DNA of 64,000 nt from an uncultured Candidatus Saccharibacteria bacterium (GTDB taxonomy: Bacteria > Patescibacteriota > Minisyncoccia > Phycocordibacterales > JACOZG01): contig CAYUVV010000001.1 of assembly GCA_964448295.1 (NCBI GenBank), positions 23,838-87,837 of the forward strand, read 5' to 3'. Position numbers and translations under genes: made by a program. This document shows positions 1-64,000 of this stretch, piece after piece. Under the pieces are notes generated by a model that saw nothing but the letters and a program-made list of their open reading frames with translations, was not told the DNA's origin and ran no database searches. How positions within the stretch are numbered: position 1 is the first letter of the stretch; each line of letters starts with the position of its first letter.

Positions 1-98
1 ATCTTTCGTCGGGTGGTTGGGGCCGCCAAAACAGGCGAGCAGACTCTCACCGGGGCCATCAATCAAGCTCACAACGACCTTGAACGCTTGTTGCCAAA

Positions 99-509
99 AT
101 GATTAAAAAACTACCTGTCTTTATTCTGGCCCTGACCGTGTTGAGCGGCGTCGCTTTTTTACCCGCATTAGCGGTTGGCCAAACCAATCCTTTGCCCGAG
201 GGGATTGTGCCTAGATGTACTGATGGCGTGTGCCATTTCAACGACCTGCTTAAACTTATCGGCAATATTTTTACTTTTTTGGTGCGGGTGATTGCTGTGC
301 CGGTGGCTGTTCTTTCTATCACTTACGCCGGCTGGTTGTATATCTCTAAGCCAACGGACTTAAGCGCGCGTAGCAAGGCCCGAGATATTTTGCTCGCCGC
401 CGTCGTTGGTTTGGCCATTACTCTCGCGAGTTGGCTCATCGTCCGGACGATCATCGTCGCCCTCACCGGCGACGAGGCAAGCCCCTACCTCCGCTTTTTC
501 GGGAGTTAG
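99..509 (+). CDS. TrbC/VirB2-type (T4SS-like) pilin-like small membrane protein, paralog 1 of 5
   Basis: 136-aa ORF with an N-terminal signal peptide (MIKKLPVFILALTVLSGVAFLPALAVGQ) followed by two long hydrophobic helices. The same architecture recurs in the next four ORFs. Confidence 0.5.
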   Translation: MIKKLPVFILALTVLSGVAFLPALAVGQTNPLPEGIVPRCTDGVCHFNDLLKLIGNIFTFLVRVIAVPVAVLSITYAGWLYISKPTDLSARSKARDILLAAVVGLAITLASWLIVRTIIVALTGDEASPYLRFFGS

Positions 510-541
510 GTCTATAATGTGGAATGTAGTAAGTATCAAAT

Positions 542-907
542 ATGATTAAATTGGCTCAAAAGACGTTAGCCCAAACTAATTTACCGAGCGTTGTTCCAGA
601 CCGCGGTACCAATTTGCCGACTAACGTCCCGGTAGACAAGCTCAATAATCCGCTAGGCGACGTTGATACTATTTACGAATTTCTGCTGGTTATTCTCAAT
701 CTCGTTGTTCAAATCGGGACGCCGGTGATTGTGCTCGCCGTAATTTATTCCGGCTTTTTGTTTGTGCGCGCGCAAGGTAATCCGTCCAAGCTTGACGAAG
801 CCAAGCAGGCGCTACTCTACACAGCGATCGGCGCGGCGATTGTTTTGGGCGCTTACACCATTACCACCGTGATTGAACGAACAGTCACCGGCCTCGGCGC
901 CGGTTAA
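542..907 (+). CDS. TrbC/VirB2-type pilin-like small membrane protein, paralog 2
   Basis: 121 aa, with a leader followed by two hydrophobic helices (LLVILNLVVQIGTPVIVLAVIYSGFLFV ... LLYTAIGAAIVLGAYTI). Tandem with paralogs 1 and 3-5. Confidence 0.5.
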   Translation: MIKLAQKTLAQTNLPSVVPDRGTNLPTNVPVDKLNNPLGDVDTIYEFLLVILNLVVQIGTPVIVLAVIYSGFLFVRAQGNPSKLDEAKQALLYTAIGAAIVLGAYTITTVIERTVTGLGAG

Positions 908-934
908 GGTTTAAACAATCTAATCAAACAAATT

Positions 935-1330
935 ATGAAACAAAAAAATCGCCTAATTTTAGGATTTATACTTTTTGTCGTTCTGGCTGTTTTTTCCATG
1001 TCAACCGATAATGTTGTCGCTCAATCACGCACGAATAGCTCTGGAGATTTTTCCGCGCTGATTGACCAAATAATAACGGTTGTCGTCGTCCCTTTGATAA
1101 CTTTAATTTGGGCTTTATCCCTGCTTTATTTTTTGTGGAACGCGGTAAAATATTTACAAAGCGGCATGAATGATGGTGATCGGGAAGAAATTAGAAAATC
1201 GTTAGGCTATAGTGTTTTGGCCTTGTTTGTGATGACTGCTGTCTGGGGGTTAGTGAGAGTAATTGACAACACCCTAGATTTAGATTCATCTGTTATCGAA
1301 ACTCCAAAATTGCTCCAATATCAAAGGTAA
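935..1330 (+). CDS. TrbC/VirB2-type pilin-like small membrane protein, paralog 3
   Basis: 131 aa, with a signal peptide (MKQKNRLILGFILFVVLAVFSMS) and two TM helices. It shares a motif with paralog 4 (WNAVKYL / WELVSYL ... VWGLVRV). Confidence 0.5.
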   Translation: MKQKNRLILGFILFVVLAVFSMSTDNVVAQSRTNSSGDFSALIDQIITVVVVPLITLIWALSLLYFLWNAVKYLQSGMNDGDREEIRKSLGYSVLALFVMTAVWGLVRVIDNTLDLDSSVIETPKLLQYQR

Positions 1331-1421
1331 CATTTTCCCCAGTCATAGTTTCGTTCCGACGCTTTCAGCGGTAGAATGAGCGCAATCAGTCGTTTAGATT
1401 AAAAGTTTAGTTTTGTAATTT

Positions 1422-1778
1422 ATGTTCAAAAAATTGTTGTTTCTAACGCCAGTTGGCATTCTGTTCGCGCCGGCAATGGTGGGAGCGCAGGGTGATGTAC
1501 AGGGCATCCTTCGGACTATAATGAATCTACTCAACACCCTGGTGCCGATTATTATGGCGCTGGCGATTATTTACTTTTTGTGGGAGCTCGTCAGCTATTT
1601 GTCTAAACAAGGTGATGAGGGAGAAAGAAAGGAACATCGGCAGAAAATGATTTTTGCCATTATCACTTTGGCGGTGATGGTCGGTGTTTGGGGTTTGGTG
1701 CGCGTGGTGCTTAATACTTTCCAAATTCAGCCAGGTGGTTCACCTCTACCTACACCCGGTTTGCCAGTAGCGCGTTAA
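1422..1778 (+). CDS. TrbC/VirB2-type pilin-like small membrane protein, paralog 4
   Basis: 118 aa, with a signal peptide and two TM helices, and a VWGLVRVV motif shared with paralog 3. Confidence 0.5.
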   Translation: MFKKLLFLTPVGILFAPAMVGAQGDVQGILRTIMNLLNTLVPIIMALAIIYFLWELVSYLSKQGDEGERKEHRQKMIFAIITLAVMVGVWGLVRVVLNTFQIQPGGSPLPTPGLPVAR

Positions 1779-1790
1779 TTTCCCTCTCCG

Positions 1791-2039
1791 GTGCCCATTC
1801 CGCTTCTTGATGCGGTCGTCGCAAAGATTGTAAATCCGGTCATCACCCTTATCGGGGCGCTGGCTGTGGTTTACTTTCTTTGGGGACTCTTCCAGATGAT
1901 CGTGAACGCCGAGAGCGAGGAAGCGCGAGCGACGGGCCGCCGCCACGCCTTTTACGGGTTAATCGGCCTCTTCATTATTGTCGCCGTTTTCGGCATCATC
2001 AACGCCATCCAGGCGACGGTGGATAGTTTGGCCGGTTAA
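1791..2039 (+). CDS. Short two-TM paralog of the pilin-like family, with no signal peptide and a GTG start
   Basis: 82 aa. The two hydrophobic helices (VITLIGALAVVYFLWGLF ... LIGLFIIVAVFGII) resemble the mature part of paralogs 1-4. Confidence 0.4.
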   Translation: MPIPLLDAVVAKIVNPVITLIGALAVVYFLWGLFQMIVNAESEEARATGRRHAFYGLIGLFIIVAVFGIINAIQATVDSLAG

Positions 2040-2130
2040 AGTTTTGATTTTGGCAAAACGAACCCCCATGCGGCCGCGCGGCGACCGAATGGGGGTTTCC
2101 GTTGTTAATTCAAATTAACCTCCTTTCTGG

Positions 2131-2736
2131 CTAATCCTTTCCTACCCAAGTTGTCCCCAAACGAGGATCTTGCCAACGAACCAAAAAGGTCGCCTGGGAG
2201 ATCCCCGCCGGGTTCTGCGGAACTCGACACCGGAGATAGAAATCCTCTCTGGTCGGTTCCGTGCCTGCGGGTAGAGGCACGAGGCCGGTTTTATCCTCCG
2301 GCCACTTGATCCAAGTCCAGGGCTTGGAACGTGCCGTTTGGCACTCGATGGGCCCGCCTTCCGCGAAGAAACCAACAACCGCTCTGGGACTATCGAGGCA
2401 GGAGAGAGCAAATCTCTCACCCCACTCTTTTCCCACAAAAATTTCTTCTTGTTGTGGGGACGAGTTTCGGTTTGGCCGAAATTGAGAGACGGGGCCGTAC
2501 ATGACGGTCTCGGTCGTTTTCTTGCCGCCGATGAATCCCTTAATGGTTTCTAGGTGGTTACTGGCCGCCCAAGCGATTACCACTACCGCTGTTAGACCGA
2601 GGAGCCACCAACCATATCTGCCGACTTTCACTTTCGGCCAGTCGATTTTTTTTTCTCTTTTTCTCAGCGCGAGCGCGAAAACGAACAATACGATAACGCT
2701 CGCGATTAACAGTTGTGTTTCCGGACTCAGAGACAT
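2131..2736 (-). CDS. Hypothetical membrane protein, abutting the SPFH gene (possibly translationally coupled)
   Basis: 201-aa ORF with two N-terminal TM helices. Its start directly abuts the stop of the upstream SPFH-like gene. Confidence 0.5.
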   Translation of the reverse strand: MSLSPETQLLIASVIVLFVFALALRKREKKIDWPKVKVGRYGWWLLGLTAVVVIAWAASNHLETIKGFIGGKKTTETVMYGPVSQFRPNRNSSPQQEEIFVGKEWGERFALSCLDSPRAVVGFFAEGGPIECQTARSKPWTWIKWPEDKTGLVPLPAGTEPTREDFYLRCRVPQNPAGISQATFLVRWQDPRLGTTWVGKD

Positions 2737-4083
2737 TTATTTACCACCTCCTTTCGTTTTGTCTGGGTTAACCAGCACCGCCGGTGCTTCTGAGCGACCG
2801 CCGAATCGGCCTAGAAACAGCGTGGTTGCGGCTGTGTTGTTTTTCATCGCTTCCGGCAAAGCTTGGTTCTCTAGGTAGCACCTTAGAGCCTCAGCTAGTT
2901 GATCATTTGGTATCCCCTCTTCTTTAAACACCCTGATAATCTCTTTCAATCTCTCGCTTTCACCTTGGCCTGTATTCCTTAAGACCTGTCTGTCTCCCTC
3001 CGATTTAGCGACATCCCCTTCAGCCGTTAATATTGCCAGCTGTTTGGCTTGCACCGCTTTTTCAAGATCCTTGGTAGCCTCATCGGCTTGGGATTCGACC
3101 ACTTCGACACTTTCTATCACGACTCCAAAAGTCTCGAGTAGACCTTTTTCGTCAATGAACCTGGTGTCTTTTGATCCGTCAGTGGGCTCCTTGCCTACGA
3201 GCTTACACAGATATTCATAACACTCTCCATTATCTCGTAAGGTTTTGAAATAATTAACGCCGACGTTGATTTTTCGCAGAGCCTTCTCTAGGGGCGAACC
3301 TCTGCCTCGGGCTGTTTCCAGCCATGTTGCCAGAGTTAGGGGTTGGCCGTTTATTCGACATTCCGCAAAGTAGTTAGATACCGCCGCTTGAACTGCTCGA
3401 TCGAGAGAACGAAGAAACTCCTTGCCCTTGAAAGTATAAGCCGCAACCGTCGGCCTAACTACCAGGTAAATCACCTGTAGAAGTAGGTCAATTTTGGAGT
3501 TATCCCTCATCTCGATCGCTTCTACGAGAACAAACCGTACAATCTTTCTCCGGAGCGAGAGAACAACATTATCTCGCTCGTCAGACTTTCTGTAAAGCTT
3601 GTCTCGTATACGAACGTCCTTTTTCTTTTTGTTTGTATCATCCGGCTTTTCTTCGAGATAGAGTTTATCTATCACGATTCGTCGGACTTTCTTCTGAAAC
3701 CAAAGCCAACCGACGAATCGAATTCTCCATAGCCGCCAGATGATTCTTTGTATCCACCTCGTACCCCAAAGTGTCCCTCTAAACCAGCGTTGTGCCCACT
3801 CTCGTTCCGTTTTTCGTTTGTACTTTTCCGGGTCCTCGTTTTCTCCTTTTTTCCGTTGGCTTACAATCCAGTGATGCCCATCAGGATCAACGTCTTTGGA
3901 CACAACGAATCCTGGCGTATTGGGCCAAATTGCCACCGGAGTTTCTCCGGCTTCCACAATGACTATGTGGTCCCGCTCGGGCTCCGAGAAGATAATTGAC
4001 CTTTTGGCCAACATCGTCATCACAACTACAATCAGCACCGGAATCACCACGAGAGACAAAAACCAGAAAATCACCGCATCCAT
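2737..4083 (-). CDS. SPFH/Band-7 (stomatin/flotillin-like) domain membrane protein
   Basis: 448 aa with an N-terminal TM helix. The C-terminal region (VVIESVEVVESQADEATKDLEKAVQAKQLAILTAEGDVAKSEGD) resembles the SPFH C-terminal segment. No homology search was run. Confidence 0.45.
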   Translation of the reverse strand: MDAVIFWFLSLVVIPVLIVVVMTMLAKRSIIFSEPERDHIVIVEAGETPVAIWPNTPGFVVSKDVDPDGHHWIVSQRKKGENEDPEKYKRKTEREWAQRWFRGTLWGTRWIQRIIWRLWRIRFVGWLWFQKKVRRIVIDKLYLEEKPDDTNKKKKDVRIRDKLYRKSDERDNVVLSLRRKIVRFVLVEAIEMRDNSKIDLLLQVIYLVVRPTVAAYTFKGKEFLRSLDRAVQAAVSNYFAECRINGQPLTLATWLETARGRGSPLEKALRKINVGVNYFKTLRDNGECYEYLCKLVGKEPTDGSKDTRFIDEKGLLETFGVVIESVEVVESQADEATKDLEKAVQAKQLAILTAEGDVAKSEGDRQVLRNTGQGESERLKEIIRVFKEEGIPNDQLAEALRCYLENQALPEAMKNNTAATTLFLGRFGGRSEAPAVLVNPDKTKGGGK

Positions 4084-4228
4084 TGTTGCACCCCTTTCTA
4101 ACCGATGTTTGGGTTCTCGAGTTATTTTGAAGTCAAAGACCTACTCGTTGAGGATTATATCATAATATATAAAAAAAGCAACCCCGGGCCGATTAACTCG
4201 GCGCGGGGTTGTTGATGGGTAATGTTTT

Positions 4229-4762
4229 TCATTCCCACCAGGTTCTGATCTCGAAGTTCTTGGGTTGGCCATCGAGAACTTTGATTTCGATCGCGTGGCT
4301 GCCGTCGGCCCTCGTTTGCGACTTTACCCGATAGCCGGTAAGGCCGGGCGGGTTCGTCCTCACTTCGTACCTTGCCCCCGCCGCCACTGTGAAATGGAGG
4401 CGGTTGCCGGGGCTGACTGATTTCTCGTCTGTTCTTGCGCCGTCCGGCTTGATTCCCGGTCCTGGCTTAGGTTGAGAAACGACGACCCCTTCTTTTGGGA
4501 TTTCAGTCAGGCGTAGAATTTGTTCGTTTGCCAGTGGTGTTGGGCTTTTGTCGGCGACGGGGGGCATCGAGGCAACCACCGGAGCCGTGTTCGACTTGCC
4601 CGCATTCCAAATGATCACGGCCAAAAACATCAATACCAACATTCCTGATGCCCCTATCAACACCGCAGACACCGGATATTTTTCGGTCTCAATCGCCAGC
4701 GCCGGGGCTTGATCAGTTTCCGCTTTCTTGCCCGCTTTGTTCTTTCTGCGTTTTTCTTCCAT
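4229..4762 (-). CDS. Hypothetical membrane-anchored protein
   Basis: 177 aa with a lysine-rich N-terminus, one TM helix and a beta-rich C-terminal domain. Confidence 0.45.
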   Translation of the reverse strand: MEEKRRKNKAGKKAETDQAPALAIETEKYPVSAVLIGASGMLVLMFLAVIIWNAGKSNTAPVVASMPPVADKSPTPLANEQILRLTEIPKEGVVVSQPKPGPGIKPDGARTDEKSVSPGNRLHFTVAAGARYEVRTNPPGLTGYRVKSQTRADGSHAIEIKVLDGQPKNFEIRTWWE

Positions 4763-4780
4763 CGTGCATCTTCCTTTCTT

Positions 4781-5131
4781 TTACATTCCTAGAGTGCTTT
4801 TCGTAAAGTAGATTGCCGCGATTGCTCCGGCGGCGGCGCTGGCGGTCACCACGATTGCCCAGAGCGCGCCTCGGCCGAGGAACCTTCCCCACGTCGGTTT
4901 TGGATAATGCTTGTCAATCGTATCTTTGATGATACGGGCAAGAATGGTTTCCAAAGCCAGAGCTAGCCGCATTCCTTCTCCCGCTCCGTTGAGCGCTCCG
5001 GTGAGTTTCGTCAACGTCTCCGCTAGCGCGTTGACCCTGACCTCTAGGCATTCTCCGCTTTTGGGCCTTGCCTGGCGCTTTCTTGGTGTTTTATGAGCGC
5101 CGTCACCTTCTCTTTTTTCGATTTCTGGCAC
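4781..5131 (-). CDS. Hypothetical protein
   Basis: 116-aa ORF co-directional with downstream genes. It has a hydrophobic C-terminus. Confidence 0.35.
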   Translation of the reverse strand: MPEIEKREGDGAHKTPRKRQARPKSGECLEVRVNALAETLTKLTGALNGAGEGMRLALALETILARIIKDTIDKHYPKPTWGRFLGRGALWAIVVTASAAAGAIAAIYFTKSTLGM

Positions 5132-5217
5132 GTTTTTCCTCCGTTTTTGCGGGTTTGGCTGTCAAGATTCTTTCCACTCTAACATCTAACACACAAGTGT
5201 TTTGTTTGCAAGTCCTG

Positions 5218-5299
5218 TGGGCGAGGTGGGATTTGAACCCACAACCCGTGAGGGATACGGTTCTAAGCCGTACGCGTATGCCAATTCCGCCACTCGCCC
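5218..5299 (-). tRNA. tRNA-Leu(TAG)
   Basis: Manually folded on the reverse complement. Acceptor GGGCGAG/CTCGCCC, anticodon loop CTTAGAA, long variable arm, T-loop TTCAAAT. CCA is not encoded. Confidence 0.85.
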
Positions 5300-5314
5300 G
5301 GATATGCTACCGTG

Positions 5315-5387
5315 TGCCCCGTGAGGGATTCGAACCCCCGACCGTCTGCTTAAGAGGCAGCTGCTCTACCAACTGAGCTAACGAGGC
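5315..5387 (-). tRNA. tRNA-Lys(CTT)
   Basis: Reverse complement folds as GCCTCGT TA GCTCAGTTGGTAGAGC, anticodon loop CTCTTAA, T-arm GGGGG-TTCGAAT-CCCTC, acceptor 3' ACGGGGC. Confidence 0.85.
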
Positions 5388-5413
5388 CGGTACCGCCGCA
5401 TTTTAAATTAAAT

Positions 5414-6274
5414 TTGGCAAAAGTAAATCTAAAGAAGAATGACGCCCGACTCATTATGGGGCGGCCAGTGGCCGACCGTCTTTTGCGTTTGGTCGCTCGC
5501 CGCGCGGCGGGGCTGACTCGTCCGCCGTGCTTGGCGGTTTTGCTTATTGGCCGCGATCCGGCCTCCGAGCTTTATGTCCGGCTAAAAAGGCAAGCCGCCA
5601 AGCAGTTGGGATTTGATTTTCGGTTTAAACATTATTTCAAGCCGCCGCGGCTCACCGACCTGCTTAAATTGGTTGCGCGCTGGAATACCGATCCGAAGAT
5701 CGATGGTATTTTGGTCCAATTGCCTCTACCTCGTTCGCTCTTGCGTCATACGGGCGCAATACTTGACGCGGTTGCTCCCGAAAAAGATGTGGATGGTTTT
5801 CATCCGCACAATCAATTTATCGAGCCTGTGTTGCCCCAAGCAATTATGAGACTCTTGCGTCAGGCTCGACCTAGGTCGGGGAGTAGATCTGTCGTCCTGG
5901 CCCGATCAAAAATTTTTGGCGAGATGATGACGCAGCGTTTGCGCCGCGCCGGTTATCAATCGCAAATGATAATTTGCCCGAGCCGCCGGTTGCCGCCCGA
6001 GTTGCTAGCGGCAATTAAGCGCGCCCAAGTAATTGTGACCGCGCTCGGTGTGCCGGGAATTTTGCGGGCCGAATTCATCCAACTCGGCGCGGTGGTCATT
6101 GACGCCGGTATTGCCCGCGTACGAGGAAAAGTGCGCGGCGATGCCGCGCCGGCGGTGGCAGCCAGAGCGGGTTGGCTCACGCCCGTGCCTGGGGGTGTTG
6201 GCCCAGTTACCGTTGCTTGCTTGTTCTACAATTTGGTTTGTCTCGCGCGAAGAAATGCCGGAGGTGGGAGTTGA
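5414..6274 (+). CDS. folD: Bifunctional methylenetetrahydrofolate dehydrogenase/cyclohydrolase
   Basis: 286 aa with FolD hallmarks: LAVLLIGRDPASELYVRLKRQAAKQLG, DVDGFHP, and a C-terminal GGVGPVTVA. The 3' end overlaps tRNA-Leu(TAA) on the opposite strand by about 19 nt. Confidence 0.8.
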   Translation: MAKVNLKKNDARLIMGRPVADRLLRLVARRAAGLTRPPCLAVLLIGRDPASELYVRLKRQAAKQLGFDFRFKHYFKPPRLTDLLKLVARWNTDPKIDGILVQLPLPRSLLRHTGAILDAVAPEKDVDGFHPHNQFIEPVLPQAIMRLLRQARPRSGSRSVVLARSKIFGEMMTQRLRRAGYQSQMIICPSRRLPPELLAAIKRAQVIVTALGVPGILRAEFIQLGAVVIDAGIARVRGKVRGDAAPAVAARAGWLTPVPGGVGPVTVACLFYNLVCLARRNAGGGS

Positions 6275-6337
6275 ACCCACAAGCCTTGCGGCGACCGATC
6301 TTAAGTCGGTTGCGTCTGCCAATTCCGCCACTCCGGC
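6256..6337 (-). tRNA. tRNA-Leu(TAA)
   Basis: Reverse complement has acceptor GCCGGAG/CTCCGGC, D-arm GCGGAATTGGCAGACGC, anticodon loop CTTAAGA and a long variable arm. Confidence 0.85.
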
Positions 6338-6391
6338 GTTCGTTCGATCACAGACTATCATAATTGGCCGTTTTTGTCTTGGGAAAGAAAG

Positions 6392-6463
6392 AGGCGCGGG
6401 CGGGAATTGAACCCGCGTATAAGGGTTTTGCAGACCCTTGCCTTACCACTTGGCTACCGCGCC
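6392..6463 (-). tRNA. tRNA-Cys(GCA)
   Basis: Reverse complement reads GGCGCGG TA GCCAAGTGGTAAGGC, anticodon loop CTGCAAA, T-arm GCGGG-TTCAATT-CCCGC, acceptor 3' CCGCGCC. Confidence 0.85.
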
Positions 6464-6468
6464 ATTTT

Positions 6469-7968
6469 TTATTCTTCCACTACGGCGAAAGTTTGCAGAA
6501 CATCGCCCGGGGCGAGAGTGATTTTTGACTCTACCAGCGAACCGAACTGGTTGTCGTGAGCAACGGCGGTCGCCTTAAGTTTTTGTTGTTCTAGTCCCAT
6601 GATTTTGCCGTAGCCGATCTCGCTCTCGCGGCGAATGATTTTAAAAGATTCCCCCTCGCTGATTGTTCCTTCAAGCACCACGCCACCAACCACCTGCCGG
6701 CCTTTCTCGTTGTTAAAGAGGCGGAGCAGGCGAGCCCGGCCCCGGTTTTCATTGCGGGTAATTTTGGGCTGACGGCGGGCGGCTTCTTTGCTGAGCCAAT
6801 CTGTTAATTCGTGGATTAGAGGAAAAGATTCAATGGTGATGCGGTGTTTGGCTGCGAGTTCGCGCGCGGCCTTTTCCGCCGCTACGCCGAAGCCGATAAT
6901 AATACCACCAGCGCCGAGCGCCTTGACGTCACTTTCGCTCACCGGTCCAACGCCGGTGGCAACGATTTTGAACGTGACTCGTTCTGTGGCGATAGTGCGC
7001 GCCACGCGCGCGGCCGCCTCGCTGGTGCCAGTCGTGTCGCCTTTAACAATTGTTGGTACTACCACTAGATTAGTTGTTGCGGCCTTGGCGGGGGAGCCTC
7101 TTCCTGCATCAGTCATTTTTTCGACCGCGCGTCGCATGGCCAGCGTTTTTTCCATTTCCTTCTTGTTGGCACAGGTGAAAAAAGGCGCACCGGCGGGCGG
7201 CAAATCATCCCAGCCGAGAGTTTCTGCTGGCGCCGAGAACGAGACGGCTTTCGCGGTTTGTCCGTGGCCATCGCGCAGACCGCGAATCTTGCCTCCCGTT
7301 TGCCCGGCGAGTAAAAAGTCGCCCGCGCGCACCGTACCGTCTTTCACAATAATGTTGGCGATTATCCCGCTTTGGCGATCGCGGCGCGACTCGAGAATGA
7401 AGCCGCTACCAGGCGCTTCACGGTCACCGGAAAGTTCTACTAACTCCGCGGAGAGGACGAGTAACTCCAGTAGCTCGTCAATGCCCGCGCCGGTTTTAGC
7501 TGAGACGGCGACACCGGGAATCTTGCCGCCGTAACCCTCGAGAAAGATTTCGTTTTCGGCGAGAGACTGTTTGGTCCGATCGACGTTTGCCTCCGGCCGG
7601 TCAATTTTTGTGATCGCTACCACAAACGGAATATCCGCGCGTTTAATGGCGGCTAGGGCCTCGAGGGTTTGGGGTTTAACTCCTTCTTCCGCTGAAACGA
7701 CGAGGACCGCCAGATCGGCAATGCTCGCGCCGCGTTCGCGCATTTCATTGAAAGCCGCGTGGCCCGGCGTATCAATGAAGGTTAAAATTTTCTGTCGTCC
7801 GTCTTTGAGCTGATGACTGATTTCATAGGCGCCGATGTGTTGGGTGATGCCGCCGACTTCACTCTCGACCAGTTTGGTCTGTCGAAGATAATCGAGCAAA
7901 GTAGATTTGCCGTGGTCGATATGACCCACGACTACAACGACCGGCGGGCGTTCTTCCTTTTTTCCCAT
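6469..7968 (-). CDS. infB: Translation initiation factor IF-2 (short form, ~500 aa)
   Basis: GTPase motifs VVVVGHIDHGKSTLLD and DTPGH, plus the NKID motif in AITKIDRP. The C-terminal beta-barrels read GTISEGESFKII...GKIMGLEQQK. The track ORF extends to 8004 with a TTG start, but the ATG at 7968 (MGKKEE) is preferred. Confidence 0.8.
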   Translation of the reverse strand: MGKKEERPPVVVVVGHIDHGKSTLLDYLRQTKLVESEVGGITQHIGAYEISHQLKDGRQKILTFIDTPGHAAFNEMRERGASIADLAVLVVSAEEGVKPQTLEALAAIKRADIPFVVAITKIDRPEANVDRTKQSLAENEIFLEGYGGKIPGVAVSAKTGAGIDELLELLVLSAELVELSGDREAPGSGFILESRRDRQSGIIANIIVKDGTVRAGDFLLAGQTGGKIRGLRDGHGQTAKAVSFSAPAETLGWDDLPPAGAPFFTCANKKEMEKTLAMRRAVEKMTDAGRGSPAKAATTNLVVVPTIVKGDTTGTSEAAARVARTIATERVTFKIVATGVGPVSESDVKALGAGGIIIGFGVAAEKAARELAAKHRITIESFPLIHELTDWLSKEAARRQPKITRNENRGRARLLRLFNNEKGRQVVGGVVLEGTISEGESFKIIRRESEIGYGKIMGLEQQKLKATAVAHDNQFGSLVESKITLAPGDVLQTFAVVEE

Positions 7969-8028
7969 TATTCTCACTCTACCGGAAAAAATTTGACTTG
8001 GCAAAACAAAAAGTAGTCAATAAGGGGG

Positions 8029-9210
8029 ATGTTTCGACGACTGATCTATCTCGATACCGCCGCCGCCACACCGCTTGACCGCTCGGTGTGGCGAGCGATG
8101 AGCCGGGCGCGGTGGCGGTTTGCCAACCCGGCGAGCTGGCATCGTCAGGGTGTGGCGGCGGCGGCCATGCTCGCCGACGCGCGTCGGCGGGTGGCGCGAC
8201 AATTGATGGCGCGGCCGCAGGAGATTTTGTTTCTACCAAGCGCCACCGCGGCCAATAATCTGGTAGTGCGGGGAATAATTCCGCCCAGCCGCGAGGCCGC
8301 CGAATTTCACTTTGTTAGTACCCAGCTCGAACACTCTTCCGTCCGAGAGCCGCTCTTGCGCTTGGCGTTTGCGGGAGCACGAGTTACTTGGTTGCCGACG
8401 GATGCTTTCGGCCGAGTGGCGCCCGCGGCACTGGCGGACGCGTTAACGTCAAAGACCGTTTTGGTCTCGATCGGTTACGCCAACAGTGAAACGGGAGTAA
8501 TCCAAGACCTATCGTCCTTGGCGCGGGTAATCCGTGAATATCGGGAGACGCATCGGTTGCGTTGGCCCTATTTTCATACCGACGCCGCGCAGGCGACACG
8601 CTTTCTGCCGTTAAACATGGCTGCGCTCGGTGTTGATTTGCTCACCATCTCCGGCCGCAAAATTTATGGGCCGGCGGTTGGCGTGTTATTTGCGCGTCGT
8701 GACGCTCGTTTAACGCCAATTATCGTTGGCGGTGGGCAGGAAGACGGGCGGTGGGCAGGGACGGAAGATTTGCCGGCTATTGCCGGTTTGGCTACCGCGC
8801 TGGAGTTGGTCTCGCGGCGACGGGGAGCAGAAGGCCGGCGTTTAAGCGCGCTCCGCAATTATTTTTTCACGCGCTTGCGCGCGATCTTTCCCGAGCTGGA
8901 GTTAAACGGTTCACTCGAAAATAGCTTGCCGCATTGCTTGAACGTGTCGTTCCCCGGCGCCGATGCGGAATATGTGGTCTTGGCGCTCGATGCCGCCAGC
9001 GTGGCGGTCTCGGCCGGAAGCGCCTGCGCTCTCTCGAGCCGCGACCACTCTTATGTAATCGAACATTTGCGCGGCGCGACGGCGGCGCGGAGCGCCGTGC
9101 GCTTTACGCTCGACCGCCAAACCACTCGCCGCCAATTGGATTATGTTTTGAGGATTTTGCCACCGATTATCCACCGCGCGCGGTTTGACGGTTTGATCAA
9201 CGGGGTGTAA
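8029..9210 (+). CDS. Cysteine desulfurase (class V aminotransferase, IscS/NifS-like)
   Basis: PLP-lysine motif SGRKIYGP and active-site loop SAGSACALSS. 393 aa. Confidence 0.75.
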   Translation: MFRRLIYLDTAAATPLDRSVWRAMSRARWRFANPASWHRQGVAAAAMLADARRRVARQLMARPQEILFLPSATAANNLVVRGIIPPSREAAEFHFVSTQLEHSSVREPLLRLAFAGARVTWLPTDAFGRVAPAALADALTSKTVLVSIGYANSETGVIQDLSSLARVIREYRETHRLRWPYFHTDAAQATRFLPLNMAALGVDLLTISGRKIYGPAVGVLFARRDARLTPIIVGGGQEDGRWAGTEDLPAIAGLATALELVSRRRGAEGRRLSALRNYFFTRLRAIFPELELNGSLENSLPHCLNVSFPGADAEYVVLALDAASVAVSAGSACALSSRDHSYVIEHLRGATAARSAVRFTLDRQTTRRQLDYVLRILPPIIHRARFDGLINGV

Positions 9211-9275
9211 TGTGTCTAACCTAACCCCCTTAATGGATGAGGGGGTGATGTGGTCTTTCAAAAGTGGAGGATGGT

Positions 9276-9518
9276 ATGAGCAAGGGTCCTTTTGCGAAAG
9301 CGGCTACCGGCGAAGTTCTACGGTTTCTTGGCGCTGAGAGATTGTATGGCGCGTTATATGCCCGACTTCAGACGGTGGGTTCCAACGATTCCTATCTCCG
9401 CCCAATTTCCAAGGCAGTTCGGGATTTGGGATCGAAACACCCGAGTTTTGAAGAGGTTCAGTCGTTGGCAGAGGAGTATCGCCGGCAAATGAAAGAGGCG
9501 AATGCTTGCTTGTCCTAG
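9276..9518 (+). CDS. Hypothetical small protein (80 aa)
   Basis: ATG at 9276 preceded by GGAGGA with 5-nt spacing, and followed by a rho-independent terminator. Confidence 0.45.
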   Translation: MSKGPFAKAATGEVLRFLGAERLYGALYARLQTVGSNDSYLRPISKAVRDLGSKHPSFEEVQSLAEEYRRQMKEANACLS

Positions 9519-9532
9519 CTTCACATTACCGA

Positions 9533-9569
9533 CCCCTCGTCTCCAACAGGAGACGCGGGGCGGTTTTTT
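9533..9569 (+). terminator. Rho-independent terminator
   Basis: Stem CCCCTCGTCTCC / GGAGACGCGGGG with a 4-nt loop, then CGG and TTTTTT. Confidence 0.6.
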
Positions 9570-9603
9570 GTGATCGTCGATTGGGTTGTGCTATACTTTT
9601 TTT

Positions 9604-10209
9604 ATGCACCAGTTACCCTCCTTGCCTTACGAATACAACGCCCTCGAGCCGCACATTGATGAAGCGACGATGCGTTTGCATCACGGCAAACATCATCGTG
9701 GTTACGTTGATAAATTGAACGCCGCGCTCGAAAAATATCCTGTTTGGCAAGAGAAAACCCTCGACGAGCTCTTGCTTAACTTGAAAGCGTTACCCGAGGA
9801 GATCAAGGAGACGATAGCGAATAACGGTGGTGGGCATTATAACCACAGTTTGTTCTGGACCTTGCTGGCTCCGGCCGCTGGCTCGATGTCTGGTCCGGGC
9901 GCGCTGATTCTTAAGCTACTTGAAAAAGATTTTACTAGTTTAGAAAATTTTAAAAGAATTTTTACGGAGACCGCGCTAAAAGTTTTTGGTTCTGGCTGGG
10001 TGTGGCTCGTCAAAGACGGAGCGCAGAAATTAGTTGTTATTAGTTTGCCCAACCAAACCACTCCGATAACTTACGGCCAACCAATCTTGGGCTTGGATGT
10101 GTGGGAGCACGCTTATTATCTTAAGTATCAGAACCGGCGAGCGGATTACATAACGGCCTTTTGGTCGGTGGTTAACTGGCGCGAGGTGGAAAAGCGCCTT
10201 ACCTCTTGA
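9604..10209 (+). CDS. Fe/Mn-family superoxide dismutase
   Basis: LPSLPYEYNALEPHIDEATMRLHHGKHH and DVWEHAYYLKYQNRRADYI motifs. Start chosen at MHQLPSLPY. Confidence 0.85.
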   Translation: MHQLPSLPYEYNALEPHIDEATMRLHHGKHHRGYVDKLNAALEKYPVWQEKTLDELLLNLKALPEEIKETIANNGGGHYNHSLFWTLLAPAAGSMSGPGALILKLLEKDFTSLENFKRIFTETALKVFGSGWVWLVKDGAQKLVVISLPNQTTPITYGQPILGLDVWEHAYYLKYQNRRADYITAFWSVVNWREVEKRLTS

Positions 10210-10243
10210 TTTAAGTAAAATAGTGTGTTAGCTTGTAAAAATT

Positions 10244-11194
10244 ATGGAGGATCTCAATAAAAATCAGATAGTTTTGTTGACCTTACTCGTTAGTTTCGTT
10301 ACTTCAATTGCGACGGGCATCGTGACGGTTACGTTGATGGACCAGGCGCCGGCCGGGGTAACGCAAACCATCAACCAAGTGGTGGAGCGAACAATCGAAC
10401 GGGTGGTGCCGGCGGAAACACAGACGACGACCGTGATTCGGGAGGTGCCCGTAGTTGTAACAGAAGAAGAGCAGGTGGTTAAAGCCGTGGCCGCGGCCTC
10501 ACCAGCCCTGGTGCGCTTGGCGCTCGTGCCGGAGAAAGATGATCTGTTGGTAATTGAGGCAGTGGCGATCGGGTTTATCACTGGCGATTCCGGTTTGATC
10601 ATTTCTAGCCAGCCGATTTTTCCCATTTCTGCCGCCGTGCCGGTTGCGGCCACGAAAAAATTAACGACGGAGCCAAACAAATTGCACGCCGTGCTCGCTG
10701 ATGGACGATCTTTGCCGATTAAACCAATTGGGGACAATCTGCTTACCCGTTTGGGCGAGGGTGGGTCGGCGAGCCAAAACGCTCGTGGCGTTAGCGCTTG
10801 GCAAATTGATTTGTCGGCGGAAGAGGTAGCCAAATTGCCGCATGTTGATATGTCTCTTGATCAGCTCGTTGTCGGCCAAAGGGTTTTGGCTTTGGGGTTG
10901 GACGCTTCCGGCCGGCCGTTGGTGGAAGATGGTATTGTTTCAGGCGGGCCGGCCTTATCGGCTATCGGTGGGAGAATGGCCACAACGACCGCTACCACCA
11001 CTCCAACCATTCCTCCAGCGGTTGGAAATTTCTTGATTATCACCGACGCGGTGACGGCCGAAAATGCCGGCGGCCCGCTTTTGAGTTTGAGCGGTCGAGT
11101 GGTGGGTGTTAATTTGTCGGCCGGTCGCGCTCTGCCGAGCGCGACCTTGCTCGCTCTGCTTGCCGAGGCTGTTAACGACGCAACGAGCCGCTAA
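10244..11194 (+). CDS. Membrane protein with a degenerate, probably inactive, trypsin-like (S1C/HtrA-type) domain
   Basis: N-terminal TM helix. The C-terminal ENAGGPLLSLSGRVVGVNLSAG matches the HtrA GNSGGPL...GINTA block, but the catalytic Ser is Ala and the His region reads ...ISSQ. Confidence 0.4.
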   Translation: MEDLNKNQIVLLTLLVSFVTSIATGIVTVTLMDQAPAGVTQTINQVVERTIERVVPAETQTTTVIREVPVVVTEEEQVVKAVAAASPALVRLALVPEKDDLLVIEAVAIGFITGDSGLIISSQPIFPISAAVPVAATKKLTTEPNKLHAVLADGRSLPIKPIGDNLLTRLGEGGSASQNARGVSAWQIDLSAEEVAKLPHVDMSLDQLVVGQRVLALGLDASGRPLVEDGIVSGGPALSAIGGRMATTTATTTPTIPPAVGNFLIITDAVTAENAGGPLLSLSGRVVGVNLSAGRALPSATLLALLAEAVNDATSR

Positions 11195-11204
11195 CCCATT
11201 TTTT

Positions 11205-13910
11205 ATGCCGCCGTTTTCTAATTTTACCGCCAAGGCCAAGGAGATTATCCGTCGGAGTCAGGAATTGGCGGTAGAGCGAGGGCAAAATCAAGTTAATCCG
11301 TTGCACTTGCTGGCCGGTATGCTGGTGCTCGAAGACAGTGGTTTGTTGGCCATTTTAGAACGTCTAGAGATCGACACGATGGCTCTTACTGACTACGTGA
11401 TTGAGGGTTTGGAGGGTGGGACGGGCGGCATGGTGGCCTCGCCCTCTTACCAACTTTATCTTACCCCAGAACTCGTTCGGGTTTTTGATGCCTCGGGCAA
11501 AATTGCCGCTAATTTGCAAGATGATTTTATCGGTCCGGAACATTTGTTGCTTGCTTTGTTTGAGTCGCCTAATCAGGCCCACGAAACCCTGAACCGTTTT
11601 CGCGTCAACCGCGAAGCGGTGGTGCGGGTGGTTCAGGAATTGCGTTCCGGCAAGATTACCGACGCTACCCCGCAGAAGCGTTTCCGCGCGATTGAAAAAT
11701 TTACCAAAAATTTAACGGCGATGGCCCGGCAAGACAAACTTGACCCCGTGATCGGCCGGGAAGAAGAAACCCAACGGGTGATGGAGATTCTTTCCCGCCG
11801 AACAAAAAATAACCCTATCCTCATCGGCGAAGCCGGCACGGGCAAAACGGCGATTGCGGAAGGTTTGGCCTTGCGCATTGCCCGCGGCGATGTGCCGGAG
11901 TCGTTGCGCGGGCGCGAACTCGTTTCTCTTGACCTCGGCTTGCTTGTGGCTGGCACCAAATATCGCGGCGAGTTTGAAGATCGTTTAAAAAATGTTTTGA
12001 AAGAGATTGAACGGGCGGAAGGCAAGATCTTGGTATTTATTGACGAAATTCACACCATTGTTGGCGCGGGCGCGGCCGAGGGGGCGATTGACGCCTCCAA
12101 CATGCTCAAGCCGGCGCTTGCGCGTGGCGAGTTGCGAATGATCGGCGCGACAACGATCAAAGAGTATCAACGCCACATCGAGAAAGATCAAGCCCTGACA
12201 CGGCGTTTCCAACCCGTGCATGTGGAAGAGCCTGGACCGGATGACGCCATCGCCATTTTGCGTGGTCTAAAAGACAAATATGAAGCCCATCACGGTATTC
12301 ATATTACCGACGACGCGCTGGTAGCTGCCGTCAACCTCTCTCGCCGCTACATCACCGATCGTTTTTTGCCAGACAAGGCGATCGATTTGATTGACGAGGC
12401 CGCCTCGTCTCTGCGTTTGCAACTGGAGAACAAGCCCGCCTCGCTTGAGGAAGCCCAGACCAAGATCATTCGCTTGGAGGTGGAACGCGAGGCCCTGCGC
12501 CAAGAACTTAAATCGAAAGATGATAATGAAGGGCTGAAGACGCGCTTAACGGAAGTGGAGAAAAAAATTGCTGATTTGAAAGACGAAACGCGTGATGTGG
12601 AACGTCGGTGGCAGAACGAAAAAGGCGTAATCGGGGAGATCAAGAAACTGAAGGCGGATATTGAAACCGCGCGCCAAGATGCTGACCAGGCCGAGCTCGT
12701 GGTAGATCTAGCGCGAGCGGCGGAAATTCGTTATGGTCGTTTGCCCGAACTGGAGCGCGCTCTGCAACAGAAGAAAACCAGACTGAAGCGTTTGCAAAGC
12801 CGGCGCCAGATTTTAAAAGAAGAAATCACCGAAGAAGAAATTGCGCGGGTGGTGGCGCGCTGGACGCACATTCCGGTAACGCGGATGCTCGAGGAAGAAG
12901 CGACCAAGCTTCAACGTCTAGAGGAAGAGTTGCGCGCTCGTGTTCGCGGTCAGGCCGAGGCCATCCGCAAGGTGGCCGAGGCCATCAAGCGTTCGCGCGC
13001 GGGCATTGCTGACCCCGACCGTCCGATAGGTTCATTTATCTTTCTCGGGCCAACTGGCGTCGGTAAAACCGAGTTGGCCCGCGCGCTCGCTGCTTTTATG
13101 TTTAATGACGAAAAGTCATTGGTGCGGGTGGATATGTCGGAATATATGGAGAAACACTCCGTTTCGAAAATGATCGGTTCACCGCCTGGTTACGTTGGTC
13201 ACGACGAGTCGGGCGCGCTGACGGAGACGATCCGCCACCGTCCCTACTCCGTTCTGCTTTTCGACGAGGTTGAAAAAGCGCATTCTGAGGTGTTTAACGT
13301 TTTGTTGCAGGTGCTTGATAACGGCCGATTAACAGATTCTAAGGGTCGGGTCGTCAATTTCAAAAACACAATTATTTTGCTGACTTCAAATATCGGGAGC
13401 GAATTTATGGAGCGTCTCCAACGGATCGGTTTTTCTGATCATCAGCGCACGCCGGACGAGGAATTCAACGATACCAAGCAGAAAATTATAGAGAGCTTAA
13501 AACGTCATTTTCGGCCTGAGTTTCTGAATCGGTTGGACGACGTGGTAATTTTCAATCCCTTATCGCCGACGGTGATTCGCGAAATTGTGGATCTCCAAAT
13601 CGAAGTCGTCGCTAAGCGTTTGCGCGAGAAGGGGATTGAATTAAAGTTAACACCGGAGACGGTGGAATATTTGGCGCGCGAGGGTTACAGCCGTGAGTAC
13701 GGCGCGCGGCCGCTTAAACGTCTAATCCAAACCAAAATTTTAAATCCGGTGGCCGAGTTTATCATTGGTCGGCAGGTGGAGCATGGTGGAATTGTTAATG
13801 TGGAAATGACTGACGGCGAGCCGAAAGTCGAACTGAAACGGGCTTACAAGAGTGATCGAGCGGGGCGTGGTAGTCGCACCCGGCAGCCTGTGTCTTCCAA
13901 CACCCAGTAG
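11205..13910 (+). CDS. clpB: Chaperone ClpB (Hsp100 AAA+ disaggregase)
   Basis: Two AAA+ modules ([15 protein letters not shown]; [15 protein letters not shown]) with a long coiled-coil M-domain between them. ATG at 11205; the track ORF starts upstream at 11106 in the same frame. Confidence 0.9.
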
Positions 13911-14638
13911 CTGTTTTGACCCAATTTTCTTTGTGTGTTAGATTGCCCGAGGAGGCAGAACACTTTTGAAAGGGTTTAAATTGAAAAGAAATTTGTTGGT
14001 CAAGGTTGATGACGCTGGCGGTCTTCGTTGTCCCGCGTTGTTGGTAACTTATCACCGAGACTGGTTATACAGAGTACCCGAGTCTGCTTGCCGCTGTTTG
14101 CTAAGTAGGCAAGACGTGGCTGATCGTTGGAGTTTTCCAGCATCGTCATTGGACTGGACGCTAGAAAGCAGTTTGCCTGGCCCGTTTTCGTTGGCAGATT
14201 TTCCTGGCGATTTGGAAAGGAGAGGTTATCGTGTGGTGGATGCTTCTTGCCGTGCTGACAAACGTCGCACTATTCTCCGTTTCTTGCTTGCGACCAAGGA
14301 TTTTGCGCCACGTTATCAGGCGGCGACGGGGGAAATTTCTTCTCAATGGTATGTTATTCGTGGTGTCTTGGATCGCGTGTCGCGATCATCGAGAGCAACA
14401 TCGGCAACGCTATATCGCCATCGATCAGTTAGCAAGCCTGCCGCTCTCGATCTGTATTGCGCTGCTCGAGCCCTAACTTCTCGACACAGCGATAGTATTA
14501 ACCGGCGCCCGGCGGCTGTTCCGCGATAATGTTATCGTGCCCGTCGGTCGTCTGTCCTGGCCCGGTATGCAACACTGTTGCGCGCCGGGTCTTTTCTTTT
14601 GCGCGATTTTTTGTAAAGATATCTAATAGTTTTTGAAG

Positions 14639-14725
14639 GCGTCGGTGGCGGAGTGGTCAATCGCACTTGACTGTAAATCAAGCGCCCTTCGGGCTACGTA
14701 GGTTCGAATCCTACCCGGCGCACCA
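14639..14725 (+). tRNA. tRNA-Tyr(GTA), CCA encoded
   Basis: Acceptor GCGTCGG/CCGGCGC, D-arm GCG-GAGTGGTCAAT-CGC, anticodon loop CTGTAAA, long variable arm, T-arm GTAGG-TTCGAAT-CCTAC, A-CCA. Confidence 0.8.
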
Positions 14726-14964
14726 TTTAGAAAAGGTCAATGCCTCGCGCTCGCGTCGCTCGCGCTCGGCTGTCATTTTGTATTCAATTTTGGGCTCAAA
14801 AACAAATTGGCGGTTTCGCATTCGGGGAAAAGAAAAATTTTTCAAACATCCACAAGAGGCAACACTTGCCGCCTCTTGACTTTAACGAGCCCCTTGCGGA
14901 ATACATTTTGCTCTGGGCTCTCACTTTTTATAGATTTTAAATTAAGTTTTCATAAAAGAATTTG

Positions 14965-14989
14965 CCGCCAAAGAAAAATTGGAAATTGT
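14965..14989. repeat. 25-nt exact repeat copy A (CCGCCAAAGAAAAATTGGAAATTGT), preceded by GAATTTG
   Basis: Identical 25-mer at 63181..63205. Both copies are intergenic and preceded by GAATTTG; copy B carries a 4-nt TATT insertion. Confidence 0.6.
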
Positions 14990-15109
14990 TAAAAAAGTTA
15001 ACTTTCTCATTTTAGCCGATTATTTGTGACAAAATTGACGGTCGTCAATTTTGTCACACCGAAGTGCGCATCCTTGGTTTTTAAATTAGTGAGGTTGCTT
15101 TAGTGGCGC

Positions 15110-16366
15110 CTACTTCGATCTGATTGTTGCGTTAAATTCGCCGGTAACGGCTTGTTCGAGTGCGTGGTGCCGCTTGTCTACCTCGGCATTGGTAAGGGTG
15201 CGGTTGAGATGGCGATAGGTAATCCGGAAAGTGTAACTTTTTTTGCCGATCCCAAATTTTTTATCATCGGTGTACTCATCTAGCAACTTGAGCTCCTCGA
15301 TCAATTCGTCGCCGATCACCTCACGGGCGAGCTCGTAATAACGATTAAGATTAAATTTCGTCGTCGTCACGACAAAAGAGATGTCGCGGACGACGGCCGG
15401 ATATTTGCTCACTGGTTGGTAAACGGTATCAATATCTTTGAACTGCTTTAAGACTCGCGGATCATTCGAGCGGAGGAGGCGGATGTCTGGGATTTTCATC
15501 TTAATCATCGCCAAGCGATCGGCGCCGAAGCCGAAAGCCCAGCCGTTATATTTTTCGGGGTCAAGGCCCAGGTTTTTAATCACGGCCGGATGGACGATGC
15601 CGGCGCCCAAAATTTCTACCCAGCGGTTGTCCCAAGCGATTTCCATTTCCAGACTCGGGTCGGTGTAGGGATAGTGTTCGACGTTGAATCTCCCCTCTAT
15701 TTTTTTTCCGAACAAGGCCCGCGCTACTTCCCACAACACGTCCTCCAAATCGGTTTGGGTAATTTTTTGCTGTTCGTGTTTAACGAGATAGAGGCCGTCA
15801 ATATGGTGGAGAACGTTGGTGTGTTGCCAGTCAATTTCATCCCGACGGTAAACTGTGCCATAGCAGAGTACGCCCGCCGCGCCCCCACTCTCTAATTTTT
15901 GGCGCACGGCCGGAATGTCCAAATAGTATTTCCACATCAAACTGGTGTGGGGGCGGAGGATATGTGTTGGCGTGGCGTAGTAGGTATCGCTTCGGCTCCG
16001 GGCCGGATGATCCGCCGGGAAGTTGAACAGATCAAAGACAACGGCGGCCGGAATGATTTCCGGTGTCGTAATCAAATCAAAATCTTGAAAGCGAGGTAGA
16101 CTGATTACGCGTTCGGTGATGGCGGCCACCGGATTGCCCGGTGTTCGTGTCAGATCGGGAAGGGCGAGATAGCGGAGGAGGCGCCTGGCCTCGGTATCAC
16201 CCCGCGTTTTCAGAGTTTGGCGAATCTCGTTCTCTTCTTTAAGAGAAACCTCGTAAATTTGGCGCATAATATCCACGGGTTGCTTTCTGATTCGCTTTAT
16301 ACTACCATTCGTGGGCAATAAATTCCATATGTCCCAAGACCAGCTGATCAAAATTGTTTGCGGCAA
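15110..16366 (-). CDS. Single-chain (mitochondrial-type) phenylalanyl-tRNA synthetase: PheS-like catalytic core fused to a C-terminal FDX-ACB anticodon-binding domain
   Basis: Class II core motifs (FPADHPARSRSDTYY...LRPHTSLMW; FGFGADRLAMIKMKIPDIRLL). The C-terminal KYPAVVRDISFVV...SYTFRITYRHLNRTLTNAEVDKRHHALEQAV resembles the FDX-ACB/B8 fold normally found at the PheT C-terminus. An internal ATG at 16267 (MRQIYEV) is a possible alternative start. Confidence 0.7.
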   Translation of the reverse strand: MPQTILISWSWDIWNLLPTNGSIKRIRKQPVDIMRQIYEVSLKEENEIRQTLKTRGDTEARRLLRYLALPDLTRTPGNPVAAITERVISLPRFQDFDLITTPEIIPAAVVFDLFNFPADHPARSRSDTYYATPTHILRPHTSLMWKYYLDIPAVRQKLESGGAAGVLCYGTVYRRDEIDWQHTNVLHHIDGLYLVKHEQQKITQTDLEDVLWEVARALFGKKIEGRFNVEHYPYTDPSLEMEIAWDNRWVEILGAGIVHPAVIKNLGLDPEKYNGWAFGFGADRLAMIKMKIPDIRLLRSNDPRVLKQFKDIDTVYQPVSKYPAVVRDISFVVTTTKFNLNRYYELAREVIGDELIEELKLLDEYTDDKKFGIGKKSYTFRITYRHLNRTLTNAEVDKRHHALEQAVTGEFNATIRSK

Positions 16367-16492
16367 ATGCCAGCGGATTAACTATTGGAGTCGCAAAAAC
16401 AAAAAACTTGTTACCCGCAAGATTGAGCTCTCGAAGTTTTGCCGCCATTGCCGTTCTCACACGAAACACAAGGAGGGGAAAAAATAGAACAC

Positions 16493-16567
16493 TGGCGGGT
16501 CCGCCGCGACTCGAACGCGGAACCTCGGTTTTGGAGACCGATGTTTTACCATTGAAACTACAGACCC
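16493..16567 (-). tRNA. tRNA-Trp(CCA), CCA encoded
   Basis: Reverse complement reads GGGTCTG TA GTTT-CAATGGTA-AAAC, anticodon loop CTCCAAA, T-arm CCGCG-TTCGAGT-CGCGG, acceptor 3' CGGACCC, G-CCA. Confidence 0.85.
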
Positions 16568-16589
16568 AGACAAGCCAAATATAACTGAT

Positions 16590-17519
16590 TTAGCGCAGAA
16601 AGTCACTGACTAGTTTTTCGGCCTCGCGCGCGCCTTGTACCCAACGCGCGTTTGGTACGCGGCGGAACCAAGTGAGTTGGCGTCGAGCGTAGCGCCAAAT
16701 AGCGGTTTCGAGTTTGTTTCGCAAAGCCAAAATTTTCGAGCGCTTTAACCTAAAGGGCTCCGACGCGTCTCGAAAATTTTGGCTTTGCTCCATTAAAAAC
16801 TGTGAGACCAAACGATATTCAAGCCCCAAATCATTTAACCGCCGCCACGACAAACCGGTTTGTCGCAGACGAACCACCTCGGTGATTAAACCGGCGCGCA
16901 ATCTTTTAGTTAGCCGGCGTTTAATTTTTTGGCGCAAGTTGGCGTCTGGCGGCCGCAAGACCAGATATAAGACGTTGGTGTTTATTTGGAGATTGGGTTT
17001 TGGCGGTACTTGCCCGAGCGTCTCGGCGATCTCAATTGCTCGTATCAAGCGGTGACGATTTTGCCTATCAATCTCCCGCGCTCTCCCGGGATCAAGTTTG
17101 GCCAACCGTTTCCACAGTTCGTCGGTTGGCAGTTTCTCCAGTTGCCGGCGGAGCGCGGGTTTGGGTTTAACGGACGGCAGAGACGTGCCGCTGATCAGGG
17201 TTTGAATGTAAAAGCCGGTGCCGCCGCAGATGATTGGTAGTCGTTTGCGGCGGACGATCCCCCTGAAAGCGCGCCGCGCCAGCTTCTCGTATTGAGCGGC
17301 GGTGAAGACACGTTTAGGGCTGGCCACGTTAAGCAGGTGATGTCGTACGCCTTTTTGCTCGACTGGTGTGATTTTGCCGCTACCGAGATCAAGGCCGCGG
17401 TAAACCTGACGAGAATCGGCCGAGATTATTTCACCGTTAAAGCGGCGGGCTAGACGAACCGCCAGATCGCTTTTGCCGCTGGCAGTCGGCCCGGCGACGA
17501 TCACCATTTTCATCCCCAC
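16590..17519 (-). CDS. miaA: tRNA dimethylallyltransferase
   Basis: N-terminal P-loop MVIVAGPTASGKSDLAVRLARRFNGEIISADSRQVYRGLDLGSGK. 309 aa. Confidence 0.85.
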   Translation of the reverse strand: MGMKMVIVAGPTASGKSDLAVRLARRFNGEIISADSRQVYRGLDLGSGKITPVEQKGVRHHLLNVASPKRVFTAAQYEKLARRAFRGIVRRKRLPIICGGTGFYIQTLISGTSLPSVKPKPALRRQLEKLPTDELWKRLAKLDPGRAREIDRQNRHRLIRAIEIAETLGQVPPKPNLQINTNVLYLVLRPPDANLRQKIKRRLTKRLRAGLITEVVRLRQTGLSWRRLNDLGLEYRLVSQFLMEQSQNFRDASEPFRLKRSKILALRNKLETAIWRYARRQLTWFRRVPNARWVQGAREAEKLVSDFLR

Positions 17520-17590
17520 ATCCTAAGCCGAAATTTTCCCCGTCGACAAGATTTGCGGAACCGGACGGCAAATGATAAACTGCTGACACC

Positions 17591-17791
17591 ATGGTTGTAC
17601 GAATGCGGCATAATCGTTCCCAGACCCGTCAGCGTCGGAGTCACCACGCGCTCTGTTCGCCGGCGTTAACGCGTTGTGCCAATTGCGGGGTCTGGCGGCG
17701 GAAGCATCGGGCCTGTCTTGATTGCGGTTTTTACCGTGGCCGGCAGGTTTTGACTGTTCGAGCAAAAGCGGAGAAGAAGACCAAAAATTAA
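17591..17791 (+). CDS. rpmF: 50S ribosomal protein L32 (zinc-ribbon form)
   Basis: [21 protein letters not shown] followed by CxxC...CxxC. Confidence 0.8.
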
Positions 17792-17805
17792 GTTTTTTAA
17801 AATTT

Positions 17806-18711
17806 ATGGCGAATCGGCATCTATCGCGGAGCATCGCTCTGCAGTCGCTTTTTGAGTGGGATTTCCGCGAGGCGGCGCCCCTAGAGTTGCCAGTGATTTT
17901 GCGACGTAACGCCGCCGAGTTTGCCCCGGGTTTGACCGATCTCTCCTTCTCCGAACAGTTAACGGAAGGAGTTTTGGCCAACCAGAAAGAAATTGACGGT
18001 GTGATTGAAAAAGCGGCCCCGGAGTGGCCGGTTGATCGGATTGCTTTCGTGGATCGGAGTATTCTGCGCTTGGGTTTGTTTGAGCTTATTTTTGGTGACC
18101 GGAGTGCTGTGCCGGCGCGGGTGGCCATTAACGAGGCGATCGAGTTGGCGAAGACTTTTGGCGGCGAGTCGAGCGGCAAGTTTGTGAATGGGGTCTTGGG
18201 CACGGTGTATCGCGAGATGGGTGAGCCAGATCGCGACGAAATTCCGGCCAAGAAACGACGAGTCACTGATCTACCGCCCGAAAGTTGGCCGGTGGAAAAT
18301 TTGGCGGGAGCGGTAGTTTTCACTCATGAGGCGGGGGAGTTATATTTTGCTCTGGTACACGATGTGTTTGGTTACTGGACTCTCTCCAAAGGGCATATTG
18401 AAGATAACGAAACGCCGGAAGTGGGGGTGGCGCGCGAAGTGCGGGAAGAGTTGACGGTGGAGGTTATCGTTCGCGGCCAAATAGGTGGCAATGAATATGT
18501 GGCGAACGATCCGGAACGTGGCCGTGTGCGCAAGCGGGTTACCTATTTTTTGGCCGAAGTCGCTGGGGGGCGCGTTCCGTTGCGTTTGGGCGCCAAGGAG
18601 GGGCTCGATGACGCTCGTTGGTTTGCGGTGGACGAATTGTCTGGTTTGCGTCTGTATAACGATTTGGCGCCAATTATCACGAAAGGGGCGCAGCTTGCGG
18701 CTAAATTGTAA
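17806..18711 (+). CDS. nusB: NusB antitermination factor fused to a C-terminal NUDIX hydrolase domain
   Basis: The N-terminal ~140 aa is NusB-like (LFEWDF...AINEAIELAKTFGGESSGKFVNGVLG). The C-terminus carries a Nudix box GHIEDNETPEVGVAREVREELTV. ATG at 17806; the track ORF starts at 17722 in the same frame. Confidence 0.7.
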   Translation: MANRHLSRSIALQSLFEWDFREAAPLELPVILRRNAAEFAPGLTDLSFSEQLTEGVLANQKEIDGVIEKAAPEWPVDRIAFVDRSILRLGLFELIFGDRSAVPARVAINEAIELAKTFGGESSGKFVNGVLGTVYREMGEPDRDEIPAKKRRVTDLPPESWPVENLAGAVVFTHEAGELYFALVHDVFGYWTLSKGHIEDNETPEVGVAREVREELTVEVIVRGQIGGNEYVANDPERGRVRKRVTYFLAEVAGGRVPLRLGAKEGLDDARWFAVDELSGLRLYNDLAPIITKGAQLAAKL

Positions 18712-18713
18712 TT

Positions 18714-19442
18714 ATGACCGCTGACCACAATCATTACGAGGAACACCTGCTGGCTTGGGCGGCGAAAACTGGTTTGCCAATTCGCAATCGCAACCTGCTC
18801 GTTCAAGCTCTGACTCATCGCTCCTATTTGAATGAAAACCGCGATCAAAATTTGGCTCACAATGAACGTCTTGAGTTTTTGGGCGACGCGGTTTTGGAGT
18901 TGATTGTGACCAAATATCTTTACGAACAATTCCCAATGGAGACAGAGGGTGATCTTACTCGTTATCGCGCCGCGCTCGTCAACGCCGAAACCTTGGCTCT
19001 CGCCGCCGGCGAACTTGGTCTTAACGATTTTCTCCGTTTGTCGCGCGGCGAGGCACAGGCCGATGCCGGTCGCGGGCGGCGGGCAATTCTTGCCAACGCC
19101 TTTGAGGCCGTAGTGGGGGCGCTCTACTTGGATAGTGGTTATCAAGCCGTTGAAAATTTTTTGGCGCAAACCATTTTCCCGCGGGCGGCGGCGATGTTGG
19201 CGGATCGCTCTTGGCAAGACGCCAAGAGCCGTTTGCAGGAAGAGGCCCAAGCCAAACTTGGCATTACGCCGACGTATCAAGTTTTGGAAGCGGTCGGACC
19301 CGACCATGATAAAAGTTTCGCGGTAGGGATTTACTTGGGCGAGCGGTTAATCGCCAAAGGGTTGGGCCGGTCGAAGCAGGAAGCCGAGCAGGCCGCCGCC
19401 GCCGCGGCTTTAGCCAGTAATCATTGGGCGTCTCGTGCCTAA
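18714..19442 (+). CDS. rnc: Ribonuclease III
   Basis: RNase III signature ERLEFLGDAVLELIV plus a C-terminal dsRBD (KSRLQEEAQAKLGITPTYQVLE...GRSKQEAEQAAA). Confidence 0.9.
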   Translation: MTADHNHYEEHLLAWAAKTGLPIRNRNLLVQALTHRSYLNENRDQNLAHNERLEFLGDAVLELIVTKYLYEQFPMETEGDLTRYRAALVNAETLALAAGELGLNDFLRLSRGEAQADAGRGRRAILANAFEAVVGALYLDSGYQAVENFLAQTIFPRAAAMLADRSWQDAKSRLQEEAQAKLGITPTYQVLEAVGPDHDKSFAVGIYLGERLIAKGLGRSKQEAEQAAAAAALASNHWASRA

Positions 19443-21594
19443 TTTACAATCTCTTACTCTCCACGGGTTTAAGTCTTTTGGCCTCAAAACTGAATTCAAG
19501 TTTTCGGCGCCGGTTACGGCCATTGTTGGCCCCAATGGTTCGGGCAAGTCCAATGTGGCCGAGGCCTTCCGTTTCGTCTTGGGCGAACAGTCATTGCGGG
19601 CCCTGCGTGGTCGTCGGGGCGAAGACCTTATCTGGAACGGCTCGTCGCCGCGAGTGGCGCAGGCCGCGGTGACGATAGCGTTGGATAATTCTGACCGGCG
19701 TTTCCCGATCGATTTTTCGGAACTAACCATTGGTCGGGAAGTGGGTCGTGACGGCGTTAATTTTTATTTTTTGAATGGGCATCGTGTGCTCTGGCGAGAA
19801 ATCCATGAATTGTTGTTGACGGCCGCCTTGCCACCTTCCGGCTACCACTTGATTAGTCAGGGAGAGGCCGACCGCCTAATTTCGGCGGATGTGGTTGAGC
19901 GGCGAGCTTTGGTGGAAGAAGCGCTTGGCCTTCGCCTATATCAGTGGAAGCTCAACGAGAGCGAGAAAAAACTGGCGCGAACTCGAGACAACGCCAAACA
20001 GGTTGAGTCTCTTCGCCGTGAACTGGCGCCGCATTTGCGTTTCTTGCGTCGCGAGGTTGAAAAAATGCGTCAAGCTGATGAGTGGCGCGCGACGTTGAAA
20101 CGCCTCTACCTCGATTATTTCAAAGCCGAGACCCATTATTGGCGCGCGCAGGCGGCGAAAATTCGCGATAAGCTTACTGGTTTGGAGCGACGTCTCGAGG
20201 AGGCGAAACAAAAACTAGCTGTCGCGCCGACGACGGAAGGCGAGATCCAAGTAGTTTGGCGAGCCGCTCGGGAAAAATTGGCGCAGGCGCGCGCGGCTTG
20301 GCAGGTGCGCGTCGCGGAATTGGCGCGGCGTCGCGGGCGTCTCGAGGCGGTGGCCGAATTGGAGGCGCGCCGGACGGCAGTGGTTTCAGGCGCAGAAACG
20401 ATTTCGCGCTCGCGTTGGGAGGCTTGGATCGAGGGTTGGAGACTCTGGCTCGGTCGTTTGCGACAGGTCGCCGCTCTCGAGGCCCTGCCCCCACTGCTCG
20501 CCGAAGCGGAAAAATATTTGGCCGCATGGCCGGCCTCGGCTAATTCTTCCGATGCTTCTCTTGCCGTCTTGACGTCGGCGGAAGCCGCTTTGCGCGCCGA
20601 GGATGAGGAGCTGGCCGCAAAAGAGAAGGCGCTGGAGGAAAAGATTGAAACCGAGCGCCGAGCTTGGCAGGCGGCGGAAACCGAGCGTTGGCAAGTGACG
20701 TCCGTTTGCCAAACGATCGAAGCCGAGCTCGTTTTGGAACGGGAGAAATCAGCGGAAGCCGCCGCCGCCCTCGCGCGTTTGGCGCGCGAGGGTGAAGAAG
20801 CAGCCGCCCTGATTGACCGCGAAGTGCTCGATTTCGAATCTCTCGCCGTTATTGACGCGACGGCGGGAGCGGATCGCCAAGCCCAAGAGCGTCGCTGGCG
20901 CGAATTAGAAAAGTTGAAATTGCGTCTGGAAGATTTGTCGGTCGGTGGTGCCGACACCTTGAAAGAGTTTAAAGACACAATTTCTCGCGACGAGTATCTC
21001 GCTACCGAGCTGGACGATCTGACGGCGGCTACCACTGAGCTGGAAAAAGTTCGCCTGGATTTGCTTGAAAAAATCGCCCGCGAATTTAAAGATGGTCTGC
21101 AGAAAATCAATCAAGCATTTCAAGAGTTTTTTCAGTTGATGTTTGGCGGTGGCGAGGCCGCCCTGATTTTAACGGAAAAACCTACGCGTCGCCGACGTTT
21201 AACCGATAGCGACAGCGGCGAGGAAGACGTTGTTGAGACGGGCATTGATATCAAGCTCAATTTGCCACGCAAACGCGTGCGCGGTTTGGAAATGCTGTCG
21301 GGCGGCGAGCGTTCGCTGGTGTCCATAGCGTTGCTGTTTGCTTTATCGCAGGTCAAACCACCGCCTTTTCTCGTGCTCGACGAAACCGACGCCGCTCTCG
21401 ATGAGTCCAACTCGCGGAAATACGGTGAGGTGATTGAGAGCCTGTCGCGCCGGTCGCAGTTAATTTTGATTACTCACAACCGCGAAACTATGAGTCGTGC
21501 TGGTGTGATCTATGGCGTGACGATGAATCAGAGCGGCTGTTCCCAATTGCTCTCGATCAAGTTCGACGACGCCCTTTCTTACGCCAAGGCCTAA
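19435..21594 (+). CDS. smc: SMC-family chromosome segregation ATPase, short form with no recognisable hinge
   Basis: N-terminal Walker A (GPNGSGKSN within the SMC-type N-terminus), C-terminal signature LSGGERSLVSIALLFAL and Walker B LVLDETDAALD. The middle ~450 aa is A/E/R-rich coiled coil only. 719 aa. Confidence 0.65.
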   Translation: MPNLQSLTLHGFKSFGLKTEFKFSAPVTAIVGPNGSGKSNVAEAFRFVLGEQSLRALRGRRGEDLIWNGSSPRVAQAAVTIALDNSDRRFPIDFSELTIGREVGRDGVNFYFLNGHRVLWREIHELLLTAALPPSGYHLISQGEADRLISADVVERRALVEEALGLRLYQWKLNESEKKLARTRDNAKQVESLRRELAPHLRFLRREVEKMRQADEWRATLKRLYLDYFKAETHYWRAQAAKIRDKLTGLERRLEEAKQKLAVAPTTEGEIQVVWRAAREKLAQARAAWQVRVAELARRRGRLEAVAELEARRTAVVSGAETISRSRWEAWIEGWRLWLGRLRQVAALEALPPLLAEAEKYLAAWPASANSSDASLAVLTSAEAALRAEDEELAAKEKALEEKIETERRAWQAAETERWQVTSVCQTIEAELVLEREKSAEAAAALARLAREGEEAAALIDREVLDFESLAVIDATAGADRQAQERRWRELEKLKLRLEDLSVGGADTLKEFKDTISRDEYLATELDDLTAATTELEKVRLDLLEKIAREFKDGLQKINQAFQEFFQLMFGGGEAALILTEKPTRRRRLTDSDSGEEDVVETGIDIKLNLPRKRVRGLEMLSGGERSLVSIALLFALSQVKPPPFLVLDETDAALDESNSRKYGEVIESLSRRSQLILITHNRETMSRAGVIYGVTMNQSGCSQLLSIKFDDALSYAKA

Positions 21595-21606
21595 ATTTTA
21601 AACAAC

Positions 21607-23574
21607 TTATCGGGGTACCAATTCAAAATCGATTTGGCGTTCGGGGAGATTAACGCCAACAACCTTCACGCGGATTTTGTCGCCGAGGCGGAAACGTCGT
21701 CCGTGCCGTTCGCCGACGATAGCGTAATTTTTTTCGTCGAAAACAAAAAAGTCATCACCCAAGGCGCCGATGCGCACCAACCCGTCGGCGAGCGTTTCTT
21801 CCTCTTGCACGAAGAGACCCCACTTCGCGAGTCCGGAAATCACACCGGAAAAAACTTGACCCACGCGTTCGGCCATATATTCCACCTGTTTATATTTTAT
21901 GGAATCACGCTCGGCTTCTGCCGCTTCTTGTTCCTTGAGCGAGGCGTAAATTACCTGCCGATCATACTGCTCGAGTAAATCCGCTGGCGGTTTTTGGTTA
22001 TGCAAATAATAATCGAGCAAGCGGTGGACCATTATGTCTGGATAACGGCGGATCGGAGAGGTGAAGTGCGTATAGTGGGCGAAAGCCAAACCGTAGTGAC
22101 CGATATTTTGCGTTGAGTAAACGGCCTTGGCCATGGTGCGCATTAGGGCGGTGTTGATCAACTGTTCTTCCGGTCGGCCGGCGGCTCGTCGCAAAAAATC
22201 ATTGATTGTTTTCGAATTTACTTGGCCGTTGCGGTGCTCCAATTTGTAGCCGAGCGAGCCGAGAAAATTGGCCAATTGTTCTAGGCGCTCGGCATCGGGC
22301 GCGTCGTGAATGCGGTATACAAACTGGTGTTTGCTGTTTTTAATGTGCCGGGACGCAAACTCAGCCACCAGACGATTGGCGAGCAACATAAAATCTTCGA
22401 TTAAGAGATGAGCATCTTGACGCTTTTTGCGGATAACCCGGAGCGGACGACCGTGTTTATCAAGTTCAAATTTGATCTCGTCTTTCTCGAACGCGATCGC
22501 TCCGTTGGCAAACTTTTCTTGGCGCAAGGTCAAAGCCAGACGGTTGAGGTCAAGCAGGGCTTCGCGATGTTCCGATTTTCCACCCTCCAAAACGGCTTGA
22601 GCCGCTTCGTAACTAAAGCGTTTGATCGAGCGGATAATGGTTCGTCCGATCCAGCGTTCAACGATCTGGTTTCGAGAGTCAAAAATAACGATCACCGAAA
22701 AAGCTAATTTGTCTTCGTCTGGATTCAAACTGCAGAGGTCGTTCGAAAGTATTTCCGGCAACATCGGGATGGTGCGGTCCACGAGATAGATCGAAGTGGC
22801 GCGGCGCGCGGCCTCGGCATCGAGCGCGCCGCCCGGCTTGAGGTAGTGAGCCGGATCGGCGATATGGATGCCCACTTCGGTTTGACCGTTTTCCAACCGG
22901 CGCCAAGAAATGGCATCGTCAAAGTCTTTGGCGTCGTCTGGATCAATAGTAAAGGTGACGACGCCGCGGCAATCGCGGCGGTTTTTGACTTCCGCCGTGA
23001 GGTCAGTGGCGGCGGCAGCCTTGATTTGCTCCGCTTCGGTTTGGGCCGCGGCCGGGAAGGCGAGCGCGAAGCCACGCGCCAAAACGATCGCCCGCATTTC
23101 CGTTTCGTGCTCGCCCGCTTGGCCGATATCTTCCCGCACCTCGGCGATCGGTTCTTTTTTGGAATCGTCCCAAACCCGGAGTCGGGCGAGCGCCTTGTGC
23201 CCGGGTTTGGCGCCGTTCAAGCTTTCTGGCGGCAAAAGGAAATCCCGATAGATCCGCCGATCGTCGGGGCGGAGAAAATAAAAACCGTTTTGTTGTTCAA
23301 TTGTCCCGACGAAATCTATTCGCGCTCGTTCAAGGATGGCGCTAACCTCGCCGCTGTAACGCGTTTCCGCGCGGCCGCGGAAAGTGCGGCGTTCCGGCGG
23401 ATAGAGGAGCACGCGAACACGGTCGCCGGGTAGGGCTGTGTTCAAATTAGCTGTTTCAATCTCGACGGCGGGGGAGTCTGGCCGCCGTTTTTTCCCTTCG
23501 ACCGCTGGTTCGAGATCAACGTAGCCAATACCTTTGCCGGAGATGCGGATTTCACCCTCAATTTGGTTTTTCAC
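21607..23574 (-). CDS. rnr: Ribonuclease R / RNase II-family 3'-5' exoribonuclease
   Basis: N-terminal OB folds, a central RNB catalytic domain and a C-terminal S1 domain (FSGVISGLAKWGLFVQEE...). Confidence 0.8.
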   Translation of the reverse strand: MKNQIEGEIRISGKGIGYVDLEPAVEGKKRRPDSPAVEIETANLNTALPGDRVRVLLYPPERRTFRGRAETRYSGEVSAILERARIDFVGTIEQQNGFYFLRPDDRRIYRDFLLPPESLNGAKPGHKALARLRVWDDSKKEPIAEVREDIGQAGEHETEMRAIVLARGFALAFPAAAQTEAEQIKAAAATDLTAEVKNRRDCRGVVTFTIDPDDAKDFDDAISWRRLENGQTEVGIHIADPAHYLKPGGALDAEAARRATSIYLVDRTIPMLPEILSNDLCSLNPDEDKLAFSVIVIFDSRNQIVERWIGRTIIRSIKRFSYEAAQAVLEGGKSEHREALLDLNRLALTLRQEKFANGAIAFEKDEIKFELDKHGRPLRVIRKKRQDAHLLIEDFMLLANRLVAEFASRHIKNSKHQFVYRIHDAPDAERLEQLANFLGSLGYKLEHRNGQVNSKTINDFLRRAAGRPEEQLINTALMRTMAKAVYSTQNIGHYGLAFAHYTHFTSPIRRYPDIMVHRLLDYYLHNQKPPADLLEQYDRQVIYASLKEQEAAEAERDSIKYKQVEYMAERVGQVFSGVISGLAKWGLFVQEEETLADGLVRIGALGDDFFVFDEKNYAIVGERHGRRFRLGDKIRVKVVGVNLPERQIDFELVPR

Positions 23575-23621
23575 TGAGTGAATATAGCATGGTCAACTTA
23601 TGCTTGACAAAAGTTTTTTAA

Positions 23622-24149
23622 TTGGGAAAATGTAGTGTGGAGATTAAGGACCTTTCATTAACTGGAGGATTCGTGATGCCAATAATGACGAGAGCGGTTC
23701 CCGGGAGGGTGAAAAAGGGACAAGTGAACTGGCCGGCTGTGCGTGTTTTATTGAAAGACGTATATCCAAATGTCGAATTCGTAATAGGAGGAATCGTTGC
23801 CGGTCTACCAATGACGATGGGCTGGAAGTTGATTCCGCCGCAGGACGGAGCTAATGCCGCAATCGAGTTGTATTGCTGGTTCCCGGTTGGTCCGGCGGGC
23901 TCGGGCAGGCGGAAAATCAATTCTGCCGATAGCTGGGCCATGGCAATTCCGGGTCTAGATCGGGCTCGATTTATCGAGCCCACCGAACAGGAATTGGAAG
24001 TTCTGGGCAAAACCGTTTTGCGTCTCGTCAATAATTTTCCCAACCTTAGGATCCGCAAGGCCGGTTGGAAAGGACGGGATAACTTGGTGGAGGCGGGTAT
24101 TTATCTGTATAAAATCCTGCCCAAACCGATGCCCACTTTTCCCTCTTGA
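23622..24149 (+). CDS. Hypothetical protein
   Basis: 175-aa ORF divergent from rnr. No recognisable motif. Confidence 0.35.
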   Translation: MGKCSVEIKDLSLTGGFVMPIMTRAVPGRVKKGQVNWPAVRVLLKDVYPNVEFVIGGIVAGLPMTMGWKLIPPQDGANAAIELYCWFPVGPAGSGRRKINSADSWAMAIPGLDRARFIEPTEQELEVLGKTVLRLVNNFPNLRIRKAGWKGRDNLVEAGIYLYKILPKPMPTFPS

Positions 24150-24174
24150 CAGAATACACGCAGTATGCTACACT
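24146..24174 (+). promoter_or_regulatory. Near-consensus sigma70-type promoter (TTGACA-17-TACACT)
   Basis: TTGACA at 24146-24151, a 17-nt spacer, and TACACT at 24169-24174. It sits upstream of a hairpin leader and a small ORF. Confidence 0.5.
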
Positions 24175-24251
24175 GGATGGTAGCTAGACGGTACCTTGGT
24201 TTTTGAGCTGTGTTGGCTTGAAAAATCAAGGTTTTGACATGGAGGTGTGCG

Positions 24252-24359
24252 ATGGAAGGTCTTACTTTGGGAGAGATCGTATATTTGGCCGGGAACGGAT
24301 TTTCCTGTGCCATTCGTTGGCTTTTGGATCATGGGCTTGGCGACATGATTCCTGACTAA
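24252..24359 (+). CDS. Putative 35-aa small protein (MEGLTLGEIVYLAGNGFSCAIRWLLDHGLGDMIPD)
   Basis: GGAGGTG SD lies 5 nt upstream of the ATG. Preceded by a consensus-like promoter and a leader hairpin (CCTTGGTTTTT...AAAAATCAAGG), and followed by a terminator. Confidence 0.35.
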   Translation: MEGLTLGEIVYLAGNGFSCAIRWLLDHGLGDMIPD

Positions 24360-24382
24360 CGGGGAGTATTTTTCGCCTTTTC

Positions 24383-24426
24383 CCCGCCCGTTTTTTGCCT
24401 TGTTGGCAAACCGGGCGGGTTTTTTC
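24383..24426 (+). terminator. Rho-independent terminator
   Basis: Stem CCCGCCCG / CGGGCGGG with an inner TGCC/GGCA helix, followed by TTTTTT. Confidence 0.6.
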
Positions 24427-24465
24427 TTGCCAAAACAGGGTGGCTGTGCTAACTTTTCGTGAATT

Positions 24466-24795
24466 ATGGTAAAACTGCGTTTGCAGAGAGTTGGTCGCAA
24501 GCGGGAACCGGCGTACCGTGTGGTGGCGATGGATTCGCGCCGCGCCGCGAAGAGTGGTCGCGTGCTTGAGGTGCTTGGCGCGCACGACGCGCGCCGCGGC
24601 CGCCCGGTTTTAAAAGCCGAGCGCGTGCGCTACTGGCTCGGGGTAGGCGCCCAACCGTCGGTGACGGTGCATAATTTTCTCGTGGACGCGAAGATAATTG
24701 ACGGAGCGAAAAAAGACGCTCGTCCGCCGCGCCCGCCGAAAACGGAAACTGTCGTACCGGCTGAGTCTGCGGCCCCCGCGCCGGCCGCCGCCTAG
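24466..24795 (+). CDS. rpsP: 30S ribosomal protein S16
   Basis: MVKLRLQRVGRKREPAYRVVAMDSR. Confidence 0.9.
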   Translation: MVKLRLQRVGRKREPAYRVVAMDSRRAAKSGRVLEVLGAHDARRGRPVLKAERVRYWLGVGAQPSVTVHNFLVDAKIIDGAKKDARPPRPPKTETVVPAESAAPAPAAA

Positions 24796-24895
24796 TTTTT
24801 GACTTTTATCTCTTTCGGTATTACACTAGTAAACTGGTAGTATCAGTCGAGTGACTACACCTTATAAGATTTTAGAACGATAAGTAAACAACACT

Positions 24896-25219
24896 ATGGC
24901 CGAAATTTTTTCCGATCAGGCGTTTTTGGAGCAGGTAGTTAAAGCGCTGGTGGATAATCCCAATGACGTTAAGATCAATCGCAAAGTAGACGAGATGGGA
25001 GTGCTCATTACCCTCGACGTTAATCCGGCGGATATGGGCAAGGTGATTGGCCGTCAAGGCAACACCGCCAAGGCGATCCGGACGCTCCTGCGGGTGGTGG
25101 GGATGAAAAATAATGCCCGCGTTAATTTGAAGATCAATGAACCGGCTGGCGGTTCACGCCCGACGAGCGCTACCGCCTCGATGGACGAGGTGATGGCCGA
25201 CATCAAAAACGAGGAGTAG
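24896..25219 (+). CDS. KH-domain RNA-binding protein (UPF0109/YlqC-like)
   Basis: KH core VIGRQGNTAKAIRTLLRVVG. It occupies the conserved position between rpsP and trmD. Confidence 0.8.
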   Translation: MAEIFSDQAFLEQVVKALVDNPNDVKINRKVDEMGVLITLDVNPADMGKVIGRQGNTAKAIRTLLRVVGMKNNARVNLKINEPAGGSRPTSATASMDEVMADIKNEE

Positions 25220-25224
25220 GCGCC

Positions 25225-25899
25225 TTGTTGACCGTTCACATCGTTACGCTTTTCTACGAGGCCATTGCTCCCTATCTGGAGGCCTCGATTCTTGGCCGCG
25301 CCGTTCGGGCGCGGCTCGTGCGTTTTCAACTCTGGAATTTAAAAGATTTTGCCGAAAAAGCGCCGTCGGGTCGAATTACTCGTCGGGTTGACGACAAGGC
25401 CTATGGCGGTGGGCCAGGGATGGTTTTGCGCGCCGAGCCCATGCTTCGGGCCGCTGAAAAAATTTTCCGGAGTTACAACAACCAAACCAAACCGCGAGTA
25501 ATAATTTTTTCGCCGGCCGGTAAACAGTTTGAGCAAAAACTAGCGGGCCGTTGGGCCAAGCAGAAACGCGACCTTATTCTCATTGCCGGCCGCTATGAGG
25601 GAGTGGATGCGCGGGTTAAAAAAATTTTGCGAGCGGAATTGGTTTCGATTGGCCCTTACGTTTTGGCTGGCGGAGAGTTACCGGCCCTGGTTGTGGCCGA
25701 GGCCGTGGCTCGGCACTTGCCCGGCGTTTTGGGCGACCCCGAGTCGCTTGAAGAAAGGCGCGTGGCTTCGCCCGAGGTTTACACTAGGCCCGAAGTGCTC
25801 GAATACCACGGCCGCCGTTACCGCGTGCCCAAAGTTCTTCTCTCCGGCCACCATCGGGAGATAGAAGAGTGGCGACTTGATAAAAAGGACGAGATTTGA
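25225..25899 (+). CDS. trmD: tRNA (guanine37-N1)-methyltransferase
   Basis: ILIAGRYEGVDARV and SIGPYVLAGGELPALVVAEAVARHLPGVLG (SPOUT knot region). Confidence 0.9.
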   Translation: MLTVHIVTLFYEAIAPYLEASILGRAVRARLVRFQLWNLKDFAEKAPSGRITRRVDDKAYGGGPGMVLRAEPMLRAAEKIFRSYNNQTKPRVIIFSPAGKQFEQKLAGRWAKQKRDLILIAGRYEGVDARVKKILRAELVSIGPYVLAGGELPALVVAEAVARHLPGVLGDPESLEERRVASPEVYTRPEVLEYHGRRYRVPKVLLSGHHREIEEWRLDKKDEI

Positions 25900-25919
25900 C
25901 ATATCACAAAAAGAGAAAA

Positions 25920-25958
25920 GGGGTTACCCACGGTATGTTGTGGATAACCCCAATTTTT
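25920..25958 (+). terminator. Rho-independent terminator after trmD
   Basis: Stem GGGGTTACCCAC / GTGGATAACCCC with 1 mismatch, then AATTTTTG. Confidence 0.55.
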
Positions 25959-26022
25959 GCGACCGCCTTCGGCGGAATTCAAGGAATCAAGAGACCCAAG
26001 AATTCCAGACCTCAAGGGTCGA

Positions 26023-26910
26023 TTACTGCGGAAGGAAGGCCGACACCGAGCCATAGTAGGCGCGGGCATCGTCGAACCAGTCGGCGCTGAACACGACCTC
26101 GCCGTCGTAGAAGTGGAAGAACGGCGCGAACGAGAAGCCGCCATCGGCATCCGGAGCGAACTCGTCGCCGGCGCAGTCGGTGTCCAGCTCCTCCCAGCGG
26201 ACGTACCGCTCGGGGTGAACCAGAGCCATGCATCCGACAGCGAACGCACCGAGACCGAACTCGTTGCCGACGAAGCACTCGCGTGCCCGGCGGGTGGAAC
26301 GTCCACGATGGCGCATTCCGTACTGAGCCGCCACGATCAGGATGTCGCCCTTCTGCGTCTCGGCGAGCTTGCCGAGGGCATTGAGCGTCCTCACGTGCTG
26401 GCGCAGACGGTTCGGCGTGATCTCGCCCTCCCGGTAGTTGTAGAACTTCCGGGACTTGCCGATCCGTTCGAGCACGAGCTCAACGGCACGGCAGTAGTGG
26501 TCAGCCGGGTCGGTCACCTCGGGGAAGTGCTTGGTAGCTACGGCGTCCACCGTCGGAATGGCGAACCACCCTTCGGCGCCCATCGGGAGTTCCGGCAAGG
26601 TCTTGGCGAATTCGAGCGCATGGCTCGAATCGAGACCAAGGATCTCGGCGATGGCCTTGATCTGGTCGTTGATCGGCTTCGGACCCCGGTACTCACGCGG
26701 GTACGTGTAGCCCGTCTCGACCTCCTCGTCGGCGAACTGGTTGGTGATGGAGTGCTTCTCGATGAGCTCTTTCAAGCCCACCTGGAATTCTCCGCCGTTT
26801 TCGATGACGCGCTGAGCACCATCCTTGTCGAGGCGCAGGGCGTCGAGCCCGTCCTCCATGAGCCGAACGACTTGCTTGCGTTGGTTCGACGTGATCGATT
26901 TTGTCGTCAT
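26023..26910 (-). CDS. Hypothetical protein, visibly higher G+C than its surroundings (candidate horizontally acquired gene)
   Basis: 295-aa ORF with strongly G/C-biased third codon positions, unlike its neighbours. No recognisable motif. Confidence 0.5.
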   Translation of the reverse strand: MTTKSITSNQRKQVVRLMEDGLDALRLDKDGAQRVIENGGEFQVGLKELIEKHSITNQFADEEVETGYTYPREYRGPKPINDQIKAIAEILGLDSSHALEFAKTLPELPMGAEGWFAIPTVDAVATKHFPEVTDPADHYCRAVELVLERIGKSRKFYNYREGEITPNRLRQHVRTLNALGKLAETQKGDILIVAAQYGMRHRGRSTRRARECFVGNEFGLGAFAVGCMALVHPERYVRWEELDTDCAGDEFAPDADGGFSFAPFFHFYDGEVVFSADWFDDARAYYGSVSAFLPQ

Positions 26911-26967
26911 CGTCTACCTCCTGTGTTTTGAATTTACCGGAATCGCCCGGCAATCGGCTTTCCTCAA

Positions 26968-27022
26968 CATGAGGCGAGCGTGGTGGCTGTAAATGGCTTA
27001 TAACCACTACGCTTGCCTCATA
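26968..27022 (+). other. Long imperfect hairpin (18-bp stem, 17-nt loop) in a 470-nt non-coding region
   Basis: CATGAGGCGAGCGTGGTGG ... CCACTACGCTTGCCTCATA. The stem includes two G-U pairs that form only in a plus-strand RNA. Confidence 0.5.
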
Positions 27023-27354
27023 ATTAAGCCCTTTTTAAGGTACTAAATAATCGTGTAATCATAGCAAAAAACTGTCTTTCTGTCAAAACCATCACATGAG
27101 TCCCTCTAACGTGCTAAAATAGCATTGAGTATAGGCTAATGTACAGTCGTCTACGGATTACTGTCGCCGAACTCTCTCATCAAGAGAAAACAACCAGAAA
27201 CGGATTCTCCGACAGCTAAGTAAAAAGATTGAGCAACGAGAGAACGGGTTGATAACTGACAAAAATTTTAAGGCTTCTTTTAATTCTCACCTGGGTGTTT
27301 TGTCTCATTGCAATGGCTATTAGTTGGCAGAGAATTTGAAAAATTGGGGATGGG

Positions 27355-27383
27355 TTGACCAATCAAATAGGGTGCGCTAGGAT
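27355..27383 (+). promoter_or_regulatory. Candidate promoter TTGACC-17-TAGGAT directly upstream of rpsS (near-leaderless)
   Basis: The -10 hexamer ends 9 nt before the rpsS ATG at 27393. Confidence 0.4.
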
Positions 27384-27392
27384 GTGCGGGCT

Positions 27393-27746
27393 ATGACTCG
27401 ATCATTGCGCAAGGGGCCGTTTACGGACCCCAAGCTTTTAAAAAAGATTACTGGTCGCAAGCCGGCCGAGGTTGGCGTGGTCAAGACTTGGTCGCGGGCC
27501 TCGCAAATCAGCCCCGAAATGATCGGGTTTACTTTCGGCGTGCACAACGGTCGCGAGCATCGGCCGGTGCTCGTGACGGAGGAAATGGTTGGCCACCGCT
27601 TGGGCGAATTTTCTTTTACTCGAAAATTTGTCCGGCATGGCGGTAAAATGCAGAAAGAACTGGAGCAAAAGAAGCGCGACGCGGAGATTGCCGCCGCCAA
27701 AGCGGCGCGTGAAGCCGGCGCCGATAGCGCTGCCGCCAAGGCTTAG
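27393..27746 (+). CDS. rpsS: 30S ribosomal protein S19, with a K/A-rich C-terminal extension
   Basis: [10 protein letters not shown]... and NGREHRPV. The track ORF starts at a GTG at 27384. No rplB or rplW lies upstream. Confidence 0.9.
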
Positions 27747-27757
27747 TTTGTTGTTTT

Positions 27758-28123
27758 ATGAAAGCCGTTCTCCGCAATTACCGCCAGTCTCCGCGCAAGG
27801 TTCGCTTGCTCGCCGATTTGGTTCGCGGCCAATCTCTGCCGGTGGCTGATCGCACCCTCCAGTTTGCCGTCAAACGGGCGGCCGGACCGTTGCGCAAATT
27901 GCTGAAGTCGGCGGCGGCCAACACAAAAAAGATGGCCGGCGGAAAATCGCCCGCTGGCGACGAGACGCAAGGCGAACTGTTCGTCAAGTCAATTCGCGTT
28001 GATCAGGGCTTGGTGTACAAACGTTTTCGGCCGGGAGCTTTCGGGCGCGCCTATCCCTACCGCAAAAAGACGAGCCACGTAGCGGTGGAACTCGATCGCC
28101 GACCAATTAAAAAAACCAAATGA
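27758..28123 (+). CDS. rplV: 50S ribosomal protein L22
   Basis: MKAVLRNYRQSPRKVRLLADLVRG. Confidence 0.9.
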   Translation: MKAVLRNYRQSPRKVRLLADLVRGQSLPVADRTLQFAVKRAAGPLRKLLKSAAANTKKMAGGKSPAGDETQGELFVKSIRVDQGLVYKRFRPGAFGRAYPYRKKTSHVAVELDRRPIKKTK

Positions 28124-28776
28124 CCCACACCGTTCATCCTTATGCCCATCGTTTGGGTATCATCCGCGACTGGCGCTCGCGCTGGTTTGGGCGGCGCGGC
28201 CAATACCAAGAGTTTTTGCGCGCCGACGTGTTACTGCGCGAATTTTTGCAGAAGCGCCTTCGCGGCTTGTTTGTGGCTGGACTCGAGATCGAGCGTGGCC
28301 AGGATTCTTTGCGGTTGCTTGTTCGTTCCTCTCGGCCGGGGATGATCATTGGCCGGGCGGGTGAGGGTTCAACCAAACTCAAGAACGACATTTTTAGATT
28401 TATGCGCCGGCGGCGATTGCCAATAGCACGCGATTTTAAATTGGATATTGAGGAGGTTAAAAACCCAGAAACCGAGGCGGCGATTCTTGCCCAGATGGTC
28501 GTGGAGGGTTTGGAACGGCGCTTGCCTTTCCGCCGTGTTTTGAAGCAGGTCGCCGACAAAGCGATGGCCCAGAGTCGCGTCGCCGGCGTGCGCTTGGAGG
28601 TCGCCGGGCGTCTTGGTGGAGCGGAGATCGCGCGTACGGAATGGTTGAAACGCGGTCGTTTGCCCCTGCAGACCTTCCGCGCCGACATTGATTTTGCTCG
28701 GGAGGAGGCCTTGCTATCTTACGGTGTGATTGGCGTTAAGGCCTGGGTCTACCGGGTGGAAGAATCTGGAAAATAA
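28120..28776 (+). CDS. rpsC: 30S ribosomal protein S3
   Basis: Conserved S3 N-terminus plus KH and C-terminal domains. Confidence 0.9.
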   Translation: MTHTVHPYAHRLGIIRDWRSRWFGRRGQYQEFLRADVLLREFLQKRLRGLFVAGLEIERGQDSLRLLVRSSRPGMIIGRAGEGSTKLKNDIFRFMRRRRLPIARDFKLDIEEVKNPETEAAILAQMVVEGLERRLPFRRVLKQVADKAMAQSRVAGVRLEVAGRLGGAEIARTEWLKRGRLPLQTFRADIDFAREEALLSYGVIGVKAWVYRVEESGK

Positions 28777-28778
28777 AT

Positions 28779-29198
28779 ATGTTGGTCCCGAAAAAAGTCA
28801 AACATCGCAAGTGGCACACGATGCGTCGCAACCCCAACAAACCTCGCCAAGAGAGTCGCGGTTTAGACGTGTCTTTCGGGTCATTCGGCCTTAAAGCTCA
28901 AACTCCCGGCCGCCTCCGCTCGAATCAGATTGAGGCGGCGCGGAAGGTCATTGTGCGGGCGACGCGGAAAGGTGGCAAGGCCTGGATTCGCGTTTTTCCC
29001 GACAAGCCCTACACGGCTAAGCCAGCCGAGGTTGGTATGGGTAAAGGTAAGGGCGACCCCCAAGGTTATGAGGCCCTGATTTGGCCAGGACGGATCATTT
29101 TTGAGATTGACGGTGTGGTCGAAAACGAAGCCCGATCAATTTTGCGTCAGGCTGGCTCGAAGTTGCCGTTTCGCACCTCGGTGGTGGCTCGGTCATAA
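28779..29198 (+). CDS. rplP: 50S ribosomal protein L16
   Basis: MLVPKKVKHRKWH... Confidence 0.9.
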   Translation: MLVPKKVKHRKWHTMRRNPNKPRQESRGLDVSFGSFGLKAQTPGRLRSNQIEAARKVIVRATRKGGKAWIRVFPDKPYTAKPAEVGMGKGKGDPQGYEALIWPGRIIFEIDGVVENEARSILRQAGSKLPFRTSVVARS

Positions 29199-29210
29199 TT
29201 TTGTATTACC

Positions 29211-29414
29211 ATGGCCCGTAACAAAAGAACCACTAAGCAACCGGAAACTGCCACCGAGCGCTTGACGACTTTGACGGCTAAGCGGGAGGAATTACGCCGC
29301 CTGCGTTTCGGCGGCGCGGGCGCTGGCAAAACCACGAACGTGCGCCGGATTCGCGTCTTGCGGCGCGAGATTGCTCGCCTGCTCGGTGATTGGCCACGGT
29401 CGGAAAATCATTAA
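29211..29414 (+). CDS. rpmC: 50S ribosomal protein L29
   Basis: 67 aa, with the L29 helical pattern LRxLxxEELxxxLxxLRxELFxLRF. Confidence 0.85.
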   Translation: MARNKRTTKQPETATERLTTLTAKREELRRLRFGGAGAGKTTNVRRIRVLRREIARLLGDWPRSENH

Positions 29415-29419
29415 AAGAT

Positions 29420-29677
29420 ATGAACGATAAAATTCAAACATCAAAACCGCCAGCCACCGGCCGAGTGCTCGAGGGCGTGATCGTCTCAGCCAAAACTCCC
29501 CAAACGGTGGTGGTGGAAGTCAGCCGGTTTGTGCTTCACCCTCGTTATGGGAAGTTTATTCGTCGGTCTAAACGTTATCTTGCGCATTATGAAGGCGAGA
29601 CGCCGGCGCTTGGGGCGCGGGTGCGGATGGTGAGCGGTCGTCCGCGCTCACGCCGTAAAACTTTTGTGCTTCTATGA
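29420..29677 (+). CDS. rpsQ: 30S ribosomal protein S17
   Basis: GRVLEGVIVSAKTPQTVVVEV. Confidence 0.85.
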   Translation: MNDKIQTSKPPATGRVLEGVIVSAKTPQTVVVEVSRFVLHPRYGKFIRRSKRYLAHYEGETPALGARVRMVSGRPRSRRKTFVLL

Positions 29678-30045
29678 TCCAACCACGTTCGATCGTTAAA
29701 GTGGCTGATAATACTGGCGCCAAGGTCGGTCGCGTTTTCCATATTCTTGGTGGTACGCGTCGCCGCTACGCTCGTTTAGGCGATCGGTTGGTAATGTCGG
29801 TGCAAGAGGCGGAACCCAAAAAAGCGATCAAAAAGCATCAGGTCGTGCACGCAGTGGTGGTGCGGCAAACACGGCCGTTTCGTCGTCGCGATGGTTCTTA
29901 CGTTAGTTTTGACGAGAACGCCGTGGTGATTATCGAAAAAGGTAAGTTTGACCCGCTTGGCGCCCGGGTTTTCGGCCCGATGCCGCGCGAACTCGTCGAG
30001 CGCGGCTACCAGAAGATTGTCTCGCTGGCGCCCGAAATAGTTTAA
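29674..30045 (+). CDS. rplN: 50S ribosomal protein L14
   Basis: MIQPRSIVKVADNTGAK. Confidence 0.9.
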   Translation: MIQPRSIVKVADNTGAKVGRVFHILGGTRRRYARLGDRLVMSVQEAEPKKAIKKHQVVHAVVVRQTRPFRRRDGSYVSFDENAVVIIEKGKFDPLGARVFGPMPRELVERGYQKIVSLAPEIV

Positions 30046-30049
30046 ATTT

Positions 30050-30355
30050 ATGTGGTTAAAGAAAAATGACAAGGTGGTGGTGCTCACCGGAACGAGTCGC
30101 GGTCAGCAGGCCAAGGTAGAAAGGGTTTTGCGTTCAACAGGGCGCGTAATTGTTGAGGGTGTTAATTTGAAGAATCGTCGTTTGCGCCCGCGTCGCCAAG
30201 GTGAGAAGGGCCAGGTCGTCGCCACGGCCGCCCCGCTCCATATCTCAAACGTCGGCCTCTGGTGCGAGTCCTGCCGCCGGCCGGTGCGTCCGGCGGTGAA
30301 GGTGACGGTTGACGGAAAGAGTCGGATCTGCCGCCGTTGTGAACGCGTTCTCTAA
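30050..30355 (+). CDS. rplX: 50S ribosomal protein L24, with a C-terminal CxxC...CxxC zinc-ribbon extension
   Basis: KOW motif KKNDKVVVLTGTSRGQQAKV. The tail reads CESCRRPV...CRRCERVL. Confidence 0.85.
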   Translation: MWLKKNDKVVVLTGTSRGQQAKVERVLRSTGRVIVEGVNLKNRRLRPRRQGEKGQVVATAAPLHISNVGLWCESCRRPVRPAVKVTVDGKSRICRRCERVL

Positions 30356-30368
30356 CTCAATATATTTT

Positions 30369-30902
30369 ATGGTTTCTCTGAAACAAAAACTAATTGACAT
30401 CCGGCCGGAATTGGCGAAAGCCGTTGGTCGCGAGAATTTTTTATCTTTGCCGAGGATTATTAAAGTGGTGGTCTCGGCTCGGACTGGTCGCCAGCGCGAT
30501 AAAGCCCGCCAAGCCCTGGTGTCTGACCGTTTAGCGAAAATCACGGGGCAGAAACCAGCGGCCGTGGCGGCCAGGCAGTCAATCGCTACTTTCAAACTCC
30601 GCAAGGGAGAAACAATTGGCTGGCGAGTAACGTTGCGGGGCGAGCGCCGGTTTGATTTTTTGGATCGCTTGCTCAATATCGCCGTGCCTCGGATGCGCGA
30701 TTTTCGCGGTTTTGAGGAAAAGAGCGTGTCGGCAACTGGGGTGTTGACTCTTGGGTTGCGTGAACACACCATTTTTCCCGAGACGGCCAACGAAGACCTA
30801 AAAGATGTTTTTGGTTTAGCGGTGAGTGTGGTAACCACCGCTCGTAATCGGGACGAGGCCTTGATTTTTCTGCGCCTGCTTGGTTTTCCGTTTAAACGTT
30901 AA
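30369..30902 (+). CDS. rplE: 50S ribosomal protein L5
   Basis: RDFRGF motif. ATG at 30369. Confidence 0.85.
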   Translation: MVSLKQKLIDIRPELAKAVGRENFLSLPRIIKVVVSARTGRQRDKARQALVSDRLAKITGQKPAAVAARQSIATFKLRKGETIGWRVTLRGERRFDFLDRLLNIAVPRMRDFRGFEEKSVSATGVLTLGLREHTIFPETANEDLKDVFGLAVSVVTTARNRDEALIFLRLLGFPFKR

Positions 30903-30950
30903 GAAAATTGACGATGACTATTTTTTCTGCTAATATCGCCGCACTGTTTC

Positions 30951-31136
30951 ATGGCTAAGAAGTCGGTTATTGCTCGAGCTTTACGGACTCCAAAGTGGAG
31001 TAGTCGCGTGGTGCGACGATGTTTTCGTTGTGGTCGAGGGCGGGCGTTTATGCGCGATTTTGGCCTGTGCCGGATCTGCTTTCGCGAACTGGCTAACGAG
31101 GGTAAGATTCCCGGCGTCAAAAAGTCTTCTTGGTAA
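30951..31136 (+). CDS. rpsN: 30S ribosomal protein S14, zinc-binding type Z (61 aa)
   Basis: [10 protein letters not shown]...CRIC motif. Confidence 0.9.
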
Positions 31137-31148
31137 ACTGTTTATTTT

Positions 31149-31544
31149 ATGACTCACGATCCATTGGCCGATTTCATCACTCGTTTGAAAAACGCCTCAC
31201 TTGTGGGGCGCCGGACGGTTACCGCCCCGCATTCTCGTTTGCGTTTGGCGGTGGCAGAATTGTTGCAACGCGAGGGTTATCTGACGCGGGTCGTTGTTTC
31301 TGGCCAGAAAAACAAAAAGTCGTTGATGGTTGATATTGCCTATAACGCCGAAGGTCGACCGGCTTTTTCTGATGTTCAACGTTGGTCCAAACCGTCGCGC
31401 CGAGTTTATCTCGGTCGGCAGGCGCTCTGGCCGGTGCGCCGTGGTCGTGGACGTCTCATTGTTTCGACCTCGCAAGGAGTGATGACGGGCGAGGCGGCAC
31501 GGCGGGCGCGATTAGGGGGCGAGGCCTTGTTCGCTATTTGGTAA
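31149..31544 (+). CDS. rpsH: 30S ribosomal protein S8
   Basis: MTHDPLADFITRLKNA. Confidence 0.9.
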   Translation: MTHDPLADFITRLKNASLVGRRTVTAPHSRLRLAVAELLQREGYLTRVVVSGQKNKKSLMVDIAYNAEGRPAFSDVQRWSKPSRRVYLGRQALWPVRRGRGRLIVSTSQGVMTGEAARRARLGGEALFAIW

Positions 31545-31546
31545 CC

Positions 31547-32089
31547 ATGTCGAGAATTGGCAAACAAACCATCCTCGTCCCTTCCGCGGTTAAGGTTCGT
31601 ATGGAAGGCGAAACAACGGTCACCATTACCGGACCGCGGGGAGAATTGCGTCGAACTTTTCGGCCAGAAATCAAAATCAATTTTGCGCCGGAGACGGGTT
31701 TGCAGCTCGCGCCTCTCCCAACGGCCGTGGAGGACCGGGCTTTGTGGGGAACCTACGCCGCGCATTTGAAGAACATGGTGTCGGGCGTTGTTAAGGGTTT
31801 TGAGAAAAAATTGATTCTTGAAGGTGTTGGTTACCGAATGGCGGTTGAGGGCGCCAGTCTCAAATTGAACATTGGTTTATCTCATCCAGTGTTGGTGCCG
31901 ATTCCTCAAGGCCTCGCCCTTAAGGTGGATAAGAACCTGCTTGAAGTCAGTGGTTGCGATTGCGAATTGGTCGGGCAATTTGCGGCCCGTCTTCGCGCCT
32001 TGCGGCCGCCGGAGCCCTACAAGGGTAAGGGCTTTCGGTATGAGGGGGAGGTAATCCGTCGCAAGCAGGGTAAGAAAGTGGTGGCGTAA
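31547..32089 (+). CDS. rplF: 50S ribosomal protein L6
   Basis: MSRIGKQTILVPSAVKV. The ATG at 31547 follows the rpsH stop; the track ORF starts at 31382 in the same frame. Confidence 0.9.
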   Translation: MSRIGKQTILVPSAVKVRMEGETTVTITGPRGELRRTFRPEIKINFAPETGLQLAPLPTAVEDRALWGTYAAHLKNMVSGVVKGFEKKLILEGVGYRMAVEGASLKLNIGLSHPVLVPIPQGLALKVDKNLLEVSGCDCELVGQFAARLRALRPPEPYKGKGFRYEGEVIRRKQGKKVVA

Positions 32090-32101
32090 ACAACACACGT
32101 T

Positions 32102-32476
32102 ATGGCCAATCTTCATACAACCAAAACACAAACTCGCGCGGGGCGTCGAGAGGCGCGAGCGCGACGAGTCCGAGCTCGGATCCGGGGGACGGCCGAGCGA
32201 CCGCGGTTGTCGGTCTTCCGCTCCGGCCGGCACATTTATGCTCAACTGATTGATGATGCGCGAGGAGCGACCCTGGCGACAGCCGACGATCGGGCTCTCA
32301 CCGGCGCCAAGAAAAAAAGCAAGCGGGATTCGGCCTTTCGCGTTGGCCAGCTGATAGCCGAGCGGGCGAATGGTTGTCAGATCAAGGCGGTGGTGTTCGA
32401 TCGGGCGGGTTACCGTTACGCTGGTCGGGTCCAGGCGTTGGCCGACGGGGCGCGGGCGGGCGGGCTCAAATTTTAA
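32102..32476 (+). CDS. rplR: 50S ribosomal protein L18
   Basis: [20 protein letters not shown]. Confidence 0.9.
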
Positions 32477-32486
32477 CTAATTTTTT

Positions 32487-32999
32487 ATGTCTGAAGCAAC
32501 GGGAAATCACAGTGGCGGTCGGGGCGAACGAGGGCGTGGTGGTCGTGGCCGCCAAGACCGACCTGACTCGGACCTTGGCCACAAGGTTTTGGCGATTAGA
32601 CGGGTGACTCGGGTGGTGCGCGGTGGCCGACGCTTTAGCTTTTCGATTGTTCTGGTGGCGGGCGATCGTCGCGGGAAAGTGGGGATTGGTGTGGGCAAGG
32701 CCAGCGATATTGCGGTGGCGATTGAGAAGGCGATGAACAACGCCCGCAAGAATTTAATTAGTGTTTATCTCACACCAGAATTTACTCTGCCTCACGAAGT
32801 GTCGGCGAAGTTTAGTTCAGCTTTGGTGTCTATCCGGCCTTCGCCCGGGCGTGGATTAGTGGCGGGTAGCGCCGTTCGGGCCGTGCTCGAGTTGGTCGGC
32901 GCGCGCGATATCAGCGCCAAGATTTATTCCCGAAGCAAAAATCATTTGAATAACGTGCAGGCGGCACTCCGCGCCCTGCAAACGGTTAAGCCCGTCTAA
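32487..32999 (+). CDS. rpsE: 30S ribosomal protein S5
   Basis: dsRBD-like N-terminus and GIGVGKASDIAVAIEKA. rplO follows directly with no rpmD (L30) between them. Confidence 0.9.
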   Translation: MSEATGNHSGGRGERGRGGRGRQDRPDSDLGHKVLAIRRVTRVVRGGRRFSFSIVLVAGDRRGKVGIGVGKASDIAVAIEKAMNNARKNLISVYLTPEFTLPHEVSAKFSSALVSIRPSPGRGLVAGSAVRAVLELVGARDISAKIYSRSKNHLNNVQAALRALQTVKPV

Positions 33000-33011
33000 C
33001 TTTTTCAAAAG

Positions 33012-33440
33012 ATGCAATTACACGAGTTACAACCAAACACCAAACGGCGCGCTGGCAAACGCGTGGGGCGCGGAGGCAAGCGTGGCACCACGGCTGGCCG
33101 CGGCACGAAGGGTCAAAAGGCGCGGGCCGGGCACCGGATTCGTCCGGAGATTAGAGACGTGATTAAGCGTTTGCCAAAACTCCGTGGTCACGATTTTCGC
33201 CTTGGACGTTCGACGCCGCGGGTGGTTGTGCCTTTATCTCGTTTGCTTACGCTAAAAGAGCGGGTGATCACGCCGTTCGTTTTGCGCCGCGCCGGTTTAA
33301 TCCCGTCCGCCGCTCGTCTGCGGGTTAAGATTTTGGCCGACCACAGCGAAGTCAAAATTCCTATCCGGCTTAAGGGTTGTGATGTTTCCACGGCGGTGCG
33401 GGCGATGGTTGAAAAAGCCGGCGGCAAAATTCAAGTTTAA
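33012..33440 (+). CDS. rplO: 50S ribosomal protein L15
   Basis: Gly/Arg-rich N-terminus. Confidence 0.9.
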   Translation: MQLHELQPNTKRRAGKRVGRGGKRGTTAGRGTKGQKARAGHRIRPEIRDVIKRLPKLRGHDFRLGRSTPRVVVPLSRLLTLKERVITPFVLRRAGLIPSAARLRVKILADHSEVKIPIRLKGCDVSTAVRAMVEKAGGKIQV

Positions 33441-33443
33441 AAT

Positions 33444-34718
33444 ATGTGGTCAATTTTTACACAGAAAATTCATTTAGTGTGGCAAGATCCCACCTTGCGC
33501 CGCCGGCTTCTTTTTGCGGTTTTTATCCTCGGGCTGTTTCGTTTAGGAGCGGCGGTGCCGGTGGCTGGCGTTGATCCGGAGGCGTTAGGCCGATTGTTTG
33601 CCTCCAGTCAGTTTTTGGGCCTGCTTAATATTTTTTCCGGCGGCGGGCTTGAGAATCTCTCGATTGTGATGTTGGGTGTTGGTCCGTTTATCACCGCCTC
33701 CATCGTGATGCAGCTTTTAACGGTAATGTTTCCGTCTCTGAAGGAACTCTATCAAGAATCCGGCGAGCTTGGGCGCAAGCGTTTTGCCCAATACTCTCGT
33801 TTGCTGACTGTGCCTTTGGCCGCGGTGCAAGGCCTTGGTTTGCTCGCTTTACTCAAGAGTCAGGGCCTCTTGCTTCACTTAACCCCTTTTCAAGAGATGA
33901 CGAATATTATTGTGATTATTGCCGGCTCTGTTCTCTTGATGTGGCTTGGTGAATTGATCAATGAATATGGGGTGGGTAACGGGGTATCGCTGATTATTTT
34001 TGCTGGTATTGTGGCCGGTTTGCCAACGGCTCTGACTCAAGTCTGGGCTTCTTATGACGTTGCCCAGATTCCGGTTTATCTCGCTTTTCTGGTGATTTCG
34101 ATTTTGACTGTCGCCGGCGTGGTGTTCATCACCGAGGCGGAGCGTCCGATTCCGGTCACGTATGCCAAACAGGTGCGGGGGATGAAAATGTATGGCGGCG
34201 TTTCGACGTATCTGCCCATTCGGTTGAATCAGGCGGGGGTGATGCCGATAATTTTTGCCTTATCGCTTTTGCTTTTCCCTCGTCTCGTCTTTGATTATTT
34301 GAGCCGGATTGATCAAGCGCTGATTAGCCAAACGGCTCTGTGGCTCCGCGACTTGATTGATAATTTGTGGTTTTATTCCTCGGTGTATTTCGTGCTGGTT
34401 TTTGCTTTCACTTATTTTTATTCAGCGATTACCTTTGATCCTCAATCTATTTCGACCAATCTCCAGAAAAATGGCGCGTTTATTCCCGGCATTCGTCCCG
34501 GCCGGCCGACCGCTGATTATTTAACTCGTGTTATCACCCGCCTAACCTTAGTGGGCGGTTTGTTTCTAGGCGTGATCGCGCTTTTGCCTTTAGTGATGCG
34601 AGCGGCTACGGGGGTGTCGGCGTTGGCGATTGGCGGCACCGGTTTGCTGATTGTGGTTTCCGTGTCTCTGGAACTAGTCAAACAAATTGACAGTCAGATC
34701 TCGATGCGCGAATACTAA
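33444..34718 (+). CDS. secY: Preprotein translocase subunit SecY
   Basis: 424 aa with ten TM helices and the conserved GIMPII-like motif GVMPIIFA. In the canonical position after rplO. Confidence 0.9.
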   Translation: MWSIFTQKIHLVWQDPTLRRRLLFAVFILGLFRLGAAVPVAGVDPEALGRLFASSQFLGLLNIFSGGGLENLSIVMLGVGPFITASIVMQLLTVMFPSLKELYQESGELGRKRFAQYSRLLTVPLAAVQGLGLLALLKSQGLLLHLTPFQEMTNIIVIIAGSVLLMWLGELINEYGVGNGVSLIIFAGIVAGLPTALTQVWASYDVAQIPVYLAFLVISILTVAGVVFITEAERPIPVTYAKQVRGMKMYGGVSTYLPIRLNQAGVMPIIFALSLLLFPRLVFDYLSRIDQALISQTALWLRDLIDNLWFYSSVYFVLVFAFTYFYSAITFDPQSISTNLQKNGAFIPGIRPGRPTADYLTRVITRLTLVGGLFLGVIALLPLVMRAATGVSALAIGGTGLLIVVSVSLELVKQIDSQISMREY

Positions 34719-34742
34719 AATTGTGTTAGACTGACGACCGAT

Positions 34743-35336
34743 ATGATGCCCCGCACTTTCATCTTTATGGGACGCTCGGGGGCGGGCAAGGGCGTACAGG
34801 TTAAACTGCTTCAAGATTGGCTCCGACGGGAAGATAAGCTCGGTCGGCCAATTGTTTACATTGAGACCGGTGAGTTACTGCGTCAGTTTGTGCGTGAGAC
34901 CAACCATTTAACTAGTACGCGCGCCGCCGCAGTGATGGGCTCTGGCGGGCGTTTGGCCGATTTTCTCCCAATCTATATTTGGTCGCGAGAATTGATAAAC
35001 CGACTGCAGGCCGCCGAGCATCTGATTTTAGATGGTGTGGCCCGCTCGCTAAACGAGGCGCGAACCTTGCAAACCGCTCTTGCTTTTTACGAACGGGCGA
35101 AGCCAGTGGTTGTTTATTTGAATATTTCTGCCGAAACCGCCGCCACTCGTTTGACGGGACGGGGCCGGGCCGATGATATAAAGTCATCGAGTAATCAAGC
35201 CCGTCAGCGTTGGTTTGATGAAGAGGTGTTGCCGGTGATTGATTATTATCGTCGGGATCCTTTTTATCAATTTGTGGAGATAAACGGCGAACAGGCGGAA
35301 ATGGAGGTGCATCAGAGTATTGTTTCGGTTCTATGA
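34743..35336 (+). CDS. adk: Adenylate kinase-like NMP kinase
   Basis: P-loop FMGRSGAGKG. In the canonical position between secY and map. Divergent. Confidence 0.7.
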   Translation: MMPRTFIFMGRSGAGKGVQVKLLQDWLRREDKLGRPIVYIETGELLRQFVRETNHLTSTRAAAVMGSGGRLADFLPIYIWSRELINRLQAAEHLILDGVARSLNEARTLQTALAFYERAKPVVVYLNISAETAATRLTGRGRADDIKSSSNQARQRWFDEEVLPVIDYYRRDPFYQFVEINGEQAEMEVHQSIVSVL

Positions 35337-36106
35337 CGGCCCGTCCTCGCCCTAAAACACCCGAGGAGGTGGCCAGGCTTCGGGCTGGCGGTAAGCGTCT
35401 GCGGCAAGTGCTTAAAGAATTAGCGGCCATAGCCAAGCCCGGCCTGACCACCGCTAAGTTGGATGAGCGGGCGCGAGATTTGATCGCCGCCAACGGCGAT
35501 CACCCGGCTTTTCTCGGTTATCAACCAAGCGATGCTCGGCGTCCATTTCCGGCCGCTCTTTGCGTGTCGGTGAACGACGAGGTTGTTCACGGGATTCCGG
35601 GCGAGCGAGTGTTGCAAATCGGCGACCTTGTTTCTCTTGATTTAGGCTTGGAACATGATGGCCTGTTTACCGACGCGGCGTTGACGATCTATCTTGGCGA
35701 TCAACCGCCGCGCGCAGTGGCACGTTTGCTTCGCGCTACTCGCGAAGCGCTGGCGGCCGGTATCAAGGCCGCGCGCGCCGAGGCTACAACCGGCGATGTT
35801 GGGGCGGCAGTGGCCGCTGTTGCCCGGCGTTATGGCTTCGGTTTGGTTCGAGAGCTCGGCGGACACGGCGTCGGTTATGCTGTCCATGAGCCACCGCTTA
35901 TTCCCAATTTTGGTCGGCCGGGCGAAGGGCCGCGTCTTGTGCCCGGTCTTGTTGTTGCGATCGAGCCGATGCTTGTCGCCGGCGGCGAAGCCGTGGAGTG
36001 GGGAAGTGATGGCTACACCGTTCGGACTCGTGACGGGGCGCTGGCCGCGCACTTTGAGGAAACCGTTCTTGTTGGCACAGCCGGGCCGGAAATTTTAACC
36101 GCTTAA
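35333..36106 (+). CDS. map: Methionine aminopeptidase type I
   Basis: Metal-ligand pattern D...D...H...E...E; GELGGHGVGYAVHEPPLIPNFG. Confidence 0.85.
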   Translation: MTARPRPKTPEEVARLRAGGKRLRQVLKELAAIAKPGLTTAKLDERARDLIAANGDHPAFLGYQPSDARRPFPAALCVSVNDEVVHGIPGERVLQIGDLVSLDLGLEHDGLFTDAALTIYLGDQPPRAVARLLRATREALAAGIKAARAEATTGDVGAAVAAVARRYGFGLVRELGGHGVGYAVHEPPLIPNFGRPGEGPRLVPGLVVAIEPMLVAGGEAVEWGSDGYTVRTRDGALAAHFEETVLVGTAGPEILTA

Positions 36107-36115
36107 AAATTTTTT

Positions 36116-36727
36116 ATGACCAAATTACACCCAAAAACTGAACGCACGCTTATTCTGATTAAACCCGACGGCATCCAACGTGCGCTCATTGGCGAGATTA
36201 TCGGCCGCTATGAGCGGCTCGGGCTCAAACTGGTCGGTTTGAAAATGCTTGTGCCGACCGAGGCGATGGTGGAAAAACATTACACTCTCGACCCGGACTG
36301 GCGACGCCTTACGGGAGAGAAGCGGGTCAAAGCGGCGCGCGAGCGTGGCGAAAAACTGGCGACGGAGGATCCTTACGAGATTACAGCCGTGATTTTGACC
36401 AAATTGAAAAAGTATTTGACGAGCGGACCGGTGGTGGCGATGGTTTGGCAGGGTGCCAACGCCGTGGCTATCGTCCGCAAGATTACTGGCGGTACCGAAC
36501 CGCTTGCCTCCGATGTGGGAACTATCCGCGGCGATTTCGTTCTTGACTCTTACTCTCTCGCCGATGATGACGAGCGGGCCGTTCGCAACCTCATTCACGC
36601 TTCCGGGTCCGTCAACGAGGCCACGGCCGAGATTAAGCACTGGTTCAAATCAAGCGAACTAATTAACTATCGCCTCGTTCAGGAGCAGATTCTCTACGAC
36701 GTCAATCTCGACGGTATATTGGAATAA
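36116..36727 (+). CDS. ndk: Nucleoside diphosphate kinase with a ~35-aa insertion and C-terminal extension (203 aa)
   Basis: ERTLILIKPDGIQRALIGEIIGRYE, TSGPVVAMVWQG and GTIRGDF. It replaces the expected infA-rpmJ-rpsM after map. Confidence 0.8.
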   Translation: MTKLHPKTERTLILIKPDGIQRALIGEIIGRYERLGLKLVGLKMLVPTEAMVEKHYTLDPDWRRLTGEKRVKAARERGEKLATEDPYEITAVILTKLKKYLTSGPVVAMVWQGANAVAIVRKITGGTEPLASDVGTIRGDFVLDSYSLADDDERAVRNLIHASGSVNEATAEIKHWFKSSELINYRLVQEQILYDVNLDGILE

Positions 36728-36741
36728 AAACCGCCCAACCC

Positions 36742-37938
36742 TTATTTTGTATCCTTAAGTCGCCAAGCGTAAAAAAGGGCGACGAACATTAAGAGACCGA
36801 GGGGGAGAAAGATGTAACGGAGCGGCCAATAGTGTAGGAAGCCGCTTGCCGCCATTGGAGCAATGAGATAGGCGAGCGGTTGCATATTGCGAGAGATGGC
36901 GATGGCCGCGGAATCATTGGGGCCAATCTGCTTGAAAAAATAAGTTTCTTTCATCACCTCAGTACTGGCCGCTCCGATGCGGGTGATAACCAGAATGATC
37001 CCGAGCAAGACGACGCTTGGTCCGGGAAACAGGACGAGGGTGATTGTCGAGAAGCCGATGAGGCCGAAACCGATGGTCATCACTTCTTTTTCTCCCCAGC
37101 GGCGATCAGCGAGAAAGCCGAGTGGCCACTGCAGGAGTAGAAACGGCACGAGCATTATTGAGAAGAGCAAGCCGATCGTTTGCCAGCTGACCCCGAGTGA
37201 TTGTAGGTAAAGAGGAGAATAAATCACCATTGTGGCGTAAAAAATATTGAGCACGAAATCCAGCGCCAGAATTCGACGTAAATTAAGGTCACGGCCGCCT
37301 TGTGCGCGCCACCAAGAAATTAGAGTGGGCCAAAGTTTAGCTCGGGGGTGTGGGTTGTGGTAATCGTCGATGAGTCTAGTTTGGATGAGGAAGGCGAACG
37401 GAGCGAGAACTAGAAGGGCGGCGAAGTAAACAGTGTTTAGAGCGCCACTTCCGGTGACTAGCAGGCCGGCGCTCACTGGCGCGACCACCCAGGCCAAATT
37501 GCCAGCCGTCAAAAATAAGCCGCGGGTGAAGCCGGTGGCGGCGTTAGTCGTTACTGTCTCGAGATAGAGATCGAGATTGAAACGCAAGACGAGGGTTGCT
37601 ACTTGCAAGACAACAAAAGCGGTGAGAATAACCGCGGGTATTTTGAGCCAGATGATGGCCGCCAAGGTTAGGCCGGTTACTGCGACCATCAAGAGATTAA
37701 AACGTCGCAAGCCGAAATATTTGATGAGGTAGGGGGCATTCCACAAAGCGGCCAGACTCAAGACGGAAGCCAAGGCGTATAACCAACCGACGGAATCGGT
37801 AGGCAGAAATTGGGTGAGAAAACTTGATCCGAGATAAACCGGCAGAGCCAAATGGAGCGAAAGAAGAAAAGAAGCAAGGTAACTGTAAGCGCGTCGGATC
37901 TTTTGATTTTCGCCTAAAGTCATAAACACGCGGATCAA
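36742..37938 (-). CDS. Polytopic membrane transporter (MFS-like, ~12 TM)
   Basis: 398 aa with hydrophobic helices throughout. Confidence 0.5.
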   Translation of the reverse strand: MIRVFMTLGENQKIRRAYSYLASFLLSLHLALPVYLGSSFLTQFLPTDSVGWLYALASVLSLAALWNAPYLIKYFGLRRFNLLMVAVTGLTLAAIIWLKIPAVILTAFVVLQVATLVLRFNLDLYLETVTTNAATGFTRGLFLTAGNLAWVVAPVSAGLLVTGSGALNTVYFAALLVLAPFAFLIQTRLIDDYHNPHPRAKLWPTLISWWRAQGGRDLNLRRILALDFVLNIFYATMVIYSPLYLQSLGVSWQTIGLLFSIMLVPFLLLQWPLGFLADRRWGEKEVMTIGFGLIGFSTITLVLFPGPSVVLLGIILVITRIGAASTEVMKETYFFKQIGPNDSAAIAISRNMQPLAYLIAPMAASGFLHYWPLRYIFLPLGLLMFVALFYAWRLKDTK

Positions 37939-39761
37939 ACCTCGATCAAAACGGGCAAGATAATCGGACGATTTTTGGTTTTTTGGAAAAGGAAGCGGCC
38001 AATGTCTTCACGGATGAGATTGCGCACGTAGTCAAAATTAATCGGGTGCATTTTGCTCGTTGCTTCCTCAATTTTTTTCTTGGTCAATAAGCGCACGGAT
38101 CGCAAAAGATCTTGCGATTCTTTCAGGTAGACGAAGCCACGGGAGATAATATCTGGCGATTTAATCACCTTACCGGTCTGAACGTTGACCAGCGCGATAA
38201 TCACAAAAATTCCCTCTTGGGCGAGCATTACGCGATCGCGGACGACAACCTCCTTGACGTTATTTTGACCAAAGCCGTCCACCATCACCATATCTTTTGG
38301 CGCGGTTTCTGGCCGACTGTAAATTTTTTCTCCGTCCGCGCTGATCTCAATCACCATACCGTTGTCGGGAACGACAATGTGGTTTTCGGGTAGCCCCAGC
38401 TCTAGCGCCAAATCGGCGTGAACCCTTAATTTTTGATGCCAGCCATGAATGGGAACGAAAAATTTTGGCCGGATTTTCCGGTGGAGCCACTCGATATCGC
38501 CGCGATTGCCGTGCCCGGAAGAATGGACATAAACTTCCGAAGTGCGATAACTAATGATTTTCGCGCCTTGGCGCGCGATGTTGTCTTTGAGTTTTTGCAC
38601 CATAATCTCGTTGCCTGGGACGATCGAGGATGAGAGCAAAACAGTGTCGCCTTTTTTAAAGCGCAAGTATTTGTGAGTTTTGGTGGCAATCCGCATCAGC
38701 GCGGCAAATTCTTCGCCCTGCGCGCCAGTTGCTAAAACTACCAACCGATTTTCGGGGTAATTGTCGGCTTCTTGAACGGAGATAATCGTCCCTTTTTTGA
38801 CCTTAAGCAAGCCGGCTTGTTCGGCGACCTCAACATTGGTTTTCATGCTTCGGCCCTCGATGACGATTTTGCGCCCGAATTCTTCCACAAAGCCGATGAT
38901 CTTGATCATCCGCTCCAGTTGTGAGGCGAAAGTGCCGATAAACAAACGACCTTGAATATTTTCAATTATTTTCCGAATATTCTTGTGCGTTTCTCGTTCC
39001 GGAATGGAAAAACCAGGGTTTTCAACGTTGGTGGAATCAGCCATGAGGAGCAGGGTTTTTTCTTTGTCGAAAATGCCATACCGGTCTTCCTCTTCTTTTG
39101 TTGGTTGGCCGTCCACCTGATCGAGATCGAGTTTAAAATCTCCAGGGTTAACGATGAGGCCGTGTGGTGTTTCAATCAGGACGCCGAAAGAGTCGGGAAT
39201 AGTGTGGGTGACGCCAAAGAAGCGAACGGCAATTTCGCCCAACCTAATCCGGCTCTCATTTTCCACCACAATCAGATTAATTGGCGGCAAATGTGGAAAT
39301 TCCTCCATCCGTTTTTTAATGAAGAGCGAAGTCAAGTTACGCGTGTAAAGCGGCGGATTACCGATTTTTGGCATAATGTAGGGAATAGCGCCGGTGTGGT
39401 CGAGATGACCGTGAGTGATGATTACGCCCCGCACCCGCTCTCGATTTTTTTCAAGATAAGTGGAATCAGGAATGATGTAATCCACGCCCGGCGCATCATC
39501 GGTGGGAAAGGCGAGACCCATATCGATTACGATGATATCGTGCCCAATTTCGATCGCTGTCATATTTTTGCCAATTTCTTCCACGCCTCCGAGCGGAATA
39601 ACGCGGATTACCCCCGGTTCTACCGCCGGGATGGCCTTAAGCGGTTTGACATCTGACGCTGGGCGATGCGCGCCGTCTGCTAGGCGGCGTGGCGGGCGGC
39701 GGCGTAGTGAACGCCCGGCTCGTTCACGTGACGGGCGGCGGTTATCAGTTGTAGGAGTCAT
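37935..39761 (-). CDS. rnj: Ribonuclease J (beta-CASP metallo-beta-lactamase RNase), with an Arg-rich N-terminal extension
   Basis: VIPLGGVEEIGKNMTAIE and the HxHxDH motif ITHGHLDHTGAIPY. Confidence 0.8.
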   Translation of the reverse strand: MTPTTDNRRPSRERAGRSLRRRPPRRLADGAHRPASDVKPLKAIPAVEPGVIRVIPLGGVEEIGKNMTAIEIGHDIIVIDMGLAFPTDDAPGVDYIIPDSTYLEKNRERVRGVIITHGHLDHTGAIPYIMPKIGNPPLYTRNLTSLFIKKRMEEFPHLPPINLIVVENESRIRLGEIAVRFFGVTHTIPDSFGVLIETPHGLIVNPGDFKLDLDQVDGQPTKEEEDRYGIFDKEKTLLLMADSTNVENPGFSIPERETHKNIRKIIENIQGRLFIGTFASQLERMIKIIGFVEEFGRKIVIEGRSMKTNVEVAEQAGLLKVKKGTIISVQEADNYPENRLVVLATGAQGEEFAALMRIATKTHKYLRFKKGDTVLLSSSIVPGNEIMVQKLKDNIARQGAKIISYRTSEVYVHSSGHGNRGDIEWLHRKIRPKFFVPIHGWHQKLRVHADLALELGLPENHIVVPDNGMVIEISADGEKIYSRPETAPKDMVMVDGFGQNNVKEVVVRDRVMLAQEGIFVIIALVNVQTGKVIKSPDIISRGFVYLKESQDLLRSVRLLTKKKIEEATSKMHPINFDYVRNLIREDIGRFLFQKTKNRPIILPVLIEV

Positions 39762-41430
39762 CTTTAAATTTTGGCCACACCTTTTCCGTTTTTAGATACC
39801 AACGATTGATCGCGCGGAAACGGTCTGACGGTGAATTAATGGTTTGTAAAGTAATGTTTTTAACTTCTGGCGCGGGCAGGTAAATAAACTCGGGAGCATA
39901 AATAAAAATTGCCGGTTTTTCTTCCATGATAATCTTCGCGGCCTCGTCGTAGAGCGCGTGCCGAACAACAACCTCTTGGGTTTGGCGCGCGCGTGTGAGC
40001 AGATCATCGGTTTTCAAATTGGCGTAGATAGCCAAATTGGAGCCCGGATCAAGCCGTTGAGAAGAGTGCCAGAAAGGGTAGAGATCGTTGTCTGGTCCGA
40101 GGGCAAGACCAAACAGCAAAGCATCATACTCCCTTGGTCTAATTACGTTTAAATCCAGATCGCCGCGATCAAAAATTAAAATCTCTACCTCAGCCCCTAA
40201 TTTTTGCCAGTCCGTGCGCAACAGTTCTGCGGTGCGTCGCAATTCCGTCGTATTGCCGGTAGCGAGAGAAAATTTTAATTCCTCTATCTTGCCGTCTTTG
40301 TTTTTCTTTTCGCGGATACCACTTTCCTCATTTATCTTCCAGCCGGCCTCCTCCAAGATGTTTTGCGCGGTTTCTTGAGTTTCGGTTTGATCGCCCTCTC
40401 GCGCCACCTTATCATTCAGAGTATCACTCGGTCGCGGCCCGATTATCGCTACCCCGAAATCGTGTAGGACCGTCTGGATGATTGTGGTTCGGTCAACCCC
40501 CAAATCAAGAGCACGGCGAATTTCTGGCCGAATGAAAAGCGGCATGCGGTTTTGGTTGAAGAACACGCCGAAAATTCTCGATTGGGTGGCCGTAATAATT
40601 GGCCGGCCCGCGGCCGCCCAAGCGGCCGCTTGGGCCGGGTCCGGACCAGCTAGCGCTTCCACCTCACCGTTCTCCAACGCCGCCGCGAGCTCCGTCTCGT
40701 TCGCGAAAAATCGGATCTCCATTTTTTTAATCTTAGGCCGGCCGAGCGCGAAGTTGGCAAAGGACTCCAACTCATAGCTGGTTGGCACTGCCGGAGTTTT
40801 TGTCGTCCAGTTTATTTTTTCTAATCGAAATGGCCCACTGCCTACGGCGAGGAGATTTTTTTCACTAAAAGCAAGGGTTTCTATTGGTTCCGTCGACCAG
40901 AGATGCCAAGGGATAATGCCCAGCGTGGCTTGCTGAAGGAATTGAGGATTTGGCTGACGAAGGATAAAGCGGACAGTTTTTTCATCCAACGCTTCTGCTT
41001 CTATTCCATCCCAAGAACCGAAACGCGGACTTTTTAGATTAGGATTTTGCACGAGCCTAACTGTTTCGACTACGTCTGTCGAGGTGAGGGGTTGCCCGTC
41101 GTGCCAAGTTAATTTTTCTCGCAGAGTAAAAGTGTAGCTTAATCCGTCTTCCGATATTTGGTATTTTTCTGCCAGATGAGGAAGGAGCGCGCCGTTCTCA
41201 TCAAACCCCATCAAGCCGGAAAAAATCAAGACCGAGAGATCTTGGTCCGGTTCGCCGGCGGCGAGCAGGGGGTTAACAAACCGTGGCGTGCCGACCACCC
41301 CCTCAACAAGTGTGCCGCCCAATGCTGGTGTTTCTACAAGATACAGACGATTGACTGACCACAAGATCCCTACCAAACCAACGATTAGACCAAGCAAACT
41401 ACCAACGAGCCACCAACCATGTTTCAGCAT
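39745..41430 (-). CDS. ABC transporter substrate-binding protein, family 5 (oligo/dipeptide-binding, OppA/DppA-like)
   Basis: 561 aa with an N-terminal TM/signal anchor and family-5 SBP-like sequence. Confidence 0.65.
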   Translation of the reverse strand: MLKHGWWLVGSLLGLIVGLVGILWSVNRLYLVETPALGGTLVEGVVGTPRFVNPLLAAGEPDQDLSVLIFSGLMGFDENGALLPHLAEKYQISEDGLSYTFTLREKLTWHDGQPLTSTDVVETVRLVQNPNLKSPRFGSWDGIEAEALDEKTVRFILRQPNPQFLQQATLGIIPWHLWSTEPIETLAFSEKNLLAVGSGPFRLEKINWTTKTPAVPTSYELESFANFALGRPKIKKMEIRFFANETELAAALENGEVEALAGPDPAQAAAWAAAGRPIITATQSRIFGVFFNQNRMPLFIRPEIRRALDLGVDRTTIIQTVLHDFGVAIIGPRPSDTLNDKVAREGDQTETQETAQNILEEAGWKINEESGIREKKNKDGKIEELKFSLATGNTTELRRTAELLRTDWQKLGAEVEILIFDRGDLDLNVIRPREYDALLFGLALGPDNDLYPFWHSSQRLDPGSNLAIYANLKTDDLLTRARQTQEVVVRHALYDEAAKIIMEEKPAIFIYAPEFIYLPAPEVKNITLQTINSPSDRFRAINRWYLKTEKVWPKFKDDSYN

Positions 41431-41474
41431 AAGTACCTGTTTTTAATCAACGGAAGATTGCGGATAAACTCGGG

Positions 41475-41705
41475 TTACAAAAAGAGAGTTGCCAGGGCGG
41501 TGAGTAAGAAGATTGCCGCGAGGACGATGGTGGCCACAAACAAAACTTTTTCCGGGCCTCGCCTTTGGTAATTTATTCCACCGGAGCCAGAACCACCGAA
41601 AGCTCGTCCCAGAGACGCATCACTTTGTTGTATGAGGATGGTGGCGACCAAAATTACTGATACCACAATCTGCACCCAAGGCAGAATAGCATTTAAGATC
41701 GACAT
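41475..41705 (-). CDS. secG: Preprotein translocase subunit SecG
   Basis: MSILNAILPWVQIVVSVILVATILIQQSDASLG. The track ORF extends upstream to 41822. Confidence 0.75.
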   Translation of the reverse strand: MSILNAILPWVQIVVSVILVATILIQQSDASLGRAFGGSGSGGINYQRRGPEKVLFVATIVLAAIFLLTALATLFL

Positions 41706-41800
41706 TTTACCCGCTGAGTATAGCAAAACCGCCTGCCAACGCGCAAGAGGTGGGCTTTTTCCACACCGTCGCGAACGAGTATGAATTATACTAGAAAAGA

Positions 41801-44800
41801 ATGGATAGACAGAGTAGCTCACTTTCTCTCGCCGGCGTCTTTTTGGCTGCCCTTTTGTTTGCTTTAGCGCTATGGGCCGGCACCTACATCCCGATTGATA
41901 GTTTGGTTAGCGGTAGCAATCGTTTGGCGGTTGAGAAACAGTTGGCGCAAGTCGGTGGTGGCCCAACCACGGTTGTCTTGTCGGCCGCCGCGGATGCCGC
42001 CGTCCGCGGCGGCAACTTTCAGACCATAAATTACGGTAGCGGAAACGAGTTGGGAATATATCAAGCGGGTGGCCAGTGGGACATCCAACCCTATCTCCGT
42101 TTTGACCTATCTAATATTTCTGGCAATGTTACTGCCGCTCGTCTGCGTTTTTACATTGTCAATGGCGACGACTCGTCATCGCCCCGTCCGGTGAGCCTTC
42201 TCGCCGTAGACGACAATTCTTGGGATGAGACAAGTTTAAACTGGCAAAATCGGCCCAGCACCGGTTCCGCCCTCGGCTCTTTTGCTTTTGGATCAGAGAC
42301 GAGCACTTTTACCGGCTGGCAGGATGTAACCAATTATGTGTCGGGGAAGGTTGCGGCTGGCGCGGCTTCTTTTGCTCTGCGTCATAGCGCGGGCGGCGAG
42401 TATGCCGGCATTGCTTCTCGTGAGTCTGGGCAGCCGGCCGAACTGGAGGTGACTTATGACTCGACGGTGGTTACGCCGCCCACCACCCGCACGCTTGCCA
42501 CCACGGCTAATCCCAGCGCCGGTGGCACTATCAGCCGCCAACCGAATCAGACGAACTACCCTGACGGGAGCGTCGTCACCCTCACCGCCACTCCCAATCC
42601 GGGCTACCAATTCAATAACTGGTCAGGCGATCTCTCTGGCTCACAAAATCCGGTTTCGGTTCAGCTCACGCAAGACAAAACCGTGACGGCCAATTTTGGA
42701 GTGACGTCGCCGAGCGGTGGGAATAGCGGTTACGATCTAACTTGGTCTACTTATTTTGGCGGTTCAGGCGAAGATACAGTGCGTGACGTGGTTGTCGACG
42801 CTGGCGGTAATGTTTATGTGACCGGGGGTACTGGTTCTAGTAATTTTCCGCTAGTCAACCCTGCCCAACCCGCTTTTGGCGGCAATCATGATGTTTTTGT
42901 CTCCAAATTTGGCGCCAACGGCGCCCTGCTGTGGTCAACCTATCTCGGTGGTCCCGGTTACGATCGAGCTTACGCGGTGGAACTGGACGGCGTCGGTAAC
43001 GTCTATGTGGCCGGCCGGGCGGGTAGCGGTTTTCCGGTGACGTCGGGCGTTTTGCAGGCGACCTTTGCCGGCGATTCCAATGTTAATAATAACTATGGCC
43101 CACAGGATGGCTTTGTTGCTAAGTTTAATTCCAACGGGCAGAAACTGTGGGCAACCTATCTCGGCGGGCCAGACCGCAGTTTTATCCGAGACATTGACGT
43201 GGATTCTTCTGGCAACGTTTACGCTGTTCTTACTGACGTTTCCCAATCAAACGGATACCAAACGACTGGCGCTTATCAAGGAACGGTTGCCGGTGGCGCT
43301 AACGGCTTTATCGCTAAATTGAATTCAGCCGGTACGCAAATCCAGTGGGGAACTTATGTTGGCGGCGCATCGAGTGGTCCCGGGTTTGGCACTCCCTCGA
43401 TCCGGGTGGCAAGCAACGGCGAAGTGGTTGCGATGGGAACAAGCGCTTTTGCTGGTGACCCAGTCAGCAACGGTTTGCGCTCCCATGCCGGCGCTTTGGA
43501 TATGTACGTTTTACGCTTGAGCAGTGATGGCCGGACGCGGCGTTGGTCTACTTATCTTGGCGGGAACGCTGACGAATTTTCGGAAACACATTCATTGGCC
43601 CTTAACAGCGCTGGCGATGTCTATGCTGCTTTTACCACTCGCTCTAGCAATTTGCCCGGGGCGGGCGTTGGTTACCAACTAGCGTTAGGTGGAGTCTCTA
43701 ATACCGGCAATTATAACGGCGACGGTTTTGTCGCTAAATTGTCTGGTAACGGTGGAGTCCTGCTTGCCGCCACTTATCTCGGTGGCAGTTCGGGTGACGG
43801 CCTCGAGGGGGTGGGAGTAGACAGCGCTGGGGGTGTTTATGTAAGTGGGGGAACCTTCTCCGCTGATTTCCCAATTACGAGCGACGCGCGGCAAAATAGC
43901 CGCCGGGGCGAAGCAGATTGGTTTGTCTCTAAACTGACCGGCGATCTATCTTCTCTTGTTTACTCCACTTACCTTGGTGGCACCTCGAACTGTGCGGCAG
44001 CCGGAGACACGGTTTGTGATTATGCCCGTAGCGCCACAGTAAATGCCGGCGGGGATTTTTATGTTGTTGGCCATACTAATTCTAGTAATTTCCCGACGCT
44101 TGGGGCTACGCCAAGTCTTAGTACTAACCCCGCCGGGAGTAATGTCAATACCGGGGCGATTGCCAAATTTTCTACCGGCGGAGTAGTTGTCCCGCCTACG
44201 GATTACACGATTACCGCGTCTGTTAGTGGTGGTAACGGCACAATTAACCCGAGCGGCGTGGTTACTGTTTCGGCTGGCGGCTCGCGCACGTTCACTTTCA
44301 GTCCGGCCACTGGTTTTCAAGTCGGAACAGTGGTGGTTGATGGAGCTACCCTGACGCCCCCGCCTCCCACTTATACCTTTTCCAATGTTTCGAGCGCGCA
44401 CACAATAACAATTAGTTTTTCTCCCGTTGCACCCACCACCCGCACGCTTGCCACCACGGCTAATCCCAGCGCCGGTGGCACTATCAGCCGCCAACCGAAT
44501 CAGACGAACTACCCTGACGGGAGCGTCGTCACCCTCACCGCCACTCCCAATCCGGGCTACCAATTCAATAACTGGTCAGGCGATCTCTCTGGCTCACAAA
44601 ATCCGGTTTCGGTTCAGCTCACGCAAGACAAAACCGTGACGGCCAATTTTGGAGTGGTTCAAGCGGTTCAGCCTCTTTTGTTGCGTTTGGAATTTGATGA
44701 CGATAATGCCGACGGCGTGGCCACCGACTCTTCTTCCTTTGGGAACAACGGGACTTGTGTTGGCGCTGTTTGCCCACGTTACTTGAGTGCGGGGAGCGAG

Positions 44801-47800
44801 GATGGTTCAGGGGCGTACGACTGGGACGGAACGAACGATGTACTTGCTTTGCCGGACAGCCCCAGTCTGCGGCCGACGACCAACCTTTCAATTGCGACCT
44901 GGGTCAGGTTTTCATCTTTGAGCGCCGCGCAAGCAATCGTGAATCGCTGGTCTACCAACGGTTTTGCTTGGAGTTTTGCCACCCACTGGCAGAATCCCCG
45001 AGAGTTTTATTTGGCGCTTGACGGGGACGGCACAGCGCCGGCTGATTATTTTGCCATTTCGGCTGGGGCCAATTTGCAACCCAACACTTGGTACCATTTG
45101 GCCGCAACATTTGACGGTAATTCGGTTATTCTATACAAAAACGGGCAGCCCTTACCGACCACAGTGAGTGGGACGAGGCCCGTTCGGCTCCATACCGGTC
45201 CCTCTACTCCACTTGTTGGTTCGATTGGCGGTACGTCTTTTTTAAACGGTCGCCTTGATCGCACCAGAATTTTTGATAGCGCACTGACGCCGAGCGAGAT
45301 CGCGGTGTTGGCTCAAGTTTCAAACCAAACCGGCGACGTTACGCCGCCGGTGGTGGCCGTTACCGCGCCTGTTTCCGGCGTAACTCTTTCCGGCGTAGTT
45401 AATTTTGCCGCCACCGCCGCTGATGTTGGCGGTAGTATCGCGGGCGTTCGATTTTTGCTTGACGGCATCGCGCTTGGCCAAGAGATTACGACCGCGCCAT
45501 ATGCCACAATTTGGGATAGCGCCACGGTGGCTAACGGCCCCCATCAATTGGTGGCCGAGGCTCGTGATGCGGCGGGTAATTTATCCACTAGCGCTCCCGT
45601 CAATTTCGTCGTTAACAATCAAGCGGTTGGTGCAATCACGATCAATTTAACCGCTTTGCCGGCGAGTGGTGCGGCACCCTTGGCGGTCTTCTTTGATGCC
45701 AGTGGCACGACGTATGGCGGTTCGGCGATTCGGCCTTTTCACGATCTTGACTATCGTTGGGATTTTGGTGATCCGGCGAGCGGTGTTTGGGATACCAACG
45801 GCCAGAGCCGCAATGCTGGTCGGGGCCCACTTAATGCCCACGTCTTTGAACGTCCGGGGACTTATACCGTAACGCTTAGTGTGAGCGACGGCCAAGGGCA
45901 GGTGGCTACCAGACAGTCCATCGTCAACGTTAATGTGCCGACGAGCGGCACTTGTTATTCCACGACTGGTAATTTTAGCGGTTGCCCGACCGGTTTCCAG
46001 CAGGTTACAACGTCGCAGGTTGCGGGCAATGGTTTGTACCGTCGCGGCGAAACGTTTACTCGGGTTGGCAATCTGAGTAATGTCAGCTTGCTTGGTGCAT
46101 TTGGCACTGGTCCGCGGCCACGCCTGGTTTTCACCAGCGCGCCCAGTGCTGTGTCGGCTTCGAATAATGCCCTTATCCACGGCGTGGCGATTGATGGCGG
46201 CGGCTATGCTATCCAGGCTGGTGGGTTGGGCACCGAGCATTTGTTTGTCGTTGATAATGAGATCAAAAATTTCTATAACTACGGTTTGTATAAGGGGCCG
46301 TTCAGTCTGGGGCCGGAGGTTGCTTCACGGTATAACGCGGTGATGGGTAATTGGTTTGACACCGCCAGTTCAAATGAGCACGCTATCAGGACATACATTG
46401 CCAAGTCCTATATAGGCCATAACCGGATTGACGGCAACTATCCCCGCGGGACCAATATCAAATTTGTGGGCACCTTGTGTGCTGATGGCTCCAACGATTA
46501 CAACCTGATCGCGGATAACTATTTCAATCATCGGGAACCGCAGGCCGGCATGTTGGCTATTGGCGCGGGCGACGCTGGTCATATCAACTGCTCCAAGGAT
46601 CTAATAATTGAGCGGAATTATTTTGATAATAAAATTGACGGTTGGCCGAAGGCGGCGATGGGGGCAGGCACCAGGTTCGATAGGGTAACGATTAGGAACA
46701 ATATCGCCCGCGAGATGTCGCACTTTATCAGTAATACCGGCGAGACCGGGGCGTCCTATAGTGATTGGCGCATTTACAACAATCTTTTCTATAACACCAA
46801 CCTATTTCCGAGTGGTTATTATTTCTTGTTGTCTAAGGGCTCGATGCCCGGTTTAGAAGTTAGAAACAACATTGTACAGACCTTTGGCGGTTCCGTGAGG
46901 GCTGGTTTAGAATTGCAAAAGGATGCCCCCGCTACCGTAACCGAGACGAACAATATTTGGTACGGCGATTTTAATCCATTATTTAGGATTGGCGGTACAA
47001 ATTATTCCTTTGCCCAGTGGCAGGCTTTGGGTAAAGGGGCGGGTAGTTTGATACAAAATCCATTTTTAACCAGTCCCGGCAATGGTGATTTTTCCTTGAC
47101 GGCCGCTAGTCCAGCAATTGATCAAGGATTTTCTCTTCGCTCGGTGGCAAACGATTTTCTCGGCAATTACCGCCCGCATGACGGTAATAATTCCGGCACG
47201 GCGGAGTGGGATATCGGACCTTACGAATTTGGCTCGAGTGGTGGCGGCAACCCCAACCCGCCCACCACTACCTACTACACCATTACCGTCAACGCTGGCG
47301 CCAACGGCACAGTTAATCCCGGCACAGCGACGGTGGCCGCCGGCAGTAGTCAAAGTTTTACGATTACGCCGAATGGTGGTTATCAAATAGCCAATGTTTT
47401 AGTTGACGGCCAATCAATGGGGCCAATTACCACCCACACTTTTTCTGGTGTTCAAGCCAACCATAATCTCACTGCCGCTTTCAGTCCGTTTGTTCCGTCT
47501 GATACTACCCCGCCTATTATTTCCAATGTGCGGGCGACGAATATCAGTCAGACCGGCGCGCTTATCACCTGGCAAACCGATGAGCCGGCCCGATCTTTTG
47601 CGGAGTATGGTTTTACCACGGCCTACGGCCAGCAAACAGTAAACACTACGGTTTTGGCCACTAATCATGCCGCCAATTTAAATAATTTGTCTCCCGGGGT
47701 GGTTTATCATTATCGGGCTGTTTCTATCGATGCCTTAGGCAATTTGTCTCGTTCAATCAATTTTGTGTTTCAAACTTTGCCAAGCCCTGTTCCCGATACC

Positions 47801-49081
47801 ACCCCTCCGGGCGCAATTCAGGGTTTGACAGCCGTGATTGGCGGCGCCGGCCTAACATCTTATCTAGTAAGTTGGGCGGCTCCGGCCCAAGACGGTAATG
47901 TTGCAAGCTCTGGCGCGGTTGCTAACTACGACCTTCGTTATTCTCTACAGAATATCACAGAAGCGAATTGGTCTTCTGCTGTTGCGGTAACCGGTGAGCC
48001 GCCACCCGGCATACCGGGCGCCTCACAGGATTACACCTTGGTTGGTTTAACTTCCGGCACGACGTATTATGCCGCTCTTAAATCCACTGATGTGGCCAAC
48101 AATCTCTCGCCGCTATCTAATGTAATCTCTTTTAGAACTTTATCAGATCCGCCGCCTGGTCCCGTCATCCCCGGTGGTGGTCCTGGTGGTCCGCACGACG
48201 CTCGTCCGCCGGTATTTGCCTTGCAGGCGGAAATTACTCCCGGACCAGGACAGGCCGTGCTTACTTGGACTAAGCCGACTGATGCCAATTATGTGCGAAC
48301 GCTTATTGTTCGTAGTGCCAATCCCCTGACAGCTTCTGCTGCCAGCACCCAAAATCCAGAACGTCTCACGGGGACGACGGTGGTGTATGAGGGCGCCGAC
48401 CAGTCATTTACCGATACCGGTTTAACCAACGGGCGTACGTATTATTACGCCATTTATGCCTACGACCAGCGTCGTCAGTTCAATCGTCCACAAATTCTTT
48501 CGACCAAGCCCCTTGCCGGCTCGACGAATCAACAGAATGATCCTACCACCGCGCGCGTGGCGACGACGAATTCTTTTTCGGTGACCGATTCGTGTCGTGT
48601 CGAGTCGGTAGTAACGGCGCCAGTCTCGCTGGTCCGCGGTCCTTTTGGTGTTGGTTTGACTTCGCCAGAAGTGCGTCTTTTGCAGGCGATGCTTGCCACG
48701 GATTCTACGTTATATCCAGAGGGGGTGGTTGATGGTTATTATGGCCCGGCGGTAGTACGCGCCATTCAGCGTTTTCAAGCCCGTGAGGGACTAGTGCGGG
48801 CTGGGACACCAGAGACGACGGGTTATGGACTGGCCGGTCCGCAGACCCGCGCCGCCCTGAATCGGGTTTTGGGCGTTCCCAAAACTGTAACGCGAACGGT
48901 GTGTTCGTCTGGCGCGGTTTCAACAGCTGATGGTATTGGCAACTCCGTTTCCAATCCGACTAACACCGTCGGTGGCGATTTAAATAATTCTAGTAATTTA
49001 GCGGCGTTGCTAATTCGCTTGCGCCTAATTCTGCGTTTATTGCTCGAACGTCTCGGCGCGTTTATCTTCGGTTGGTGGTAA
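41801..49081 (+). CDS. Giant multidomain cell-surface protein (2,426 aa)
   Basis: N-terminal signal/TM, then two identical Listeria-Bacteroides-type repeats, about 10 SBBP beta-propeller repeats, InlB-B-like repeats, a LamG/ConA-like lectin domain, an Ig-like domain, a PKD domain, a right-handed parallel beta-helix, three FN3-like domains and a C-terminal peptidoglycan-binding (PG_binding_1-like) domain. Confidence 0.85.
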   Translation: MDRQSSSLSLAGVFLAALLFALALWAGTYIPIDSLVSGSNRLAVEKQLAQVGGGPTTVVLSAAADAAVRGGNFQTINYGSGNELGIYQAGGQWDIQPYLRFDLSNISGNVTAARLRFYIVNGDDSSSPRPVSLLAVDDNSWDETSLNWQNRPSTGSALGSFAFGSETSTFTGWQDVTNYVSGKVAAGAASFALRHSAGGEYAGIASRESGQPAELEVTYDSTVVTPPTTRTLATTANPSAGGTISRQPNQTNYPDGSVVTLTATPNPGYQFNNWSGDLSGSQNPVSVQLTQDKTVTANFGVTSPSGGNSGYDLTWSTYFGGSGEDTVRDVVVDAGGNVYVTGGTGSSNFPLVNPAQPAFGGNHDVFVSKFGANGALLWSTYLGGPGYDRAYAVELDGVGNVYVAGRAGSGFPVTSGVLQATFAGDSNVNNNYGPQDGFVAKFNSNGQKLWATYLGGPDRSFIRDIDVDSSGNVYAVLTDVSQSNGYQTTGAYQGTVAGGANGFIAKLNSAGTQIQWGTYVGGASSGPGFGTPSIRVASNGEVVAMGTSAFAGDPVSNGLRSHAGALDMYVLRLSSDGRTRRWSTYLGGNADEFSETHSLALNSAGDVYAAFTTRSSNLPGAGVGYQLALGGVSNTGNYNGDGFVAKLSGNGGVLLAATYLGGSSGDGLEGVGVDSAGGVYVSGGTFSADFPITSDARQNSRRGEADWFVSKLTGDLSSLVYSTYLGGTSNCAAAGDTVCDYARSATVNAGGDFYVVGHTNSSNFPTLGATPSLSTNPAGSNVNTGAIAKFSTGGVVVPPTDYTITASVSGGNGTINPSGVVTVSAGGSRTFTFSPATGFQVGTVVVDGATLTPPPPTYTFSNVSSAHTITISFSPVAPTTRTLATTANPSAGGTISRQPNQTNYPDGSVVTLTATPNPGYQFNNWSGDLSGSQNPVSVQLTQDKTVTANFGVVQAVQPLLLRLEFDDDNADGVATDSSSFGNNGTCVGAVCPRYLSAGSEDGSGAYDWDGTNDVLALPDSPSLRPTTNLSIATWVRFSSLSAAQAIVNRWSTNGFAWSFATHWQNPREFYLALDGDGTAPADYFAISAGANLQPNTWYHLAATFDGNSVILYKNGQPLPTTVSGTRPVRLHTGPSTPLVGSIGGTSFLNGRLDRTRIFDSALTPSEIAVLAQVSNQTGDVTPPVVAVTAPVSGVTLSGVVNFAATAADVGGSIAGVRFLLDGIALGQEITTAPYATIWDSATVANGPHQLVAEARDAAGNLSTSAPVNFVVNNQAVGAITINLTALPASGAAPLAVFFDASGTTYGGSAIRPFHDLDYRWDFGDPASGVWDTNGQSRNAGRGPLNAHVFERPGTYTVTLSVSDGQGQVATRQSIVNVNVPTSGTCYSTTGNFSGCPTGFQQVTTSQVAGNGLYRRGETFTRVGNLSNVSLLGAFGTGPRPRLVFTSAPSAVSASNNALIHGVAIDGGGYAIQAGGLGTEHLFVVDNEIKNFYNYGLYKGPFSLGPEVASRYNAVMGNWFDTASSNEHAIRTYIAKSYIGHNRIDGNYPRGTNIKFVGTLCADGSNDYNLIADNYFNHREPQAGMLAIGAGDAGHINCSKDLIIERNYFDNKIDGWPKAAMGAGTRFDRVTIRNNIAREMSHFISNTGETGASYSDWRIYNNLFYNTNLFPSGYYFLLSKGSMPGLEVRNNIVQTFGGSVRAGLELQKDAPATVTETNNIWYGDFNPLFRIGGTNYSFAQWQALGKGAGSLIQNPFLTSPGNGDFSLTAASPAIDQGFSLRSVANDFLGNYRPHDGNNSGTAEWDIGPYEFGSSGGGNPNPPTTTYYTITVNAGANGTVNPGTATVAAGSSQSFTITPNGGYQIANVLVDGQSMGPITTHTFSGVQANHNLTAAFSPFVPSDTTPPIISNVRATNISQTGALITWQTDEPARSFAEYGFTTAYGQQTVNTTVLATNHAANLNNLSPGVVYHYRAVSIDALGNLSRSINFVFQTLPSPVPDTTPPGAIQGLTAVIGGAGLTSYLVSWAAPAQDGNVASSGAVANYDLRYSLQNITEANWSSAVAVTGEPPPGIPGASQDYTLVGLTSGTTYYAALKSTDVANNLSPLSNVISFRTLSDPPPGPVIPGGGPGGPHDARPPVFALQAEITPGPGQAVLTWTKPTDANYVRTLIVRSANPLTASAASTQNPERLTGTTVVYEGADQSFTDTGLTNGRTYYYAIYAYDQRRQFNRPQILSTKPLAGSTNQQNDPTTARVATTNSFSVTDSCRVESVVTAPVSLVRGPFGVGLTSPEVRLLQAMLATDSTLYPEGVVDGYYGPAVVRAIQRFQAREGLVRAGTPETTGYGLAGPQTRAALNRVLGVPKTVTRTVCSSGAVSTADGIGNSVSNPTNTVGGDLNNSSNLAALLIRLRLILRLLLERLGAFIFGWW
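42479..42703 (+). repeat. Exact 225-bp intragenic direct repeat, copy 1
   Basis: Nucleotide-identical to 44432..44656. Flanking bases differ on both sides. Confidence 0.9.
44432..44656 (+). repeat. Exact 225-bp intragenic direct repeat, copy 2
   Basis: Offset of 1953 bp (multiple of 3) from copy 1, so in frame. Antisense spurious ORFs in the track are identical over this span. Confidence 0.9.
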
Positions 49082-49173
49082 GTTTGACCGCCAATAGTGC
49101 CAAGCGGGGTTGACAGCCGCGCGCGTGGCCTTATAATTCACTGCGCCTTAACCGTTATTTTATTAATTTTTAT

Positions 49174-49512
49174 ATGAAAAAACCAGAGAAAACAGCAAAA
49201 AAGACAAGTGGTTTCAAGCTACGACCTTTGGCTGATCGGGTGGTCGTCGAGCCCATCTCCGAGTTTGAACGCGAGGGTCAATCGGCTAGCGGTATTATTA
49301 TTCCCGATACGGTGAATAAGGAAAAATCGGAAGAGGGGAAGGTGGTAGCCGTGGGCGAGGGGCGCCTTGATGACAAGGGCCAACGCTTGCCGATGTCGGT
49401 GGCGGTGGGTGATCGCGTGCTGTTTGCTAAGTATGGACCGGATGAGGTCAAAGTTAACGGGCGTGAATACTACATTATGAGCGAGTCGCATATTTTAGCA
49501 GTAATTGATTAG
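49174..49512 (+). CDS. groES: Co-chaperonin GroES
   Basis: LRPLADRVVVEP and GKVVAVGEG motifs. Confidence 0.9.
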   Translation: MKKPEKTAKKTSGFKLRPLADRVVVEPISEFEREGQSASGIIIPDTVNKEKSEEGKVVAVGEGRLDDKGQRLPMSVAVGDRVLFAKYGPDEVKVNGREYYIMSESHILAVID

Positions 49513-49531
49513 CGTTTTCATTTCTTGAATT

Positions 49532-51199
49532 ATGGCTAAACAAATTGTTTTTGGAGATCAAGCCCGAGCGCGCTTAAAGAACGGGATTGATCGGGTGGCG
49601 AATGCCGTCCGGATCACGATTGGGCCCAAGGGGCGGAACGTGGTGTTTGACAAGGGTTACGGAGCGCCGACGATTACGAATGACGGTGTTTCCATCGCGA
49701 AAGAAATTACTCTGGCTGACAAGGTGGAAAATATGGGAGCCGAGATCGTCAAAGATGTGGCTTCTAAAACTAATGATGCCGCTGGCGATGGTACGACGAC
49801 GGCGGTAGTTTTGACGCAGGCGATCGTCGAAGCCGGTTTTCGTAAAACGACGCTGGGGGTCAATGCGATGGGGGTGCGTTTGGGTATCGAAGCGGCTACC
49901 GCGGCCGTGGTGGAAGCTTTGCGGGCAATGGCCAAACCGATTAAGGGCGAGCAGGAAATTAGGCAGGTGGCGACGATCTCTGCCGAGTCGGCAGAATTTG
50001 GCTCCATTATCGCTGAAGCGATTGATAAGGTTGGCAAGGACGGGGTGGTTACGGTGGAGGAATCGCAGTCATTCGGTGTGGAGTCGGAGCTAGTGGAAGG
50101 GATGCAGTTCGATAAAGGCTACGTTTCGCCCTATATGATCACTGACGCTGATCGGATGGAAGCCGAGTACCACGATCCGCTGATTTTGATTACCGACAAA
50201 AAGATTAGTTCCATTAAAGATATTTTGCCGTTGTTGGAAAAATTGGCCCAAATGGGCAAAAAAGAGTTGGTGATTATCGCCGAGGACGTTGATGGTGAGG
50301 CTTTGGCCACGCTTGTGGTGAACAAGCTCCGCGGTGTTTTCCACGCTTTGGCCGTGAAAGCGCCGGGCTTCGGCGATCGCCGCAAGGAGATGTTGCGGGA
50401 TATTGCTGTGTTGACGGGCGGTCAGGTGGTGAGCGAAGAGGTTGGCAAAAAGCTCGAAAATGTGACGATGTCTGACCTCGGGCAGGCGCGGCGCGTTATC
50501 GCCTCCAAGGAGGCCACAACCATCGTCGGGGGCAAAGGTAAAAAGGCCGACATTGAAGATCGGATTGCCCAGATTAAAAAAGAGATTGAAGTTTCGGACT
50601 CCAGTTACGATAAGGAAAAGTTGCGCGAACGTTTGGGCAAACTCTCGGGTGGAGTCGCTGTGATTCGGGTGGGAGCGGCTACCGAATCGGAGATGAAATA
50701 TAAAAAGTTGAAAATTGAAGACGCGGTGGAAGCGACCAAGGCGGCGATCGAGGAAGGAATTGTCGCCGGCGGCGGCTCGGTTTTGATCCGGGCGGCCGCC
50801 AAGGTGGCGGGCAAAAAACTTACGCCGCCTTCGGCCGATATCGCGCACGAGTTTGCCGTTGGGGTCGAGATTTTACTGAAAGCGCTAGAGGCGCCGTTGC
50901 GCCAAATCGCGATAAATGCTGGCAAAGAGGATGGCGCGGTGATCGTGGAGGCCGTGAAGACGGCCTCGGGCGCGGCCGGTTACGACGCTAACGCCGATAA
51001 AATTATTGATGATATGTTTGCCGCTGGCATCATTGACCCGGTGAAAGTGGCGCGAACCGGCCTGGAGCGCGCCGCTTCGGCCGCCGCGATTTTGCTTACG
51101 ACGGAGGTGGCGATCACTGATGAGCCGGAGGAGAAGAAGGAGCCGGCGGCCGGGCACGGCGCTGGTCCGATGGGCGGGGGGATGGGAATGGACTACTAA
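49532..51199 (+). CDS. groEL: Chaperonin GroEL
   Basis: AAGDGTTTA motif and a GGM C-terminal tail (GGGMGMDY). Confidence 0.95.
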
Positions 51200-51566
51200 A
51201 GACAAGTGAGGCGCCGAGCGCGCCCGCAAGATCAAAAAATAGGTCAAGGCCGGTATCCTCAAGATAACCGGCCTTGCTCGTCCAAGTGAGGCCAAACCCA
51301 AGTTCGTAGAGTTCCCACATCACGCCAACAGCGAGAGTGATGACGAGCAAGCGTGTGAGACCGGTCGGTTGCTCGAGCCGTCGGCCGAGCCAGATGGTTA
51401 CCACGCCGACCCACAGACCGCCGAGTGTGTGTAGAATAATGTCGTACCACCAGAAAATCCAGTAATAATAACGTTCTAAGCCCCAGAAATGCAGAACCGC
51501 CACAATTAAAATCAGGCCGAAAACCTTTTGGATAGTTGGTTTAAACACCGGCCGATTATAGCTCAT
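51114..51566 (-). CDS. Hypothetical small membrane protein
   Basis: Three to four TM helices. Start chosen at MSYNRPVFK. Its 3' end overlaps the groEL 3' end by about 85 nt, so the end is uncertain. Confidence 0.4.
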
Positions 51567-51603
51567 GGTATAATCGGCGCATACTAGACTAACCCCCAAA
51601 TTT

Positions 51604-52212
51604 ATGGACGAAAATTTGAACCAAAGCCACATTTTTTTTAGCACCAAACGCGACCGTTACCTGGCCACTGGTATACTCATTCTTGCTGTGCTCGGCGCTG
51701 GTATTTGGCTCACGGCACGCTATTGGAACGCGTGGAATGGTTCCACTTGGCCGCCCGTCAACACCACCAACACCGAGCCAACCACTTCCCTTCCCGAAGG
51801 AGAGGGAGCTCAAGCTGGTTGGCAAACTTATCGCAACGAGGAGTATGGGTTTGAGTTTGAGTATCCCGAAGATTGGGTTATTAAACTCGACAATCATCTG
51901 CGCCCTGGAGACGACCCTTCCTTTTTGATTGCACAAGTAGAATTTGGGCCGGACACGGAAAGGTCATTTTCCGCGCCAGATTTTAGGGTAACTATTAGCT
52001 ACGAGTTTTCCGAGGAATCTTTAGGTGCTCCTTCTTTTAATTCCATCGGAATATACCCAACCACAGAAGAATTTATCTCAGACTACGGATTATATTATTT
52101 ATACACAAAGAAAGGTGGGCGTGTGTATTCCTTTATGTTTAGAGATCAGGCCGATAGAACGTTATCAGAACAACACAGGCATTCCATCTCCACCTTTCGG
52201 TTTGTTGAGTAA
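51604..52212 (+). CDS. Hypothetical membrane-anchored (secreted) protein
   Basis: 202 aa with an N-terminal TM helix. Confidence 0.5.
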   Translation: MDENLNQSHIFFSTKRDRYLATGILILAVLGAGIWLTARYWNAWNGSTWPPVNTTNTEPTTSLPEGEGAQAGWQTYRNEEYGFEFEYPEDWVIKLDNHLRPGDDPSFLIAQVEFGPDTERSFSAPDFRVTISYEFSEESLGAPSFNSIGIYPTTEEFISDYGLYYLYTKKGGRVYSFMFRDQADRTLSEQHRHSISTFRFVE

Positions 52213-52230
52213 CGCGCTAAACTAGCGGCA

Positions 52231-52545
52231 ATGGCCAAAGCCACTAAATCAAAAGTCAAAAAGAGCCCCATGACGCTAGACAAACTGGCGGTGATGGTGG
52301 CGCGTGGATTTGAGGAAACTCACGAGAAAATCGACCGGCTAGGGGTCCAAGTCGTTTCTCTGGAAGACAGAATAACCAAACTGGAACAAACCGTTAACGA
52401 TATGGCCAACAAGCTGGCTCATTACATTGACTTACACGAAGAGCGCTATCTCGACTTAAAACATCGTTACAAGTTGATTGCCCAATGGGCAGAGAAGGTG
52501 GCTGCCAAGACCGGTGTGCCGTTCCAATTAGACGATTTATTTTAA
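52231..52545 (+). CDS. Hypothetical coiled-coil protein
   Basis: 104 aa, helical. Confidence 0.45.
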   Translation: MAKATKSKVKKSPMTLDKLAVMVARGFEETHEKIDRLGVQVVSLEDRITKLEQTVNDMANKLAHYIDLHEERYLDLKHRYKLIAQWAEKVAAKTGVPFQLDDLF

Positions 52546-52554
52546 TTTTATTTT

Positions 52555-53118
52555 ATGTTTATTTTATATTTGATAATCGGCATCGCGGCGGTGATCACTT
52601 TGTGGTTTATCGCAACTTATAATGGGTTTAATCGCTTAAAAAACCAAACTGATGAAGCTTGGGCCGATATCGACGTTCAGTTGAAGCGCCGTTACGACCT
52701 CATTCCCAATCTCATCAGTACTGTTAAGGGTTATGCCGCTCACGAGCAGGGGACACTTGATAAAATTACCCAAGCTCGGGCGCAGGCAATGCAGGCCGGC
52801 ACAATGGAGGAGAAAAGTGGGGCCGAGAATGTGTTAACCGGCGCTCTTAAATCGCTCTTTGCCGTGGCCGAGAATTATCCGGATTTGAAAGCGAACCAAA
52901 ATTTTCTTGAACTCCAACGCGAGCTCTCGGACACGGAAAACAAAATTCAGGCCGCGCGACGTTTCTACAACACCAACGTTCGTGATTTCAAGATCAAGCT
53001 GGCAAATTTCCCCTCGAATTTAGTTGGCCAAATGTTTAATTTCCAGGCGCCTGGTTTCTTCGAGATCGCCGAAGGTGAGAAAGCGGCCGCCGCCGAACCG
53101 GTGAAGGTGCAGTTTTAG
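52555..53118 (+). CDS. lemA: LemA-family membrane protein
   Basis: N-terminal TM helix followed by ATYNGFNRLKNQTDEAWADIDVQLKRRYDLIPNL. Confidence 0.8.
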   Translation: MFILYLIIGIAAVITLWFIATYNGFNRLKNQTDEAWADIDVQLKRRYDLIPNLISTVKGYAAHEQGTLDKITQARAQAMQAGTMEEKSGAENVLTGALKSLFAVAENYPDLKANQNFLELQRELSDTENKIQAARRFYNTNVRDFKIKLANFPSNLVGQMFNFQAPGFFEIAEGEKAAAAEPVKVQF

Positions 53119-53121
53119 CGG

Positions 53122-53385
53122 ATGGATTTCAAAACCACGGTTTTGTCGGTTGTGGCCAAAATACCTCGGGGAGAGACTCTGACCTATCAGGCAGTTGCAC
53201 GGCTAGCTGGTCGGCCGCGGGCTTATCGTGCTGTTGGGAATATTTTGAACAAAAATTTTAATCCGAATATTCCCTGCCATCGGGTTATCCGGTCTGATAA
53301 CCAAACCGGTGGGTATAATCGTGGGACGCGGTTAAAGGCGCAGATGTTGCGTCGGGAGCGTAATTGTCAGCATTATGACCAGTAA
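53122..53385 (+). CDS. Methylated-DNA-[protein]-cysteine S-methyltransferase DNA-binding/active-site domain only (Ogt C-terminal domain, 87 aa)
   Basis: PCHRVI motif. No N-terminal Ogt domain. Confidence 0.7.
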   Translation: MDFKTTVLSVVAKIPRGETLTYQAVARLAGRPRAYRAVGNILNKNFNPNIPCHRVIRSDNQTGGYNRGTRLKAQMLRRERNCQHYDQ

Positions 53386-54265
53386 TCTCTATACCCATCG
53401 AGAGGCCAACACGCGCAAGACCTGGATCTTGATGGGCACGTTTCTGGTGGTGGTTATCGCCCTCGGCTGGCTTTTTAGCGTTGTTTGGCAGAGTCAAACG
53501 ATTTTATATGTGGCGGTAATTTTTGCCGTTTTAACCAATTTTTTTAGCTACTGGTACTCGGATAAATTGGTGATAACGATGACGGGTGCGCGGCCGGCCC
53601 GCCGCGAAGAGTTTTTTGACCTTTACACGATGGTGGAAAACCTTTCGATTACCGCCGGTCTTCCGATGCCTAAAGTTTATGTGGTCAATGACCCATCTCC
53701 CAACGCTTTTGCCACCGGTCGCGACGAAAAGCACGCGGTGGTGGCTGTAACAACCGGCCTGCTTCGGGTTTTGAATCGGACGGAGTTGGAGGGAGTCATC
53801 GCTCACGAACTTTCACATATTGGTAATCGTGATATGTTGGTAGCCACCGTGGCGGTGGTGCTCGCCGGTTTCGTCGCTATTTTGGGCGATATGTTTATCC
53901 GCTCTCGCTTTTTGCCATCGAGTGATAGAGAGGGGGGTCGTGTTGGTGGCGCCTTGGCCGTGGTTGCCTTGTTAGCCGCCATCCTCGCGCCGCTCGGCGC
54001 CACCTTAATCCGCCTAGCCATCTCGCGGCGGCGCGAATTTCTCGCCGACGCATCTGGCGCTTTGCTAACTCGCTATCCAGAGGGTTTGGCGAGCGCTCTG
54101 CAAAAAATTAGCCAAAACGGCCAACCAATGCGCCGAGTCTCCGGTGCCACGGCCCATCTCTTTATCGCCAATCCTTTTGGTCCACGAGCCAGCGCTCTCT
54201 CTGCTTTGTTTATGACTCACCCCCCGGTGGAGAAACGGATCGCCGCCCTGCTCGGTTTGCGTTAA
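53375..54265 (+). CDS. htpX: M48-family zinc metalloprotease HtpX
   Basis: TM helices and the HExxH motif in VIAHELSHIGNRDM. Confidence 0.85.
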   Translation: MTSNLYTHREANTRKTWILMGTFLVVVIALGWLFSVVWQSQTILYVAVIFAVLTNFFSYWYSDKLVITMTGARPARREEFFDLYTMVENLSITAGLPMPKVYVVNDPSPNAFATGRDEKHAVVAVTTGLLRVLNRTELEGVIAHELSHIGNRDMLVATVAVVLAGFVAILGDMFIRSRFLPSSDREGGRVGGALAVVALLAAILAPLGATLIRLAISRRREFLADASGALLTRYPEGLASALQKISQNGQPMRRVSGATAHLFIANPFGPRASALSALFMTHPPVEKRIAALLGLR

Positions 54266-54275
54266 AATAAAAGCG

Positions 54276-54836
54276 ATGGTTTTGACTGACAAGATTTTGG
54301 CAGAAACTTTTCTGCCGATGTTGCCGCGTTACGTTCTGCCCAATCACGTGACGGTTTTCCGTTTTGTGCTCATCCCGATTGTGCTGGTTTTGCTTTATTT
54401 CGATTATCGCTTGCTCGGACTCCTCTTTTTTGCGCTGGCCGCGTTTTCCGATGCCGTTGATGGCGCTTTGGCCCGCACCCGCCATCAGATTACCGAATGG
54501 GGGACGCTCTATGATCCATTAGCGGACAAATTGCTAGTTAGCTCTGTCGCGGCTCTCGTGGTGACGCGGGTTTTCGGTTGGCGTTTGGCTTTGGCGATTA
54601 TCGGGATGGAATTTTTGATTATTCTGGGCGCGCTCTATTACCGTCGGCGTTCAGGCAAAGTAATTTCGGCTCACCCGGCCGCCAAGTTAAAAATGTTCTG
54701 CCAGTCCTGTGGTTTAATCTGCTTGTTCCTGTACCTCCTCTGGCCAGTGCCGGGGCTCCTCCTTGCGTCTTACTATCTTCTCCTTGCGGCTGTTGTTCTG
54801 GCCGTCATCAGTTTTTTCATTTACCAATCAATTTGA
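54276..54836 (+). CDS. CDP-alcohol phosphatidyltransferase (PgsA-like)
   Basis: Signature DAVDGALARTRHQITEWGTLYDPLADK. Confidence 0.8.
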   Translation: MVLTDKILAETFLPMLPRYVLPNHVTVFRFVLIPIVLVLLYFDYRLLGLLFFALAAFSDAVDGALARTRHQITEWGTLYDPLADKLLVSSVAALVVTRVFGWRLALAIIGMEFLIILGALYYRRRSGKVISAHPAAKLKMFCQSCGLICLFLYLLWPVPGLLLASYYLLLAAVVLAVISFFIYQSI

Positions 54837-54867
54837 TTTGCCTCTGATTTGTGGCAAGATAGCGAGC

Positions 54868-54955
54868 GGAGGGTTCGCATAGTGGTCTAGTGCGCTCGCT
54901 TGGAGAGCGAGTATGCTGCAAGGCATCAAGGGTTCGAATCCCTTACCCTCCGCCA
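54868..54955 (+). tRNA. tRNA-Ser(GGA), CCA encoded
   Basis: 88-nt type II tRNA. Acceptor GGAGGGT/ACCCTCC, anticodon loop TTGGAGA, variable-arm hairpin, T-arm AAGGG-TTCGAAT-CCCTT, G-CCA. Confidence 0.85.
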
Positions 54956-55960
54956 ATTTGCACATTCGCCGATTTGGGGATTGGTTGCCTCGCGGCTTCG
55001 CCGCTCGGCATTGAATTTTGCGGGGATTTTCCAAGCATTTTTCAAATCCAAAACCAACGCCCGATCGGCAATGCGAAAGTTCGAACCAATCTTTTTGAGA
55101 AAATCCCGTCCCGCGACGGGATTTTCTTGCAAGGCGATATTTTCGGCTTGGTCGGCTTCTTTTATGAAATCAATCATGGGTTCGAACCGATTATTGCTCT
55201 TTCGCTCAAAAGCGTTGATTTTTTCTTCCAAATCCTTTTTAGCGAGAATGAGCTTGTGCTTTTTGGCGGCGTACTCCGTTTGTGAAAGCGAGCCGTCCAA
55301 ATGTAAATCTAAAAGTTTGTCTATCTTGCTTTCCATTTCTACAAGCTCATCTCGCGTCTTTTGAGCGAAAGAGCTTTCTGCTTGGGCGGTTTCCAGTTTT
55401 TCTTTTTCCAGTTCGTTTATGCAATTTTCCGCCCAAGCAGAACACAAAGAAACTTTTTGAATTTCATTTTTGATCTGCGAGGTGATGGCGTCCTCCCGTA
55501 CATACCTTTGCTCACAGCGGACTTTTCTTTTGGTGCACCGCAAGTAGTTATGTCTTTTCTGCGTTTCAGTGGTGATAAAACAACCGCACCCGCCACAGCG
55601 GAAAAGTCCGCGATAGATATATGGTTTGAGTTTTGGCGTTTTAGGTTTTGATTTTCTCGCCATCACCTCTTGGCATTTATCAAAAAGTTTCTTTGTGATA
55701 ATCGGTTCGTGCTTTCCGTCATACAATTCGCCATTGTACTCAATTACGCCGTAGTAGATTTTATTTTTGAGTATGTACTGGTAATTGGAGACGGAAAGCA
55801 CCTTGCCTTTCTTGCCAACCAAGCCCAAGGAATTGATAATCTTTCGGATTTGAGCTAGGGGATATTCGCCAGTTGAGTACATTTCAAAAGCCCGCTTGAT
55901 AAACTTTGATTTTTCTTTGTCCACAACTATTTTGCGGCTACAAATTGAAATAATCTCCAA
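54926..55960 (-). pseudogene. Large serine recombinase lacking the N-terminal catalytic resolvase domain (truncated integrase remnant)
   Basis: Starts at the recombinase domain (YPLAQIRKIINSLGLVGKKGKVLSVSNYQYILKNKIYYG). It has a zinc ribbon CGGCGCFITTE...LRC and a coiled-coil tail. The last 10 codons are antisense to the tRNA-Ser 3' end. Confidence 0.6.
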
Positions 55961-56023
55961 AATTTGCTATACTTGTTTTGTAGGTAGAGAAGTAAATCTC
56001 TCATAACTCTATACTATCAAAGT

Positions 56024-56230
56024 TTGGATATTATGGCAACAATAGCACAAAACCTAAAACGAATACGAACAAAACAAGGATTGACGCAGGACGACTTGGC
56101 GAAGAAAGCCAATATCAAATACTCTACCCTTACCAAAATTGAGGGTGGTGTCGTTACCAAGCCAAGTGTTCAAACCATTGCAAAAATCGCCAAGTCGTTA
56201 GATGTTTCGGTTGAAGATCTGCTAAAATAA
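56024..56230 (+). CDS. XRE-family helix-turn-helix transcriptional regulator
   Basis: HTH_3 pattern RIRTKQGLTQDDLAKKANIKYSTLTKIEGG. Confidence 0.8.
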   Translation: MDIMATIAQNLKRIRTKQGLTQDDLAKKANIKYSTLTKIEGGVVTKPSVQTIAKIAKSLDVSVEDLLK

Positions 56231-56288
56231 AGATACCCGATTATTGATAGCCATTGTTAGCAATTTACAAAAGGTGTAATATATAAAT

Positions 56289-56813
56289 ATGGAATTTATC
56301 AAGAAAAATATAACTTTGGTTGTCGGTATATCCATACCGATACTGATGATACTTTTTGTCGCTGGGAGTATTTACTTGCCCGGGCTTTTTATACAACCAA
56401 AGTTCAATTTTCTCTATGCGAGCGGTGATGATTATTACTACTACTACAATCAATACCAATACTCTGTGCAAAATGGGAAACTTGTGAGAAGCGAGCGGCA
56501 AAGACCAGAAGGTCAAACTTATCCCCCAGAGAGAGAAGTTAAATTATATGTCCACGATGTCGCAAAAAATGAGAGCCGCGAAATTTCTTTTGAAGAAACA
56601 CAAAATTTGACCCTTGACTCAAACACAAAATCGCCAGATGAATTTGAGGTTGTACATGGAAGCCGTGGCGATGGCTTTTTTCCATTCTTCTTTTGGTCGG
56701 AAAGGGATTACAATACACGATATCTCAAAGGTCATAATGTGAGTAAAAAATTAAATCTCCAGTTGAGCGGGTCATATTACAATAATTTCCGCTTTATTGG
56801 CTGGATAAAATAA
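56289..56813 (+). CDS. Hypothetical membrane-anchored protein
   Basis: 174 aa with an N-terminal TM helix. Tyr-rich and AT-rich. Confidence 0.5.
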   Translation: MEFIKKNITLVVGISIPILMILFVAGSIYLPGLFIQPKFNFLYASGDDYYYYYNQYQYSVQNGKLVRSERQRPEGQTYPPEREVKLYVHDVAKNESREISFEETQNLTLDSNTKSPDEFEVVHGSRGDGFFPFFFWSERDYNTRYLKGHNVSKKLNLQLSGSYYNNFRFIGWIK

Positions 56814-56818
56814 AATCT

Positions 56819-57805
56819 ATGGCAACCAAAGAAGAAGTTTTGCAATATATCCGTTCACTCGCCGAGCAAAAAATCATCACGAAAGATGAACTTACCGAGG
56901 CGTACGATTCGGGAAGCGGTATAAAGCAAGATGTTGTTTTAACGAAAAAGCTCGGTGTCGCAGAAATTTTGTACTACATTGGCGGCGCGATTGTATTTTT
57001 GGGAATTTCAATTTTGCTTTGGCAAAATTGGTCAACGCTTGGATTTGGAACAAAGGTATTAGCGACACTCGGATCCGGTATCGCGGCGTATTTCGTCGGT
57101 CTGCTGTTCAGCAGAGACGAGCGAACCGAAACTGCTGGCTCTGCTTTCTACCTTATTTCTGCTCTTGTCACGCCGATTGGTCTTTGGGTTGTGTTTGATA
57201 ACGCAGGATTTGACGCCAGTAGTTACGCTTCGCAGAGTCTGATTTCGGGAATACTGTTAGGTACTTATTTGCTTTCATTCCTCGTTTTCCGAAAAAACAT
57301 CTTTACTCTGTTTAGTATTTTATTTGGCACTTGGCTTTTCTTCAGTTTAACGAGTTGGATGGTAGGCGGCGCGCCATACTTCGATGATTGGAAGTTTTAC
57401 ATGTACCGCGTTCTTGTCGCCGGAGTCGCTTATATTCTCATGGGCTACGCCTTCTCGAAAAATGAGCGTGCCCCACTTTCCGGATTTCTGTATGGTTTTG
57501 GGATTTTGGGCGTTCTCGGTTCGGCTCTTGCTCTTGGTGAATGGAAACCGAACCAAAATGTATTTTGGGAATTGATTTATCCGGGGCTTGTTTTTGGGGC
57601 ACTATTCTTGAGTGTCCATATCAAGAGCAAGGCATTTCTGACGTGGGGCACGCTCTTTCTCATGGCCTACATTCTCAAAATTACATCAGAGTATTTCTCA
57701 ACGGGTCTTGGTTGGCCGCTCGCTCTCGTTATTTCTGGCCTCGCCATGATTGGAGTTGGCTATATGTCGCTCTCAATCAAAAAGAAGTACCTCTCTTCTC
57801 AATAG
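56819..57805 (+). CDS. Hypothetical polytopic membrane protein with an N-terminal soluble domain
   Basis: 328 aa with about 8 TM helices. Confidence 0.5.
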   Translation: MATKEEVLQYIRSLAEQKIITKDELTEAYDSGSGIKQDVVLTKKLGVAEILYYIGGAIVFLGISILLWQNWSTLGFGTKVLATLGSGIAAYFVGLLFSRDERTETAGSAFYLISALVTPIGLWVVFDNAGFDASSYASQSLISGILLGTYLLSFLVFRKNIFTLFSILFGTWLFFSLTSWMVGGAPYFDDWKFYMYRVLVAGVAYILMGYAFSKNERAPLSGFLYGFGILGVLGSALALGEWKPNQNVFWELIYPGLVFGALFLSVHIKSKAFLTWGTLFLMAYILKITSEYFSTGLGWPLALVISGLAMIGVGYMSLSIKKKYLSSQ

Positions 57806-57844
57806 TATAGCCGCAAAAATTTTTCGCCGTGGGAGCGAGGGCGC

Positions 57845-57877
57845 GGCGGAAGGGGGGGGTGTGGGGGGAATTCCGCC
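57845..57877. repeat. G-rich hairpin repeat, copy 1 (GGCGGAA-GGGGGGGGTGTGGGGGGAA-TTCCGCC)
   Basis: A palindromic GGCGGAA/TTCCGCC stem encloses a G8-TGT-G6 loop. A similar copy lies at 61954. Confidence 0.6.
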
Positions 57878-57922
57878 GCGCCCGAGCGTAGTCCCGCCGC
57901 CCGCGCGCCAGCGCGGAGCCGA

Positions 57923-58000
57923 GCAGAACATTTTGCCTGTCCTTTTAGAAGAATTTTTTGGTGGCGCGCGCAAAATCAAAATGAAGGGCAAAATGTTATG
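57923..58000. repeat. Imperfect direct repeat, left copy (TCCTTTTAGAAGAA...GCGCGCGCAAAATCA)
   Basis: About 75% similar to 60975..61055 in the same orientation. Both copies lie just outside the 106-bp inverted repeats. Confidence 0.5.
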
Positions 58001-58027
58001 CGAGGCAGGCCGCCGCTTGCGGCGGCT

Positions 58028-58133
58028 GGCGGCGGGGCTGGCTCCGGCTCGCAGGCGAAAAGTTTCCTCCCCCAACCCCCCTCCACTTTTTGCCTGCTCG
58101 CTGGGGAAAAATTACACGTCAGATTGACGAGAT
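58028..58133. repeat. Perfect 106-bp inverted repeat, left copy (IR-L)
   Basis: Exact reverse complement of 60845..60950. It contains a C5AAC7 tract and ends with TTGACGAGAT at its inner edge. Confidence 0.9.
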
Positions 58134-58176
58134 GATGATTTACGAAAACCTTCAACAATTATATTGTAACATTACA

Positions 58177-58881
58177 ATGGAATCTAATAAAGATATAAAA
58201 CGCAAAATTATTCCTATAGGTGGTGGCTTATTGCGTTTGGGCGAAACGATTTTGATAGATAAGTTTATTGTAAAAGAAAGCGGAAAAAAAAATCCGAACG
58301 TTTTATTTATACCCACCGCAAGTAAAGATTTGCCAGCATACTCTGCCGTTTTTCGTCGTGTGTATGAAAAATTAGGGTGCCGAGTAAAAATCTTACGTTT
58401 ATTTAATAAAAGAAAATTCTCTCGAACAACAGTGAAGGAACTCATCACAAATGCCGATATTATTTATGTCGGCGGTGGTGATTATGACACCTTGTTTTCA
58501 GTATGGAAGAAACATAAAATTGTTCCTTTCATACAGTCAGCATACCAACAAGGAACTATCCTCACCGGGTTAAGTGCGGGGTGTGCCATCTGGTATGAGT
58601 ATCTCGTAGACAGGGATAAAAACAAAAAACCCCACCTTAAAATAGGTCTCGGCATACTTAAGGGTGCCGTGATTCCTCACTATAAAAGTGAGAATACATT
58701 TCCTCCTAAAATTGATAAGACAAAAACCCTTATTACTGCCATTGAAGATAGGTGTGCGGTGATATACATTGATGAACACCTAAGAGGTTCTGTGCCAGTA
58801 GCCAAAGAAAAAGCCTTTACAATTCGCCCTCCTTATGTTAAAAAGATAGGGGTAACTTTGTACTTTCACAAATCGCGTTAA
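58177..58881 (+). CDS. S51-family serine peptidase (dipeptidase E / cyanophycinase-like)
   Basis: IIPIGGG ... IYVGGGDYDTLFSVW ... LTGLSAGCAIWYEY, matching the S51 Ser-nucleophile region. Upstream in-frame ATGs at 58132/58135 lie inside IR-L. Confidence 0.65.
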   Translation: MESNKDIKRKIIPIGGGLLRLGETILIDKFIVKESGKKNPNVLFIPTASKDLPAYSAVFRRVYEKLGCRVKILRLFNKRKFSRTTVKELITNADIIYVGGGDYDTLFSVWKKHKIVPFIQSAYQQGTILTGLSAGCAIWYEYLVDRDKNKKPHLKIGLGILKGAVIPHYKSENTFPPKIDKTKTLITAIEDRCAVIYIDEHLRGSVPVAKEKAFTIRPPYVKKIGVTLYFHKSR

Positions 58882-58900
58882 ACCAAAAAGGAGGTGGCAA

Positions 58901-59968
58901 ATGATCTCGAAAATCCCGCGCCCCCTCCAATTCGGAGATGGGGTGGCTTTGGTCAATCCGGCAGGAGTGCTTCCGGAGCGGTTCAAAAACCAACACGGAT
59001 ACGTCAAGGCACATCTTGAGGAACTTGGATTCGCGGTAAAAGACCTCGTAATCGAAAGTGGCTGGGAGGACGCACAAAGACGCAGCGAAACACTAATGTC
59101 GGCTTTCACCGACCCACAAGTGAAAGCGGTACTGCCTCTTTGTGGCGGTATAAGAATTTACGACGTTCTTCCGCTGATTGATTACGAGGTGTTAGCTAAT
59201 CATCCGAAGATCATCTGTGGTTCAAGCGAGCTTTCGGCTCTTGTGGTGACGATTGCTGAGAAGGCGGGCATTGTAACGTTTTTCGGTCCGCACCTGAACT
59301 TTCTGAACCCAAAGGCGTCAAAACTTGAGAACAGATTCACGGTAAGGAGCTTTTGGAATATGCTCCAATGGGATTGGCACGGAAGAAACGGCTTGAGCAA
59401 GAACGAGGCGTATCACTTTTTCGCCGCACCTCGAAAGCCAACGCTTCCGGTAACAGTTCGTAACATTTACCGTGACCCGACGCTCATCATAGACGACCGC
59501 TACAGGGACAATTTCTACTTCACCACTTCTAGTATGGATGTGACTGGAAAGCTCTTGATCGGATCACTTGCGGTCATGGCGAAGCTTTGTGATGAAGGCT
59601 TGTGTCCCGATGTAACGGATAAGATCGTCATGCTCGATTCGCTGGATATGTCATTCGAAACGATTGTCGAATTGATCCAGCGCTTCAATGCTCACTGCGA
59701 TCTTTCCCGCGCCGCAGCTGTTGTCTTTTCCTCGCTCGCCGAGAGGACGGATCGAAAGAATCGCTTGCATCCGGAATTGAGAGATTCTGATCGGGTGAAG
59801 GGTTTTCTTCAGGAAGTCTCGGGACTTCTTAGAGGAAGGCCGCCGCTCTTTCACGGTTTTCCCGTTGGACACTGTACGTACAAACTCACTCTGCCGATTG
59901 GGATTACCGCCTCCATCGTTGTGGAAACGGGCGACTTGCTACTCACGGAGTTCCCGCATCAACAATAA
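58901..59968 (+). CDS. S66-family LD-carboxypeptidase (LdcA / microcin-C7 immunity MccF-like)
   Basis: 355 aa. ICGSSELSALVV matches the S66 nucleophile-Ser block. A GGAGGTG SD lies upstream. Confidence 0.6.
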   Translation: MISKIPRPLQFGDGVALVNPAGVLPERFKNQHGYVKAHLEELGFAVKDLVIESGWEDAQRRSETLMSAFTDPQVKAVLPLCGGIRIYDVLPLIDYEVLANHPKIICGSSELSALVVTIAEKAGIVTFFGPHLNFLNPKASKLENRFTVRSFWNMLQWDWHGRNGLSKNEAYHFFAAPRKPTLPVTVRNIYRDPTLIIDDRYRDNFYFTTSSMDVTGKLLIGSLAVMAKLCDEGLCPDVTDKIVMLDSLDMSFETIVELIQRFNAHCDLSRAAAVVFSSLAERTDRKNRLHPELRDSDRVKGFLQEVSGLLRGRPPLFHGFPVGHCTYKLTLPIGITASIVVETGDLLLTEFPHQQ

Positions 59969-60003
59969 AGGCCGAATAGAATTTGTTCTATTCGGCCTTT
60001 TTA
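59967..60003. terminator. Bidirectional rho-independent terminator between convergent genes
   Basis: Perfect 13-bp stem AGGCCGAATAGAA / TTCTATTCGGCCT with a 4-nt loop, flanked by AAA on one side and TTTT on the other. Confidence 0.8.
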
Positions 60004-60777
60004 CTTTTCCGCAAGGAGGTCATTGATGAACCGATCGTTCTCATAAGCTACGCCGTATTCGAGGTTCAACGCCATGAGTTGAAGGCGTTCCCGAAGCACG
60101 GCATCGTGACTCAGTCGCTCAGCAAGAGTCACCAGCGCCTCTCTCGTTTCTTTCTTGTAGTTTTGGAGTTTGATGTACACCGCATTCCGAAAGAATATAA
60201 CGAGATTAAGATCGGAAGCGTTGAGAGAATCAAACTTTGCTCGGTCAAGTTCGTAAGCTAGTTCGCGACGCATGGCGAGCATGAGTTCAAGATATGCTGA
60301 TGAAGCCTCTTGAACCCGCCGTTTACCTACCAACTCAACGAAGCGTGACGTTGCAGTATCGACCGTGTCGCCGGAAAAGATTTTGCAACCGAACGATACG
60401 GTAACATCCTCATCAGCGAGATGAGCGTTTTCTCTGATGAAGTTGTTAACCTCATCTTCCAACAGTGAGAAAAACTCGTTTACGACCGCCTCGTTAGTTG
60501 CTACTCCGGTAGCGAAGATTTCTTCTCCCGAAGGAATCATGCAAAACACCGGAATTACTTTTGGGTGCTTCTTGATAAACCCATACATGAACGCGCCAAT
60601 GAGGCGATTGTAGATGTCTACAAGATTTTCCGCCAATGGCCGTCCGTATCGCGATACGAAGACTCCAAGATTGTCGAGATCTCCAGTGACCCCAAATAGA
60701 AACAGATCTCGATTGCGGTCATAGGCCTCGACAACTTTCAAAACCTTTCTGCTCCAGATACGCTGGTGCTTTTTCAT
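60001..60777 (-). CDS. Stand-alone GGDEF-like nucleotide cyclase (palm) domain protein with an SGEEI active-site variant and a ~90-aa helical C-terminal extension
   Basis: The GGDEF-fold blocks appear in order: DLDNLGVFVSRYGRPLAENLV (like DIDHFKxINDTFGHxxGDEVL), CMIPSGEEIFATG (like RYGGEEF) and DVTVSFGC (like TISIGV). No sensor domain or I-site RxxD. Strong SD AAAGGAGA. Confidence 0.55.
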   Translation of the reverse strand: MKKHQRIWSRKVLKVVEAYDRNRDLFLFGVTGDLDNLGVFVSRYGRPLAENLVDIYNRLIGAFMYGFIKKHPKVIPVFCMIPSGEEIFATGVATNEAVVNEFFSLLEDEVNNFIRENAHLADEDVTVSFGCKIFSGDTVDTATSRFVELVGKRRVQEASSAYLELMLAMRRELAYELDRAKFDSLNASDLNLVIFFRNAVYIKLQNYKKETREALVTLAERLSHDAVLRERLQLMALNLEYGVAYENDRFINDLLAEK

Positions 60778-60825
60778 AAGTCATCTCCTTTTCTGTTTTG
60801 TGAATGTGCTGTATGAACTTGCCAT

Positions 60826-60854
60826 ATATTACATTATCTTTTTAATCTCGTCAA
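60826..60854 (-). promoter_or_regulatory. Near-consensus promoter TTGACG-17-TAATAT for the GGDEF-like gene, with the -35 inside IR-R
   Basis: On the minus strand the -35 TTGACG is the inner end of IR-R, followed by a 17-nt spacer and TAATAT. The same TTGACG ends IR-L, facing the S51 gene. Confidence 0.45.
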
Positions 60855-60950
60855 TCTGACGTGTAATTTTTCCCCAGCGAGCAGGCAAAAAGTGGAGGGG
60901 GGTTGGGGGAGGAAACTTTTCGCCTGCGAGCCGGAGCCAGCCCCGCCGCC
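60845..60950. repeat. Perfect 106-bp inverted repeat, right copy (IR-R)
   Basis: Exact reverse complement of 58028..58133. Confidence 0.9.
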
Positions 60951-60974
60951 TGCCGAACGTTCTCGGCAGAGACC

Positions 60975-61055
60975 CGCAGAAAAATGTTCTCATCCTTTTA
61001 GAAGAAAAAATCGGGCGCGCGCAAAATCAGAAAAGCGGAGAACATTTTTCTGCGG
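60975..61055. repeat. Imperfect direct repeat, right copy, followed by a second GGCGGCGGGGC motif
   Basis: Same orientation as the copy at 57923-58000. It is followed by GGCGGCGGGGCGG, resembling the outer end of IR-L. Confidence 0.5.
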
Positions 61056-61515
61056 GGCACGCGAGCGAAGCGAGCGGCGGCGGGGCGGTTCAGTCCTCGT
61101 CCGGATGTTCGTCAAAGTAGGTTCGGATTTTAACCAAAAGGTACCGCCAATTAGGAATTTTCAAAGGGTTTTTTGGCGAAAAAGAAATGCTTTTATCAAT
61201 CAAAATATGGTTCGAGCCGATTTATTTTAAAAATGTTGTCATTTCTCCGTTATCCCTAGATTTAAATAAATTTTCCGCTTGATTCAAGGATTTAATCCAC
61301 GCACGAGCCAGTTCGAGCCAAGACACGGTCCATACGCTTACACAGCTCACGATATGGGCTATGGTGGATGGATTCATTGGGATTCGTCGGGGGCGGCTTT
61401 TTACTAGTATCCAACAAATCCGCCATTGTTCACGGTAGATTTTTATACCTGCAAAACTTCTGTTATACTGAAACGTTGTATGAAATTGTGTTTTTTACTT
61501 TTATAATAGTTACCA

Positions 61516-61817
61516 TGGAACAACAAATTAAAGAAATTTTCCAAACAAGAGACAGAGCAGTCGCTGAAAAAAATAAGGACTTGCTTTTATCAACTCAAAT
61601 TAATGAAATTCCAAAATCAGGGAGCGATGGTTACCTAAAAACTGACAAACTTGTTTCTAAAGTATTGTATATCCATCAGGATGATAAAGATTTACAGCTC
61701 TATCTTGCTTTGATACAAGAGGATTATTTTTACAATGGTAAATTTTCCCATAGAGGTTATTTACTTTATAAATTAAGAAACGACGGAAAATTATTAATTA
61801 CCGAAATAATATGGTAA
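61516..61817 (+). CDS. Hypothetical small protein (~100 aa)
   Basis: Start chosen at MEQQIKEIF. AT-rich. The track ORF starts at 61368. Confidence 0.4.
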
Positions 61818-61953
61818 AAACACAACATCACATAACAGCAAACGTTAAAGGAAATAGAATTTACCGCCAAACTGGGCAAAGCCCAGAGTTCCGCTAAAAG
61901 CGGAACAAAAAACTTGAAATCGTCCAATCCGAAAGGGTCGCTTCTGCGGTCGG

Positions 61954-61988
61954 GCGGAAGGGGGGTTTGGGGGGAATTCCGTCCGCCC
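61954..61988. repeat. G-rich hairpin repeat, copy 2 (GGCGGAA-GGGGGGTTTGGGGGGAA-TTCCGTCCGCC)
   Basis: Direct, imperfect copy of 57845..57877. Confidence 0.6.
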
Positions 61989-62191
61989 TACAAATTTAGG
62001 GCGAAATCAGTTCAAATTTTTTCGAAAGCACGCCGCCGGTCGCTAAGGGCAAAAGAAATTTTTTCATACTGAATTTTCTCAATAGTCGGCAAGATTGTCG
62101 ACTATTGACTTTTATTGTGTAATATGCTATCTTTGAATGAAATCTGGGCATGGTGCTTAGATAATTTGAACCTTGAAAACGGAGGTAAAAA

Positions 62192-62464
62192 ATGAGCAGA
62201 AAGAACTGGTACTTGGTGTACACGCACACCAACGAGATGGAAGCCGGAACGTTTCGTGACGGTATCGAAGACATGGAAGTCGCTTTGAAAGCGACCACCG
62301 AAGCCGAAGCTGTCGCGGAAGCGGAATCGAAGTGGGCTGAGATCGTCAAGGAACGCGACGAGTATTGGGAGAAGTGCAAGAAGACATGGGCACATCCTCC
62401 CGCCAGTCCAACCGAGTGGGGCGCTCGCAACCCTCGTGTCATCTACAAAATCTCGCTACAATGA
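62192..62464 (+). CDS. Hypothetical acidic small protein
   Basis: 90 aa with a strong SD (ACGGAGGTAAAAA-ATG). G+C is higher than the adjacent island DNA. Confidence 0.5.
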   Translation: MSRKNWYLVYTHTNEMEAGTFRDGIEDMEVALKATTEAEAVAEAESKWAEIVKERDEYWEKCKKTWAHPPASPTEWGARNPRVIYKISLQ

Positions 62465-62475
62465 GGAGGATGACG

Positions 62476-63096
62476 ATGACACCCGAACAACGCTGGGCGA
62501 CCCTGTGGCAACGCCTCGGTGCGCAAGGGGACGCAAACGCGGTCTACAACGGCCTTGTTGTGCGATACTCCGAACCGCACCGAGCGTACCACACGCTCGA
62601 ACACATCGGACACTGCATCGACGAACTCGAACAAGTCCGGCACCTCGCAGCAAATTCTGATGCTGTGGAGTTGGCTCTCTGGTATCACGACGCAATCTAC
62701 GATACCAAAGCCAAGAACAGCGAGGAGCGGAGTGCGGCGCTCGCGGTGGAAATGGTGAGAAGTGCTTCGTTGCCCGGCAACCTCGGTCAATCGGTAGCGA
62801 GTCTCATCATGGCAACGAGACACACCGCAGTTCCCACCGACCCCGATGTTCAGCTTCTCGTGGACATCGATCTCTCGATCCTCGGGCAAACCGAGGCGAG
62901 ATTCGATGAATACGAGCGGCAAGTTCGCAAGGAGTACGAGTGGGTGCCGGAAGATCAGTTTGTTGCCGGACGGTCGGCGATACTCAAGTCGTTTATCGAC
63001 CGACCGAACATCTACTCGACGCAGTTCTTCCGCAACAAATACGAAGCGCAAGCCAGAGCGAACATCGTTCGATCGCTTGCCCGCCTCCGGGCGTAA
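62476..63096 (+). CDS. HD-superfamily metal-dependent phosphohydrolase-like protein
   Basis: H...H, HD and D motifs (AYHTLEHIGHC ... LALWYHDAIYD). SD AGGAGG lies 6 nt upstream of the ATG at 62476. Confidence 0.55.
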   Translation: MTPEQRWATLWQRLGAQGDANAVYNGLVVRYSEPHRAYHTLEHIGHCIDELEQVRHLAANSDAVELALWYHDAIYDTKAKNSEERSAALAVEMVRSASLPGNLGQSVASLIMATRHTAVPTDPDVQLLVDIDLSILGQTEARFDEYERQVRKEYEWVPEDQFVAGRSAILKSFIDRPNIYSTQFFRNKYEAQARANIVRSLARLRA

Positions 63097-63099
63097 CAT

Positions 63100-63137
63100 G
63101 GGCACTTCTCGCAAGAGGGTGCCCATTCTTCTTTTTG
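63100..63137 (+). terminator. Rho-independent terminator
   Basis: GGGCAC...GTGCCC stem followed by ATTCTTCTTTTTG. Confidence 0.5.
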
Positions 63138-63180
63138 AAAGAACTATTTTGTGCGTGCTTCGCACGCTCGAATTTGTATT

Positions 63181-63205
63181 CCGCCAAAGAAAAATTGGAA
63201 ATTGT
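63181..63205. repeat. 25-nt exact repeat copy B (CCGCCAAAGAAAAATTGGAAATTGT)
   Basis: Identical to 14965..14989. Confidence 0.6.
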
Positions 63206-63315
63206 CAGTGTGCGCGGCGAGGATCAAATTCCGTTCGAGCTATTTTTAAAATACACCGCCAAGAATTACATTTCGAAAAATCAAGGTTGGAAGCCTCGGC
63301 GCAAAGCGCCTCGGC

Positions 63316-63346
63316 ATTGAATTATTACTCGTGATTAGGTTATAAT
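63316..63346 (+). promoter_or_regulatory. Promoter TTGAAT-18-TATAAT, 10 nt upstream of the ATG (near-leaderless)
   Basis: Exact TATAAT at 63341-63346, with the ATG at 63357. Confidence 0.45.
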
Positions 63347-63356
63347 CCTTCTCATC

Positions 63357-64000
63357 ATGTCATTCTTTAAGAGATTGGGTAAGAGCGTTTACGGGCCCGA
63401 TTATTATCAGCAAGAAGTGTTTACAGAGTCGGGCAAACGGGCTTTCGGCTATTATGAAAAGTTAATTTTATTATTGGCATTGATTACCGGCTTGGTAGCG
63501 ATGGTGACGATGGGTTGGCCGATATCAAAATACGGTCCCGACTGGTTGCAAGAGGTCGAGCAAATTTACCCCGATGATCTGGTGATCGAAATGCGAGAGA
63601 GTCGCTTAACGGCCAACGGCGGTGAGCTCTATTCCGTATCGTTCGACCAGATTTTAGGTACTGATTTTCTAACTTGGCTTGAAGATGATGAGCGGTCGGA
63701 GGATTTACCAACCAATCTCGTTGTGTTCAACACCGGTGCGGGCAAAACCGATTTAGAGTCGTTCGAGACGGCCGATACTCTGATGTTGGTTGGCGGCGAA
63801 AGCATGATTTATCGCGAAAATAATGGCAAAGTGGTGATCCAAAGTTTTAGCCGTTGGCCCGACTTTACTCTTGATAAAGCGAAGGTTGTAGCCAAATTCG
63901 ATCGGTTGTCTAATTTAACGCCGTGGGCTGTGCCGGTCTTTTTTGTTTTGGCATTTATCGGCGGCCTGCTGATTGGCAACACTGTTTGGTTGTTGTTTGC
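63357..64000 (+). CDS. Hypothetical membrane protein, 3' partial (runs off the window)
   Basis: Open frame from ATG 63357 to the window end, with TM helices (LILLLALITGLVAMV; WAVPVFFVLAFIGGLLIG). Confidence 0.5.
   Translation, partial: MSFFKRLGKSVYGPDYYQQEVFTESGKRAFGYYEKLILLLALITGLVAMVTMGWPISKYGPDWLQEVEQIYPDDLVIEMRESRLTANGGELYSVSFDQILGTDFLTWLEDDERSEDLPTNLVVFNTGAGKTDLESFETADTLMLVGGESMIYRENNGKVVIQSFSRWPDFTLDKAKVVAKFDRLSNLTPWAVPVFFVLAFIGGLLIGNTVWLLF

Follow-up and report, generated by a model that had tools for sequence, protein, structure and literature searches.

Much of bacterial signalling and immunity depends on palm-domain cyclases and polymerases, among them the GGDEF proteins, Cas10, mCpol and the class III cyclases, and to our knowledge each new branch has so far brought a new chemistry with it, namely cGAMP, cyclic oligoadenylates, SAM-AMP and 2′,3′-c-di-AMP. 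True cyclases in which the motif reads SGDEF or AGDEF can be active, and degenerate GGDEF domains are well known to act as receptors. Thg1, the tRNA-His guanylyltransferase, adenylylates a phosphate or acidic oxygen nucleophile and is the nearest precedent for non-hydroxyl acceptors. In the Panoptes systems, a stand-alone mCpol enzyme signals to a partner effector (PMC12657230, PMC12657218).

Two families of serine peptidases, S66 and S51, supply the neighbours of the gene described here. Both families are broad, and their members also cut murein tetrapeptides, Asp-X dipeptides or cyanophycin. Processed microcin C is an isoaspartyl-nucleotide whose carboxamide bond is hydrolysed both by MccF (S66) and by MccG (S51), and stand-alone MccF and MccG homologues confer resistance (Yagmurov et al., PMC9239234). 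In the window, meaning the whole stretch of 64,000 nucleotides that was analysed, a gene for a small palm protein stands convergent to one gene of each peptidase family, and the locus has the following features.

58023..58133, plus strand: left arm of an inverted repeat, 111 nt, 99% complementary, upstream of the S51-S66 unit (repeat search)
58139..58167, plus strand: probable promoter of the S51-S66 unit, TTTACG-17 nt-TATTGT, inferred from a block conserved in 6 genomes
58177..58881, plus strand: S51 serine peptidase of the cyanophycinase/PepE/MccG family, 234 aa from the ATG at 58177 (Pfam Peptidase_S51, 6.4e-37)
58901..59968, plus strand: S66 serine peptidase of the MccF/LdcA family, 355 aa (Pfam Peptidase_S66 and S66C)
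59967..60000, both strands: bidirectional intrinsic terminator hairpin with a 15-bp stem and T-runs on both strands (terminator scan of both strands)
60001..60777, minus strand: palm gene, 258 aa, ATG start, stop included, encoding a palm and a helical domain
60778..60825, minus strand: conserved 5′ untranslated leader of the palm gene (alignment of 7 upstream regions)
60785-60790, minus strand: Shine-Dalgarno sequence AAGGAG of the palm gene, within the leader
60826..60854, minus strand: sigma-70-type promoter of the palm gene, TTGACG-17 nt-TAATAT (consensus scan and conservation)
60845..60955, minus strand: right arm of the inverted repeat, 111 nt, upstream of the palm gene (repeat search)

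The palm reading frame, which the original prediction had placed at 60001-60777, was found exactly there, and it is a real gene with a promoter, a Shine-Dalgarno sequence, a terminator and homologues. Its promoter is near-consensus, the TTGACG being invariant and the −10 element and spacer conserved in the seven genomes compared, and the right repeat arm carries the −35 hexamer at its inner end. At its other end, the terminator hairpin separates the convergent S66 and palm genes and is 94% identical in loci L001 and L004. An Rfam search of the palm leader, the other leaders and the repeats gave no credible match to a riboswitch or other known RNA.

Family, fold and active site of the palm protein

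A word-indexed protein database yielded 49 homologues of the palm protein at 42-100% identity, and an exhaustive profile search among 1.84 billion representatives yielded 85 family clusters at 50% identity and reached no canonical GGDEF protein. Where sources name these members at all, the name is "hypothetical protein." The palm protein itself has no match in Pfam, NCBIfam, PADLOC or the PDB sequences, even at E ≤ 10, and this includes the GGDEF profile PF00990. When 63 members were scanned one by one against Pfam with matches below threshold recorded, the second palm domain of Cas10/Cmr2 appeared below threshold in eight of them (best E 4.6e-4) and GGDEF in three (best E 0.013), both in register. 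The best sequence links of the family, sub-threshold as they are, lead to PF22335, the profile of the Cas10/Cmr2 second palm domain; an above-threshold match to PF22335 or to the mCpol profile, together with a GGDD motif, was not found. Like the palm protein, the minimal CRISPR polymerase mCpol (for instance Panoptes OptS, PDB 9mnr) is a small stand-alone palm that works with an adjacent partner gene. A broad family profile searched against PDB sequences retrieved two GGDEF chains only (E 0.036 and 0.23), each aligned in register over the GEE and SFG motifs. A profile of the close family retrieved a single match, to a helix of ribosomal uL29, which was dismissed as spurious. Alignment of the family by hhalign with PleD alone, or with PleD plus the Hypr GGDEF of 6d9m, kept the register at the GEE and SFG motifs only and was not significant (probability ≤2%). 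A further PDB query for GGDEF sequences brought up PleD variants and nothing else.

A confident AlphaFold2 model of the palm protein, built on a 29-sequence alignment (pLDDT 90.5, pTM 0.83), consists of a helix at residues 10-21, a strand at 26-35, helices at 37-44 and 46-69, a hairpin at 77-80/87-93, a helix at 96-117, a strand at 126-133 and a helix at 136-151, after which all is helical. The palm accordingly spans residues ~25-150 and the helical domain residues 155-256. The model has a GGDEF-type palm fold, and Foldseek returned GGDEF and Csm1/Cas10 matches interleaved (E 2e-3 to 3e-2) as well as a marginal match to Thg1 (3wbz_D, E 0.019, 202 columns); the helical domain has no structural relative. 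Cas10 likewise has a helical region after its palm, and the structural alignments with it are longer, at 160-206 columns. The comparison that had been proposed beforehand, of profile and fold against palm domains, came out divided, in that the fold is related to the palm while no significant GGDEF or palm sequence match was obtained. The palm protein is a new, unannotated family in the GGDEF/Cas10 palm superfamily, outside both Pfam families.

Conservation was read from an alignment of 70 sequences extending down to 22% identity. Strictly invariant in it are D33, L37, R46, V53, G84, E85 and E86 and, in the helical domain, R170, D178, K181, F182, R197 and K208; at least 90% of the sequences also share D35, G38, G45, D54, F129, G130 and G242. 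In the model D33 ends strand β1 and E85/E86 lie on the β2-β3 hairpin, where they occupy the two-metal carboxylate positions of GGDEF, Cas10 and class III cyclases. Since the acidic triad and its companions are strictly invariant to 22% identity, the pattern indicates what is probably an active enzyme rather than a degenerate domain.

Much of the original description of the protein was borne out. The motif blocks it quoted, found in the protein within TGDLDNLGVFVSRYGRPLAENLVDIYN, FCMIPSGEEIFATG, FCMIPSGEEIF and DVTVSFGCKIF, are real and not chance occurrences, as they fall on invariant or near-invariant columns of the 29- and 70-sequence alignments (D33, D35, G38, G45, R46, D54, G84, E85, E86, F129 and G130). 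The first Gly of the motif is indeed Ser, and a small residue family-wide (Ser in 47, Ala in 15 and Gly in 5 of the 70). An RxxD I-site is absent as claimed, residues 74-77, the site five residues before the motif, reading IPVF; a single helix (10-21) precedes strand β1 in place of any N-terminal sensor; and the C-terminal helical extension corresponds to residues 155-256 of the model.

The assignment to the GGDEF family, with c-di-GMP or Hypr-cGAMP as suggested product, was not supported. PleD, its sequence verified against 1w25 and 2wb4, was mapped onto the family by motif spacing and secondary structure and not by superposition, and on this mapping D327 corresponds to D33, G339-H340 to G45-R46 and GGEEF to [S/A/G]-G-E-E-[I/V]. 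By the same spacing the guanine-contacting N335 becomes V41 (Val in 66 of the 70 sequences), R366 becomes I81, leaving no Arg before the motif, and D344 becomes position 50 (Glu in 59, Gln in 11). With the equivalents of N335, D344 and R366 changed, the guanine-reading residues are therefore not kept in the palm family. A Hypr enzyme would have Ser where PleD has D344, and this signature is also absent, position 50 being Glu or Gln and the domain non-canonical. Where the KxxGR(N/D) phosphate motif would stand (PleD K442/R446), the palm protein has its helical domain, whose invariant R170 and K181 might act as substitutes. A sensor-less diguanylate cyclase or Hypr-type GGDEF making c-di-GMP or cGAMP for signalling is very unlikely, even though the fold is matched best by GGDEF domains, the expected hairpin does bear the [S/A/G]GEE motif, and SGDEF and AGDEF enzymes can be active. 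The GGDEF cyclases (PleD, WspR, DgcZ; PF00990; Hypr GacA) share no significant sequence or profile match with the family, which differs from them further in lacking the I-site, a sensor domain and, apparently, the KxxGR C-terminal motif, in carrying an appended 100-residue helical domain, and in a cassette that holds peptidases as obligatory partners and no c-di-GMP effectors or phosphodiesterases. Of the GGDEF-type interpretation, what stands is the palm fold.

Peptidase partners and the spread of the cassette

The S66 partner has the two-domain fold of its family with the triad S109-D/E246-H324, conserved in the cassettes. Among PDB sequences it comes nearest to the MccF-like 4e5s (4.8e-17) and to MccF of E. 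coli (about 2e-12), as against 1.5e-11 and 8e-7 for LdcA, so that it appears only modestly nearer MccF than LdcA, and its 63.8 bits lie far below the LdcA equivalog cut-off of 378 bits. Several sources annotate it as LdcA. The S51 partner, for which the closest PDB sequence is a cyanophycinase, is to judge by its sequence a divergent cyanophycinase/PepE-type enzyme, with S133 and H168 invariant and D191 as likely acid (Asp in 10 and Asn in 4 of 14 sequences). The mechanical start of its reading frame at 58090 lies within the repeat and homologues begin at a Met equivalent to 58177, the start at 58090 being probably not used. Both peptidases keep the nucleophile Ser and the catalytic His in all cassettes, and both are of canonical length with peptidase domains only, no nucleotide-sensor domain being recognisable in either. 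The promoter candidate of the S51-S66 unit scores too low to pass the consensus scan; from it, the mRNA would be leaderless or near-leaderless.

The association of these genes was followed through 25 species-representative loci and others that were fetched, 27 loci being analysed with palm identities of 30-86%. S66 adjoins the palm gene in 23 of the 27, and S51 is its partner in 14; a Kaiserbacteria/Saccharibacteria-type group has an alpha/beta Ser_hydrolase (PF06821) in place of S51. Across the 27 loci, S66, S51, Ser_hydrolase and a methyltransferase are the only conserved neighbours, and no association with CRISPR-Cas, CARF/SAVED or TM effectors was seen. The convergent layout of the window recurs in other genomes with unrelated flanks, and gene order varies while the association is kept, close relatives being convergent and distant ones co-directional, as palm>S66 or palm>S51>S66>SAM-methyltransferase with gene overlaps of 4-8 nt; this SAM-dependent enzyme accompanies the cassette in one clade. 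The subfamily to which the S66 partner belongs is as small as the palm family and occurs on the same contigs, and of three loci spot-checked from the S66 side, all three contained a palm-family gene with the complete set of motifs. Two family members, P0068 and P0116, are palm-S51 fusions, of which P0068 is a clean 488-codon reading frame in the standard code, followed by S66 with an 8-nt overlap and present on at least 10 contigs (JGI, ENA, Logan). The usual partners are missing from decaying copies (L027, L028, L030) and from a solitary palm gene (L010). That the gene lies next to peptidases, as originally stated, is correct and yet understated, for they are conserved partners and not chance neighbours; they had been taken as an oddity of location, and linkage across loci makes them the strongest functional clue.

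Several observations concern the surroundings. The cassette is flanked by housekeeping genes and not by defence islands. The solitary palm gene of L010 lies between ftsW/murG-like and glycosyltransferase genes, IS200-type transposases adjoin the cassette in two loci, and RtcB/archease or a CCA-adding enzyme is among the neighbours in two. A ThiF-family gene after the L029 operon was considered as an MccB, and is followed by YcaO (1.3e-57), the two forming an azoline-RiPP cyclodehydratase pair that was not counted as support; the gap at that locus showed no evident mini-ORF ending in Asn. Neither the palm protein nor S51, S66 or the fusion protein matched any defence-system model in PADLOC. Literature searches found no pairing of GGDEF with MccF, only noise for GGDEF-like proteins with S66 and S51, and, for "cyanophycinase" together with "LD-carboxypeptidase," only a survey of fungal serine proteases; in the one mCpol/Panoptes paper searched for them, "peptidase" and "protease" denote purification reagents only.

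DNA similarity of the window to other genomes (~80% identity) is confined to the stretch from 58047-58193 through 60791-60931. This homology block measures 2.7-2.9 kb and has a GC content of 0.43-0.45, while host flanks range from 0.36 to 0.53; among close relatives the cassette stays at 0.43-0.45 whether its flanks are at 0.36-0.42 or, as in this window, at 0.53. The steady GC content and the bounded homology block fit a joint horizontal transfer of all three genes, and the sequences are consistent with a compact accessory cassette spread among Patescibacteria. The "AT-rich island" of the original prediction was partly right, GC being 0.45-0.46 over about 54-64 kb against 0.53 in the rest of the window. 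Decayed copies of the cassette occur. Searches of phage, plasmid and viral-contig collections found no copy.

The arms of the 111-nt inverted repeat bound the ~2.9-kb block common to other genomes, and they were considered as the terminal repeat of a transposon-like element. Shorter equivalents occur in L001 (58 nt, 81%) and L009 (39 nt, 100%). Because the repeat is absent in L004, L007 and L008 and each transcription unit appears to have its own promoter, it is read as a duplicated upstream element, probably peculiar to this genome, L001 and L009, and not as a universal terminal repeat.

Competing readings and a possible nucleotide-peptide pathway

The explanation that we find best, and hold tentatively at a little under an even chance, is that the palm protein is a catalytic stand-alone nucleotidyltransferase, not a diguanylate cyclase, which would work in one pathway with S66 and S51 on a nucleotide-linked amino acid or short peptide, encoded on a mobile cassette. 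D33 and E85/E86 would hold two metal ions and activate a nucleophile for attack on the alpha-phosphate of an NTP, and R46 together with the basic cluster R170, K181, R197 and K208, assumed to lie near the acidic triad, may bind the triphosphate, a second substrate of acidic nature, or both. The MccF-like S66 and the S51 would be two cytoplasmic serine hydrolases joined to the palm enzyme in one pathway and probably in one complex. As the S66 and S51 families include characterised members that cut aminoacyl-nucleotides, and as the two are met here beside an enzyme of nucleotidyltransferase fold, joined in one clade by a SAM-dependent enzyme, the common substrate is most likely a nucleotide-linked amino acid or short peptide, which the palm enzyme would make or modify and the hydrolases would cleave, under a logic either of producer and antidote or of multi-layer detoxification. 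By this analogy the cassette suggests an undescribed nucleotide-peptide pathway in ultra-small bacteria. What the analysis establishes is the fold, the pattern of conservation, the linkage of the genes, the fusion and the mobility of the cassette, and from these the catalysis, the class of substrate and the direction of the pathway are inferred.

Several points stand against this explanation. Other members of S66 and S51 cut murein tetrapeptides, Asp-X dipeptides and cyanophycin, the S51 partner is nearest to cyanophycinase among PDB sequences, and the S66 partner leans only modestly to MccF; the replacement of S51 by an alpha/beta serine hydrolase in some clades also loosens the Asp-specific argument. 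The cassette contains no precursor peptide, exporter or ThiF-type MccB, and the sole ThiF neighbour (L029) is the partner of YcaO. Moreover, palm enzymes normally activate a ribose hydroxyl, so that to form an aminoacyl-nucleotide directly would be an unusual reaction for one of them.

The weak HMM links and the fold, which point to Cas10 Palm2 and mCpol, would also suit a synthase of a cyclic or linear oligonucleotide messenger, comparable to Cas10, mCpol and CD-NTases, that switches S66 and S51 on or off as part of defence or the response to stress. In favour of this, the cassette is a compact accessory module that moves horizontally, it has the IS200-type transposases beside it in two loci, and stand-alone mCpol enzymes do signal to a partner effector in Panoptes systems (PMC12657230, PMC12657218). 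We regard such a synthase as unlikely, since neither peptidase has a recognisable nucleotide-sensor domain and both are of canonical length, PADLOC recognises no component, copies are missing from phage, plasmid and viral contigs, the flanks are housekeeping genes, and the exchange of S51 for Ser_hydrolase while S66 stays is more like steps of a pathway than a single effector. If the S66 is instead an LdcA, as several sources call it, and the S51 an Asp-dipeptidase, the palm might be non-catalytic, binding a nucleotide or a peptide and serving the pair, in peptide salvage or murein recycling, as scaffold or allosteric regulator in bacteria that depend on imported peptides, to which the setting of the L010 gene between ftsW/murG-like and glycosyltransferase genes, the S51 fusion as a regulatory subunit, and the receptor role of degenerate GGDEF domains would lend themselves. 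This is less likely again, for D33, E85, E86, G84, R46 and four basic residues are strictly invariant in 70 sequences to 22% identity, which is the pattern of an active site, and the 63.8 bits of the S66 partner are set against an LdcA equivalog cut-off of 378. Least probable of all is a nucleic-acid-directed enzyme, Thg1-like or a template-independent polymerase acting on tRNA or RNA ends, whose basic helical domain would bind RNA. Thg1 and Thg1-like proteins have the same overall size and layout, a ~260-aa palm followed by a helical domain, the four invariant basic residues lie in the helical domain, and RtcB/archease or a CCA-adding enzyme is nearby in two loci; the palm protein differs from them, however, in having only the marginal Foldseek match to 3wbz_D (E 0.019, 202 columns), no Pfam match, other conserved motifs and no tRNA-related conserved context.

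What is new here is a palm family unannotated in every library searched, with a new accessory domain and a set of partners without description in the literature searched. The tight link of this family, by genomic neighbourhood and by fusion, to two peptidase families that include amino-acid-nucleotide hydrolases is unusual. If the nucleotidyltransferase explanation is true, palm-type nucleotidyl transfer would be joined to aminoacyl-nucleotide metabolism, whether as a biosynthetic route not seen before or as an added layer of resistance to Trojan-horse peptide-nucleotide antibiotics, in Patescibacteria, which are ultra-small, import peptides and have had little of their accessory biology described. 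With three genes in 2.9 kb and its own promoters, the cassette is directly testable in E. coli.

A more specific form of the nucleotidyltransferase explanation, in our view improbable although not far-fetched, is that the palm enzyme provides a non-ThiF route to an intracellular toxic or signalling aminoacyl- or peptidyl-nucleotide, such as an aspartyl-nucleotide inhibiting an aminoacyl-tRNA synthetase, with the MccF- and MccG-like hydrolases as antidote or reset; the mobile Patescibacteria cassette would then be a small-molecule toxin-antidote or immune module. The cassette differs from mcc clusters in having no MccA precursor, ThiF-type MccB or exporter, and in combining S66 and S51 with a palm-fold enzyme not known from any mcc cluster, and its peptidases, whose substrates are putative, are divergent from the characterised MccF and MccG. 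On the other hand, the partners come from the same two peptidase families as microcin C immunity MccF and MccG (PMC9239234), with Ser and His conserved. The Ser-to-His spacing of MccG is identical in the cassette S51 (133/168), where Asp probably completes the triad as it does in the MccG clade, and SAM-dependent enzymes accompany the peptidases in mcc clusters as they do in some of the cassette operons.

Repeats around the cassette and elsewhere in the window

The 111-nt inverted repeat has one arm upstream of the S51-S66 peptidase unit (58023-58133) and the other upstream of the convergent palm gene (60845-60955). Within this genome these arms are 99% identical to each other; orthologous elements of the repeat diverge by approximately 10-20% between genomes. 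This disparity suggests a recent event involving the two promoter-upstream regions, either duplication or gene conversion.

The cassette is also flanked in the window by GC-rich intergenic repeat elements. The sequence GGGGGGT(G/T)TGGGGGGAATTCCG occurs in two copies (57854-57875 and 61960-61981), where none is expected by chance, and two sequence-related, imperfect hairpins with arms of approximately 29 nt are found at 57918-58006 and 60973-61056. The intergenic spacers in this flanking region measure 328 and 590 nt, unusually long for a small genome. Elsewhere in the window, a direct repeat of 225 nt with 100% identity (42479-42703 and 44432-44656, copies 1953 nt apart) lies close to a weaker second repeat of 51 nt (42800-42850 and 44045-44095), and the two may represent a duplicated gene segment or genes for repeat-domain proteins.

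A lower-GC stretch beyond the cassette

GC content is 0.455-0.464 across approximately 10 kb (window 54000-64000), compared to 0.531. This stretch, which has a tRNA gene at its start, exceeds the cassette and includes a DUF2157 membrane protein together with several ORFs without a Pfam match, and may be a larger acquired region. Two of its features are as follows.

54868-54955, tRNA-Ser(GGA), at the start of the lower-GC stretch
62365-63096 (+), 243-aa ORF with HD-phosphohydrolase-like motifs (HTLEHIGH ... WYHDAIYD)

The HD-like ORF, for which no Pfam match was obtained even at E<=1, sits beyond the limits of the conserved cassette.

Palm-family loci in other genomes

Among the loci in other genomes that carry a palm-family gene (L-numbered, each with its own coordinates), two have the following genes downstream of the four-gene palm-S51-S66-methyltransferase operon.

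L029 9785-12125, N-terminally extended ThiF-family protein (E 9.5e-38) and an overlapping YcaO cyclodehydratase (E 1.3e-57)
L026 9428-10837, class IIb aminoacyl-tRNA synthetase of Asp/Asn/Lys type (tRNA-synt_2, E 1.6e-103, plus OB anticodon domain)

The ThiF and YcaO genes, in that order directly downstream of the operon, are a RiPP azoline-forming pair. The synthetase gene follows the operon by 58 nt on the same strand, an adjacency seen in this one locus only; aspartyl-nucleotide toxins act on AspRS. At two unrelated loci, L019 (5206-5661) and L021 (5166-5837), the palm gene is immediately preceded by a gene for an IS200-like Y1 transposase, and in one Saccharibacteria-labelled genome (L022 7359-9474) palm and S51 are followed by two tandem S66 paralogues.

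Several loci (L013, L015, L019, L024, L026 and L029) are labelled as Alpha- or Gammaproteobacteria or as Pseudomonadales MAGs. These loci are low in GC and Patescibacteria-like in gene content, and one isolate name includes "PATE". The apparent occurrence of the palm family outside Patescibacteria may be partly a product of mislabelled MAGs.
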